Positions 1 through 64,000 of a DNA stretch of 64,000 bases are shown in pieces. How positions within the stretch are numbered: the stretch's first letter is position 1; each line of letters starts with the position of its first letter. This DNA is from Dimorphilus gyrociliatus. Taxonomy: Eukaryota > Animalia > Annelida. The notes beneath the pieces were generated by a model, which was not told the origin of the DNA, searched no databases, and saw only the letters and a program-made list of their open reading frames with translations. A program made the translations under genes and the position numbers. The DNA is taken from NCBI GenBank assembly GCA_904063045.1, contig CAJFCJ010000005.1:4121689-4185688 (forward strand), read 5' to 3'.

Positions 1-359
1 ATCTCAAAGTATTAGAAATATGATTAAAATACTTTTTGTTAAAATTAGATAGCGAAAGGAATTTAAATATATGTAAAATTAATAAAAATTGCTTCAGTAA
101 GCAACTTTTAATACTGTTAATTATAAAGCAATATAGCGGTTAATGATTGTCTCTCTTTTAATATAAATGTATTTCGATCGTTGACAGCAGTTCTCGGACG
201 ACAAATAGTCTGAGATTGAGACAAACACAGTTTCCAATTTACGCAATGCATGCGTATGAATTTTACGACATCCACTAAAACAAAAAGAAAAGTCAAGTCC
301 GGAAAATAGTTGAATTCGTTCTGAAAATGTAACGAATTTTGTTTGTTTTGTTTTGTTTT

Positions 360-3300
360 TCAGTTAGAATCATTCTGTCCCCAGCCTCCCGAATTCGGTC
401 TCTGCTCTGATGCAGTTGATGCTGGTGTCCAAATGTTCCCTAATGACTGAAACATATCAAAAGTAGCTGGTGTATGTTCTTGTTTCTGTTCAGCAGCTGA
501 AGAAGTATTTTTCCATATATTCTGTAAAGCACTGTCATCGTTGCTCATCGGATTCCAACCTTCTGAACATCCCCAAGTAGAGGTCGATTGTCTTTCCTCT
601 GTTCTCCATAAGCTCGGATTTCTATCGGCATCCCACAAATTTTCTGCATTTATAACAGTTGGGAAGTCTGACCATTCCGTTCTTGGTTGAACGCCTGGAG
701 CGGCATTGCTCCTCATGATTGGTCTATTCCCAAAGTCAAATGGCGAACTGTCATCTTCCAATATTCCATGGCTTAAACTGTAAGAACAAAAAAGTTAATT
801 AATTAAAACTAGATCCGATCTTAACAGTAGGAATTGATAGCTTCATTAATTGTGTATTTAATTTAGAATTGTTGAGGATTACATTAATATTTCATTTACT
901 TATATTCCTTCTTCTATCAACTACGTGTATTACTTTAAAATTTATGTCTCCGTTAATTATATTAGATAAATTACTTAAATGATTGTAAAAACGTAGTATT
1001 TATTTGTACTGTAGTTGTAAAAGTATAATAAAATTCTTGGAAATAAATCTCAACAAACCCATTTGATTGAGTCATGTGAGTTTGATGACGGTCAATTCCA
1101 TTCCACTGCGAAGTTGAAGACATAATCGATTGTCCAACAGCTGTATTCGACCTCTGAGAATCATACATTCCACGATTCGGTTGAGAACAATTATTGGTCA
1201 TTACAACCTGACTGTAAGTGGCACCTTGTTCAGATGGACTAGATGCTTTTGGTAGAGTTGACCGATTATGATGTTGTCTATCCCACATTTCAGTAACATT
1301 TGACAATTCACTAAGATCGCCAGTTTCACCTGGAAATTTTTAATAATTTTTCAATCAGAAAAGAAAATTAGTGTTAATTTCATTTTGCTTAGAAAATATT
1401 ATTCCAAAAACTTTAAACAAAAAAGAAAAATCGTGCAGAAAAAATCAAAAGAAAAGATTAACAAACCAGGGGTAAATTGAGAGGAAGATTGCGGCATTTC
1501 CCAAACAGGAGTTGTAGTATCAGAGAACGCATCAGGCTCTTTTGGCCTTTCCGAAAACGTCGACCATACAGACATACTTGTTGATTCACTCGACGATGTG
1601 GCGGTTAATGAACGTCCATTACCTGTAAGGTTGTCAAACACAGGGTACACTAACACACACCATGCGCAATCTCTACTTAATTATTCGCTAATTAATCTTT
1701 GTTATTAGTAATAAGATTATGCTGAAAACTAATTAATTCTAACAAATAGACACGTACCTCTGTTATTTCTGCCGCGTTTCGAGCGATCTTTACTTTGTCC
1801 AGTATTCTTACGTTGTTGCCCACCTGTGTGAGATTTATCTGTACTTGTTGAATGTGTAGTTGTAGTTTCCTTGGTAGATGCAGTGTCAGATTTTGACGAA
1901 TTTCGACCTTCTTTTCGCCTGGCTTGTCTGGCTTTTGCACCAGTAAGAATGAACTCATCTTCATTGACAGTTTCTTCTTTACTTTTCTTTCGAACTATGG
2001 TTGGTCCAGCGACTGCGCCAACTCCAGAAGCTACTGCTGGAGTAGCAGAAACCACTGGTACACTTGTGACTGCTGATTTCTTTTCTTTGGCTTGCAGAGA
2101 TTTTGATTTTATCTTCTTTTCAGTTTTTGCATTTTCTAAATCCATTCTACGCATGAGCAATTCAGGAGTAGGTACGCGCTGATGAGGTTCCGGATCAGTA
2201 CTAGACGTCTCAGTCGTTGTTGAACTTGTTTCGTCCTTGTCAGCATCATAATTAAAAGTTTCTCTCGGTTTCCCAGTTGGAGGAGTTTTAGAGTTCTTTC
2301 GAACGGCTTTTTTAGCTTTTTTACTAATATTATTCGAGTTAGCCAATACACCATTAGTTGATGTGGAAATCTGAGATCCTTGGTCTGTCGTAACTTTTGT
2401 ACGATCAGGATTTTTCTCTTCTTTAGGAAGACTACGCTTTGATTGCGTATTTGAAGTGGTTCTAGAATGATCCGCAGTTTCCTTTTTCTTTTCATTCTTA
2501 CTTTTCACTTCTCTATTTTTTGATACGTGAATATTATTGGTCTTCTGTTCGTTCGAATGGCAATAATCCTCCTCACCCGTCGATCTGTACGATTCTACAA
2601 TACACTTCTTCTTCCCCCATAAGAAAGAGAGAAACTTTGTAAGAAATGTCTGCTGTTGCTTTTTCGGCCTTGGTGGTGGCATTCTAGGAGTATCAGCTAT
2701 AGTTTCATTATGATGGCTAAAATGTATTTGATTTGTTCCATTGACATGTTTTTGATGAAAATTATTTAAATCAAATTTATGCAGACTTGTTGGGTTTACT
2801 CGAATTCTCTTTTGAACATCAGCTGTTAAGAGTCGATCAGCATCAAAATAGGAAGATAAGAGAGTGCAAACTAGCATAACTCCTACTGTTCCTAGAACAA
2901 AATAATACAGCATTCTTTCCCACGGAGGTCTTGGAAGGGCTAATGCACACCTCCATAACAAATGTGGTGGTATTGATACATGCATGTGAACGTAATGTGG
3001 AACATTTGGCTGAATTGATGAATATACGGCTAGAGTTTTATCTAACCGTGACATCGTGAAATCTGGTGTAAAGAGTATTTCTATCTTCTTCGACATATTC
3101 GGTCCTATACTAAAGCCACCATCTGAGCAATCCATTACAGAAAAACCTCCCGAAGAACAAGGTTCGCCATCTATTAGTACAGAGTTTATGTAAAACGGCA
3201 ATAAGCCTGTGTTTTTTGCCGTAGTGGTACGGCGTAACACAAAATTTGACATTGACGCTTTCGAATTAGACTTTCGTCGATCGCAATTTTTCAATTGACG

Positions 3301-6300
3301 TTCAGTATAATCGAAGGTGATGTACTGCAGTGAATTATCAGTTTGTTTAGTACCGCTAAGTTTCAAATAGCCACTGGCTCCTTGTCCTTGAACAACAACG
3401 GAATCCATCACTGTTAGGTTATTCCTAATGAGGATTAAAGATGCTTTTTCAGTATCATCTGTTGGACGAAAGCCTAGCAGGACACGAACAGAAGAACGAG
3501 GTGCGACCAAAGCGCTTAACGTCTGCGGATGTGGTTTAACGCCTAGAGTCCGTTCTACTTGTTTTCGTAACTGATTAGCAGTTTCATTTCCTGGATAGGT
3601 TAAATCAAGCAAAGAGAATTGATTTGCGTTCGGGTCTAAAAAGTCCATGTCGCCGTTTTCTTCTGATAATACATTAAGCACCGTATGCGGCGATGGATAT
3701 ATTGACAATGGCAGAACTTGAAATAATATTGGTAAATCCGAGGGATTATGTAGATCAACATGCGCTGACGATGTATTACCCAACTGTGTCAATGGAAATT
3801 TGATAAATTTACGATTAACTACAGAGGGCCATATCATATGAGCGACGGCGGGATATAGAAAGCCCCGAATCTCGTTAGTGTTCAATTCAACTGTTACGTT
3901 TACACTATCTTCATGCGACTGTTTAATATCTTTCCAAAAGTGCCTGAATCTTGTATATAAATACTGATCTACATCCGCTACGTCCTTATCAAGATTTGCT
4001 CCAACTAACCATTGATGTCCAGCTGGTGTATTAGTCGGTAAACCCAAATAGCACGAATTTCGGCAAGAACGCAGGGCGTCAAAATGAATCGTTCCGGCAT
4101 TAGTAGTCGCCCCAGAATTTAGGATAACATACTTATTCCCCGTTCTAGGTGGCTCATAATAAAATCGAGTGTCGTTCGGTTCAAAGCGAATACTCTTGAT
4201 TTGCATGTATTTGCGAAAAGTCGAACGAATTTGAAGGCTATGAGAGGCCGCCCTTGTAGGGAAGACATCATCGAGAGCAATCTTTGGGGGAATAGCTGAA
4301 AGAGATCCTTCTGCCGTTCGTAGAGTTAATGGAATGTAGAGATTCTGAAAGTTGGTAGCTAGAATCACTTCAGCAGCGAATGTGCCCTCATAAGGTGGGG
4401 CAGTTAAATTAACGTTGAACACAGCAAAGTGGTGAGATGGTAAAATTAAAGGATTTGTCTCAATATCCGAGTTATTCTTATCTCCTCGTAATAATGTTCC
4501 ATTTCCTTTCTCCAAACCTAAAAAACTAACAACAGTTCGGTTAAAATTCGAACCGAATTCCTTTATCACAACGTTGACGGGATTGTCGTTCCTCAGTGTA
4601 AATGTCATCACTCTGTTCTCACTAATTCCCAACGTTCCAAAATCGAGCTGACCTTTAAAGATTTCAGGGCGATGATGTACTACTTTTAACCACCCATTGT
4701 AAGCGTATAACGGAACATTGAAAGTCGACGCATTTGTGTGCAATACTAAATCAGATCTGAGTTTTAATTTCGAGCTTGCAGGATGGAAAAGTATTCGCAT
4801 CGATTTTGTGATATTTTTTCCAGGCTCTAAGAGAAGAGGCGATGAGAAATTTGCGACGGAGAAGTGCTGAGGATCGCTGATAGTAGCATTATAGATGACC
4901 AAGGGAGTTTTAAAATGATTAATTAACGACAGCCAGCTGCTTGTATTAGGCGTTATTGGGTGACCCGTATAAAAAAGGGTATTGTCCAAATTCCATTCTA
5001 AACGACCTTGCATAACCGTAGCCTGATATGGGACTATTAAGGACAAATTCTCCAATTTCGTTTCCACAATGATCTTGCCACTAAATTGCCGTTCATCTAG
5101 CACTTTAGAGGCTGCAAAGTGTACGGTTGCTACATGTGTTGGTCCGTTGACTCTTGCTTTTATAGTCACCGGTCGGAAATCAATTGTAACAGCATCGTTA
5201 GGTGACTCTAATCGAACATTAGTTATGTAAACCGCCTTATGCGCAGCAAGGAGTGATAGTTTTAGAGACTTCGGCGAATCGGAACTCCTAATCAAGCCAA
5301 AATCAAGCATCTCCACAGGTGAATAAATACCATACTTTGATGAAACTTCTACCTCTACAGGTAAAACTAGTTCTTCTCCGGCAACACGCCTGGTTCCACT
5401 TGTGGTTCGAATATGTGATGTTTTTATTCGAATGAAAGCCGTATGCTTCTCCTCCGTTCGTGCAACAAAACTTGCCCTCATGACGGGTTTTGTGTGAAAC
5501 GGCTCGATTTGCCAAAATTGCTTTGGAGCGTCTACTTGGCCTGTGGGTAATTCTAAATGAAGATCACCACCAGATGAGTACATTTCGGTGACTTGTAATG
5601 GCCATGAATGCGGATTATGCATGTGGATGAGCGGAGAAAAAGATGAATTTAGAGGTAGTCGAGCTCCCACTAAAGGACGCACTCTGTAAGGATTAGGCGT
5701 CCCAACGCCAAAAACGTTGTACTTAAAGATCGCTCCATCTTTTGTATGGATATATAGCGTATTTTCGACATTGCCGATATGTCGGGCCAGAAACACCACA
5801 TCAAACGTTGTGTTAGCACCGGCTTGTACCGTCTGTAAGAAATAAAACAAAAAAGGGATAAAATGATAAAAGGAAACAGTAAAAGCTAGGAAGTGCACGA
5901 AAACCGTCAGAGCGAAGAGACGGGGTAATTAATCGATAGTTGCTTTAAACAGCGATTTACCTTACTCTCGAAGAATGAGCAATGAAAATGCGGCGTGTTG
6001 CCCGATATATAGGACAGATGCAAAGGTGACTGCTGGTCGTTGTTGACGAGCGTTACTTGCATCTGATGAGGCATGCCCACCGGCCGTTCACCGAAATCGA
6101 GCATTGGAGGAACTAGCTTGATTGGCGCGTCGAATTCGCTGTATGGGGGAAAAGAAAGCGAATTTAAAAAATTTTCTTATTCATCAACCGAGGGAAATTG
6201 CAAGCTAGAGCGGAAAGAGACTAGACAATGACGAACAGCTCGAATTAACGTATATATTATCTCAGCGAAAAAGTATCGATTTTACGACGGTCTCGCAAAG

Positions 6301-8147
6301 TAGTATAAGTAACTAAAATGACAGAAGGCAATGTTTGTAAGCGAACTTTAATTGTTTATATTTTTTCATGCACTCCTGTTTCCAAACGATCCATTTGATT
6401 AAGATGATTATTATCTATGCAATGAAGCTGTTGTTTCACGATCAAAGTCTAAACGGTTTATTACATATTATTATTCGTTATCGACACAAAACTTGACATA
6501 TTATAAATAATCTTTCATTTCAATTGCAGAAAAGCAAATATTGAATGTTTATTATTCAATATTAAAATCAAGCTGGGAAGAAAAACTAAAATATTACTAT
6601 ATAGCTTTATATCTTAAATTGACCTTGTAAAATATAGTTTTTATCAACCTAAACTTTCCATTTTAAAAACCGTAGTAATAAATTACGTTTTGAGATTTGT
6701 TCGACCTTGGTAGAAATAACGCGTATAAATAACGTAGCACGCACAACATACACATACAAAACTCTAGCCATACAGCCTACAAACAGTGCAGTAATCGAAT
6801 GCGCCTAAATTGAGCGTAAATATTTCAGCTCGGTTCCCTCTCAAATAAAAAGACCCAATAACATATAAAGTGTAACCGGAAGATATTGATAATGACATAT
6901 TTTATAACGATAAGAAAGAAATAGGGCTTTAAAAAAAAAATTATCTACAGTTAGAAAACTATCTCTTATTAAGGTGATAAGCTGTGTTTAGCGGTCATGA
7001 TATTAGAACTAAGAGACTAAAAAATTTTCTTAATAAAAAAAAAATTAGTTACGCAACGAATTTCAATTATTAATCATTCATAAATATGAGCAAAGTCAAG
7101 CTGTTTAAACAAAATTCCTTTAAAACTGCAAAAACTTAAAGCTACTGAAAAAGAAAATTCTTGTCTTTTTTTTGTTACATATAAGCTTTCTAAAACGGTT
7201 CTAGTTATAGTTAATTAAAAATAATAATCAAAAGAATGACTGTGATTGTCGTCCAATTACATATAACTCCTCACGAACAATAATCGATATGAGAGATGGC
7301 TACATTTTATTCTTGTTCCTAGATCCCTTGCAATATTAATGATGTGGCTTCAAGGTAAACAGTCGTCAAAAATTATGGGAGCTTATCTTTACAAACACTA
7401 CAATCTAATTTCAACTATAGTGGGTCAGATAAACAATTATTTAAACGAATGATTAAGAGTGCAGACGCTCAGTGACGCTAGTCGTCATGGTGACCAGTCA
7501 AATGACGTTTCGGAGTTACACGTTGGCGTTTTCGTTACAACGTTTAGACGATGAACGCCTATTCTATTTCACATAAGTATTTTAGTATTGTAAAATGCTA
7601 CTATGAAAGCTTAGAGGTTAGTGGAGAGAGAAAAAAAAAAGCGCGCGCAGAATAATATCCTTATATGGAGTTATTATACAAGGTATTGAAATATCTTCCG
7701 CAGTTATCGACTTTATTGTTCCATACGAAGACATTGTAAATACATATACTATAGCTATCATGTTCGCGCAATACTTACCCCACTTCTTGATAACTCTTTA
7801 CCTAAAGTAAAAACATAGATATGTTACAGTATTGTTGAAAAAGTACTACTTACATCAACACCTCCGACCACATAACGGAGTTCGCTATCTGTTTGAATGA
7901 AAGCTGCAAAAAACAATTTGATTATCAATCAATATATGATATACAACGCGTGCTGGTTTTGAACCGTAAAGAGAGTATAGAATAAGTTAACAGCTGGTTG
8001 TAAATAGCACGCCAAAAAGTAACTAGGTAAAAACCTAAACAGGCCCCTAAATCTAAGGGAACAAACGAGACAGAGCGATGCATTTGATTTACATTGACAA
8101 AGTACACTCTCCTTCAGCGTAACTATCCAAAGACAAAAATAGATCAT
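360..8147 (-). CDS. TMEM131: Transmembrane protein 131, 8 exons, ~1741 aa
   Basis: Exons 8147-8093, 7903-7854, 7801-7779, 6138-5961, 5832-1758, 1622-1467, 1329-1059, 777-360. All junctions are GT-AG and phase-compatible (5226 nt = 1742 codons). The protein has a signal peptide, then SFIQTDSELRY, PPMLDFGERPVGMP and FDVVFLARHIGNVENTLYIHT...VFGVGTPNPYRVRP (TMEM131 N-terminal domain), a TM segment (YYFVLGTVGVMLVCTLL) and a long K/S-rich tail. Confidence 0.93.
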
Positions 8148-8475
8148 CAGCTAGATTTAAATATCCTCTAGTCGTTTTAGGTCATATATATCATCTTGGT
8201 TTTAAATATAACCAGAAAAGGCCGCCAAGATGAGATTCGAAGATATGGTAAACAAACAGAACATCTACTTCGCAACGAATTATCATATTTTTCGACAATT
8301 GAATAAATAATTTAAGAAACAAACCTTGATTTTGACTTTCTATATTCGCAAACGTATGTATAATTAAGTTGAGCGAATTGACTGTAACAAATATTTGTAA
8401 GAATTTGCGAGCCATGTTTTGCCTTCTAATCCTCTGCATGCCCGCCATACTAGATTTGATAGAAAATACGTTCAA

Positions 8476-8485
8476 TAGATGGCGC
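8476..8485 (+). promoter_or_regulatory. CTCF-like motif TAGATGGCGC upstream of TMEM131
   Basis: Exact 10-mer, also found at 17806-17815 (reverse), 19020 and 25522, each time near a gene start. It matches the core of the CTCF consensus. Confidence 0.5.
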
Positions 8486-9494
8486 AATAGTGTGCATATC
8501 ATTTTCTTAATTTGAAGTCAGGTTTAAAAAAGGGAAATTATCTATCTTGTAGTTAGGCTATCCAATTTTTTTCCAAAAATTACATAAGACACTAAAAATT
8601 TCCTGGACCAATCAGAGCTTTGCAGGTGTTGTCAAGGATGCGCTGGACACTGCTTAATTATTCATTCCTCTAAGCACAAATTAGTTTATATTTGATTGAC
8701 TATTTGTTTGCATTCCTTATATTTATTAATTTTTAATTAACTTTAAATTTGGTGTAAGTGTATAAAGCAGGTAAGAATGAAAAAAAAACACTTTTCTGTA
8801 GCTTTATAAGGGGTTCTTTATTTTCGTAATAGCATTAATGCAAATGTCAACGCACTTGCATAGTTCAAAATTAATTTTTTATATCGATACTAACAAGTCA
8901 AATTTTTACGAGAAACAATTTATATTTAAGTACATCAATATATATTATAGATGATATTAATTAAGCTTTGTTTAATCGGCAGGCTGAAAATGGTATACCG
9001 TCAAAATATGCTTTTTAATTTATCACCACGTTTCATAATACTATTTCACAACCTATAGCTAATTTTATCTACTTTCTTTATATATCTATAATTGCAATTG
9101 TAACAGAATTGTAACTTGTTCATTGATTTCAGTACTATTCATTTAGTCTTTCCTAAAAATCACATGAGCACTAAACCAGCAGTTTTTATTGATATTGTGA
9201 TTTTTTTGCATTAATGTACAGTATATACACTAACCCAATGAGAACAATAATACTGTTGTACTATAGTACAATCTCAATTGTGATTGCTTTTGAGAACTTA
9301 ATTATGTAATAACAACTCATAAATACCCAATCGTTATTACTCTTCATAAAAAGATAAATGAATAGTCGTCGATAGCGTAATCCTTTACTTAAAGTTTGTC
9401 TCTGCAACATTTGTCTTCATCTCTCTAATGTATTAAAAATTTGTTTCATTACGTAGTAACTTTATTTTGTTATTCTTCAACAGGAAAAGTCAGC

Positions 9495-10680
9495 ATGAAG
9501 GCGTATATCGACTATATTTCTGTTTTTTTCCATTTCTATGTACTGAGACCAATGTGGAAATTCATTCTTCGAAAGGTATTACTAATGTTTGGTTTTAATA
9601 TTTATTTTGCCTGAAAATTTCCTAGAAATCATTCTCTGTATTTTCTTTCAAAGATAACTGGGATGTGCGAACTTTTACGGATTACGTATAACGAACCTGT
9701 AGGCTCAAAGAGAACTAAGAAAATTGGTTTGATATTATTTTCTTGTTGCATATGGTCAATGGTCTGCTAATAATTTTCTTTACCTAATTTAACAAACCAC
9801 TCGCCATTGAATTAAATAAATCAGATAGGAAAACATAAACACGTACTTAATTACTTGTTATCTTTGCAGAATTCTCTTTGAAAAAGTCTAAGAGTAAAGA
9901 CTTACGACTTATCCCCTCAACTCCTAATATAAACATTGGCAAAGCGGTTAAAGATATAATTCGCACTAAGAATATCAACGTTTATGTACATGCGAGGTAA
10001 TACTGCTCTCCTTCAATGATAGAAGATGCTTTATGCATCGATCTGATATCTTTTCTCCTTACAGTTTCGAATCAACCATAACTATTTGTATTTCGCAAAT
10101 ATGCGGTTATAAGAAATTGATAGATGATATTACGACTTTACGTAAATCTCCTTATCTTTGTGAAAACAACGAGCACGAGGAAAAGTTGCAAAAATTGTGG
10201 AATCTGCTGGAACCCGACGAACCGCTAGAGGCAAGAGTAACGAAACAATGGACAACGATTGGTTTTCAAGGTTCCGATCCTAAAACTGATTTTCGTGGTA
10301 TGGGTTTATTAGGTCTTGAGAATCTTGTCTATTTCTCTAAAGAGTCTACGGATCTGGCGAGAAGTGTCTTGCTTCAATCTAGAAATCCTGCTCACGAATA
10401 TTCATTTGCTATTGTTGGAATAAATATAACTGCAATGATTGTTGATCTATTATTGAAAAATCACTTGAAAAATCATTTCTACAATAGTATTATGGGAGAA
10501 CCAACGATTGAGGATTTTCATAATATTTACATTTGTATCTTTAATGATTTTCACAAGCATTGGTTGAAGGACAAGCCGGGCATTATGAATTTTAATATTT
10601 ATAAAGAAAAGTATCGTCGTATACTTCTAGAGAAACTAAGGCGCAAAGACTGCGTATTGACTCTCGGTCAAGCATCATAA
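9495..10680 (+). CDS. ELMOD2: ELMO domain-containing protein (ELMOD1/2-like Arf/Arl GAP), 4 exons
   Basis: Starts MKAYIDYISVFFHFYVLRPMWKFILRK|ITGMCELLRI. The last exon carries WTTIGFQGSDPKTDFRGMGLLGLENLVYF and YSFAIVGINIT, hallmark ELMO-domain motifs. Confidence 0.9.
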
Positions 10681-11275
10681 GAAGAGTGTAAAAGATGTGT
10701 TCATATGCTGATCTCATTCGGATTAGAGATAATTTGATGAATGGATAAACTTTCAAATATCCTTACTGACATTTTCTTTCTTTTCATTCAAAGATGTAAA
10801 TTAAAAATAATCAATAAAAAAAGCTATTTTTTAGCAAAAAACTCTCCAGTTTCTCTTTTTATCTTATTTTTGATTGATTAGTTTTGCAAAGATCGGTAAT
10901 TTTACACTACTTTTCTTCAACAAATAGTGGAAAATTCATTATTCAGTGCGACACTTCACCTACCCCGTTATATCCGGAATTCCGAGGTAATTTCCCGATC
11001 TGACTACTAAGTAGTAAAAATGCTGAAAAATTGTAGATCTATTACAATTTCTATTGTGAATCACTACTCTACGGGACCGACTAACATACTCATTTCTATA
11101 TTATTATTGTGTAAGTAGTTTCTTGTCAATATTGAACATGAATCATCGTGTTTATATACCAACCTGGAAATTTTTACATTTAGCCTTCTTGCGTAATAGA
11201 TTATTCTTTTTTATATAAAGAGCAAGTATATAATCTTAAAACTTATACTTAGAGTTTGTTATTAACGTTCCTACC

Positions 11276-12111
11276 ATGTCAGAAACTATCGTTTACACGC
11301 ATCGTAAAGTCGACAAGCACGTTGCAGTTGTAGACATGGCCGATTGGGGTATGGAAGACTATAAATTCTTATTCAAAGTGGTACTAATTGGTAATGCAGG
11401 AGTAGGAAAAACTAGTCTAGTTAAAAGATTCACTCAGGTAATTATTATGTTTTAATTTTTAGAAATAAATGCTAAACGCTTTCTTTCTTCTTGACAGAAT
11501 ATCTTCCCCATGGGACAGCAATCTACAATTGGCGTGGATTTTATGATAAAAAATTTAATAATTGATGGAGAGAAAGTTAAGCTCCAAATTTGGGATACAG
11601 CCGGTCAGGAGAGATTTAGGTCGATAACACAGTCTTACTATCGTTCCGCAAACGCCTTAATACTTGTTTACGACATAAGTTCACAAGCAACTTTCGATTG
11701 TTTACCTCAGTGGTTAAGTGAGATTGAAACATATGCTGGAAATAACGTATTGACTTATCTAGTCGGTAAGTGATGTACATTATCATATTCAGTATAATGA
11801 TAAAATAAATGAAAAATTCTTTTCTCTTCCTAACAGGAAATAAATGCGATAAAGTAACTCGCAGGGAAATACCTCGAGAAAAGGCAGATGACTTCGCTAA
11901 TAGGCACGATATGGTATTTATAGAAACCTCAGCGAAAGAATGCGATAACGTTGATCAATTATTTTCTCAAATCGCCCAAAAACTTACTAAAGATGCCAAT
12001 AGGAGTATGTTTGCTACTGAACTTCCCTCAATTTTCTCATCCGGTAGCAGGCCTATTTCAGCACAGCCTTTGATCGATTCAGTAAAGAGTAGATGTTGCA
12101 AAACTTCCTAG
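11276..12111 (+). CDS. RAB30: Ras-related protein Rab-30, 3 exons
   Basis: [64 protein letters not shown] and a C-terminal CC prenylation motif. The conserved Met is at 11351; an in-frame upstream ATG is at 11276. Confidence 0.9.
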
Positions 12112-12952
12112 TGGCAATGTTATAAATTTTTATTTTGCCCTTGATATTCAGTATCGAAAGGAAACATGTTCCCGTAAAATTTACGCTATATATATAGAGT
12201 ACTTTGAATTAATTATTTGTTTTTCTTCTATTTATTTTTCCTTTTTTAACGTGAACGTTATTGATATTTCTTTTTTCTATACAAATATTTTGTTGCAAAT
12301 AGCAGCTTTTATAAAGCACTTTAGTTGGCTGTTATATAGTTCTGTATTTTGTCGAAATATAAATATTAATTTTTTAGCATTAATATTTATAAATGAATCA
12401 AAAATCCATGTTTCAAAATCATACAATAAAATTGTTTGCAAAATCAGTATCCCTTTGTTAATTATTAGCATAACCATTAGTATCAATTGTTCAATATGGA
12501 CACCGAATTTTAATCAATCTTCAATATTTTGGAATGTTATTCGATAGGCCCTACGGACTCTTACTTGAGGCACTACTCTCACAAAATTAGTAAATAAGAA
12601 GTTTACCGATTCGAACATTTATTAATGCACATAAAATAAAAACAATTTACAAATTAAATTTAAATTAAAACAATTTAAAATCAGTTTTTTCAAAAATCAC
12701 TCTCTTTTCAGTGATAGCATACGAACTGATCCGGTACTTTTTCGTAATCGAAACAAGAACATTCTAAAATTGGAAAAGGAAACCACATTATTTTCCAGAA
12801 TCGAACATTTTGGAATGAACATTACATCATCTTAAAACTTTCGTTCGAATTTAAAACAATTCCAAAGCGAAAGCTTTTAAATTTTTTTTTAGTTTTGCCT
12901 TCTATTCTGTTTTATTGAAAAAAATTGTATACTATCTCGTAAAGTTACAAAC

Positions 12953-13346
12953 ATGCAGAGTAAATCATTCTCAAGCGAACCCTATTACTCGGATAGATAC
13001 CACGATGAAGAATACGAATATAGGTATATGAAAAAGAGTTCAAGTAGAATTGCTTCTTTTAACTTTAAAAAACCTTTTCTATTTTATAGACACGTGATTT
13101 GTCCAAAAGACTGGTGGTCAAGAATACCGAAAGAGCAACTTATGACCGAAACTGAATGGAGAAGTTTGGGCATTCAACAATCTATTGGTTGGGAACATTA
13201 TATGATACATGAACCAGGTAGACTAACTCAGTTTGTTTCGTTGTTAAAATTATATGTTCTGTACAGAACCACATATACTATTGTTCCGAAGAAGAAGACC
13301 TAACTTTCAACCTTCTATCGGTGGCGATTCAAAACGATGTTATTAG
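12953..13346 (+). CDS. CKS1: Cyclin-dependent kinases regulatory subunit (Cks1/Suc1 family), 3 exons
   Basis: Spliced product [14 protein letters not shown]|HVICPK...[26 protein letters not shown]|[10 protein letters not shown] matches the CKS signature. Confidence 0.9.
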
Positions 13347-13650
13347 AACTCGTACAGTTCCGAGGATGATCCTGATTATTTATGAGTAATATTCAAGCCA
13401 GAGCTTTTAATTGGATCACTTTTAATTTTTTTCTCAGTCGTAATTTTCATTCCGAAAGTTTCTAAAACTGTACTTAAAGTTGTCTATTTCTATTCGGTAA
13501 ATTGTTAATTAATTTTCCATTGGAGCTTTAACTTTTCATTGGACAATACGAGAAATTTCTGCGCGTTAAGTTTGTTACACAAAAACATTAAATACAAGAA
13601 AAGATTTAAGAGTAAATCAGTTACTTTGAAAATCGATTTCACACAATCTT

Positions 13651-14393
13651 TTAAAAGCAACATCTTAAATTTTGGTCACTTTGACTATTGTTACGGCTCA
13701 TATTCAAACTATTTCTATTTGAAGTTGGTGGCATCATGGGTCTTGATGATCTTAGTTTATGAGCCAACGTCATAAAAATGGCTTCAACGTGGTCGCTCTC
13801 TGAGTCATCTTTTGCAGAAGTCTCAAATAGCGGCATATTGTGATTATCAGCAAACCTTTGGGCGGTATTCGTCGGCACGACTGCATTGCGCTGATCATCG
13901 CATTTATTCCCCACAAGGATTCTTGGTATTCCCTCTCCAAGTTTATGCTGGTTACATTCGCTAATCCAGTGAGTTAAATTATCGAAACTTGAGGTTTTCG
14001 TAACATCATATACAAATACAACAGCGTGTACATTTCGATAATAATGAGGAATCATCGATTTTCTGAACCTCTCTTGGCCAGCTGTATCCCAAAGTTGAAG
14101 CTTTAACGTTTCATTTTCAACTGTGAAGTAAACGTTGTTCATCTTAATGTCACCAAGTTGAATGTAACATGTTAACAATACATACCTTTAACAACTTTTT
14201 CACGAAAGTCTACGCCTATTGTTGCTTCAGTTTTATCTGGAAATTTCCCAGAACAAAAACGGAATGTAAGACAAGTCTTTCCGACATTTGAATCCCCAAT
14301 TACAATAATCTTGAATATACGTTTTTGTCCCTGTTTCTCAATAATGGCAGATTGAGCAATTGACGCCTCAATGGCTCCTTCCACCGTCTGCAT
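13651..14393 (-). CDS. RAB33: Ras-related protein Rab-33, 2 exons
   Basis: [43 protein letters not shown] and [29 protein letters not shown] are Rab33-specific; the C-terminus is CCF. Confidence 0.92.
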
Positions 14394-14936
14394 AATAGCA
14401 AGAACTTATACGGATACGTGTAAGAAAAAGATCCAAAATTGAAAGTTAGCTCGTTGTATTTCAACTTTACAAAATGCGTTTTTCATGAAAAAAACCATTA
14501 AGTGGGTTGAAAATCAAATATGCGATTCACCATTTTGACACCCATCAATGCAGATGGCATTAGCGCCTTAAGACTCGAAATTCTGTTAAGAAGACTATAT
14601 ACCTTCGTTGAAAGTTTCGTTATACAAATCACAGTGGCTCACCTAGCGGACCTAGATTAAACCTAATTTTTTCATAAAATAAAAATAAAAATTCTACTAA
14701 AATTTACCCTAAAAACTGCTCATTCAAATTAGAGTATTCACCAACACTTTTAAATTAATTTTTTAGTCCTAAAAAATCTGTTTAGTTTACTTCTCAACTA
14801 CTTCCTGTTCGAGAACTCTAAATAGCGTCAGAGAATATAAATGAAAACTGGTAAAAAGGAATATTTTCTTATTTGACACGGCGACAAAATCCAACAGTGT
14901 TTTATACAACTGAAATCCCAGGAAAGAAACACCAAA

Positions 14937-16081
14937 ATGGTATATATTATTGAAAAATATTTTTTGTTATACTCTTATATTCGATTATCTCGTAGGTTTC
15001 GGTTTTGAACACGATTGATACGACGCATGAGGATATGATAGTAAGTTTCACATCAACATGTTTATAACATTTCCAATATAATTTGTAATATATTTTTCAA
15101 TAGCACGATGCTCAGATGGATTATTATGGTACTAAATTGGCAACATGTTCATCTGATAAAAATGTCAAAATTTTTGAAGTTCGAGGAGGTCAACAGACTC
15201 TTGTAGCTACCCTATCTGGCCATGATGGACCGGTTTGGCAAGTAGCTTGGTCTCATCCTATGTTTGGCTCTCTTTTAGCTTCATGTGGATACGATCGTAA
15301 GGTTATTGTTTGGAAAGATACAAATGGAAGTTGGTCGAAACTGCATGAATATAGCTCTCACGATAGTTCAATTAACTCCGTCAGTTGGGCTCCTCATGAA
15401 TTAGGCATTATGTTAGCTTGTGCCAGTTCAGATGGTAGTATTTCAATTATTAGCACCACGGGAGATGGAGCATGGGACTCGAAGAAAATTAATAATGCCC
15501 ATACAATCGGTTGTAACACCGTTAGTTGGGCACCCGCGCTTACGCCAAACAGTGTACTAGGAGGTCAAAATCAAGAGAGTTATGTTAAAAGAATTGTAAG
15601 CGGAGGTTGCGATAATAATGTAAGAATTTGGCGGCAACACGACGGCGAATGGGAAGAAGAGTGCAAGTTAGATGGTCATAGCGACTGGGTGCGAGACGTA
15701 GCATGGGCCCCATCTATAGGAATTGGAAAAGATATGATCGCTTCATGTGGACAGGACTGCCGAGTGTTGATTTGGACAAATGAAGGTATATAGTATTATA
15801 TGCTTGTACCAAATAATAAATATGTTTTATTTCTAAAACCAGGAGATTCATGGACCTCAACGACTTTAAATACATTTTCGGATGTTGTATGGCATGTTAG
15901 TTGGTCAATGATGGGTAATATGTTAGCTGTATCTGGAGGTTGATAAATTTTCCATTTCTGAAGCGTACTGTACTAAAAAATACCGTTATTTTACTTTTTA
16001 GGTGACAATAAAGTCAGTGTATGGAAGCAAGAATTAAACGGAGGATGGGCTTCGGTATCAGACATGTCAGACAGGGATTAG
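14937..16081 (+). CDS. SEC13: Protein SEC13 homolog (WD40; COPII, Nup107 and GATOR2 complexes), 5 exons
   Basis: ATG|[15 protein letters not shown]|[18 protein letters not shown]...[17 protein letters not shown]...[15 protein letters not shown]. The last exons encode [18 protein letters not shown]|DNKVSVWK. Confidence 0.95.
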
Positions 16082-16214
16082 ATATTTGAAAAAAAAACTT
16101 TAAAGTAAATTATTTGTTCGATATAATGAATTATATGGATATTTCATTTTTCGTTGTAAAACATACTTTCAATTTTACAAAGAATTTCTATTTTATTTAA
16201 AACATTAACAAAAA

Positions 16215-17454
<1,240 letters not shown>

Positions 17455-17804
17455 AGTCGATTCTAGCTTGTATTATCGTTAGGTGTTAACAGGCAGAAAG
17501 TATATATATAGTTCAGAATTTTTCACTAGTTTATAAATTCCAAAAAAATGTGCTGTAATCATAACATCAAAAATAATATTGAAATAAATAAGGCGTTTAG
17601 CAGAAGTAATAATTTTGATTATGGCTCTAATAATGATTCTAAATATAAGACTTACCGATGAGTATAAAGGACTATGGATGTAGTAAATATATTTAGAAAC
17701 ATATTCGAGAGACTTATTTAAGACATTTATGCCTATTGGATAAAGATTCTTGAAAATGAAACACGCCGCCCAATAAAAATGTTCATAACAAACTTCTAGA
17801 TAAC

Positions 17805-17815
17805 AGCGCCATCTA
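17805..17815 (-). promoter_or_regulatory. CTCF-like motif TAGATGGCGCT in the PSMD14/BAG3 divergent promoter
   Basis: The plus strand reads agcgccatcta, the reverse complement of the recurrent motif. Confidence 0.5.
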
Positions 17816-17831
17816 CAGACAAAATAAATCG

Positions 17832-17846
17832 AGAAACTTCGAGAAG
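17832..17846 (+). promoter_or_regulatory. Heat shock element (perfect three-unit nGAAnnTTCnnGAAn)
   Basis: aGAAacTTCgaGAAg ends 40 nt upstream of the BAG3-like ATG. BAG3 is the HSF1-inducible BAG family member. Confidence 0.65.
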
Positions 17847-17886
17847 TACCTCGACTGTTCACCAAATTTGTATATATATAGTAAAT

Positions 17887-18791
17887 ATGTACGGACACTC
17901 GGCAAATCAGTCCAATAACGAACCACTGCCTCCTGGTTGGCAAATGATGATCGATCAACGTACAGGTTGGCCTTTTTACATAAACCACAACGATCAAACG
18001 ACTACGTGGGAAGATCCCCGTTTAAGAAAGGTAATATTTCATTGATCTCCTATTAAATCTGGTTTAAAAGTTTGCGTTTTAAATAGTCTGACCATCAAAA
18101 TTCGATAAACATCCCTATTCAACGAGTGGGGAACGAACAGAGGATGCCCCAACAGCCACAACCTCAGTATCAACCTCAACAGCCACATGGCGGACATAAT
18201 ATCCCATATCAAGCTTATCAACAGCAGACACATCCTAATTATCAGCATCCTCAACCTAGTAATTTACCTTATCCATCTAACTTCGCTGCTACTAATCCAA
18301 ATAACCAAGCGAATTTTTCCTCAAACAATAATGCTCCCCATAATCCAATCGTAAAAGAAATACCAATCCAAAGAGAAGGACATACTGCATCGATGACTAA
18401 GACACCAGCTACATCAAATTCGACTCATCTAGAGACTTCCAAACCTAGTGCGGACTCACGTAATACACCCTCACCTTTGCCACTATCATCAATGGACAAA
18501 GTTAACAAGATTACGGATGAAGTTAAAAGCCTTAAAGAAAAAGTTGAAATATTTAAAGGAAAGAAGAGCGATAAAGAGTATCTATATCTTGAAGAGATGT
18601 TAACCAGACAACTTATACAATTAGATAATATAGATTCGGAAGGGGACGATACAATTAGGGCTTGTCGAAAAGCAGCCGTTCAAATGGTTCAGACGAGTAT
18701 TGATATACTAGAGCATAAGTGTTCACAGTATAACAATACAATGACGAATTATTCTACTGCAAATAAAGAAAGTGATGGTACAACTTCGTAG
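17887..18791 (+). CDS. BAG3: BAG family co-chaperone with WW domain, two IPI (IPV-type) motifs and a C-terminal BAG domain, 2 exons
   Basis: Exon 1 (17887-18030) encodes the WW domain [33 protein letters not shown]. Exon 2 has NIPIQ and EIPIQ motifs and the BAG domain [43 protein letters not shown]. Confidence 0.88.
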
Positions 18792-19019
18792 AAAAAATTA
18801 TTATATTGAACTATGCAAATGTAAAATAATCAGATTTTATCTATTTATTATATCTGACTGCTATTGAGTTATGTTTTCATTATTAAATTAGAATATCATA
18901 ATAATACTTATTAATTATTTAACTAATAAAGAATTTACCTTTAGCCTTGTTTATTGCTTCTTTGCCGTTGTTGAAAAAATTCAACTTTTACTTACTTTAA
19001 ATATTCGTTCTTAATGAAA

Positions 19020-19030
19020 TAGATGGCGCT
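19020..19030 (+). promoter_or_regulatory. CTCF-like motif TAGATGGCGCT upstream of PAAF1
   Basis: Exact recurrent motif about 70 nt before the ATG. Confidence 0.5.
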
Positions 19031-19100
19031 GTGTGAAATTTAAAAAAAACGTACTCTCTCTAACTTCGTTCAGTTCTTTAATACAAGTTTCGATTAAAGA

Positions 19101-20261
19101 ATGTCTGGAAGATTACTTATTCAAAGCGATTGGAATCAATCAATACGGGAAATTGGAGAGAATACATGGGTTTCTTATAAATCCGATGGTAATTTATCTA
19201 TCCAGGGAAAAATTAAAAGTGAAGGTCTTAACGCCCAAGGAGACCCTAGAGTAACTGCCTCTACCGGCTTCGAGGTACTTCAACTATCAAAACGTTCTAT
19301 TGTGGTGCAATACACATCAAGCGAAGGTATAGTTTCTAGACAATTCTACGCCGCAAGTCAGACGTTCTCAATACATAAAAAAGCAGTTAAAAGTATTGAT
19401 ACTTCTGAAGGAGGTCTAGGAGTCTCCACAGATGATGATGAGCGGTTGATTGTATGGACAACAGAGAGTGGTGATATTCGAAGATCACTGAATGAGCAAG
19501 ATGGCCATTTTGGAGATATAAATAATTGTAAATTCTTTCCCTCTGGCCTTGTCTTACTGACTGCTGGAGCCGACACTCGTCTTAAAATTTGGTCAATTGA
19601 AGATGGTAGATGTGGTGCCACGCTGACAGGACATAAAGCCGGTGTTCTTGACACGGCCATAGTAGAGAGAGGGAAAAACATAGTTTCCTCTTCTAGAGAT
19701 GGGACAGTTAAACTTTGGCACGTAGGCACACAGACTATATTACACTCTTTTCAACCAGAAGGAGGATGTGTAAACTCCTGCACTGTTTGCGGTCCCAAGA
19801 GTGAAAGTATATCGGAAGATAATAAAGAATTTGGGACAGATGGCAAACTACTGTTTGTAGGTGGAGAAAATGGGAGAATTGTAGGATATGATATGGCTCA
19901 AAGAGAGAAAATATTCGATATAATGCACAACTCTGCATCAAATTGCATTTCAACTTTCAATGAAAATTTGCTTTGCAGTGGCTTTCAGGATGGAAGTATT
20001 GTATTCTACGATCTGCGAAATTTGAATAGCCCTCTACGAAAAATATACAGTGGAAGAGGTTCTATTTTAGCATCTAAACTCCATTCTAAAAATATGTTCT
20101 TTTCTAATTCGGACGGCAGTGTATTTGGTATTAATGAACAATTCGAAAACGTTGCCGAGTTAACAGGATCCGAATGTGATCCTATTTATAGTTTGTCGTC
20201 TGACGGAACGTATTTATACTCGTCTTGTCGAGATGGAACAATAAGAAAGTATCAAATATAA
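19101..20261 (+). CDS. PAAF1: Proteasomal ATPase-associated factor 1 (WDR71/Rpn14), single coding exon
   Basis: LLIQSDWNQSIRE...WVSYK N-terminus, GHFGDINNCKFFPSGLVLLTAGADTRLKIWS, WD40 repeats, LYSSCRDGTIRKYQI end. Confidence 0.88.
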   Translation: MSGRLLIQSDWNQSIREIGENTWVSYKSDGNLSIQGKIKSEGLNAQGDPRVTASTGFEVLQLSKRSIVVQYTSSEGIVSRQFYAASQTFSIHKKAVKSIDTSEGGLGVSTDDDERLIVWTTESGDIRRSLNEQDGHFGDINNCKFFPSGLVLLTAGADTRLKIWSIEDGRCGATLTGHKAGVLDTAIVERGKNIVSSSRDGTVKLWHVGTQTILHSFQPEGGCVNSCTVCGPKSESISEDNKEFGTDGKLLFVGGENGRIVGYDMAQREKIFDIMHNSASNCISTFNENLLCSGFQDGSIVFYDLRNLNSPLRKIYSGRGSILASKLHSKNMFFSNSDGSVFGINEQFENVAELTGSECDPIYSLSSDGTYLYSSCRDGTIRKYQI

Positions 20262-20572
20262 ATCATTTTATTACTGTTAGTTTCTCTTGTAATAAGATAG
20301 ATGGCAGCAGTGTACTATAACTGAGCACTCATTTTTGGGTGTCTATTTCACTATTTTCGTACAATAACATATTTTTAAATAAAGAGATTAAAAGATTGAA
20401 AATTTAATAGAATTTTTTAACTATATCGCTCACCAAATCTATTTATTTTGGTGCTGTCCTTTCATGTAAAACGCCATCTTGGAAAATACTAGTAATCCAC
20501 GCGGTTTTACGCGAAAATCATTGCCTTTTCTAATTAGCTGGCGGGAAATATTAGGCTAAATAGCAATCAAAT

Positions 20573-23500
20573 ATGCCATCTAATAATCAACTAGATCCTA
20601 AGGAGAATGCTCTCTTTAAACGTGTCCTAGTAAGTATGTTCCCGGCATATATTTTATTACTCTTTAGCAACAGTCTCGTGCCAGTACTAATTTCTAATTA
20701 ATTTAAACCATTTGAAGAAATGTTACGAGCAGAAACAGTACAAAAATGGTCTAAAATTCGCAAAACAAATTCTCTCGAACCCCAAATTCTCAGAACATGG
20801 AGGTAAACAGAAACACCGTTAACCTTTATCACTTTTTTTTTCAACGAACATTACTCATTGCAGAGACTCTTGCTATGAAAGGTTTGACTTTAAATTGTTT
20901 AGGCAAGAAAGAAGATGCTTACGACTACGTTAAAAAGGGATTAAAGAATGATTTAAAGAGCCATGTTTGTTGGCACGTATACGGTCTTTTGCAGAGGTCA
21001 GATAGAAAGTATGAGGAAGCTATCAAGTGTTATAGAAATGCTTTGAAATGGGACAAAGATAACTTGCAAATTCTTCGGGATTTGTCTCTTTTACAAATTC
21101 AAATGCGAGATCTAGAGGGATATAGGGTAAGTTTTATAAATTTATTATTACTTCTCTTTCATGTATTTCTTCTGGCGAAAAGTTTATGCTGAAGAAAATT
21201 ACATATAATGATAACATTAATTTTAGGAAACTCGATATCAATTACTGGTTTTACGTCCGATTCAACGTGCCTCATGGATTGGTTACGCCATGGCTCATCA
21301 CCTACTAAAGAATTACGAAATGGCTTTTCAAGTTTTGGAAGAGTTTCGTAAAACTCAATCCGACGTTAAGCCTTGGGATTATGAACACTCGGAATTACTT
21401 TTATACCAAAATAACGTGCTGACAGAAGCTGGAAATCTGCAGGCAGCACTCGATCATCTTAATAAATACGAAACACATATTTTGGATAAGTTAGTTTTGT
21501 TCGAAACCCGAGGTGAGCTTTTTATAAAAAGTTACATTTAATTTATTATTATATAATAATAGTTTTTTTCCCTTTATCTATCATTTCAAGCCTCTCTACT
21601 GCTAAAATTAGAAATGTTTGAAGAAGCGGAAAACATTTACTTGAAACTAATAGACAGAAATCCTGAAAACAAAGCTTATTATGAAGGAGTTGCAGCTGCA
21701 AGGAGATGTGAAACACCTGAAAGTAAATTAGCAATATATAAGGAAATTAAAGAAAAGTATCCCAGGGCATCCGTTCCACGAAGAATGCCCCTAATATTTG
21801 CTAGTCGTAAGTAAACTGCAGTTTGGGCAACTGCAAATTACTAACAATAATTACTCGTGGTGATAACCTTTACAGCGAGCCAAGGTTTCAAGGAATACGC
21901 AGATGCGTTGTTGAGGCGATCTTTGCAAAAGGGCATCCCACCGTTATTTGTCATGCTAAAGCCGCTCTATCAGGACGCTCAAAAAGTAAACTCTTTGAAT
22001 TATTAGTAATTAATTAACCTTATTAATTAATTATTAACAATTGTTAGGTGACCATTTTGGAAGAATTAATTCTGCAATACGCTAATAATTTGAAAAGTTG
22101 CAATAAATTCCATCATGACGGTAAAGAAACTAATAGTACCCTAAATGAATTGTTTATATGCTCATGTTTACGTTTGACAGACGATGAAACTCAAAATCCA
22201 ACCGTATTATTATGGACATACCATTTACTAGCTCAACATTTCGATCAAATCGGAGATACTGTGAAAGCTCTAGATTACATAAATGAAGCTCTTAATCATA
22301 CTGTCACTCTCATAGAATTGCTTGTAGTCAAAGCAAAAATTTTCAAACATGCTGGCGATGTTGTTCAAGCTGCAGAGTGTATGGATGAAGCACAAAGTTT
22401 GGACACTGCTGATAGATTCATTAATTCTAAGTGTGCCAAATATATGATTAGAGCTGGATGGATGACTAAAGCTGAAGTTATGTGTGCAAAATTTACAAGG
22501 GTAAGTAAAGTTGGTATTTTTTTTATTACTTTTACATAATATTTATATATATTTATATATATCTATATATAATTGAATCACCTAATTTAAAGTTAATATT
22601 TGATTCTATTTAAATAGTAAATAAGGCGTTGATGTAGAAAGTTTGTTTATTGAAATTCCTCTTCCTTTTACAGGAAGGAATGCCCGCTACCGAATCACTT
22701 AATGAAATGCAATGCATGTGGTATCAGAGTGAATGTGCAGCTTCTTATATGAACCAGGGCCGTTATGGTGAAGCCCTTAAGAAATGTGTCGAAATCGATC
22801 GGCACTTTATGCAAATTAATGATGATCAATTTGATTTTCATACTTATTGCATGAGAAAAATGACGCTTCGAGCGTATATTGATCTATTGAGACTTGAAGA
22901 TCGTTTGAAATGTCATAAGTTTTACGTGAAAACAGCTACTATAGCTATATCTATTTATGTTCACTTGCACGATCACCCTGTAGCTGATAGGAAACAGAAA
23001 GACGACAACGATTCTGGCTTATCGGCATCAGAATTAAAAAAACGTAAAAATAAGGAACGAAAAGCGGCTAAGAAGGCTGCTGCTGAGCAAGCAGCTAAAA
23101 GAGCTGAAGAAGCGAAAAAAGAACATAATAAGAAATTACCTCCTGCCGATCCTGATATAGACCGAGTTCCAGAAGAAACTTTAGATCCTGAAAAACTAGA
23201 AAGAACAGAGAAGCCTTTGGATGAAGCAATAAAATTCCTAAAACCATTGCTGAGCTTACGTCCAAACGATTTGAACACGCATATTCTGGCTTTTGAGATT
23301 TATTTCCGAAGAAGTAAACCCCTACTGATGCTGCAAGCAATTAAAAAGGGACTCAGTATTGATACCTGTGATCCTGTTTTGCATACATGCGTAATTAGAT
23401 TTTTGAAATATGTCGCCAGTACCAAGCACGACAACCCAGCTGTTAAGGAAGTATTGGAGTCGGAAATGGCTTCTCTCTTTCCAAACGGTGTTGATCCAGT

Positions 23501-23936
23501 TGTAGTCAACAATAAATTCTTAGAAAACTACCCAAAGAGTTTACCCCACCTATTAGCAGCCGCAAAGATGATGTTTTTGCTCGATACAGAGACTGGTGAA
23601 CGCGCTAGATCTTTAGTAATTGGGCTAAATTCTGATCTAACCTCTGTTAACATTAAGGTAAGAGATATAAATTTGCAAGTTAAGAGAGTAGTAGCCTAAT
23701 ACATAGTTACTATAAAAGAAAACAAAAGCAACCTATACTAAAGATGTTTCATTTACTTTTAAATTTCAGTCATGCACAGAGGTCCTTAAGGCCTTGGAAG
23801 GAGATGAATTAGGTAAATGCGAAAAGATGTATCAAGACTACAAAGAATTGTGCCACGAGAAGTTCCCGTTTGCTCGTGCGTTCTTTCCTCCTAATAAACT
23901 AGTTAATGGTAATTCAGAGGTGGAAAACGAACCATA
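20573..23936 (+). CDS. NAA15: N-alpha-acetyltransferase 15/16, NatA auxiliary subunit, multi-exon
   Basis: [19 protein letters not shown]|[92 protein letters not shown]. Confidence 0.96.
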
Positions 23937-24395
23937 AAGTGCTCGTAGTGTCTTTTCCTGCAGCGTTTTTTAGAGACGCATTTTTATGCAAAAATTATAA
24001 ACTTTTTTTTCGCGAACGAAATAAAACGCGACAGAATGTGTATGGAAAATATATTTCTATTTATCTTGTAAGAACTTCTTTCCCTCCTTTGTTGAACTGT
24101 ATTAAAACGTTCAATGAACAGTTAATTGTTTTGTCTTTTTTTTACGTTTGTGTGTTGGGGAAATGACGCTTTCTTGTTGAAAAAAAAAATTCTCTTTTTT
24201 TTAGGTTGACTTTTTTTTTAATGCATAAAAACAATCGCGTCGTTTTATATAAAAATAATGAAACAAAAGAAAAAAAGGAAAGTAAAAAGGAAAAAAATAT
24301 TAAGCAATATTTTATAATAAGCGCTTTGTTTTGTTTATGAGAAATACACAACAAATTACAATTTAGATAGTTTTTATAATAAATAATAAGTCCTC

Positions 24396-25448
24396 TTAGG
24401 TATGAGTATGAGATATAACAAGCCAACTGATTACAAAGTAGAAAAGAAAAATTGGATATACTGCTAACGCTTTTCTTTTTGGCGGTTGACTTTCCGATAG
24501 AAAAGCTGTTGAGGCTGTATATGGGTTTTATATATAATATATAACTTATATTATTTCTCATATGTTCAATCTTTTACTTACCGAAAGTGGACCAACCAAA
24601 GGCAATTAGAACAACCACACATCTTATTATAAATAGTACTACTGATTGTGTTTCTGCTAATAGTATTATTCGGCATACTATTAGTGAGACAGCCAGTGGA
24701 AGAACACAATACCCTAGCACGCAAACAGACTGAAAGAAACTTATAGATCCTCCTAAAAGTTTTATATTCAATGTAACTATAAATGCTCCAACCCAATAAA
24801 TAACAAAAACTTCGGCAAATTGAGGCCCTCCATCATTACTGCTATCAATAGTTTTAGTTGAACCTTGCAACATCCTGTTTAATTTAATTTTATTATTGGT
24901 TATGATTTTTTTCGATTGATTCCTTATTTTCGCTTAAATGTTTCTTTTAGTCATTTTGCACGTTACGTTTATAATTTAGAAGATTATTTGTACTTACATT
25001 GCTAGAAAGATACAAAGAATCAATGGCCCCCAAAGATCCCATTCTCTTAATAAAGCTCTACTTTCTTTTGGCCATAAAACATGAACAAATTTCTTTCCAA
25101 CAGCTTTAACATCTCGAAGCTGGAAAATATTTTGGTCAGTTAAAAACAAAAAAAAACAAATTTAACAAATAAAATGTATCTTGATTACTTACTACTGTTA
25201 CTCTAACCGGTTCATCCAATGTTGATAAATCATCTTCTTCATCAGGTGCTCCTGGTACTGTTATATCACCCTCCAAATCAACAGAAATACCAGGGTTCTA
25301 AAAATAATATATAATTTAGGAAATTCATTAGAAATAGTCTTATCACCTAGTTGAACTCTAAAACTGTATTAATTGAATTTAAAATTTATTTGACAGTTAC
25401 TTTAATAAGACTATTTACCTCTTTAAATTCTCCGTCCACGTCAGCCAT
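24396..25448 (-). CDS. YIPF6: Yip1 domain family member 6, multi-exon
   Basis: Exons encode STLDEPVRVTV, LLREWDLWGPLILCIFLAM, GGPQFAEVFVIYWVGAFIVTLNIKLLGGSISFFQSVCVLGYCVLP and a final ASTAFLSESQPPKRKALAVYPIFLFYFVISWLV. Confidence 0.92.
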
Positions 25449-25521
25449 ATCTTTTACTAAATGAATGGAATTTGTAACCTTACTAAGAGAGAGAATTTTG
25501 TTTTTTCAATGTAAAGCTCGC

Positions 25522-25532
25522 TAGATGGCGCT
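25522..25532 (+). promoter_or_regulatory. CTCF-like motif (CGC)TAGATGGCGCT between the YIPF6 start and the 7SK promoter
   Basis: Best match in the window to the CTCF consensus. It lies ~75 nt upstream of the YIPF6 ATG. Confidence 0.55.
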
Positions 25533-25793
25533 ACAGAATAAAAACACTACACGAATATAGGGTTATATAGAATAGAGAAGATGGTAATGAAATTTATTTT
25601 TCAATTTACCGATTTATGGCGTAAATTCGATAAAAGTTAAAGAATATGAAAGGAGCATATCTTGTATCCAAATTTAATTATGCTAGAAAGACAACGTTTG
25701 CTAGAACCGTTAAATAGAAAATAGTATTTGTACGTTATCTTATTAGCATACAACCAATTTAGATTAGTCGGCTAGCCATCAAACTTTGGGGGA

Positions 25794-25801
25794 TATATAA
25801 A
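25794..25801 (+). promoter_or_regulatory. TATA box of a type-3 Pol III promoter (7SK)
   Basis: TATATAAA lies 32-25 nt upstream of the predicted +1 G at 25826. A PSE is expected at about 25760-25790 but is not confidently identified. Confidence 0.6.
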
Positions 25802-25825
25802 CGGAAGGATTGAGATATAGTTATT

Positions 25826-26068
25826 GAATGCGTGGTGTCCACGGGACGTCTGAACATCGATCGCTGATAACCTATAGGGCGTACGGCAGATCTGTTTAGA
25901 ATCGTTCTTCCACATACACATTCATTCGTCGGTTCCCGATGCACGGTACGATCGCTCGGTCGAGCCTCATTAACATACCCATAAGCATATAGTCCAGCTA
26001 GGATTTAGTGTCATTTGGTTTAAGACGCATTCAGTTGCAGGCACTGTCGTAGCAGTTTGCCTTATTTT
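25826..26068 (+). ncRNA. RN7SK: 7SK small nuclear RNA, ~243 nt
   Basis: 5' GAATGCGT (25826-33) pairs with ACGCATTC (26025-32), forming stem M1. The hairpin TCTGAACA-TC-GATC...GATC-TGTTTAGA (25849-25900) carries the paired GAUC HEXIM motif. A 3' hairpin AGGCACTG...CAGTTTGCCT (26039-62) is followed by a T6 terminator, and a TATA box lies upstream. Confidence 0.85.
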
Positions 26069-27791
26069 TTAAATTCAAAAACTAATCTTGTTGCCTCTTT
26101 CTGCGCACTACACTTGCTTTTTTCGTCTTGCACAAAGACAATTTCCAATAGCCTATTATAGTGCTAATGATGATAATTAATTAGGGAGGATGGTTAATGA
26201 ATATTCATGAAGTGAGGAGGAAAATGATATATTGGAACAGAGGGAATTTGGAAGAGGTCTTCAATTTCGATTTCCTTGCTTTCTGCATGGATTAGCAGAG
26301 GGTTTTTTTTTGACTTTGATCAATTCGGTTTTCCTATTCTAATTATTTAACTATTTTGCTGCTCTAGCTAAAAATTGGTAGGAATATCGAATAAAAAATG
26401 AGCTGGCAATTGGAATAAGCAACGTCCAAAATCAAATTATAAAGATTGGGATGTCTTGTTATGAGAAACGAATCACTCAGGCACTCGCAAATAAATTAAT
26501 CAAATTTAGACGCTGAAAGAATCATTAACGGCTTCTTATAAGCGTCGCCGTCTTACAGATCTGTATACTCTAGTAGTTATATTATGATTATGATTATTAT
26601 TATTATTCCTACTTGAAAGATGCTCCGTACTTGTTTTATTATTCCATAATTAGCGTACTAGTGCAGTTGTCTATTACACAAAAACAGTATACTAAGTGCA
26701 GTTTTTTGATGGCCCACAAAATGGATAATATAATATCAAATAGAGAAAAGAAAAGACTAAGGAAAGAAATATTGTTTTATTTCCTTCTCTCTCTCTCTCT
26801 CTGCCAATCTCCCATCTTTCTCTTCTGTGGCTGCTTGTCCACCGTATACTATATACTACGTCTGTATAGTAGAAATCCTGACTTATAAGTGGCGAAATCC
26901 CATTCAACGTTGCGATAGTGTTAGGTTTTAGACAATAAATGGAACCTTTTCAAATGAAAGAGGATCCATTAGCGTACTTTCCGTTTCTACTTTACTTTCT
27001 CGCCTCCTCATCGACTAGCGAACTAATTGTTAGTTAAACGCCAATTAAGCGATTTTGGAGGCTGAATTTTACCAAGCGTGTAGCGGAACGGGTGCGTCTA
27101 ATAGGCAGGAAGTGGGAAATTGTCAACTCTGCTCCGCCTAACTTCCCCTCGAGGTGCTTGTATAAGAATTGCCTTTCGCCCGAAAGAACGATATCAAAGT
27201 TGACGCGGAAGCCACTGATCTGCAGTAAAAGGGTTTTATCCGCCGCAATAATCCAACGGCCCTTATAGGCGTTCTATTACATTGTATATAGGAAGAAAGT
27301 AACAGCAAGGTGGAAGCAAGAACTTTTCACAATCAGTTTTCGAGCGTCCAATTAAAATTTTCGATTGTGTAAAGCAGAACCGTAGAATAAATGAGAAGTG
27401 TCAGAACGGATTATATCTATTGTAGGACTATTCATTCTCTTCCTATTCCAGTTAGACGTATGCACCAGCGAATATGGAAACGCTTCGTCGATTTTCGAAT
27501 CAAGTAAAAAATTACCCGTGTTGAATTTTTTCTTTATAAAATGGTTAATTGAAGACCTTTGGCTATTTCGTGACGCTCCGTCAAAGTAAATAACATAAAA
27601 GAAGCACAAAGTAGTAGAGGGAGGAAATAGATTATGAGAAAGAATATCGTGAAAATAAAGCCTGGAGGATGATCATGATGAGGACAATGACGACGACGAC
27701 GATGACGACAACGGTCGTGATAGGTTATATGAAGAGATGGCGAGAAGAGATGGATTGCAGTTTTATATTTTTCGACCAAATGCTTATCTTC

Positions 27792-28064
27792 TCAATCAAA
27801 AACATTTATCATCTCTTTTTGCAGAGATTGCTCGTCATTCTCTCTACCTAAATGGCGTCGTATACTGGAAATCGAACCAAGCTGAATAGGTCTGTCTTCT
27901 ACCAACCTCTTTACGTCGACGGCGTCAAAATATCCTATATCTTTCGAGTCGGAATGCAACCACCGTACAATATCACGTTTCAGACCTATATAATGTAGAA
28001 CTATCGAAACACCTATCAAGCACAAGAAGAGAATAACGAGAAGGAAACGTCGCAATCTTCTCAT
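27792..28064 (-). CDS. Unknown 90-aa type II membrane microprotein (second ORF of a candidate bicistronic mRNA)
   Basis: MRRLRR basic N-terminus, hydrophobic FLLVILFLCLIGVSIVLHYIGL, then a polar stem-like region. A at -3 gives a reasonable start context. No family recognised. Confidence 0.55.
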   Translation of the reverse strand: MRRLRRFLLVILFLCLIGVSIVLHYIGLKRDIVRWLHSDSKDIGYFDAVDVKRLVEDRPIQLGSISSIRRHLGRENDEQSLQKEMINVFD

Positions 28065-28076
28065 AGCTGCTTCAAG

Positions 28077-28323
28077 TTAACCAATTTGACGCCGCCTTCC
28101 TTTCACAACATCGGACAAGTTGGGCACGACTGCAATGATAGCAACGATAAAGATGAAGACCAAGTTGACGGTGGAGCCCAACTCAAATCTGTTTAGAGAG
28201 GAACGGAGAGAATAAAAGGCGGCTAGAAAATAATATTGTTACGTTATTTTGTTAAAGAAACAAGTCGCCTTACACGGAAAACGTGTCGTCTCTTTTATAC
28301 AGACTCTGAAAAACTCTTAACAT
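28077..28323 (-). CDS. Unknown spliced 53-aa membrane microprotein (upstream ORF)
   Basis: Exons 28323-28274 and 28188-28077 are joined across a clean 85-nt GTAAGG...CTAAACAG intron. Product: MLRVFQSLYKRDDTFSVFELGSTVNLVFIFIVAIIAVVPNLSDVVKGRRRQIG*. Its stop lies 12 nt before the next ATG. Confidence 0.5.
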
Positions 28324-28501
28324 TCGTTTAAAGGAAGCGGCTTTCATTCGCAGCGGCGTCTCCTAAATGGAATATATCATTCTCGTCGTCAATTCTCTAT
28401 CTAAGGCTCATTCGAAAGCCTTTAGAGGACGAGGGAAAGAGGTAGAGAGCGAGTCAGAAAAACACACTAACGCCCTCTGGACGATTTAAATTTATTCCTC
28501 C

Positions 28502-28526
28502 CCGCCATTTTTGGTGAGTGACGTCA
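28502..28526. promoter_or_regulatory. Bidirectional promoter core with YY1-like CCGCCATTTT and CRE TGACGTCA
   Basis: The motifs sit in the 222-nt gap between divergent ATGs at 28323 (-) and 28546 (+). Confidence 0.5.
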
Positions 28527-28545
28527 CTAGTTTACAAACAGAACG

Positions 28546-29431
28546 ATGTCGGCCGAGAGCATCTTGCTCATTTTATTAGTTATATTAAGCAATGTAAGCA
28601 TTAAAATAGCTGAAAATGAATTACTAAATGCTGAATTTTTTCCTAAAAGGTGTTCGGATTCGAATCAGTTCAATGCAGAAGGACAAAGAGTAAATCCTCT
28701 TTTTCATTATTTTCCCATATAGCAGCAGAAAATATTCATTTAAAATAAAAATAAAAAAATTAAGAATGCAAGTCCCTCTCTCTTCCTCCTCCTCCTCCTT
28801 CTTCTCCCCTTTTCCTCTCTTCTCTTATTTAAGCGTTTAGCGTTTCTTTTTTCTCTCTTAACTAACCAATAAGCCTATTCTATTCAACAGAAGGCCAGAT
28901 TATACCCTATACTTGTTTTGAACCAAAAGTTTGTTGCGAAGGTGGATGCTGCTTATCTTCCATTACGCACGATTATACTAATCTTCGTTTACGAATATGG
29001 AACCTCTGGTACTTCTGGTAAGACTATTTAATTGATTTATTAATAGAAACGCCAATTATTTATACAGGCTACTATTTCTCCTGCTCTTAATCATCTCTTG
29101 CGTTGGTGGTTGCGGATATTGGAGACGTCGACAGCTTCTCGCCCAAACTAGATCAGCGCCGATTAGTGGCTTGTCGTTAGGCTTCTTTAGGCCTATGAGT
29201 ACGACAAGATCGTCGAGAACTACGATGACAATACCTTTGTTCACTTATAACCCTAGGAGAAATTGTACCTTGACAATGGTGCCTGAAGTAAGCACTGTAG
29301 TTCCAAAGCCACCATCATACTCTGAAGTCGTAAAAGAGAAGAGGACAGAGAATAATTTTCCACCATATCCACCGCCCAACTACGAACAGACAAGTAATAA
29401 TAATATAGGGACAAATAGCTGCAGTACCTAG
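28546..29431 (+). CDS. VOPP1: VOPP1/WBP1-family type I membrane protein with PY motifs, 4 exons, ~192 aa
   Basis: Exons 28546-28593, 28650-28689, 28891-29017 and 29068-29431 are phase-compatible. Signal peptide, Cys-rich CFEPKVCCEGGCC, IWNLWYFWLLFLLLLIISCVGGCGYWRRR TM segment, cytoplasmic PPSY and PPPNY. Confidence 0.75.
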
Positions 29432-29975
29432 ATAAATCTATTACCTTTTTCTTTCTTTCTTTATAGTTAGAACAACAATCAAACGATATTAGTTACTGGA
29501 TTTATTACAATCATTTTATCATAATGATAAATTTGTTTATCATTTCGTATGCTAAAATATTCAAACATTTTTAAATATTCTATTTTTACAATGCAAAAAG
29601 ATAAGAAACCAACAAAAATACATTCAATCACTGTTTTTTTCTTTTCGCGCCTCTTTTGATGAAAAGGTGATCGTCATTCCATCTGTTATAGACGCAGCTA
29701 TACAACTAACCTAAGAAAAAGTATCATTCTTTAATTTTCCTATACGAATTATTCATGGGCTAAAAAGGAAATTCTATTAAGTTGAATAATTCGAAAAGAA
29801 GAAGAAAACAAAAGCAAATTTTTCGCTTTTTTCTTTCTCTTAACATTTGCACTATTGCTAAGGAGAGAAGAGAAAGAGAAAAAGAAAGAGAGAAAGAATT
29901 ATGAATGATTGATTTTGTATTGATGTAACAGTACTTTTTTATTTACATTTAATGTGGATAAAAATAAAAAATATA

Positions 29976-31517
29976 TCAAATTTTCCCTTCTGCATACAAT
30001 TGTAACCTTCTTCTTGTTTCGTCTTTTACTTCAATATCTTTTAATCTTTTTCCAAACTTTTCAGCAATTCTATAAATTCCAGATTGAATAGAGAATTTAC
30101 ACGAATTTAGAACTGATGTTAAATCAGGTGAATCCAATAGTTCGTAACCTATTAAATTGATTCTTGAAGTGTTCAAGCTTAGTTTATAGTTATCTAAACT
30201 ATTTGAAAGTTTAATAAAACAATTCATAGAATCCGAAAGACGAGCTCTAACAACGCCATATTGATCTTCTTCGTATGAAAAGTAAATCAGATTTACTAGA
30301 ATTCCAACAAATTGAACGCAATTCTGACATTCCGACTTTAAAGAATTTAACTTTCTATACTTAGTAAAATATTGAATAATAGGCCATTTCTTTAGCTGAT
30401 TCTTTTGCTTAATTAGGAATGTTTTCTTCTCTTTGCCGTTTGTTTTTACCGTCGTTGTTGCTTCAGCGTTATTGTCGTTGTTGTCAAGTTTTACTATAAA
30501 TTCACTTAGACTTCTTAGACTGCTCTCAAAGATTATATTGCATATTGCAGAATATCCATGATGAGGTAAAAGGTTATATATTTTCTTACGAACGTTAGAA
30601 TCATTCTGACAGTGTTTTCTTAGATAAATTAGAAACAAATTTCTACCCAATCCTGGAGTTTCTATTAAATTCTTTACGAAATCGTGCGATTCCATATGCT
30701 CTATCGGGAATTGATAGAATTCAGTTAGAAATATATTAAATATTACAACTGAGCCGTCGAATATAACTGTAACTGCAAAAATTAATGATAATATTTTGAA
30801 GGTGCGTGATAAATCAAAAAGTCCCCAAATCGTGCTAAAACTTCCAATTAGGCAGAAAATCATGATAGAGAGAAGAAACGATACGAAAAATCTTCTGATT
30901 GTTCTAACCAATGATCTAATCAATAGAAAGGAATAACAATTTTTATTAGCTTATGTACAAAAGTTGATATGTTGGAGGCATAAACTATTTATACACATCT
31001 GAAATTATTTATTTAAATACCTCTTTATAATGGGAAATAATCTGCACTTTAATTGAAACCATGTTGCCTGCTGAATGGGATGAAAGAAGAGTAGATATTC
31101 AGATCTGCAGAAGAAATTTAACGTATTTCCGACAGCTATTATGAGAATGGTGAGAAGTGAATCCAAATAATCCATATTAATTGTGAAACAGCATAACTGG
31201 GCAAGAATAAAATGGAGAAGACCGTGCTCTAAACCTTCCCATAAGAAATTAGCAAATTCCCCAAAGTTGGCGTATTCTTTAACTTCTCCCTTGTAAAATT
31301 TGCAACTATGATAGAATAGGAATATCGAGATTGCTGAGGTAGCAGCCAATCTGGAACAAAACCATATAGAAATCCCATTTAGCCCGGAAAAAGAGCACGA
31401 AAATAAGAAACCGAGTAAAATCAAAACAACGCTGGTAAAAAGACAAGAAAATAATGATGCTATTATCCTTCTCCATCTTGTAACATTATCGTTAAACCAT
31501 AAATGGGCAGTTTGCAT
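29976..31517 (-). CDS. NDC1: Nucleoporin NDC1, 2 exons
   Basis: N-terminal WRRIIASLFSCLF multi-TM region. The C-terminus EEDQYGVV...IQSGIYRIAEKFGKRLKDI...RRLQLYAE resembles NDC1. One 97-nt intron at about 31017-30921. Confidence 0.78.
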
Positions 31518-32949
31518 GTTTTTCGAAGAGATTGATATATAATAACAAGTCCAAAGTAGATTTCTGAGTTTTTCGCACAAGATTTTACCGGTTTTGAATC
31601 GAAATGTATTCGAATCGAACTTTTTCACGGTGTCCGTGAAATATAAAAACCCCCGGCATTAACAAAACAGCTTAAAATCTGAAAGCCTTCGCAAAGAACG
31701 CTATGACAACAGAATAGCATCATAAAAAGAGTTTTATTTCGCATAATTAATTAAGTTTACCATTGATACAATCTAAAGAAAATGAAGACAAAAACTAGAC
31801 AAAAAAGAGGAAATTGTGATACAAAACACGTAAATTTCATTTAGTGTCATAAATTTTTTAAGCAAAAAAAAAAGGACCTTCCTAAGTATCTAAGAGAATT
31901 CTCTTGATACTATAAATTCTTCTATTAATAAGAGAAAAGAGAAAATATCAACTAAGAATAAAAAATTGAAATGTCACATTTATTCATTTAGAATTAGAAA
32001 AGTACACGAATTACATTTTCTCTCTCTCATTTCTCTTCTTCTGCCTTCTTTACCTTCTTTGCCTTCTTAAATTTTGTAAAGTTCATTGCTTTGAGTATGT
32101 TTATTCTTTATACTTTTTAAGTAGTTGTACTTATAAATCAATAAACAAGGTGGTAAATTACGATAGAAACGGAAATAGAACTTACTAACGTTCGTTTCCT
32201 TTCAAAACATAAACATTCTTTAATAGGAAGAAAATTAGTCCAGATGATGACGTCATCTGTATATATAGACATACACTGTATATATGTATGGAAATGTCTA
32301 TAGGAGCGCTCGTCCAATAAAAGGAAATGATGGATTAATGTTGTAGCTTGTTTATTCTTTTATAATGAGATTTAGAGCGGAAGACGATGGAATATTAAAC
32401 ATATTAATATATTAATAAGTTAGCTTTGGGGGTTAGGGATAGGAAGAGAGGAAAAAAAGGACTAGGAAGAAAGATGGCGAACAAAGACCCTAGTTGATTT
32501 CATCTTTTTAATTACTAATATATTATTGTTTCAAGATAAAAGAACTGATTAAATTAATATTTTGTCATTTAATATATTTAAATTAGGTCATTGAAATAGG
32601 AAAGAAAAAAATAACAATTGTTTATACTGTACAAGCAGCGTTTAATAAATTGTTTGTCAAAAGAAAAAAAAATAGCATCAATATTCATGAATATTCATAA
32701 ATCTAGAAAATATGTTTATAGTATATTTAAAATTTTAGCAGCAGGCACATTATTATATCATATTTATAATATATATACATATTTTTCGTTAAAGAAGAAG
32801 AGAATTTCCCCTCCAGCTACTTCTACTCATACATTTTAATCTCTTACTCTCTTTCTTCTTGTTCTTCTTGCTCCTCTTCCTTTCTTCTCGTTTATCTCAC
32901 ACACTCTCTTCTTCTCCTTCATCTCATTCTACCTATCTTTATCAATATC

Positions 32950-33607
32950 CTATCTACATATTAAGAAAACAAATATGTAAAGCAAAATAAACTTGAGATG
33001 GCAGCTGACAGTCGGAATGGATTTGTTTGAATATGGATCAGTTTCTGCACTCAATTTCTTATCCAAACTGATCCAAAGATCTTTGAATTCTGTGGGATGC
33101 TTGTTATAATGCTTACGTCTGTGATTTAGGTCTTGTTTCCTAAATTGGAAAAACATGCGTAATACAAATTGTGCGTTTGATAATTAATTATAAATTAGAG
33201 TTAATAGTTTACAAATGATCGTACTACCTCGAATATTTAACATCATTTTCCCTAAGGAAACGTATCCTACTTAAATCCGGCAGATGTCGTGTTTGAAGGT
33301 AGTCGAATTTGATAGTTTCGTTAGCGGGAATATGAGTAATTGTAAAGCCTTTCCTTTCCAGTTGTTTCCTAATTGAGTTATTACCAAGGAAGTGTCCTAG
33401 ATAATTGAATGCAGTAAAGAATTTATATTAATTAATTTGCTAAATAGGCTTTTTGAATTAGATGAGAAGAAGAGATCAATTTCTTATTGAACGTTAAGAA
33501 CTGTCGAAAATTTAATTATATATTTAACCTAATACGTTTACACAATTAATACCAAAAATTTGCCTTTTCTATGGCTATTTACTAAAGATTATCACTTTCT
33601 TTCTCTT

Positions 33608-33638
<31 letters not shown>

Positions 33639-36387
33639 ATGAAATATCCTAATATCTATATAAAGAATTTATAGCTATATTTATCAATTCTAAACCCCCA
33701 TATTTTACTTGACTTATTGCATTTTCTTTCTTTTTATACTTTTTGAAGCTGAATGAATTGACCCGCCCCCCTCCCATCGTCTCCTCCTCCCTTTCTAGTT
33801 CACCACTACCACTGCCACCCCCCGTTAACTGGCATAAATTCCTCACAAATTAAAAATAGATTATTCATCTCTCTATAAGAAGAGAAGGAATGACTGGAGG
33901 AGGGCTAGAAGTGAGAAAGAGAAACGATTTATTGCCCATTCAAGAGATCCTTAAGTTATATGTTTGATTGAACTTTTCGAATAAGAAGAAAGAGAGCGGG
34001 AATAGAATGATAAATGTTGACAGAGAAAAGGTTTTTGTATCGAAAAACAATAAATTTTAGCAAAAGATGGATTAACGAGCAGTGTATATCTTTCTCTATG
34101 AATAAAACCCCCTTCTTTTAAGACTGTATACAGATATTGTATATATACAATATAATAAACTATATACAAATAGAATGGATATTAAATTTCTATAGATAAC
34201 TAGTTAGAAGAGTAGAACAGACTCTAGGTCTAGTCGTACTTGTAATATTTATATTATTTGTATAGGATAGCGAGACCAAGGTACTGGGTGTAATGTATCT
34301 TTCGCTCTATCTATAAAAGAGTTCTATTTGGTCTCTTTACTCTCTAAATATGTATAAATAAATACATTTTATATATGCGGTGTATACAATGTTTTATCTC
34401 TCTCTCTCTCTCTCGCTCTATCTCGCTCTCTCTCTCTTTGCCTATATATGTTAAAGCTTTTCACACTGGTTTTCTACGAGAGTTCAAGCGCGTGTCAACA
34501 TCGCTGCGGGTATTAATTGAAGCATTGAATAAAAGTACCGAAGCTGTCAATCATTCGGCATTAATCACCACATACTGCGAGTGTGTGGTGATTGATTTCC
34601 GAATAAACGGATACTATCGAATAAGTTTAATTGTTCAGAAGTAATACCTGCACCAAAGGCGAAGAAGAAGGAGACGTCGCGGTGCTTCTTTAGCAGTCTG
34701 TTAACTCTTTTAGTCATTCGAAGATTTCTCTTCTCTATCAAATTTTTTTTAAAATACGTATCGATATACGAAGTTGAATCTTCCTTAGACTTTTGACCAT
34801 TCAAAAACTCATTTAAATTTCCACAAAGATAGTTGTTCAATAGAGTCTTTGCCGAATACGTTTCCTGAGATCCATCCCTCCTAGATTCGTGCTCGAATAA
34901 AGTACGATTAAGGGCGAAGAGTACCTGCGTGCGTAATAGAAAGAAAATTACGGGATGCTATATTTAGAGAATAAGTGAACAAGAGATTTTATTGGATTGT
35001 GGAAAGAGCTGAAAATCGCCTACGGCTAATATCCTCGACTTTCGCGGCCAAGGTGAAAATTGCATTAATTGTAGAACGAAATAAATATCTATTTTGTGTT
35101 TTGTTCTCTAAATAAGAAAAACTTTTCCTTCGTTCTATACGAGAACATTATTTATATTAGAACGATTGTAGAAATATCCTATTTGTAAAACTTTACGCCT
35201 AATTAAGGTCGGGGTGTTGAAAACTCAACAGTCTACAGTGCAAGCTACCTAATAGGAAGCAGAAGATTGTCTGACGTTTATATCACCCATCTGTCGATAT
35301 AGGTGATACATCTCACTATTTCTTTATTTTTGCCCTCTTCCGTTTTAAGTACAATAAAAATTTCACCTTTTCTTTCTCATATATCTTTTCTCTCTTCTAC
35401 TTCCTTATCTTATCAACTTGCTAATGCTTATACTATGGTATTGGATTGCTAACTTCCCTAAAGCGCTTACTCTCTCTCTCTCTCTCTCGCTCTTTTCTCA
35501 CTAACACACCATAGTATAGTCCTATATAAACGCAACTAATCATAGGAAATGAGTGCTCAGCGGTTGGTCTTACGTACTTCATAAACATTTATAAACAAGA
35601 AAACAAAGAAAGTAAAAAGTAGGATTTTTAAAAAGGAAATGCAGGAAGGAAGGAAAGATGGAGGGAGGTATAAATTAAGAGGAAAAGAATGAACAAAAGA
35701 AAGAAAAGCAAGAGGAAGTGGAGGAGAGAGAAAAAAAGGAGAATTAATGCAAATAAGAACCTGCGAGAAGTCTAGTTGATTGAGCGGAAGGCAGTGTTCA
35801 AACACTCTTTCAATGGCGCCAACTTTCTTATTTAAGCTATGAGCTTTACTGGTGAGATAGAGGTCAAGAACTGACTCGCCTTTCACCGCTATGTTATTCT
35901 TCGTTAACGAATTTAACATTAATATCACCCAAATTGGTCTCTTCCGTCTCCATTTTCTAGTAAACAACTGATAGAGGTAGTCGGCGAATAAGCCTTTTCG
36001 ACGCTGTTCATCTGTAATCCAAGAGGAAAGGCGTTTCCTGACATATTCCAACTGTTTCTTAATCCTACCATAGATCGTAGCTGGTAGTATTGACGATAAA
36101 GTATTTCGTCCCGATAGAAATTGGCATTTGGCCAATGATTTTACTGTTTGTACATCAGTCAGGTCGAGTTCGAAGACGGTTGAATCCGAGTTAGCAAAGG
36201 CTTCTTTAACATTATCCGGAAGACGGTCCCAAACAGCGGTGTAAGCAACGTGAACAGTACCAAATAGAAAACTAGGAACTACACTATGATGCGATTCTAT
36301 CTTCCATAAGAAAGAATTAATAGCTTTCTCATTATTCGAGCAACATTGAGCAACGTATAGCAAACAGCTAAAAACTACTAAAAGCAT
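32950..36387 (-). CDS. TRABD2: Metalloprotease TIKI (TraB/PrgY family, Wnt-inactivating), 4 exons
   Basis: Signal peptide, NSFLWKI, SFLFGTVHVAY, VFELDL, RKRPIWVILMLNSLT, VLDLYL, GAIERVFEHCLPLN, SFFFAFGAG|HFLGNNS, and a C-terminal hydrophobic (GPI/TM) tail. Exons 36387-35761, 34924-34648, 33396-~33228, ~33142-32950. Confidence 0.9.
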
Positions 36388-37780
36388 GTTCAACGATAAT
36401 TCTTACGCCATAATTTACCTAGCTTAAGCGAATTAATTCTGAATCGTGTAAAAAATTCATTCGACCGCCCATTGGACGATAGCGGTTGTCAATCATACCA
36501 AATTGACAAGGTATCAGTACTGTGCTGCCATCTTCCCGCCAACTTTTCCAGGAACAAAACGGGTTTTTTTTTACATATAAATAGAGAGTTTTACTTGTAC
36601 AATGTAATGTTTTACCAACGAGTAGGCCGTTAATTTTATTTAATTGTTAGAGTTTTAAAAGCTTTGCACTCACCAATTTGTTTTTTAAAGAGAAAAGCCT
36701 TTTTAAGTCAATTACAAATATTTTATAATAGTCTTTTAGTAAAAGCAGTTTATTTGACATATTTTTCCCTATAGTAACCAAGAAAACCCTTCTTTTTCCT
36801 CTTGTATTTTATCTTAACTATTATCGGAATAATTAACGGAATAAAAAGAAGTATTAACCAGTCTATTCACTAAAGAGTCATTAAAAGGAATGGTTTCCAT
36901 CCCCCCTTCCCCGCCAATCCTTTCTCTTCTATAGTTGTAAAGTTATTTATGACCATGTAACTTTTCATTGCTTTGCTGTTGAACCTTTCTCTCTCTCTCT
37001 CTCTCTCCATAAAGTAGGTTTATAGGCAATAAATAGAAAAAAATCCCTTCATTCTGTTAACAAACTAAATAGGAAACATACTTTGGAGCGTTGGTGTGTA
37101 TAAATTGACACATATAGAATTTTAATTGAAAAAGTATATTTAATACATATGTATATACAGTATATACTGCATATCATTCAATAGTTTTATGACTATATGA
37201 GTAATATATATATATATATATATATTCGTTAATATTGTTTTATTACACTTTGCTAAGGCTAGAATCAGCTAAAACAATAGATAAACACAATTGGACAATA
37301 GTGCGTTTCTCTTACTTTACTCACTAGGTGGACCTATTATATTATATAAACGGATATTGACATAAGGGAAGAACAAGGGAAACGGAGACCAGAAATAACA
37401 ATTAGAGGTATAATGCTTATTCTATATATAAATATATATAATAAATCTATATATGAAAAATCATTCTACGGAACGTGCATAATTCCATCAAATGTTCCGG
37501 ATCGTCAAACCAATTTAATGTTAAAAGTATACTGTAAAAGAGAAGATCCTCCTTACCTGTATAATTAAGTTTATACAGGTATATAAATTGATATTTGTTT
37601 AATATCTTATTCTATTTTTTTCACCTTTCGCCAATAAAATGGATTGAAAATGAGAAAAAGAACATTTTGACTTTTGATAAATGATTAATTGATATTCAAA
37701 CCAATAAAACAATTGCCTATTGATTTTCTTTATTTTATACATAAAAATAATTGGTTGATTGCAGGCTATCCTTAGAAATT

Positions 37781-37813
<33 letters not shown>

Positions 37814-38288
37814 TACATATAGCGGCTTGTTTTCTTTTTTATATTGTATAAATTGTTAAATTAAACAGAGCAAAGAAGTTAGAGAAAGAGAAAAAGTATA
37901 GTTCTTTAACAAATAAACTTTTAAACTTTGTAATATGATACTTTTTATTCCTATGTGTTTAAATCTAAGAGTAGGAGAGAAAGAAAGAAAGATAATATAT
38001 AAATATAGAGGGAGAAAAAAACGAAAGGAAAGAGGAAGAAAGCTATAATTAACGAATTATCAAGTTTAATTATGATCTTTATACCATATACTGTATATAA
38101 TATATATGTACAGTATATATTTTTAAATATAACCGTTGTAATCTTATTATTACTTTTTTCGCTTCTTAAAACATTCTAAATTATTAAACAGTTGCAAATT
38201 CTACTTTTAATCGCTATTTTTATTACTAGCATTAGGTGGGCTATTTTTCTTATAGATAAATTCACCGCGGCGTTGTTTATTCTCCATT

Positions 38289-38314
38289 ACTTCCGGTTTC
38301 AATTACACTTCCGG
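38289..38314 (+). promoter_or_regulatory. Tandem ETS/GABP-type sites (ACTTCCGG x2) before ZC4H2
   Basis: ACTTCCGG occurs at 38289 and 38307, immediately upstream of the ATG at 38321. Confidence 0.45.
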
Positions 38315-38320
38315 AGAAAG

Positions 38321-39214
38321 ATGACAGACGACACAGATTCAAGCGTCCCTCAATGCCTGGAAAAATTGGAAAAAGTAAAGGAAATAAAGTAAATTAGTTT
38401 ATATTCTCTATACTAAACCTTTCGTATGCAATCATACGCCTCATTTACAAGTGTAAAGTACTTTAATCTAATTGTATAAGAAATTGCGTGCAATCGATTT
38501 TTGACGGTGCAGATTATAATTACTATTATTTTATTATAGAAATGCAACGATGCATGTCGAAAAGTTACGAACAAAATTAAAATCGGAACTGGAAAGCGTC
38601 GTAGACGAGGAAAAAAACATTTCCGAATATAAATCGGAATTAGAGCTTCTCCATCAAGAGAAAATGGCTCACGTCGAAGAGTTAAGGCTGATTCACGCCG
38701 ATCTCAATTTAGTAGGTTTCTTTGCGGTTACATTCAAAGTATAGTGTTGACTGGTGAAACATCCTTTCAGATGGAAGCTACCATTAAGGCTGCTGAAGAG
38801 GAAAGGTTAAGAACTATTCAAAATGCTAGGTCTCTCCTCGAGGAGTTTGTTCCACTTAAACATACAGTCGATTCAATGAGAAAAATTCTTGGTTTGGAAA
38901 TACTTCCTGATCTACAGCCGGAAGTAGCTTCTACACTCGAACGTCAAGGTGCTATTCCAACTACCTCTGAAGAGTTAATTACGGCACCACCCACGTCGTT
39001 GATGCTGTCCACTATGGCCAATAGAACAGTAAATAGTATAGAGTCTCTTGCGACGACGTCAAGACCCGGTTTCAGACAACAACCCCCACCGATGAAATCT
39101 TGCTTGTCTTGTCATCAACAAATTCATCGAAACGCTCCAATTTGTCCTCTATGTAAAGCGAAGAGCCGTTCTCGTAATCCGAAGAAGCCTAGAAGAAAGA
39201 ACAATGACGACTAA
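38321..39214 (+). CDS. ZC4H2: Zinc finger C4H2 domain-containing protein, 3 exons
   Basis: LLHQEKMAHVEELRLIHADLN coiled coil and FRQQPPPMKSCLSCHQQIHRNAPICPLCKAKSRSRNPKKPRRK zinc finger. Confidence 0.96.
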
Positions 39215-39928
39215 GAAAAGAGACGTCGTTTCTTTTCTCTCTCTTTTTACTCGTGTTTTGTATTCCAGTTGTCAATTCTAAGAAGAATCTCTGTTTAGAT
39301 AGATGTTTGTTTTAGTTTGATTTTATTCTGTTCTCTCTTTTTTGTTCTACTGTTTTAGTAGTTTGTTAGTCAGAGAAAGAAAGATTTTATTTAATGTATT
39401 TGTATTCTTTTCTTTAAATAAAAGACAACAAAACAAAATAGAAATAAGCAGAGTTGCTTTTCAATTAAGCTATTCTCCAAGAAATCTTCCTTTACCACTC
39501 CCTCATCCTACTTTTCAAAAAATAAATACCGAGCTAGATTGGACTCTTCTTCTCTAATTCTAGTAATATATGTCTAATTTACAACCATTCTTAAATCGAG
39601 AGATAGCGTGAATGGGCAGTTTGTTATTTTTTAAGTATATTCTTGTTTTTAAGTGAATAAAAATAAACTGTATTGTCTTCCTAAATATTTACAAAACAGT
39701 AATTTGCTTAACTATACAACTTTTTATTCTTTTGCAGTTTTTTACAATAACAGTTCTTTGTCAAGATGTCCTTGCCTCTTTTTTCTTTTTCTCTCTTATA
39801 AGTACTTTTATAAATGTATGATAATAATCATAATAATAACGTTATTTCCTATATAATTTATATCAAAGTCCTTCACAAAGTGCTTCAACTTCTACGATAT
39901 ACAAATTATAATAAAGCAAATTTTCTGG

Positions 39929-42809
39929 TTAGTCACTATCGTCTGACAATGATAGGTCTTCAACAATATCATCTTCATCGTCGTCATCATCATCGTCGTC
40001 GTCGCCATCGCCGTTGTCATCATCGTCCTCATTATCGCTGTCTTCGTCTTTGTCAAGTTTTCGTTTCTTTGCTTTTATAACGTTTTTTCCGTCGTCATAT
40101 TCAGCGTCGCTATCTTCATCAGAGCAAGATTGATCTAACTCTTCAAGTTCCTCATCATCTAAATCACTGTATAGGAAGGAGAAAAGGTTAGAAAAGTCAT
40201 CTTTATTGCATATATATTTTAAAATATGGATATATAAAATGGACTTGGAAGCGGAGATGGGAGGATTGAAGGAATCGTATATGTTTTACCTTCCTTAGTT
40301 TTGTATCGATTTTCTTATGAGATTTCTCTCATAAAAAAAAATCTAGATGTTTAGCCATCTAAGGCAGATTAAAAAAATAACGAAATGAAACAATTGATTA
40401 GTTAATTGATAGAGAGGTAGAATAAAAAAAAAAGTAAAAACTGACGTAAAACTACAGAATGCCGAGTTTGTAAAGAGACTCAGGTGCGAATGGGCAAATT
40501 TAATTACATATATATTCTTTTCATGAATATTTTTAGAATTCGATTGTTCTATTTCGCTCGAAATAATGTACAAACCTATAATCCTCATCACCATTGGCGA
40601 ATAGGGATTCAAATTCTTCTCTCTCAGCTTTTGTTGCTTTTCGCATCTTATTGTTAGACTTATCCTTAGAATTTCCAATTGCTAATCCTTCGCTTGTTGT
40701 TAATTCAATATTGCTACCGAATCTTAAAGCTAGTTGTTTGTCTCTAACTTTTCTCCATCCTTCGTAATACTTAGAAAAGACTGTGCCATCTTCCTTCCAT
40801 TTATTCTCTATTTGCTTAACACCTTCCGCATTTCTCAAGTCAATAGCTCCCCTTTTCCTTCTATTTGTTATATCTTTACAATTCTCTTCTACTTTATCAA
40901 TTATACTTTTCAATTTTTTTGTATAATTTGCTACTTTTACAGTTTTCGTTAATTTTTTTAGTTGCATTGATAATGGTAGAACTAGCTCTGGGAAAGCTAC
41001 AGAATGAGAATGGACCCGTAAGTGATCCATTAGAGCATCTATACATTCTTCTATTAAACCGTCCTTAAACGATCGTTCTTTCAATTGACTTTTAGATAGT
41101 TTTAGAATTGTAGACCAGTTAAAATGCTTTAATTCACCACTGCTCTGTGTTTTTGCATTTAAATCGACATTCTCTAATGATTCCAGGATATAGGGTAATA
41201 CGGGAATAAAAGTCTCAGTAGAGGATGATAATTCGTTAAGTAGTCGTATCATATGAAATCTGCAAGATGTAAGACATTGAAGCTAAGCAATTTTAATATT
41301 AATGTGAAACTTTACCTTAATGGATAGTATCTTGAAATGGGTAGTAATTTAATTATTCCAACTATGAGTTGGGTTAGGGGATAAATTAACGGTTTTAAAA
41401 TAGTCGAAGGATAGGTTCTTGACACTAAGAGTGTCCACAAAGATAAACTTTGAACATATTGCCAATTATATACACTCTCGTAGCTTTCTTTTTTCTTATT
41501 TGTTATAGCATTTCTTAGTAGAATTGCTAATTGCCTAATATATACAAAGGCATAATTATACGCTTTCTCTTGATTCATTGCAAACATCTCGGCTAAACTG
41601 CGTCTCATCATATTAACGGCGGGTAGAGAGTTAGCCGATATGAATTTACAATTAGAGACGTAGGAAGAATACATTGCTTTAAGAATGTAATCAGTTAGGC
41701 GTTTGTCAATTCTATTCATTCTTGCTAGGGTGAGCACGCAAGCCAACCTACAGCTATCTTCTCCTCTAGACCATATGCTAATTAGCTTTTTGATGGTTAT
41801 CTTTGCTGTTTTTGGTGTACTGCAAATATATGGAGCCATTACTGTTAGATGCTTTATTAATTGTAATTGTACATCGGGTTGAGAGGCAGAGATTAGTTGT
41901 AAAATACAGCTGATGTAGGTTTTTGCTGTTACTTTAAATTTATTCCATTTGGAAGAAGAAGATGCCAAATCAGTATCCCTCTTTGGGTGAAATTTCAAAA
42001 ACTTATTAAACGTTTCCGGAATGTCATTAATACAACAATCTAGAACCGATGTTATTGCTTTAGGAGCTGTTATTTTATAACTTGTTTCCAATTCGTTTGA
42101 TGTATAGTGCACGACAACAGCTTTTAAGGTCATTATTATTTCTTTAATGAAGGAATTGATGGACGAGTCTTTTCCATCTTCTAATCTTTTTTTCCACGAA
42201 AGTATATCGCTTGATTTGATCAATTTTTGTTTAGAAGCTTTTGTTTTCTTTGATAATATTACTTTATTTGCTCCTTCATTATCATCGTCATCGTCGTCAT
42301 CGTCGTCGACATCGTCATCTTCATTACTATCACTGTCATCGTCAGATATTTCGCTTAGTTTATCTGGTACCTCATGAACTCCTCCTTCTTCTTCCGAAAC
42401 ATTATCATCTTCGTCAATATCTTCAAAGTCTAATAATTCTTTATCCTCATTTTGAAGAAATTTATAGAATTCTGGATCTTTTTCTTTGATTTTATTGATT
42501 GTTTTAGATTTCGAAGAAGGCTTCTTTCTAAATGAACCAACGAAAAAATAAACAATATTAATTCTCGCTTTTTAATATTCTTTAATTTAGAAATAAAAGC
42601 GATTAATTAGCAAGGGGAGCCTATCTTTATGTTTTTATGTAATTGTCCTTTAATTGAAACGAGCACGTGCTTTTGATTGTGAACTTTATTATCGTTCTCT
42701 GAACTTTTAAGTTACAGATAGACAAATCGCTTAATTTTGCTCAAACATTTTAATAAACATGTAAATTTGATTTGCTAAATATAGTTTACCTCTTCCTTTT
42801 GTTTTCCAT
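39929..42809 (-). CDS. NOC2L: Nucleolar complex protein 2 homolog, multi-exon, acidic N- and C-termini
   Basis: KEKDPEFYKFLQ, KAMYSSYVSNCKF, NMMRRSLAEMF, YAFVYIRQLAILLRNAI, VYNWQYVQSLSLW, YPLTQLIVGIIKLLPISRYYPLR, SVAFPELVLP. Confidence 0.93.
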
Positions 42810-43383
42810 TGAGAAACTTATCCTAGAATACAGATAATCAGGCTGAATAGTAGTTTAGCTCAGATAACTGTTAAGCAAATTTCCAAAGACCGAATATAGG
42901 ATTATTAGCCTGAATAAAAAATATGCAGCAACTCCGTTGACTGTGGCGTCCCGTAGCGGCTGGAATCGAAACATAAGATTAATTGTTTTAAATAAAAAGA
43001 ATGATGTCTAGATGTCGCCAGTATATTTTCTTAAAAGATCTTCTTGGTAAAATAGTGTAACGCTTATAGAATTGGTGGCGGAAAGTAAAACATACATTTT
43101 TACGAAATTTTTACAAAAAGAGGTGAAAGTTTGTTTTTATGCAATAAAAATGCTATAAAAAGTATAAAATGATGAATTTTTAAATAATAAATTGAAATAT
43201 TATCTTTTTTGATCAATTACAATTAAACTAATCAATAATGCTTTTAAACTAAAAAGATTTCTCTGCAACAGGATCTTCTTACCACTTGATTATACATCTG
43301 TATATTTATACAATACATATATCTATATATAGATAAGGATCGAGACAGAATATATATATAATAAAATAAATGATCTAGCAAAC

Positions 43384-45466
43384 ATGCCGAATAAACCAAC
43401 CCTGGTTGTTAAACAACACATTCAAGGTTATTATTTTTTTAGCTTAATTATATTGGGAAAAAATAGTTAATAAATTAAAAATGATTATTTTTCAGCCTTC
43501 TCTAGGGGTATATCGATTTTAGCGTCCCTAGGAAATTATATTCATATGGAATTAAAAGCTACAGAGGTATAGTGGCCAATTAAATTTTTATGAATAAAGA
43601 AGGACAGACTTTATTTTTTTTTAAATTAAAAACAATACTCATGATATACATCCTATTAATCTATTTTTTATTGTTTTGCAGTTAATTTGTTCATCGACTA
43701 ATTCATCCCAGACTATTTGCATCAAGTTAACGTTCGATTGCGGTTTTTTCGAACAATTTGATATTTCCCACCAAACACAAGAGAGTTGTATATTAGCTCT
43801 TCCGTCTCGAGTACGTATATGAAAGAGAATAGAGAATAAGAAAGAGTGGGGGTGGGGGGGAAGGGAGGGGGGTTAAGAGAATAAAGAGTAATCTTTCCAT
43901 TTTTTACATTGTTACTTTACTGTTTTCCTCCTTGTAGGCAGTAAAAGCCGCGTTCAAGTTTAGTAAATATACTAATACAAGATTAGAGATGAACTTCGAA
44001 GATGACACTCGTTTAAAAATTAGGGCATTTAATCAATCGAAAGGTAAGATGAAGGGGAAGAGAGGAAATATATAAATGATTCCTTTCATGAATATTAGTT
44101 TTCTTTCTTTTATCATTTACCATTGGTAGGAGATGATAATGTGCCAGAATCGATACGAAATACTCATGTGAATTCAGTAAACGCTGATCTTCTTAAACCT
44201 GACTTTGATTTCAACGAAGCCAATCAACTAACTCTTTGTCAAGGCCAAGTTCTCTCAGATGTTTTAGAAATTTTTGATAAAGTTAACGATTTAGCTTTGG
44301 TTATGAATAATGATGGCTTAGTTATAGCTAATTACGCTATTTCACCGAATAGTAAGCTAATTTATAAGGAGAAGAAATGTAAACATTACTTAATCAATAA
44401 TAATTCTATTGCAGTTCCTATAAATTCTCGTTTTAGCTCAATTAGATCGAAGAGCCATATAAATATTAATGACTTTACCACTTACGTGAAAAGAAACAAT
44501 AAAGCAATTTGCTTCCCAGCAGTATTTCTTAAGGTTTTTATTTACCGATTATTTAGAGAATATGTATAAAAATAGATGTACAAAGTTGCTACTATATTTC
44601 CTTAATTTCATTTGATAAATGCTTTTTTCGCTACACTCCGCAACAACTTATAATTTTGTTTTTAATTTTAAAATGAAATATTCATAAAAGAAATTAACTG
44701 ACACCGCAGAAATGCAATTTATTTGTTAAAGATTTATAAGCCGCATTTCTCCAGGCGTCTCTTTATTGTGTCTAAAATTATGAAAAACACTTTTTTTTTC
44801 CTATCTGTAATTTTCTCTTTACGATCAACATTTCATGTTTGAAGTAATTCCTTTCAGAAATTTGTCAAATACTGCATAAGCTGGTCTATCAGTCTCTTTT
44901 ATAATTCTATCAGTGGAAAGTAAGTCATATAAATATATAAATTAAATTATATTCTATCCTATTTGAGGAGGCTAGGAACCGAATAAACCAAAACTATAGC
45001 TAAAAAAAATTTCTGAAATAAAGCACAAAATATATATTATAAATTAGCCTCGTTATCGTTCCCCTCCTCTATAAGGGCTTAGCTAAGACAAGTAGAATTA
45101 GTCTTTCTTTCATCGAACAGCCCGCTCTATGTTAAGGCTAACCCTGAAATTCCGATGCAAGCTGAAATGTACATAAGCGCTAAATGCTCCTCAACTGATG
45201 CGGCAAATGAAACGGAAGCTCCGACGTCTATAGGAGATCAAACGATGGTAGCCCTGAATGCAGACATGACCGTAATGGGAGAAAGAATCCCTACTACAAC
45301 AACTGTTAATGAAGAATTGGAACGCAGAAAACGTTACCATGTATCTGACACGAGTAGCGAAGAAGATTTTTCCGATGAAGATGAGTCAAGAGTTTCAATA
45401 TTACGAAAGATTAGAAGAAGAGAACAAAGATTTAGTAAAAAAGTTCCTATTCAACATACCCAATAA
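43384..45466 (+). CDS. RAD9: Divergent RAD9-like (9-1-1 PCNA-fold clamp) protein, 7 exons, ~386 aa
   Basis: Exons 43384-43426, 43496-43566, 43682-43810, 43938-44043, 44130-44533, 44858-44919 and 45121-45466 are all phase-compatible (1161 nt). Motifs FSRGISILASLG, STNSSQT, TFDCGFFEQF, IRNTHV, ININDF, AICF and SGNPLYV align in order with Rad9. The tail is acidic and Ser-rich. Confidence 0.65.
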
Positions 45467-45588
45467 TAATTAACTGATAATGAACATAATAGGGTAACAA
45501 AACAAAAAACAGACGTTTTATTTATACATACCTATACATTTATATTATAATATACATATATAAATATATATTTATTTATATATCTTTA

Positions 45589-47297
45589 TTACAAATTCTT
45601 TTGAAACCTTCGTTTGACAGTTTGTTTGTAGTTGGCATCTTCATCTTGTCCTCCTAGCAATTGTTTTAAAGACAAAAAAGAGATTAAAATTAATTAAATG
45701 TCTTTTTATATGGAAAGAAAATAGACAGAAAGATTACAAAGGATGTAAGAAGAATATATTAATGGAAAATTATCTTATTAAAATAGAGAAGATTATTTAA
45801 CGGGTCGCTAATGTTTACTTTTAATATTTACTATTTCATTATTAGTCCTAAATAATCTTTTACTTAAGTATTTTAGGACCGTCAAATAACCTCTCTAGAC
45901 GATAAAGTTGACTTAAGAGAAGTAAGAACATAAAGTACTTTTTAAGCGATTAATTCCAGAGTTGTATAGGCGCTTATTGCGGAATTCGGAAGCAGATTCG
46001 ATTGACGATTTTGCTCTATCAGCCACTTTCTCGATCAATACAGCTTGTATTCTAAAAGGAGAAGAAAAAGAAAAAAACAAATAACAATCTATTATTGTTA
46101 TATAATATCTTATTAATAGAGAAAAAAGGGGAAAAAATCAGTTGATAACTGCTTTCTTCTTTTCAACAGATTATCTTTATCATCTTACTTCTTTCTCTTA
46201 CGAAAAATTGATAAAAGGTCGAATCTTTTTGAGTAAGCTGCAAAGTTTTATACTATACAGTATATCTATTTATATATATATATATTAATATATATATATA
46301 TAGATATATAAAGGCATACAAAAGCATTCTACGTACTTCATAACTATTCTTTTCATTTAAAGTGTAACAGAGTCTAGAACTATTTTTATATAGGTTTTTC
46401 GTTATACGGCCCAGCCTCTATACTTGTAAATATAATCCCTTATTATTCTATATTTATTCACCAGCGTTACGTAGAAAAGGTAGAGGGGGCGGGGGTGTTA
46501 GAATGAATAGAAAAGAAATAGAACTCTAATTATATACTTTTTAGGCTCAACTTCTTGCGATTCTACTCCTTCCTCATCCTCTTCCTCTTCTTTATTTTTT
46601 CCAGTTTCTTCTCCTCTTTGAGCTTTTAACTTGTCCGCCTCAACAATTTCTTCTACACCATCAAGAATACCATCTGGTAGTGCCTCGACTAACTTGGTTC
46701 GTTTTTCTTCCTAATAAAATGAAATAATTGATGGTAAATACTTCTAAATCTAATTTTAAGCATCTCTTGTGGTGAAGTCTATAGCAATGAAAGAAAACAC
46801 TTGAGCTTTCTTTTCTCGCCCAAAAGAAAAAATAAATTTTTCATTATAAAAGTTACTAGAGTGGCTACCAACTGGCTTGCTAAGTAAATCCTTAGAGTAA
46901 TGATGAATCAAAAGTTTAATTAAGATGTTCTTACCTTCTGTTTTTCGAATAATTTCTGTCGATCTTGCCTTTTCTCTTTCTTTGCTTTTTTAGACGTTTT
47001 GAGTGCTTCTATAATATTTGCGAAACGTTCGCTAGCCGCTTTTTTACTAGCAGTTTTAGACACTTCTGCTGGAGCTTCGTCGTCCGAAGATTCGTCATTT
47101 TGCGTAGGATCACCTTCCTCGGCCGATTCGGCTTCATCTTCTTCGTCTTCGTCGCTACTTAATTCTTGACGATCAAACAGGTTTTCCTCTTCCGCATCAG
47201 TTTCACTATCGGCATCAGGAAAAACGGTTCTACGAGGCATGTTTTTGTGAAGCACGTGCGAGCCTACCGGATTGTTGGGTAATGCTAACATCCGCAC
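45589..47297 (-). CDS. NOL7: Nucleolar protein 7-like (acidic N-terminus, basic C-terminus); small 3' exons uncertain
   Basis: SSDDEAPAEVS, KKEKRQDRQKLFEKQK|EEKR...LPDGILD and ASEFRNKRLYNSGINR resemble NOL7 (APEELTF, KEKRKRREELFIEQK, LPDTILE, FIHNSLYGPGTNR). The start may be 47240. Confidence 0.55.
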
Positions 47298-48727
47298 GGC
47301 ACCTAGCGTAGGCGTGGAAAAGTGTAAAGTCGAGTCCTTGTTAAATACAAGGTGGTGTAGATGATGAGGTCGAAAAAATGATTATATTTTTCTTCCTATT
47401 ATTATTTATATCCTTATTTCTCTTTGTCAACTCGTAGAATTTATATTGATAGATTGAACGTCAAAAATGACCTTTGAAGATAGGATAAACAAGATTAACC
47501 TAATTATTAAAATCTCATGTCTCTTCATGAAATTCAATAAAAGTCTTAATTGTTTTTTTTTTGTTAGCTGTTTACCCCATTTCCCAGGACTGTCGGAGTT
47601 AAACTGATAAATATTTTAAAAGTCTAACTATACGTCGTGAGAAATTTATATCAAATTGACTACATAAAGCTTTAGAAAAGGAGAATAAAAAGAATTAAAT
47701 ATGAGAATAGAATTTACATGAGGATTTATTAATAAGATTTATGTAAACGTCAATGAACTTTGATATTGGTTTACAAAGTTTATTTGTCCTTTTATTGGAG
47801 TGAAATAAAGAGAGAGAGAGAGACAGAGAGAGGCAGAAAAGGGAACAGGAAACTTCTCTTGCAAAATGCAGTGTCTAACTATATCTTTTAATTGTTTTTG
47901 TATTAAAAAGCGCATGTTACTTGTTTTTGTTTAGTTCTTTTTATTAAAGCCATATAATTATCTCAATAAGCAGGAAAAAAGAAAGTAAAGGAATTCTCTT
48001 AGAAGAAGTAAAGGGAAAAAAAGTTACTGCCGTTCTCCTCACGTTTAATCTTCCGCTGCCAACTCCAAAAGGATATTAATTACTTTAAATTAATGCTTCA
48101 TAGTATGACTGAACGTAGACGGTTATTTGGATGAATAATAATAATACAATTAATTTTTCGTATGCAGGTCTACTACTTTTTTTATAATTAATTAGTCAGA
48201 TCGATTGTCGAAGCGACGCAAATCGATTTAAAGAGGAAGAGATAGAATGAGTGAATAAGGGAGGGAGAGAGAGGACGTTAGCAAATGGTAGTTAAGGTGG
48301 TAATGTTGATAAGGGAATAAGATGAGAGAGTGAAAGAATAAAGAAGAAAGAATGATATATAACTAGCTTTATTGCGGGGTTACAAAATACATTATAAAAT
48401 TGAAAAGAGAGTTAATTTAAAGATTAAGAAAAGAAAAGGATAAATTTAGCGTCTAAAAAAAACCTTAATAAGATTGTAAACATGATTTGCAATTAAGATA
48501 TGCAAGTTTAGCAATTCTACTTTAAGGACAAAAGTGCGTTGCACCCTAAAGCTAATTAGTAATCAAGCATAACTATAAATGACCAGTCTTATACAATAGA
48601 AAATAGCAATTATAACAGCGGTACCAGTGGTTTCAACACTAACCAACCCTACTAAATATATACATTTAAGTGTATTATTCATTCGACTAGTAATTATCTT
48701 GGGGGTTTTGGTTTTCATATTACTTTA

Positions 48728-48729
<2 letters not shown>

Positions 48730-48768
<39 letters not shown>

Positions 48769-48832
48769 TAGATAGATAAAGAGATAGAGAAAAACAGAAA
48801 TGAGAGGTAAACACATATGGTACACGTGTGCG

Positions 48833-48870
<38 letters not shown>
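48730..48870. repeat. Inverted (AG)n/(CT)n fold-back: 38-bp arms, 65-nt loop
   Basis: 48730-48767, (AG)n-AATG, is the reverse complement of 48833-48870, CATT-(CT)n, with one G-T pair. Confidence 0.8.
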
Positions 48871-48875
<5 letters not shown>

Positions 48876-49472
48876 GCTAATTTTTGTAATATTTCTCCAA
48901 TAAAATAAGCTACTATTACCAAATAGCAATGATGTATGACAGATAGTTGAGAAACACTGTCGGATAGACGATTAAGTAGACACTAACGATTTTCCGATCA
49001 ACGTTTAAAAAACATAAAAAACGGTTTTTTTTTCCTCGTTTAGTTTATCTCTTTTCATCATTTAGAGAAAATATTTATGATATGGAAAAGAGAAAAGAAA
49101 AGAAAAAGAAGACGAAAACTATTCTTTACGAGAATAAAGGACTGACGATTCTTTTTTTTTGTGTAGAGGCTAATAATTTTCCTTTGCGCATATAAGTAAT
49201 TAGCAACGCTTCCTTCTTTGTCTTCCCTTTTTCTTCTCCTATGTAGACGAAGTGCATATTAATATCAGTAGTCACTCGTCTTGGTTACAATCTCGCTTCT
49301 ACGTCACTTAAAGAACGAACAATTTATAAAAGAATTCTTTATATGCACTTAGGCAATTCTAAATATGGTTTACAGTACGTTTATACAGTACACTTCTAGC
49401 ACTTTTTTTTTCATGTGTCAATAGATTGTCTTTTATTCGTATATAATGACGTGGGTTGGTTCTTAATATAAA

Positions 49473-50375
49473 TCATTTTGGTGTAGGGAAGGATGGAGGA
49501 TCCTTTATCATATTAAGCGGGCTGCCTCCTACACCAGCTGTTGGTCCTCCTACGTAGGATGGATACCAAACATTTCCTCCCGAACTTAATCTCCTCTCGT
49601 CCAGGGTACTATTGTTGTTAGGCGAACTGGGCGTTGGTTCGTATCCATTGTTGTTGTCATTGGTTTGCAATTGCCATGCCCATGCTGCTGTACTTTTTTC
49701 TTTGAACGAAGGGTTTTTCAGCATTAGAGCTGGATGACCTTCGATAAAGGCCTGGTTTGTTGACTTTGCCAAAGGACCGGTTTTTAGGATTTGGGAGTGT
49801 CTGTGTAAATTTTCTTCAATATTCACTTCGGCTAAGTTGATTACGGGTTCGTTTCGATTATCTTCGAACGATGATTCGGAGGCAATCGATGAAAAAGAAG
49901 GCCCATTTAAAGCCTGTCTCCTCTTGTACATAAAGAAGAGAATACCAATTAACGTAACAACAAGTATAGAAATTACAGTGATCATTGCAAGAGCCAAACT
50001 CGTCATTTTTGTATTCGAACAATTATAGCCAGAAAATTCCTTTTGACATTCGCAACGATATCCTGTACTGCTATTCTCAGAAAAGCATAATCCACCATTT
50101 TCGCACGGTTTATCAACGCATGAACGTCCTATAAATATAGAATATACAATTTACAACAAACTTTTTTCTTCGTATAAAAAGTAGGTGTAGAGTAATGGAA
50201 AGTTTGAAAGAAAAAGAAGATAATGATGATAATGATAATGATGAACAAGAACAAGAACAAGCAGAAGAATATATATTTAATTGTTTTTAGTAATTAAGCC
50301 AGCATTTTCATTAATACCTGACACCCGTATAATAATCAAAGTTAGAATTACACCAAGAAATAGATTATCCGCCAT
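49473..50375 (-). CDS. Uncharacterised single-EGF type I membrane protein, 2 exons, ~237 aa
   Basis: Exon 50375-50318 encodes the signal peptide MADNLFLGVILTLIIIRVSG. Exon 50128-49473 encodes the EGF domain CVDKPCENGGLCFSENSSTGYRCECQKEFSGYNC, the TM segment ALAMITVISILVVTLIGILFFMY, a KRR stop-transfer and a ~155-aa tail. Confidence 0.8.
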
Positions 50376-50664
50376 CTATTTGATTGCTAAAAGCCTCAAC
50401 TCGTCCAAAAAGTCGCCTTCTACCCTTATGCCCTTCTATTTCTTTTACTCCGTTCTTTATATAGAGTAGCTATGAGGGTGAAAGAGCGAGTGTCGCCCCC
50501 GCAATATTTGATAGGGATAATACAGGCCTATAAGTTAATACGTGATGACCTAGCACAAAGCTTAATATTTATTATGGAAATATAAAAATCTGTTTACCTA
50601 TTTAAACAGTTTTTTGTATTTGTTATTCGCATAATTTATATTGAGAGAAGATAATTGAATAAGA

Positions 50665-51459
50665 TTACATTTGTTTTTCAGCCTTTTCTGACTTGTTGTA
50701 AATAGTAGATGGAAGTCGGTGTCTTTTATCATCGTATGCAACGTTTTGAATTATACAACGTGCATAATAGAGAAATTTGACAGTCATTTGCCACCACCAC
50801 CTGATATTTAGTAAGTCTAAAACGACACTGGAACTTAGGATTAAAACCCATACAATCTTTATCGACCAGCCTTTCTCCCAATGAATATAGGTGTTAAACC
50901 AAAAGATTGGGATAAGTAATATTCTACACATGGTAAATACTGCATACGTTAAGAGTTTTGCGGCAACGCTATCTTCGGATATTTTGGATGCTTTTAGGAA
51001 CCAATTGGCATGAACAAACGGTGTCGAAGCTTCACTTAGAGTCTTGATGGATGTAAACCATGGGCAGAAACGGCCTTCTCTCATGCAGTACAGCGATGTT
51101 AAAGCTACGCTAAGATGATGAATGTAGAAGAGTGAAGAACGGTCGCCTACAGAGTACATAATAACGATATCGACCAACATGAAGGCGCAGGCGATAGACG
51201 CTAATTGTCTTATACTCCAACTGTCTCCTAAGACTGGCTCCTTTATAACTGCTTCGTCATATAGTAAAATCCAAGTGGCTAGCAAGGAGACAACAATGGC
51301 GTGTATAGTCGAAACGACATTCTCACTCCAAATCATCTTCTGATGTTTATCCAATTTCCTATATGAATCTGACGTGACTGACGATAGCCACGGAATAATT
51401 ACTTTAAATAATAGCCAAAGAATAACGCAATAGGTTGTCATATAGGGAAAGCAATTCAT
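50665..51459 (-). CDS. TLCD4: TLC (TRAM/LAG1/CLN8) domain protein, TLCD4/TMEM56-like, single coding exon
   Basis: WSENVVSTIHAIVVS, FYIHH, SEASTPFVHANWFL and FTMCRIL TLC-domain motifs in a multi-TM protein. Confidence 0.75.
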   Translation of the reverse strand: MNCFPYMTTYCVILWLLFKVIIPWLSSVTSDSYRKLDKHQKMIWSENVVSTIHAIVVSLLATWILLYDEAVIKEPVLGDSWSIRQLASIACAFMLVDIVIMYSVGDRSSLFYIHHLSVALTSLYCMREGRFCPWFTSIKTLSEASTPFVHANWFLKASKISEDSVAAKLLTYAVFTMCRILLIPIFWFNTYIHWEKGWSIKIVWVLILSSSVVLDLLNIRWWWQMTVKFLYYARCIIQNVAYDDKRHRLPSTIYNKSEKAEKQM

Positions 51460-51499
51460 TTTCCCCCCAATATCGTCCTCTCTTGATCTCTCTCTCTCC

Positions 51500-54420
51500 C
51501 GCCAGTTCGCTAGTTCGCTAGTTTGCTAGTTCGTTCTTCCTCTGCTCCTCTATCTATCTATCTCCCTCCCTCTTTCGCTTTATATCTCACCGTTTGTGTC
51601 TTTTCGCCTCTTTCTCCCCTCTCTCTATCTCTTTCTCTTTCTCTTGCACACACACACACTCAAGCACACACACAGTCCCCTTTTGTTTCTTTCTCTTCCC
51701 CTTGTTTCTTGTTATTCTATTGAAAGATAAAAGAGAAATTCAATAGAATATATAGGTTTTATCTGCCGTATTGAACATTTTTCACTCGTCTTTATTATTC
51801 AAATGAGTTTATTTTCATATTCTATTTGAATATATTTAAAAAAAGATATTCAAATTATATTCAAACAATATTCAAAATAGATCAAAGCTGCTTTGTAATT
51901 TTAATACTATAAATTAACTTCATATTGATGATTAATGAAGTTTAAAAATAGATATAAACACTACCAACTGCTAAAAATCGCCGCTATATTTCATGTACAT
52001 AACGCTGGCTATCTGTTCGGACAAGTGGCCACGTGATGCTCTCTATTATTGAATACATGTAGGGAACTGTATTGAACAGATAGATTTTTTTTCTAATCAG
52101 GCCTATTTTGTATACATTGTATGAACTGTTATGTACTGTATCTAGTGAATAGCTGTGTATACTATTCAAATTATATATATTGTATATATATAATATGGTA
52201 TATATGCAATATTTATTATATATAATGTATATACACGATGGACGCTCTTTTTTCTCTTTTTATGTTATATTTCATTATAAAAATTGTTTGTAACAATGGC
52301 CTGAGGTCAGTAAAACACATGCTCCGTACCAATCCCTATATGTGCAATAATAATAATCTAAAAAAGTTCTTTATAACTCCATATAAGGGCATTTTCATTT
52401 AATTGTATTATACGGGTCGATAGGGAGAATGTTCGATTAAGCGCAATATAATCATGGGAAAAAGTCTTTTTAATATTATAGAGAGGAGATAGATAGAAAG
52501 TTAGATAGATAGCGAGAGAGAGAGAGAGAGAGAGGGAGAGAGAGGGAGGGATAGAGAGAGAGAGAGAGAAAAAAAAGAGGAAAAGAGAAAAAGAGAGAGC
52601 GAGAAGCGAGAAAGAGAGCAGCTTGCGTGTAAATTCATATTTTATATTAACTGGACATATAGAACTAATAAAAAATAGCACAATGTATATATATACGGTG
52701 TACAGTTATTTATATTGTGTGTAACCGCAAATTGCTGCATACGTTTTTGCTGTACCGTATGAAATACAGTTTAGATAGTGTATATCTGTATGTAGTTAGA
52801 TAGACAGCCAATATTCTATATATACAGCATACTATATATCTATATATTGTATATATACTGTATATATATATAAATTGAATTCATCGACTTTCTATATAGT
52901 GCGAAAAACTTATATATACAGTATGTAGAAAGACACATAGGCGAAAAGAACGCGTTCTCTACTTAAATCCCAATGTGCACCTAAGAATGTTCGCCTTTTC
53001 GTGCACTATAATAGATGCAGTCGGTATATTATGAAAGTGAACACCAGTTATGCACAGAGCATATACTATAGAATATATAATAGTGTACCCTCCTTGCCCT
53101 TAGATAGTCTTTAAGTACATACACAAGCAAATTCTGGGTTAAATCTTTACAAATAGTATATTAGAATATAGTTAATATGGAGTATATATATATATATATA
53201 TATGCTGTATATACGTTAAAAGAAACAGTCAAATATAGACTGTTCTGTATGTTTATTTTCTTAACTGACACCCTAGCTGTACTTTAAAGAACATATAAAA
53301 CACTATATATCATTTTGTATTTTAGCTATTTATTCTGTATGACAATAATTGAATAATGTTATATTATATTGTTTTGATTATGTACGTTTATTTATATAAT
53401 ATACGTTTATATAGGATATTATATATACTGAATACTTAATATAAAATACTCGGTATTTATTAGACAGTAAATGTTTCTTTAATTAGATTGTGTTTATATA
53501 GCTATTTTCTTCCCTTTCTTTCCTTCTATTTTCATATTTCTCTCTGCTTCCATCTATCTATCTCTCTATCTATCTAGCTATCTAGCTATCTATCTTCTAC
53601 CCTCACCTCCCCCCCACATCCTTTTCCACCTCTCGCCCCCCTTCCTCGTTCCCTCCCTCTCTTTATCTTTCTATTGGAATGCTTGTTCTGCTGTATAAAG
53701 TTTATAAATTACGCAAGATGTCTATTTCAAAAAAAGCAACAAATTGCATTGCAAATTAGAATTTGTCCTATGTTTTCTTCCGTCGAGAATTTAGGTTCGA
53801 GGAACAAACATCTGAAAATGAAAGAAAATTTGTTCTGTTTCTTTTCTAATGATCCTTTACCGTATTAATAAATCAAGAAGCTCGGCTTTTGCGCGTCGAA
53901 TAGAAAAGAAAATGGATTATTCCTTCGCTTTTATTGCGTCTCTTCTTGAATTTCGTTTATGCATTGATTGCCTAGCGGTCAATTAAAAGCAAAAACTGTG
54001 TGACTTTTCCTTTAATTTGACCTTTTTAAATGAGAGTATTGGATAATATTCTTAAAGAGTTGTTACAGATTAAGTAGGATAGAGACAAAGAGAGAAAAGC
54101 GAGTAGCTGAGAGTATTAACGGTTAGACAACAGAGAAAAAGTAGTAACAGTTGGAATAGAAAATGAATAAAAGATAAATAGATAGATCGAGAGAGACAGA
54201 GAGGGAGCTTAAGAGTGAGAAATGAAAAACGTGTGCTTATATTAAATATATAAATATAGCCTGAGCAATATAAATATAAATATATCATATATATACAGTT
54301 ACAGGAGATATAAATATAAATATATTGTATATTTAGTTATGTAGAGCAAATACTGTATCTTTTAACATTTTGACACTTTAAATCTATAAAAAAAAGAGAG
54401 AGAGAGAGAGAGAATGTAGC
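51500..54420. repeat. AT-rich low-complexity region with (CT)n, (AG)n, (TA)n, (CA)n and (CTAGTTCG)n microsatellites
   Basis: Examples: an 8-mer tandem at ~51502-51533, (AG)n at 52510-52570, (TA)n at 53185-53202. There is no credible ORF. Confidence 0.7.
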
Positions 54421-54930
54421 CAACTAGCAGAGCTGGCCTCGATATGTGTGCGTCTATCTATAGGTCGTTTAAAAAGTTATTGTGACGCTTAACGCACTCT
54501 ACGTGGCTGAGCAATCAATTGAAGATTTATCTATTTTGCTATTAGTTAGGCCAACAAACTTATAAATTAAAAGGCTAAACGAGAAAAGGCGGTTTGCTTT
54601 ATTCTCTTGAAGAATACTTCTTCCCCTCTTTCCATCGGTCCTTAATTCGTTTACGTAATAATTTCTGTGGGACAATCGATATAGTGCATCAATTTTTTTG
54701 TACAAGTTTTAATAGCAAGCAAATATAATAGTCAACGCACGGCTAGAGGGAATGAACAAACACATTATTGAAATTGATAAGCCATAGCATGTACGTTTGT
54801 AGCGTCTACGCAAATAGTGTCATATAATACAGCGGTAGGTTTTATTGAAAAATAAATCCACCTAATTTACTATTGGAAATGGAAAAAAAATATTTTTATT
54901 TTACTTTTGGCGCGAGTTTCAATTACCGGT

Positions 54931-56394
54931 TTATCGAACGTTTTTTAACAAAGATGTTCTTGCTGATACTAAAATTTTGAAGGCTTCTTCTGATCCGGGT
55001 GCAACACTTTTGTCGGGATGAAGAAGCTTCGCTAACCTCCTGTAGGCATTATTTATATCGTCTCTGAAATTAATAGAAAGCATTCTAGCGTATATGGCTT
55101 AAACTCAATTTTCTTGTTTACTTTGTCGCTCCAGGAATTAGTCCCAATCGTTCATAGTTATCCTTGGCATTTTTCAATTGATAAATAGCCTCCGCTTGCT
55201 CCTTACTGTAACCAAGTTGGGTCGAAGGCAGCTTTAATTTACCTCCATTCTCTACCATATGAAGAACACCCTCGAAGAGTTCCTGTTGTATATTTTAAAG
55301 GAGAAAAAGCAGAGAATAACCATTAAATAAAAATTGTTATTATCTATACTATTCACTATTCACTATTCATTTCTAGTGCTAGTGTCAAACTATAATTGAA
55401 AGATTCCCACTTGAAACATTTCCGTAATCCCTTCACCAGTTTGAGCAGACATTTCAAAGTACCTAAATCCCTTAGAATCTGCCCAGAGTCTACCGTCGGA
55501 TTCGTCGACTTTTCTCTTTAAATCAGTCTGTAATGAGTTTTTCAAGCCCGTAATTTTGTACAGAGACATAAGAATTAATCTGATTTACCTTGTTTGCACA
55601 AACAACGTAGAACACGTTCTGCATTTCCGAAGCATTTCCTATTTCATTTCTCATTTCTGTCAACCAGTGATCGAGGGATTCAAAGCTACTCCGATCTGAT
55701 ACGTCATAGACCAGTAAAGCCCCTTGCGTATCTTTATAGAATTCGTTTCGGACCTAAAAATGACTTCACTTAGACAATTTCCGATTAAATCTATTACTAT
55801 TTTTCCTTTTTACTAACGTCGTAGAATATTGAATGACCGGCCATATCGAAAATGTTTACTTTAACTTCTCTATTTTTCACCGTCACTCTACGGTAGGAAA
55901 ATATTTACCAATAACGGTGAATAAACACTATTGTATGACCCATTTCCCTCACTTACTTCGTCACTCCGTAATCGATGCCGATCGTTGCTAAATATTTGTG
56001 AACGAACCTCTTTTCGCAATATCGCTTTATAATACAACTCTGAAAGTAGTAAGGTAATAATGTAAGGATAGCAATACTTATACAGTAATATTTTACACAA
56101 TTGTCTATATTTATAGATATACTTTCAAATTGCAAACTATTGCTGTCGTAAATACTAAATAAGCTCACTCCCAGAGCCCATCCTCCCTCCACTTCCCTCC
56201 TACTATTTTTCATTAACTCTTTCTTTTCCTTCTCTAATCATTTTCGTTCTTTCATATATATATATATATATATCTACTGTATATTTCCTACCTATTACAT
56301 ATTCTACCGGTTAGATAAATACCTTTCCGACCTCTGCATTACCCATGCTTATTATCTTTATCCGAATAGGCCTCTTGTTGCGCTCCTTTTCCAT
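54931..56394 (-). CDS. DNAJC27: DnaJ homolog subfamily C member 27 (RBJ; Rab-like GTPase plus J domain), multi-exon
   Basis: RIKIISMGNAEVGK|SCIIKRYCEKRFVHKYLATIGIDYGVTK, FDMAGH, NEFYKD, and J-domain LHPDKSVAPGSEEAF. Confidence 0.95.
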
Positions 56395-56788
56395 ATTTTA
56401 TCAAATCGACTAATCAACAAAATATTGCCAAATAAAGAAACTATTTTCTCTTGATATCACAATCAAGATTATTTTCTCGAATAATTCTTTTCGCCTATTT
56501 GCAATATTTATATTTATTTATATAAAAAAAACTAATATCGGCAGTATCCACGAGAAAAATATTTGTTTACATTATTGTTATAGCAGTGACAATTTTGTCA
56601 ATTCTAACTTAAAACCTGGTATTTTCAGAGAGTAACCTTTCCTCTTCCGTTTTTCACGTAAAATTTCAGATAGGAATAAAAGTCAAAAGTATGGTATTAC
56701 CATTCTGTTAATAAAATTAATGATAGAGTTATAGATTGGGAGATCGGAACCAGTTTATAGACAAATTTTTGTATTATCCCTCCGAAAC

Positions 56789-59020
56789 ATGACACAAAGT
56801 ATCGTAATACAAGGTTTGAAGACATGATAAAATTTACAATTTTTCTTTTTTTAAAAAAAGTCCTTCAATGACAGTTGGACAATGCGGGAATCAAATTGGC
56901 TGCCGGTTTTGGGATTTAGCTTTGAAAGAACACGCGTCAGTGAACAGGGTAGATTTTTAGATATATACATATACATTACATAATTTTACAATACTAATAA
57001 ATAAATAAACAGAAATATTTATCTATATATTTATATATATATATATAAAAGACTGTATAAGTATATAATTATCTGGGGAACGAATTTGTGTGATAAAAAT
57101 AACAAAGTCACTAATTTTCCATAACAGAAGGGAATATATGACGATGCCCTGAAAAGTTTCTTTAGAAACGAAGGTGGTGATGAAAATAGAAAGACCATTG
57201 CCGACTTAAAAGCTAGAGTCTGTTGTTTTTATTCCTTTTTTTCGTAAATTTAAATTCTAATAGTGTATACCATTATCTAATTTGTAGGCAATTCTTATTG
57301 ATATGGAAGAAGGAGTCGTAAATGAGATAATGAAAGGGAAATTAAGAAATGTTTTCGATCGTCGTCAACTGATTACTGATGTCTCAGGATCGGGAAATAA
57401 CTGGTTAGTAAGCAACTAATTACAGTCTCCCCCTTCTGTTCTTCCTACTCTCTCTCTCTATCTCTCTCTCTTCAAGGTCGTTATATGGTCTGTTTACCCT
57501 CTTATTCGTAGGGCCGTCGGCCACATGGTATATGGACAGCAGCATAGGGAATCGATATTAGAAAACGTTCGTAAGGAGGCGGAGTCCTGCGACAGTTTAC
57601 AATGCTTCTTTATACTTCATTCTATGGGAGGGGGCACTGGTTCCGGTTTAGGCACTTCAGTCCTAAGATTGGTTGCTGAAGAATATCCGGACGTTTATCG
57701 TTTCGGTTCGCTCTTTAACTTTTAACCTTCCCTTTCCCTCTCCACCCAAACCTCTCTAACAGAAAATCTATTATATAATCCTATTTTTAGTAACCGCCGT
57801 CTATCCATCGTTTGACGATGACGTAATTACTTCGCCTTACAACACGATGCTCGCTACTAATCAACTAACTAATTATGCCAACTGCGTTCTACCGATCGAA
57901 AATCAGTGCTTGACAAACATTATTGAAAGGCACGCTAAAATGAACAAACAATCGGAAAAGAAAACAGGCAAACCGTTCGACAATATGAATGATATAGTAG
58001 CGAACCTTTTATTAAATTTGACCAGGTTAGCAAAATTTGTTAACCACTTTTCTACTCATTATAATTATATCATTTTCGATATATAGCTCCTCGAGATTTG
58101 AGGGTTCTCTTAACGTCGATCTAAACGAGATAACGATGAATCTGGTGCCTTTTCCTAAACTTCATTATATCCTGTCCAGTATGGCACCTATTTATTCTAC
58201 CAAAGGAATAGGGCCTAGAAGGTATACCGAATGAATAAATGAAGGAAATTTCGTTGAATAATTAATTATCTTTTTTTTGTAGATTAGACGAAATTTTTAC
58301 GGATGCTTTTACGTCACTTAATCATCTGGTCGATTGCGATCCGTTAAGAAACCTTTATTTGGCTAGTGGATTGCTGATTAGGGGGAACGTTCAACTATCA
58401 GATGTCAGGAGAAATATAGAAAAGTAAATTTCTCTTGTATAATTAATAATGTCTTTGTTATTATTATTATTAGTAGTAGTATTAGTATTAGTATTATTGC
58501 TTTTTGTTTCTTAAATGATCATTCTCTACTTTTATAGATTACAAATGAAATGTAAATTTGTTCCCTGGAACAAAGATGGCTGGAAAATCGGCTTATGCTC
58601 TGTTGCGCCTGTCGATCATCGCTACTCTTTACTTTCTCTATCAAACAATACTTGCATAGTTGAAACCTTCAAGAACTTACAATCTCGATTTAATAAACTC
58701 TATACCAGAAAGGCGAGTACAGCACATGTTATTTATTATATCTACGCCGAAAAAACTGATAAACTAAACCCGTATAACAATTATTTTTTGTTTTTTAGCT
58801 CGTTTTTCTCTTTCCCTCTCGCTTTCTCCTACTCTTTTTTCTTTATTATTAAAACATTACCCCTTTACAGGCTCATATTCATCATTATACCGATCATGGA
58901 GAAATGAGTATTAACGAATTTGATTTGGCAAATGAAAGCTTAAAATCATTGATAGAGGAATACGACGACTTAAATACGCGCCAATGGATAGTACCGGAAA
59001 GGCTAAAAATTGTTTTATAG
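56789..59020 (+). CDS. TUBE1: Tubulin epsilon chain, multi-exon (one GC-AG intron)
   Basis: MTQSIVIQ|VGQCGNQIGCRFWDLALKEHA, LIDMEEGVVNEI, DVSGSGNNW, HSMGGGTGSGLG, DDVITSPYN, RFEGSLNVDLNEITMNLVPFPKLHY, RK|AHIHHY. Confidence 0.96.
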
Positions 59021-59845
59021 ACCTTCAATAGATTTTCAAACCGTTAACAGTAAGTACATTTTTGTTATTGCAAATCGATCGAACGTCGTATCGACAAAAT
59101 TCACTTGGTAAAGAGTTTGTAACTGTTTTTGTTATAGCTCTTTAAAGAGCTCCTGCTGTCGCTTTATTGCTATGATATCCGTTAATTAGTAAATGCTATG
59201 GCAGTTTTTTATCGAGTGTGTACTTAAAAGTCGGCTACCGTGAAATTTTTAAGATGTAGGCTTAATATACTCTCAATAGTACTTGTAGAAGAAAATATAG
59301 ATGGCTAAATATATATATATATATATTTATATATACTGCTATAAAGACATATAGATAGATGGATAGATATGTAAGAATATATATATATATATATATATAG
59401 TATATTTATAGTATTTACATATATTTATATAAATACAGTTCCTGCATGCAAACGCACTTGTATATATCTTTATACTAAAAAAATTTATGCTTGTAGCTGT
59501 GAGTACTTTTATCTTACAAAACACGCAACTATTCTCAAACAGACATATTTACCATACATTTACAATATGCAAAAGGTGTATACATATATTTATATACTAT
59601 ACTATTTGAGTTTGTAGCTGAAACCTACTATTGAACTTATTGTCTCCTCTCTTCACCGCGTCTTTTCTGACTTATCTCCCATCATCCATCCGTTCCTCCC
59701 ACCCTCCTACCATTCATTCTGCCCGAATAAATTTATTATAAGGCCTATAGATAAATATGAATACGACTACACAGTAGTTTAAGTATTATTCGTAAATATC
59801 CGCTGATGTTTCTGCCTATCAGCAGTTTGATTATATACATGTACA

Positions 59846-59877
<32 letters not shown>

Positions 59878-61088
59878 AATGTACTATATACATATCAATA
59901 TTCAACTCGTTATACTGTATACACCGCATACGAATATTGTATATGAAGATAGGAGCTACATTCTATTATGTATGTAGAGAGAAAAGACTATTTTTCTTTC
60001 ACTCAGACATATATACGGTAATCGATAGAATTTGACATATATTCCCGACAAGCTATAAATCAAGTCCGATACGGAAGAAGGGCTGTGGCTGTATTTTCTT
60101 TGGTTAGGTTAAAAAAATTGGGGGAAAAAAAAAAACGCTAAAAAACAAAGATTGAAAATTTTAAATCTTCATTTTTTATGTAGAAATTAATAAGATAAAG
60201 AGCTTTAAGAAACTCTTAGACACGATCTTGCACCAGTAACGCTCGAACATTAATGAGCGCGATTTCCGTTAATTAATTCCATTCTCCCAGTCGACTTTCC
60301 TATTCCATACAGTGCAGCCGTCGATATTTCTCTTTACAGTTGACTGAACGCCCGGTTTAGTTTTTTTTTTCTTCTTTTCCTAACGCAGACCGGCCGACGC
60401 CTTGGCTAAGAAATTCTTTAAAAAGGCCTAATTGCTGCAGAAATAAAGACGTCTACCGCTTCACTCAGTCGTCTTCCTTTGATGTCTGCACATTTTACGT
60501 GGTCAGGTGAGTGTAGAAAGTATTTTTTCACGTTTTTTTTATAGCAAAGAGAGAGAGAGAGAGAGAGAGAGACGTCGAACGAGTTGGAGAGCAATTCAAT
60601 TTAGTACATATAGGAAGGGAGGGAGTGGGGCACCGACAAAGCTTCACTGTACAATGCCGTGTTTACGGGCCGTAATAAATGACCTTTACACCCATACCGA
60701 TTGAGTGTAACGGTCTGAAATGACGATTACCAGAGCGTTACTCTCGGGAACCGCTCTTATGATGTTGGCTAAAAACACATAGCGGTTAGCCGATGGCGTA
60801 CGATAAATAATTCTCCTTTCACGCGGCGTTCCCCGTCTTCAAAGCGTCAGTTTCGGATTTAATATACGATATACCGCACTGACTCGACGTCGCATTTACA
60901 CCAACTAACCCCTTCGACGTTCTATCGATTTCTACTGTCATAAAATTTTAACGTTTGCAGACAAATAGGTACGCCTACTTTTTTCTCTGATGACATTTGG
61001 TCCCCTCCCCTCCCTACTCCCTTTTTCTATATACAAGCGAGCGAGCGCGCGCGCGCAAAAGTTGCGGAATGTAGGGAGCGTTGCAGTA

Positions 61089-61098
61089 GTCACGTGAC
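61089..61098. promoter_or_regulatory. Palindromic GTCACGTGAC (USF/TFE CLEAR-type E-box) in the GC-rich promoter of the NCS gene
   Basis: A perfect 10-bp palindrome next to a (GC)6 run (~61025-61036) in a CpG-rich island upstream of the 5' UTR intron (61313-62011). Confidence 0.45.
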
Positions 61099-62061
61099 CA
61101 ACTGCAGCTGGCGGCGGGATGCACCTGGTGCAGTTTTACACTCGGTTTGTTTCGCGCTGGATATATTGCAGTCGCCTCTATAATTCTAGCCTGCCGTTCT
61201 CCGACTTAGGAGCGCTCGTACGTATATATCGGCTTATTGTTTGCAGTCGGTTGTTGACAAACGAGCCGTAATTAGACCAGCGTTTGATAAGCGATTCCGT
61301 GCGGACTGCAAAGTAAGAAAATAACGCGATTTGCAGTGTCGTCGTTATATTTACTTTCCTAGCCGTAGTCTCTCGCCTGAATATTTTATTGGCGGATAGC
61401 GAAAATTACAGCGGAAAGGGAGTGAGGCGCAGTTTTGCAGTTGATTGATGCGGGCGGCGAATATTTGAAGAGATTGAGTGCCAGTTGGATTGGCTGCCGT
61501 TGCGCAACTAAACTATTGAAGAGTTAGCAAATAGTGGAAAAGCTCCTATATGGGAATTTTTTTTATCTGCCGCTTTACCTGTAAAATTGTGTACCGCATT
61601 GCAGTAGCGAAAGATTTAGACACGTCTTCTTCACCTTCATAAATCGGCATAATTAGAGAAAAAAAAGAGAAAAAGTAACATTGTCGCCCTTTTATTGCCA
61701 ATAGGACGTATCTATCAAATATTTGCTGTCGCATGTGTACGTACAGTTAGTCTATTGATCAGTTTGGGGTATTTGCAATCAATTTTTCATTAATATTTTC
61801 TTCGCTTGTAATTAATTTAATCAATCAGCTTAAGCGTTACTTAGCGACGACGCAACCGTATACGCAGACGTATAAATGTGTCCTCGCTGTCTCATTGATT
61901 GGTAGATCGATGATTTAGAATTGTTTCTGTACACTATGGTTGGCATGTGTTAGCTGGTGGCTAACTTGCTTTCTGTACGCTTGATTAATTGTATCGGCAA
62001 TTTGATTTCAGGGCCTATCAAAGCTCTTCTAATTCTGATGTGATGCAACAAAGGACTGATC

Positions 62062-63443
62062 ATGGGAAAAGCATCTAGTAAGAGTAAACTGAGTAAGGAA
62101 GATTTGGACTTTTTACTCACCAACACAAACTTTAACAAACGCCAGATAAAGCAGTGGTATAAGGGCTTTATGGTGAGTACATCATTTGTCGTCGTTTTCC
62201 TTCCCTCTTTCCCCTTCTCTCTTCACTTGTTTGTCTATCTAACTATTTATCTAACTGTCCGTCCCTCTCCGCACTCTCTTTACTCTCTGTCTGCCTGTCT
62301 CTGTCTGTCTCCCTTGCTCTATCTCTCACGTTCTCTTCTCGTTCTGTTTTTCTTTTCAAGTATTTCCCTTTGCTCTCTTTCTCTCTTTTTTACTCCTCCC
62401 TTCTCTATCTCTCTATATATCTCTCTCTCTCTCTTCTCTCTCTTCTCTCTCTTCTCTCTGTATCTCGCTCAGTACACCTATATATCTAGCACACACATAT
62501 TTTTATCCCTTTTTCGTTTGCTATTTTCTCTCTCTATCTCTTTCTCTCTCTCTCTAACTCTCAATTTAACTCATCTCTATTCTTATTGCTCTCGGCCTAT
62601 CTTTTTCCTCATGCAATCTCGTAGTCATCCACTTTCTGTCTCGCTCTGTTTCCCTTTCTCCTTCTCACCATGTCTCTTTTTACTATTTTTGTTTGGCCCC
62701 ATGAGATTTCGGCCTTATCGCCTAACCGACGCTAGACGTTGACCTTTTTCTCGCTCTTTACTTTATAAATGTTGTTTTGTTTTTTTCATTCGCGCAGCGC
62801 GATTGCCCATCTGGTCAACTGACTAGAAAGAAATTCCTCGAAGTCTACTCGGGTTTCTTCCCAGAAGGAAATGCCGAAAAATTCTGCGAGCATGTCTTTC
62901 GAACCTTCGATTCGGATAATTCGGGCAGAATCGATTTCAAGGAGTTCCTATTAGCCATTAATATAACTTCAGCCGGTAAACCCGAAGAGAAGTTAGAATG
63001 GGCGTTCCAGATGTACGATATAAACGGTGATGGGACGATCGACGTGAAGGAGATGGTGGAAATTATTACGGTAGGTAGTTGTAAGTGCCCTTAAAATGCT
63101 GTCATATCGATCAATAAGGCAGCACTGATGGTATTGCGGTTCTTCTCTTTTATATACCGACGCGCTAAAACCTGGCTTAGTTCGCCTCTTTTGTACTCTG
63201 CTTAAATAATTGCTTTAAAATCATTTTCTTTATTTTTCATAGGCTATTTACAATATGGTTAGCTCGTCTCTGGCGCAAAATAATCCAGAGGATACACCAG
63301 AACGACGGACTGCGGAAATCTTTGATAAGATGGACGAAAATAAGGACGGAGTTTTAAGCAAAGAAGAATTTATCAAAGGCTGCATGAACGATCAGTTCCT
63401 TTATCAGATGCTCACTGCAGACCAGTCCGGCTTCGAACAGTGA
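62062..63443 (+). CDS. ncs-2: Neuronal calcium sensor (NCS-2/neurocalcin-like, myristoylated EF-hand protein), 3 exons
   Basis: Exons 62062-62172, 62799-63070 and 63244-63443. [18 protein letters not shown] myristoylation start; EF hands [26 protein letters not shown] and [13 protein letters not shown]; CEHVFRTFD. Confidence 0.9.
62173..62798 (+). repeat. Pyrimidine-rich (CT/TC) low-complexity intron 1 of the NCS gene
   Basis: About 600 nt dominated by imperfect CT repeats. This explains the spurious L/S/F-rich read-through ORF. Confidence 0.8.
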
Positions 63444-64000
63444 CGCTTACTTAACACATTCCTTGCACAGTTTTTATTTTGTTTTTTTTTTTTAAAACGT
63501 TCATTTTTTATCTCTCTCTCTCCTCTCTCTCTCTTTTTCTCTACAAAACTCTGGAAAATCTTTTCTCGCTGTTTTTTAAAAAAAAAGTGAAGCGGTTTTA
63601 TTTTTTTTCTTTTAGAGTTTGGTCACGCAATTCCTCCTCATAATTAAAATAATGTCTACTATATATATATATATACAGTATATATACAGTATGCGCTATA
63701 TGTATGTATATATGTATATATAGATCTTTCATTATTTGATTTGTTTTTACTCATTCATCTACTCTTTTCTTAGCTTTTTATTGACTCAGGTCAGTTGTAA
63801 CCAAATTCTAAAAAACCAACTGTAATAGTTAACATTTCTCTATTTACCTTTGTAATTAAGCTGTATGTACGTATATGTTCATCATAATCATCATCTAAAG
63901 CACGATGTGTTTATAGGCGATTTTACTATTTATCATTAATTTGCGTGCGAAACGACGACCTACGGCATAATTACTGCAATCTCTCTCCATCAACGAAAAA

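What the first reader, a model, noticed from the sequence alone, without database searches (positions are those of the whole stretch)
25826..26068. Compact, divergent 7SK snRNA gene in the YIPF6 upstream region
Seen in sequence: TATA box at -32/-25, start GAATGCGT pairing with ACGCATTC near the 3' end, a hairpin with two opposed GATC motifs (25859, 25889) flanked by TCTGAACA/TGTTTAGA, a terminal AGGCACTG...CAGTTTGCCT hairpin and a T6 run. Established knowledge: these are the M1, M3 (HEXIM/P-TEFb-binding GAUC) and M8 (LARP7-binding) elements of 7SK, and the M3 wording resembles my recollection of Drosophila 7SK. Inference: at ~243 nt with a GAAUGCGU rather than GGAUGUG M1 it is unusually short and divergent, and likely missed by standard annotation. 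It could inform the minimal 7SK architecture in lophotrochozoans.
Basis: partly seen in the sequence, partly recalled or inferred. Interest (0 to 1): 0.78.

Follow-up and report, generated by a model that had tools for sequence, protein, structure and literature searches.

The report
Compact 7SK RNA gene, miniature annelid
This is a genuine but ordinary gene for 7SK RNA, the small nuclear RNA that holds the transcription-elongation kinase P-TEFb in check, in the tiny marine worm Dimorphilus gyrociliatus; at about 243 nt it is short, but a standard Rfam scan already finds it.

Summary
Rfam's Arthropod_7SK model matches 25826-26071 (+) end to end at 47.9 bits (gathering 44, E 3.9e-9), and it is the only above-threshold RNA family in the window. 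The genome is Dimorphilus gyrociliatus, an annelid.

A related worm, with 71% identical PAAF1, keeps the same gene order (PAAF1-NAA15-YIPF6-7SK). There the transcribed part is 230/236 identical at aligned positions. A 26-nt upstream block (-87 to -62) and the TATA box are also conserved. The spacers (about 48-50%) and the downstream flank (31%) are not.

Comparison with four to six environmental 7SK genes shows compensatory base-pair changes in the closing stem M1, the GAUC hairpin and the 3' hairpin. Short contigs from RNA libraries lie wholly inside the predicted transcript.

So this is a real, constrained, Pol III-type 7SK gene. It is the shortest 7SK seen here (243-246 nt against 309-395). 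It is not strongly divergent, and Rfam does not miss it. Annelid 7SK RNAs have been known since 2008, so this is a new member of a known kind, of modest interest.

The parts
25722..25764 (+). Conserved upstream block, a candidate proximal sequence element (PSE) of an snRNA-type promoter. The core 25739-25764 lies at -87 to -62.
   Evidence: 39/43 identical to the orthologous locus L001, with the core 26/26 identical, while neighbouring spacers are 48-50% identical. It is unique in the window. The PSE function is inferred. No other snRNA promoter of this genome was available for comparison, and it could also serve the divergent YIPF6 promoter.
25785..25801 (+). G-run plus TATA box (TATATAAA at 25794-25801, -32 to -25).
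   Evidence: 15/17 identical to L001, between diverged spacers. The position fits a type-3 Pol III promoter (established knowledge).
25826..26070 (+). 7SK snRNA gene: transcript from G25826 to within the T6 run, about 243 nt.
   Evidence: Rfam RF01052 Arthropod_7SK, 47.9 bits against gathering 44, model positions 1-351. 230/236 aligned positions are identical in the syntenic orthologue L001:8553-8798, which itself scores 50.5 bits. Contigs from RNA libraries cover 25842-26040 and never reach the flanks.
25826..25833 (+). M1 5' strand (GAAUGCGU).
   Evidence: Pairs with 26025-26032 in the minimum-free-energy fold. Position 2 is A-U here and in L001 but G-C in four other 7SK genes. Position 4 is U-A here but A-U in the arthropod-type genes.
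25835..25915 (+). 5' hairpin (SL1/M3). An 8-bp lower stem, a UC bulge, GAUC (25859-62) paired with GAUC (25889-92), and an apical stem-loop. This is the presumed HEXIM-binding site.
   Evidence: Fold. RNAalifold on 8 sequences gives 22 pairs, 4 of them with compensatory changes. The lower stem has A-U here against C-G in L007/L018. The two GAUC motifs are 26 nt apart, within the published 6-30 nt criterion (PMC2995076).
25927..26018 (+). Reduced central domain: three short predicted hairpins (25927-41, 25945-66, 25979-26018), including the conserved block CGCUCGGUCGA at 25953-25963.
   Evidence: The hairpins are predicted by the fold only. The block aligns to the arthropod model consensus GCGCACGGUuGA with high posterior probability. 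The two substitutions against L001 in the 25945-66 hairpin keep pairing (A-U to G-U, G-C to G-U). Indels fall at junctions, and one falls inside a predicted stem.
26025..26032 (+). M1 3' strand (ACGCAUUC).
26039..26062 (+). 3' hairpin (M8/SL4): lower stem GGC/GCC, a UU bulge on the 3' side and an upper stem. This is the presumed LARP7-binding site.
   Evidence: Fold. RNAalifold on 6 sequences gives 9 pairs, 2 of them with compensatory changes.
26065..26070 (+). T6 Pol III terminator, the source of the 3' oligo-U tail.
   Evidence: It is the only T run of four or more in the gene. Sequence conservation with L001 ends here (31% identity downstream).
24574..25448 (-). YIPF6 (DgyrCDS4079), the divergently oriented neighbour. 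Its start codon is at 25448.
   Evidence: The sequence of P0104 equals the window's exons. Pfam Yip1.

Best explanation
25826-26070 (+) is the functional 7SK snRNA gene of the annelid Dimorphilus gyrociliatus.

Mechanism (inferred by homology, except where marked as shown):
- RNA polymerase III transcribes it from an external snRNA-type promoter, with the TATA box at -32 to -25 and a conserved upstream block at -104 to -62. Transcription starts at G25826 and ends in the T6 run, giving an RNA of about 243 nt.
- The RNA folds into the 'closed' 7SK architecture: an 8-bp M1 helix joins the 5' end to the segment just before the 3' hairpin (shown by fold and covariation).
- The long 5' hairpin presents the paired GAUC/GAUC motif with a bulged pyrimidine pair. 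In other animals HEXIM binds there and then captures and inactivates P-TEFb (CDK9/cyclin T).
- The 3' hairpin plus the U-tail would bind LARP7, and the 5' triphosphate would be capped by MePCE.
- The central domain, which is variable among invertebrates, is cut down here to three short hairpins. It keeps one conserved sequence block.
For: - Rfam RF01052 full-length match above the gathering score.
- The unconstrained fold gives M1, the GAUC hairpin and the 3' hairpin.
- A syntenic orthologue exists in a relative whose PAAF1 is 71% identical. Conservation follows the expected gene anatomy: transcript 230/236, upstream core 26/26, TATA block 15/17, spacers 48-50%, downstream 31%. An independent coral-metatranscriptome contig shows the same pattern and stops aligning at 26069.
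- Compensatory changes occur in M1, the 5' hairpin and the 3' hairpin.
- There is no internal T4 run.
- Contigs of 160-199 nt from an RNA library and two other runs lie entirely within 25842-26040.
- The literature places 7SK in annelids, molluscs and arthropods, with M1, M3 and M8 as the core (PMC8406779, PMC2995076, PMC10083321).
Against: - No read-level data show a discrete RNA with these ends. Contigs cannot show ends, strand or abundance, and no RNA run of the source species itself was laid.
- The Rfam score is only 3.9 bits above threshold, and through the arthropod model.
- The covariation sample is small (6-8 sequences), and the central-domain hairpins rest on one close relative.
- PSE identity is not shown, and the block-to-TATA spacing (about 29 nt) is wider than I recall for flies or vertebrates.
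- The presence of HEXIM, LARP7 and MePCE in this genome was not verified here. Only an untested note of a HEXIM gene exists.
- The rest of the genome was not searched for other 7SK copies.
Confidence: 0.92

Rival explanations
1. It is a non-functional or secondary 7SK copy (a pseudogene or retro-copy), and the working, full-length 7SK lies elsewhere in the genome.
For: 7SK pseudogenes are common in mammals (established knowledge). This copy is about 90 nt shorter than vertebrate 7SK. The whole genome could not be scanned here.
Against: It has its own conserved TATA box and upstream block. It sits at the same syntenic position in a relative. The transcribed part is 230/236 identical against 31-50% in spacers and flanks, which indicates purifying selection. 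The orthologue is equally short at 246 nt, so the shortness is a lineage trait and not decay. RNA-library contigs match it. No other 7SK is noted in the scan's index.
Confidence: 0.04
2. It is a 7SK-like paralogue or another small RNA that shares the GAUC hairpin but has a different role, in the manner of Drosophila snRNA:7SK:94F.
For: Drosophila has a second 7SK-like RNA (PMC8406779). The reduced central domain could mean altered partners. Another reader notes a HEXIM with a changed PYNT motif (s1-083699, untested).
Against: All three core 7SK motifs are present in canonical order and spacing, with a Pol III TATA box and terminator and no internal T runs. This is unlike 94F, which has internal T tracts (PMC8406779). 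The Rfam match is full length.
Confidence: 0.03
3. The conservation reflects DNA-level regulatory sequence of the divergent YIPF6 promoter and not an RNA gene.
For: The element lies about 380 nt upstream of the YIPF6 start codon. The upstream block could serve both genes.
Against: A 240-nt stretch that is 97% identical, bounded exactly by a TATA-plus-30 start and a T-run, with compensatory base-pair changes across distant taxa and a covariance-model match, is not what a promoter looks like. Four other annelids have no such element near YIPF6.
Confidence: 0.01

Closest known systems
Rfam RF01052 Arthropod_7SK (clan CL00013, 7SK)
   Same: End-to-end match. There is near-identical wording of the GAUC hairpin arms (CAU-GAUCGC ... 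GCAGAUCUG), the central block CGC-CGGU-GA and the 3' hairpin GGCACUG..GCAGUUUGCC.
   Different: About 105 of the 351 model positions are deleted, all in the central domain. M1 reads GAAUGCGU where the model has GGAAGUGU. The host is an annelid, not an arthropod. The score is only just above gathering.
Lophotrochozoan (annelid and mollusc) 7SK RNAs of Gruber et al. 2008, Marz et al. 2009 and Yazbeck et al. 2018
   Same: Same phylogenetic group. The same M1/M3/M8 core, with bulged pyrimidines beside the GAUC stem, as stated for lophotrochozoa in PMC2995076 and PMC8406779.
   Different: D. gyrociliatus postdates them, and its genome paper does not mention 7SK or ncRNA annotation.
Environmental invertebrate 7SK genes L007:2650-2987 and L018:197-516 (metagenome contigs)
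   Same: M1 is GGAUGCGUG/CACGCAUCC, one compensated pair away from this gene. Same GAUC hairpin, same 3' hairpin layout, a TATA-like box near -31 and a T4 terminator.
   Different: They are 320-338 nt, have 58% G+C and carry a much larger central domain. Their host organisms are unknown.
Human 7SK (332 nt) and Drosophila 7SK (444 nt)
   Same: Pol III snRNA-type gene. GAUC/GAUC HEXIM site in the 5' hairpin. 3' hairpin plus U-tail for LARP7. Closed form through M1 (PMC10083321, PMC8406779, PMC2995076).
   Different: About 90 and 200 nt shorter, respectively. The central stem-loops (SL2/SL3 equivalents) are reduced to three short predicted hairpins.

Membership tests
7SK snRNA (Rfam clan CL00013) | Covariance-model score at or above the curated gathering threshold | tested here: met
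   RF01052 scores 47.9 bits against 44, E 3.9e-9, model 1-351. The orthologue L001 scores 50.5 bits. The general model RF00100 gave only a lower, clan-suppressed match and was not listed at gathering.
7SK snRNA (Rfam clan CL00013) | 5' hairpin with two base-paired GAUC motifs 6-30 nt apart, flanked by bulged pyrimidines (the criterion quoted in PMC2995076) | tested here: met
   GAUC at 25859 and 25889, 26 nt between them. They pair in the fold. There is a UC bulge on the 5' side, which is UU in the relative. 22 alifold pairs, 4 of them compensatory.
7SK snRNA (Rfam clan CL00013) | M1: a helix between the 5' end and the segment just upstream of the 3' hairpin | tested here: met
   8 bp, 25826-33 with 26025-32. 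Two positions show compensatory double changes across 6 sequences.
7SK snRNA (Rfam clan CL00013) | M8/SL4: a 3'-terminal hairpin followed by an oligo-U tail | tested here: met
   26039-26062, followed by UA and then U6. 9 alifold pairs, 2 of them compensatory.
7SK snRNA (Rfam clan CL00013) | Type-3 Pol III gene: upstream TATA box near -30, a PSE, a T-run terminator and no internal T4 | tested here: inconclusive
   The TATA box, the terminator and the absence of internal T4 are met. A conserved block at -104 to -62 is a PSE candidate, but it could not be compared with U6 or other snRNA promoters of this genome.
7SK snRNA (Rfam clan CL00013) | Expressed as an abundant discrete small nuclear RNA | tested here: inconclusive
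   Contigs in one certain RNA library (X11) and two further runs cover 25842-26040 with one difference and no flank. Contigs cannot show ends, strand or level, and these runs are not labelled as the source species.
7SK snRNA (Rfam clan CL00013) | Binds HEXIM, LARP7 and MePCE and sequesters P-TEFb; co-occurs with HEXIM in the genome | not testable with these tools
   There is only an untested first-reader note of a HEXIM gene 1.86 Mb away on the same scaffold. No notes exist for LARP7 or MePCE.

The most novel reading that the evidence does not exclude
The 7SK of Dimorphilus and its relative is a natural near-minimal 7SK. It would be the shortest bona fide one, having shed most of the SL2/SL3-equivalent domain while keeping M1, the GAUC hairpin, one central block and the 3' hairpin. 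It may have shrunk along with genome compaction. Together with a HEXIM whose P-TEFb-inhibitory motif is reportedly altered, this could define the smallest RNA scaffold that still controls P-TEFb, or show that this control has been rewired.
Probability: 0.2. Interest if true: 0.45.

Novelty: new member of a known kind. Interest (0 to 1): 0.3.

Why it matters
It adds a missing housekeeping RNA gene to the annotation of a model compact animal genome; the genome paper does not discuss ncRNAs. It also gives a well-bounded, naturally shortened 7SK of about 243 nt that keeps every core motif. Such an RNA is a convenient template for structural or biochemical work on the minimal 7SK scaffold. The promoter footprint also supplies a candidate annelid PSE. 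None of this changes what is known about 7SK biology.

Tried and rejected
- **Published papers.** I tried to read Gruber 2008, Marz 2009 and Yazbeck 2018 to compare lengths and stem A/B models. None is held, so the 'shortest lophotrochozoan 7SK' claim stays open.
- **Synteny in other annelids.** I looked for other annelid 7SK genes next to YIPF6. The loci of Capitella, Paralvinella, Owenia and Ridgeia, each with 10 kb flanks, have no Rfam 7SK hit and no GAUC-hairpin pattern. The YIPF6-7SK linkage is therefore specific to the dinophilid lineage.
- **Metagenome pattern scan.** A scan for the GAUC hairpin gave 16 loci. Four are clear 7SK genes and two are partial or atypical: L011 is cut by the contig end, and in L015 no M1 partner or 3' hairpin was found. 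Ten are GC-rich chance matches without a lower stem.
- **Upstream block elsewhere in the window.** A search with up to 3 mismatches found only the block itself.
- **Bacterial-type promoter and terminator scan.** This is irrelevant here.
- **Run accessions in papers.** A search for the relative's run accession gave unrelated hits.
- **Non-bilaterian host.** I considered a placozoan or other non-bilaterian host, which would have been highly novel. I rejected it because the neighbouring YIPF6 is DgyrCDS4079 of D. gyrociliatus and PAAF1 groups with molluscs.

Full report
**Observation.**
- TATATAAA lies at 25794-25801, which is -32 to -25 from G25826.
- GAATGCGT at 25826-33 is complementary to ACGCATTC at 26025-32.
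- GATC occurs at 25859 and 25889, embedded in TCTGAACA...TGTTTAGA.
- A hairpin AGGCACTGT/GCAGT-TT-GCCT spans 26039-62.
- A T6 run lies at 26065-70.

A gathering-threshold Rfam scan of the whole window gives a single hit. It is RF01052 Arthropod_7SK at 25826-26071 (+), 47.9 bits against a gathering score of 44, E 3.9e-9, covering model positions 1-351. A permissive scan of the locus adds only chance-level matches. It notes one lower-scoring match from the same clan, presumably the general 7SK model, which did not appear at gathering level.

The unconstrained minimum-free-energy fold (-73.7 kcal/mol, z = -2.7) reproduces three elements on its own. These are an 8-bp closing helix between the two ends, a long 5' hairpin in which the two GAUC motifs pair with each other, and the 3' hairpin.

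**Organism.**
- The neighbours are ordinary animal genes: TMEM131, BAG, PAAF1, NAA15, YIPF6 and NDC1.
- PAAF1's best named relatives are molluscs (44-46% identity), and it groups with them in a tree with support 87/91.
- A homologue search seeded from the relative's YIPF6 returned DgyrCDS4079 of Dimorphilus gyrociliatus. It lies on a 4,546,684-nt contig, the same length as the contig carrying the window's PAAF1. Its sequence equals the window's YIPF6 exons.
- This agrees with a follow-up note of the scan. It also agrees with the published genome: 73.8 Mb in about 350 scaffolds.
- That paper does not mention 7SK, ncRNA or Rfam.

**Orthologue and footprint.** A Logan contig from a relative (L001; its PAAF1 is 71% identical) keeps the order PAAF1-NAA15-YIPF6. 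About 1 kb upstream of YIPF6, on the other strand, it carries a 246-nt 7SK that scores 50.5 bits. Identity in the pairwise alignment follows the anatomy of a Pol III snRNA-type gene:

| Segment | Identity |
|---|---|
| Far upstream | 48% |
| Block 25722-25764 | 91% (core 25739-25764: 26/26) |
| Spacer | 50% |
| G-run plus TATA | 15/17 |
| TATA-to-start spacer | 48% |
| Transcript | 230/236 aligned positions, plus 7 indel columns |
| Downstream of the T-run | 31% |

A 10.8-kb contig from a coral metatranscriptome shows the same differences and stops aligning at 26069.

The few changes inside the RNA fall in these places:
- the pyrimidine bulge next to GAUC (C to U);
- the apical loops of both terminal hairpins;
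- junctions;
- two positions of a central hairpin where pairing is kept (A-U to G-U, G-C to G-U).

One 2-nt deletion falls inside a predicted central stem. That stem is therefore not secure.

**Wider comparison.** One metagenome scan for the hairpin wording gave 16 loci.
- Four are full 7SK genes by Rfam. L009 (309 nt) and L013 (395 nt) are arthropod-type, scoring 127-132 bits. L007 (338 nt) and L018 (320 nt) score 50-57 bits.
- Two show only the 5' hairpin (L011, L015).
- Ten are GC-rich chance matches.

All six full genes fold with the same three elements. Covariation is present in each.
- In M1, position 2 is A-U in the two worm genes and G-C in the others. Position 4 is U-A against A-U in the arthropod type.
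- In the 5' hairpin, RNAalifold finds 22 pairs, 4 with compensatory changes. These include A-U against C-G in the lower stem.
- In the 3' hairpin, 9 pairs are found, 2 of them compensatory.

The sample is small, so this is supportive and not statistically rigorous.

The worm genes are the shortest of the set. The missing length lies entirely in the central domain, where about 105 positions of the arthropod model are deleted. The block CGCUCGGUCGA (25953-63) still aligns confidently to the model there.

**Expression.** The source species' DNA runs hold the stretch. Three short contigs cover 25842-26001, 25842-26040 and 25844-26029, each with a single difference (C to T at 25961). None extends into the flanks. 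They come from a marine metatranscriptome (a certain RNA library), a run guessed to be RNA, and a run of unknown type. This fits a transcribed small RNA from a very close relative or strain. Contigs cannot show ends, strand or abundance, and no RNA run of the species itself was examined.

**Mechanism.**
- *Shown:* a selectively constrained unit with a TATA box at -30, a conserved upstream block, a T-run terminator with no internal T4, and a covarying M1, GAUC hairpin and 3' hairpin.
- *Inferred from established 7SK biology* (PMC10083321, PMC2995076, PMC8406779): Pol III transcription; MePCE capping; LARP7 on the 3' hairpin and U-tail; HEXIM on the GAUC motif; and reversible sequestration of P-TEFb.

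I did not test this.

**Comparison and novelty.** 7SK RNAs of annelids, molluscs and arthropods were described in 2008-2009, and their M1/M3/M8 core is textbook (PMC8406779). The central stem-loops are known to be poorly conserved in invertebrates (PMC10083321). This gene meets every sequence and structure criterion I could test, so it is a member of the family.

Three things are new.
- The species.
- The compact size, shared by the relative and therefore a lineage trait.
- The head-to-head linkage to YIPF6, which is absent within 10 kb in Capitella, Paralvinella, Owenia and Ridgeia.

A default Rfam scan finds the gene, though with a thin margin and only through the arthropod model.

**Verdict.** This is a real 7SK gene and a new member of a known kind, of modest interest.

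Noticed in passing
window 48731-48869: A (GA)n ... (TC)n inverted microsatellite folds into a long perfect hairpin (-77 kcal/mol). It draws sub-threshold hits to many plant MIR families on both strands. This is a low-complexity artefact, not a miRNA.
   Followed up: yes
window 19101-26071 and L001 986-8798: The gene order PAAF1-NAA15-YIPF6(-)-7SK(+) is conserved between D. gyrociliatus and a relative with 71% identical PAAF1. BAG and an RPN11-like gene lie upstream in L002. Four other annelids lack 7SK within 10 kb of YIPF6.
   Followed up: yes
window 25842-26040 (runs X5, X7, X11): Near-identical 7SK contigs (one C to T difference at 25961) turn up in runs labelled as other organisms and in marine metatranscriptomes. 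A more diverged locus turns up in coral metatranscriptomes. Dimorphilus-like worms, or their RNA, seem to be common passengers in marine and aquarium samples.
   Followed up: partly
If that is right, it bears on how this 7SK works. I did not check it.
   Followed up: no
L009 4389-4509 and 8105-8413: On an environmental arthropod-type contig, a 5S rRNA gene lies about 3.6 kb from the 7SK gene on the same strand.
   Followed up: no
window 26209-26282: A weak SNORD69-like match just downstream of 7SK (21 bits against gathering 37, E 0.51 on a 901-nt search). It is most likely chance.
   Followed up: no
L015 118-494 (-): An environmental contig has a TATA box and a canonical GAUC hairpin, but I could not find the M1 partner or a 3' hairpin. 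It is either a divergent 7SK or a decayed copy.
   Followed up: partly
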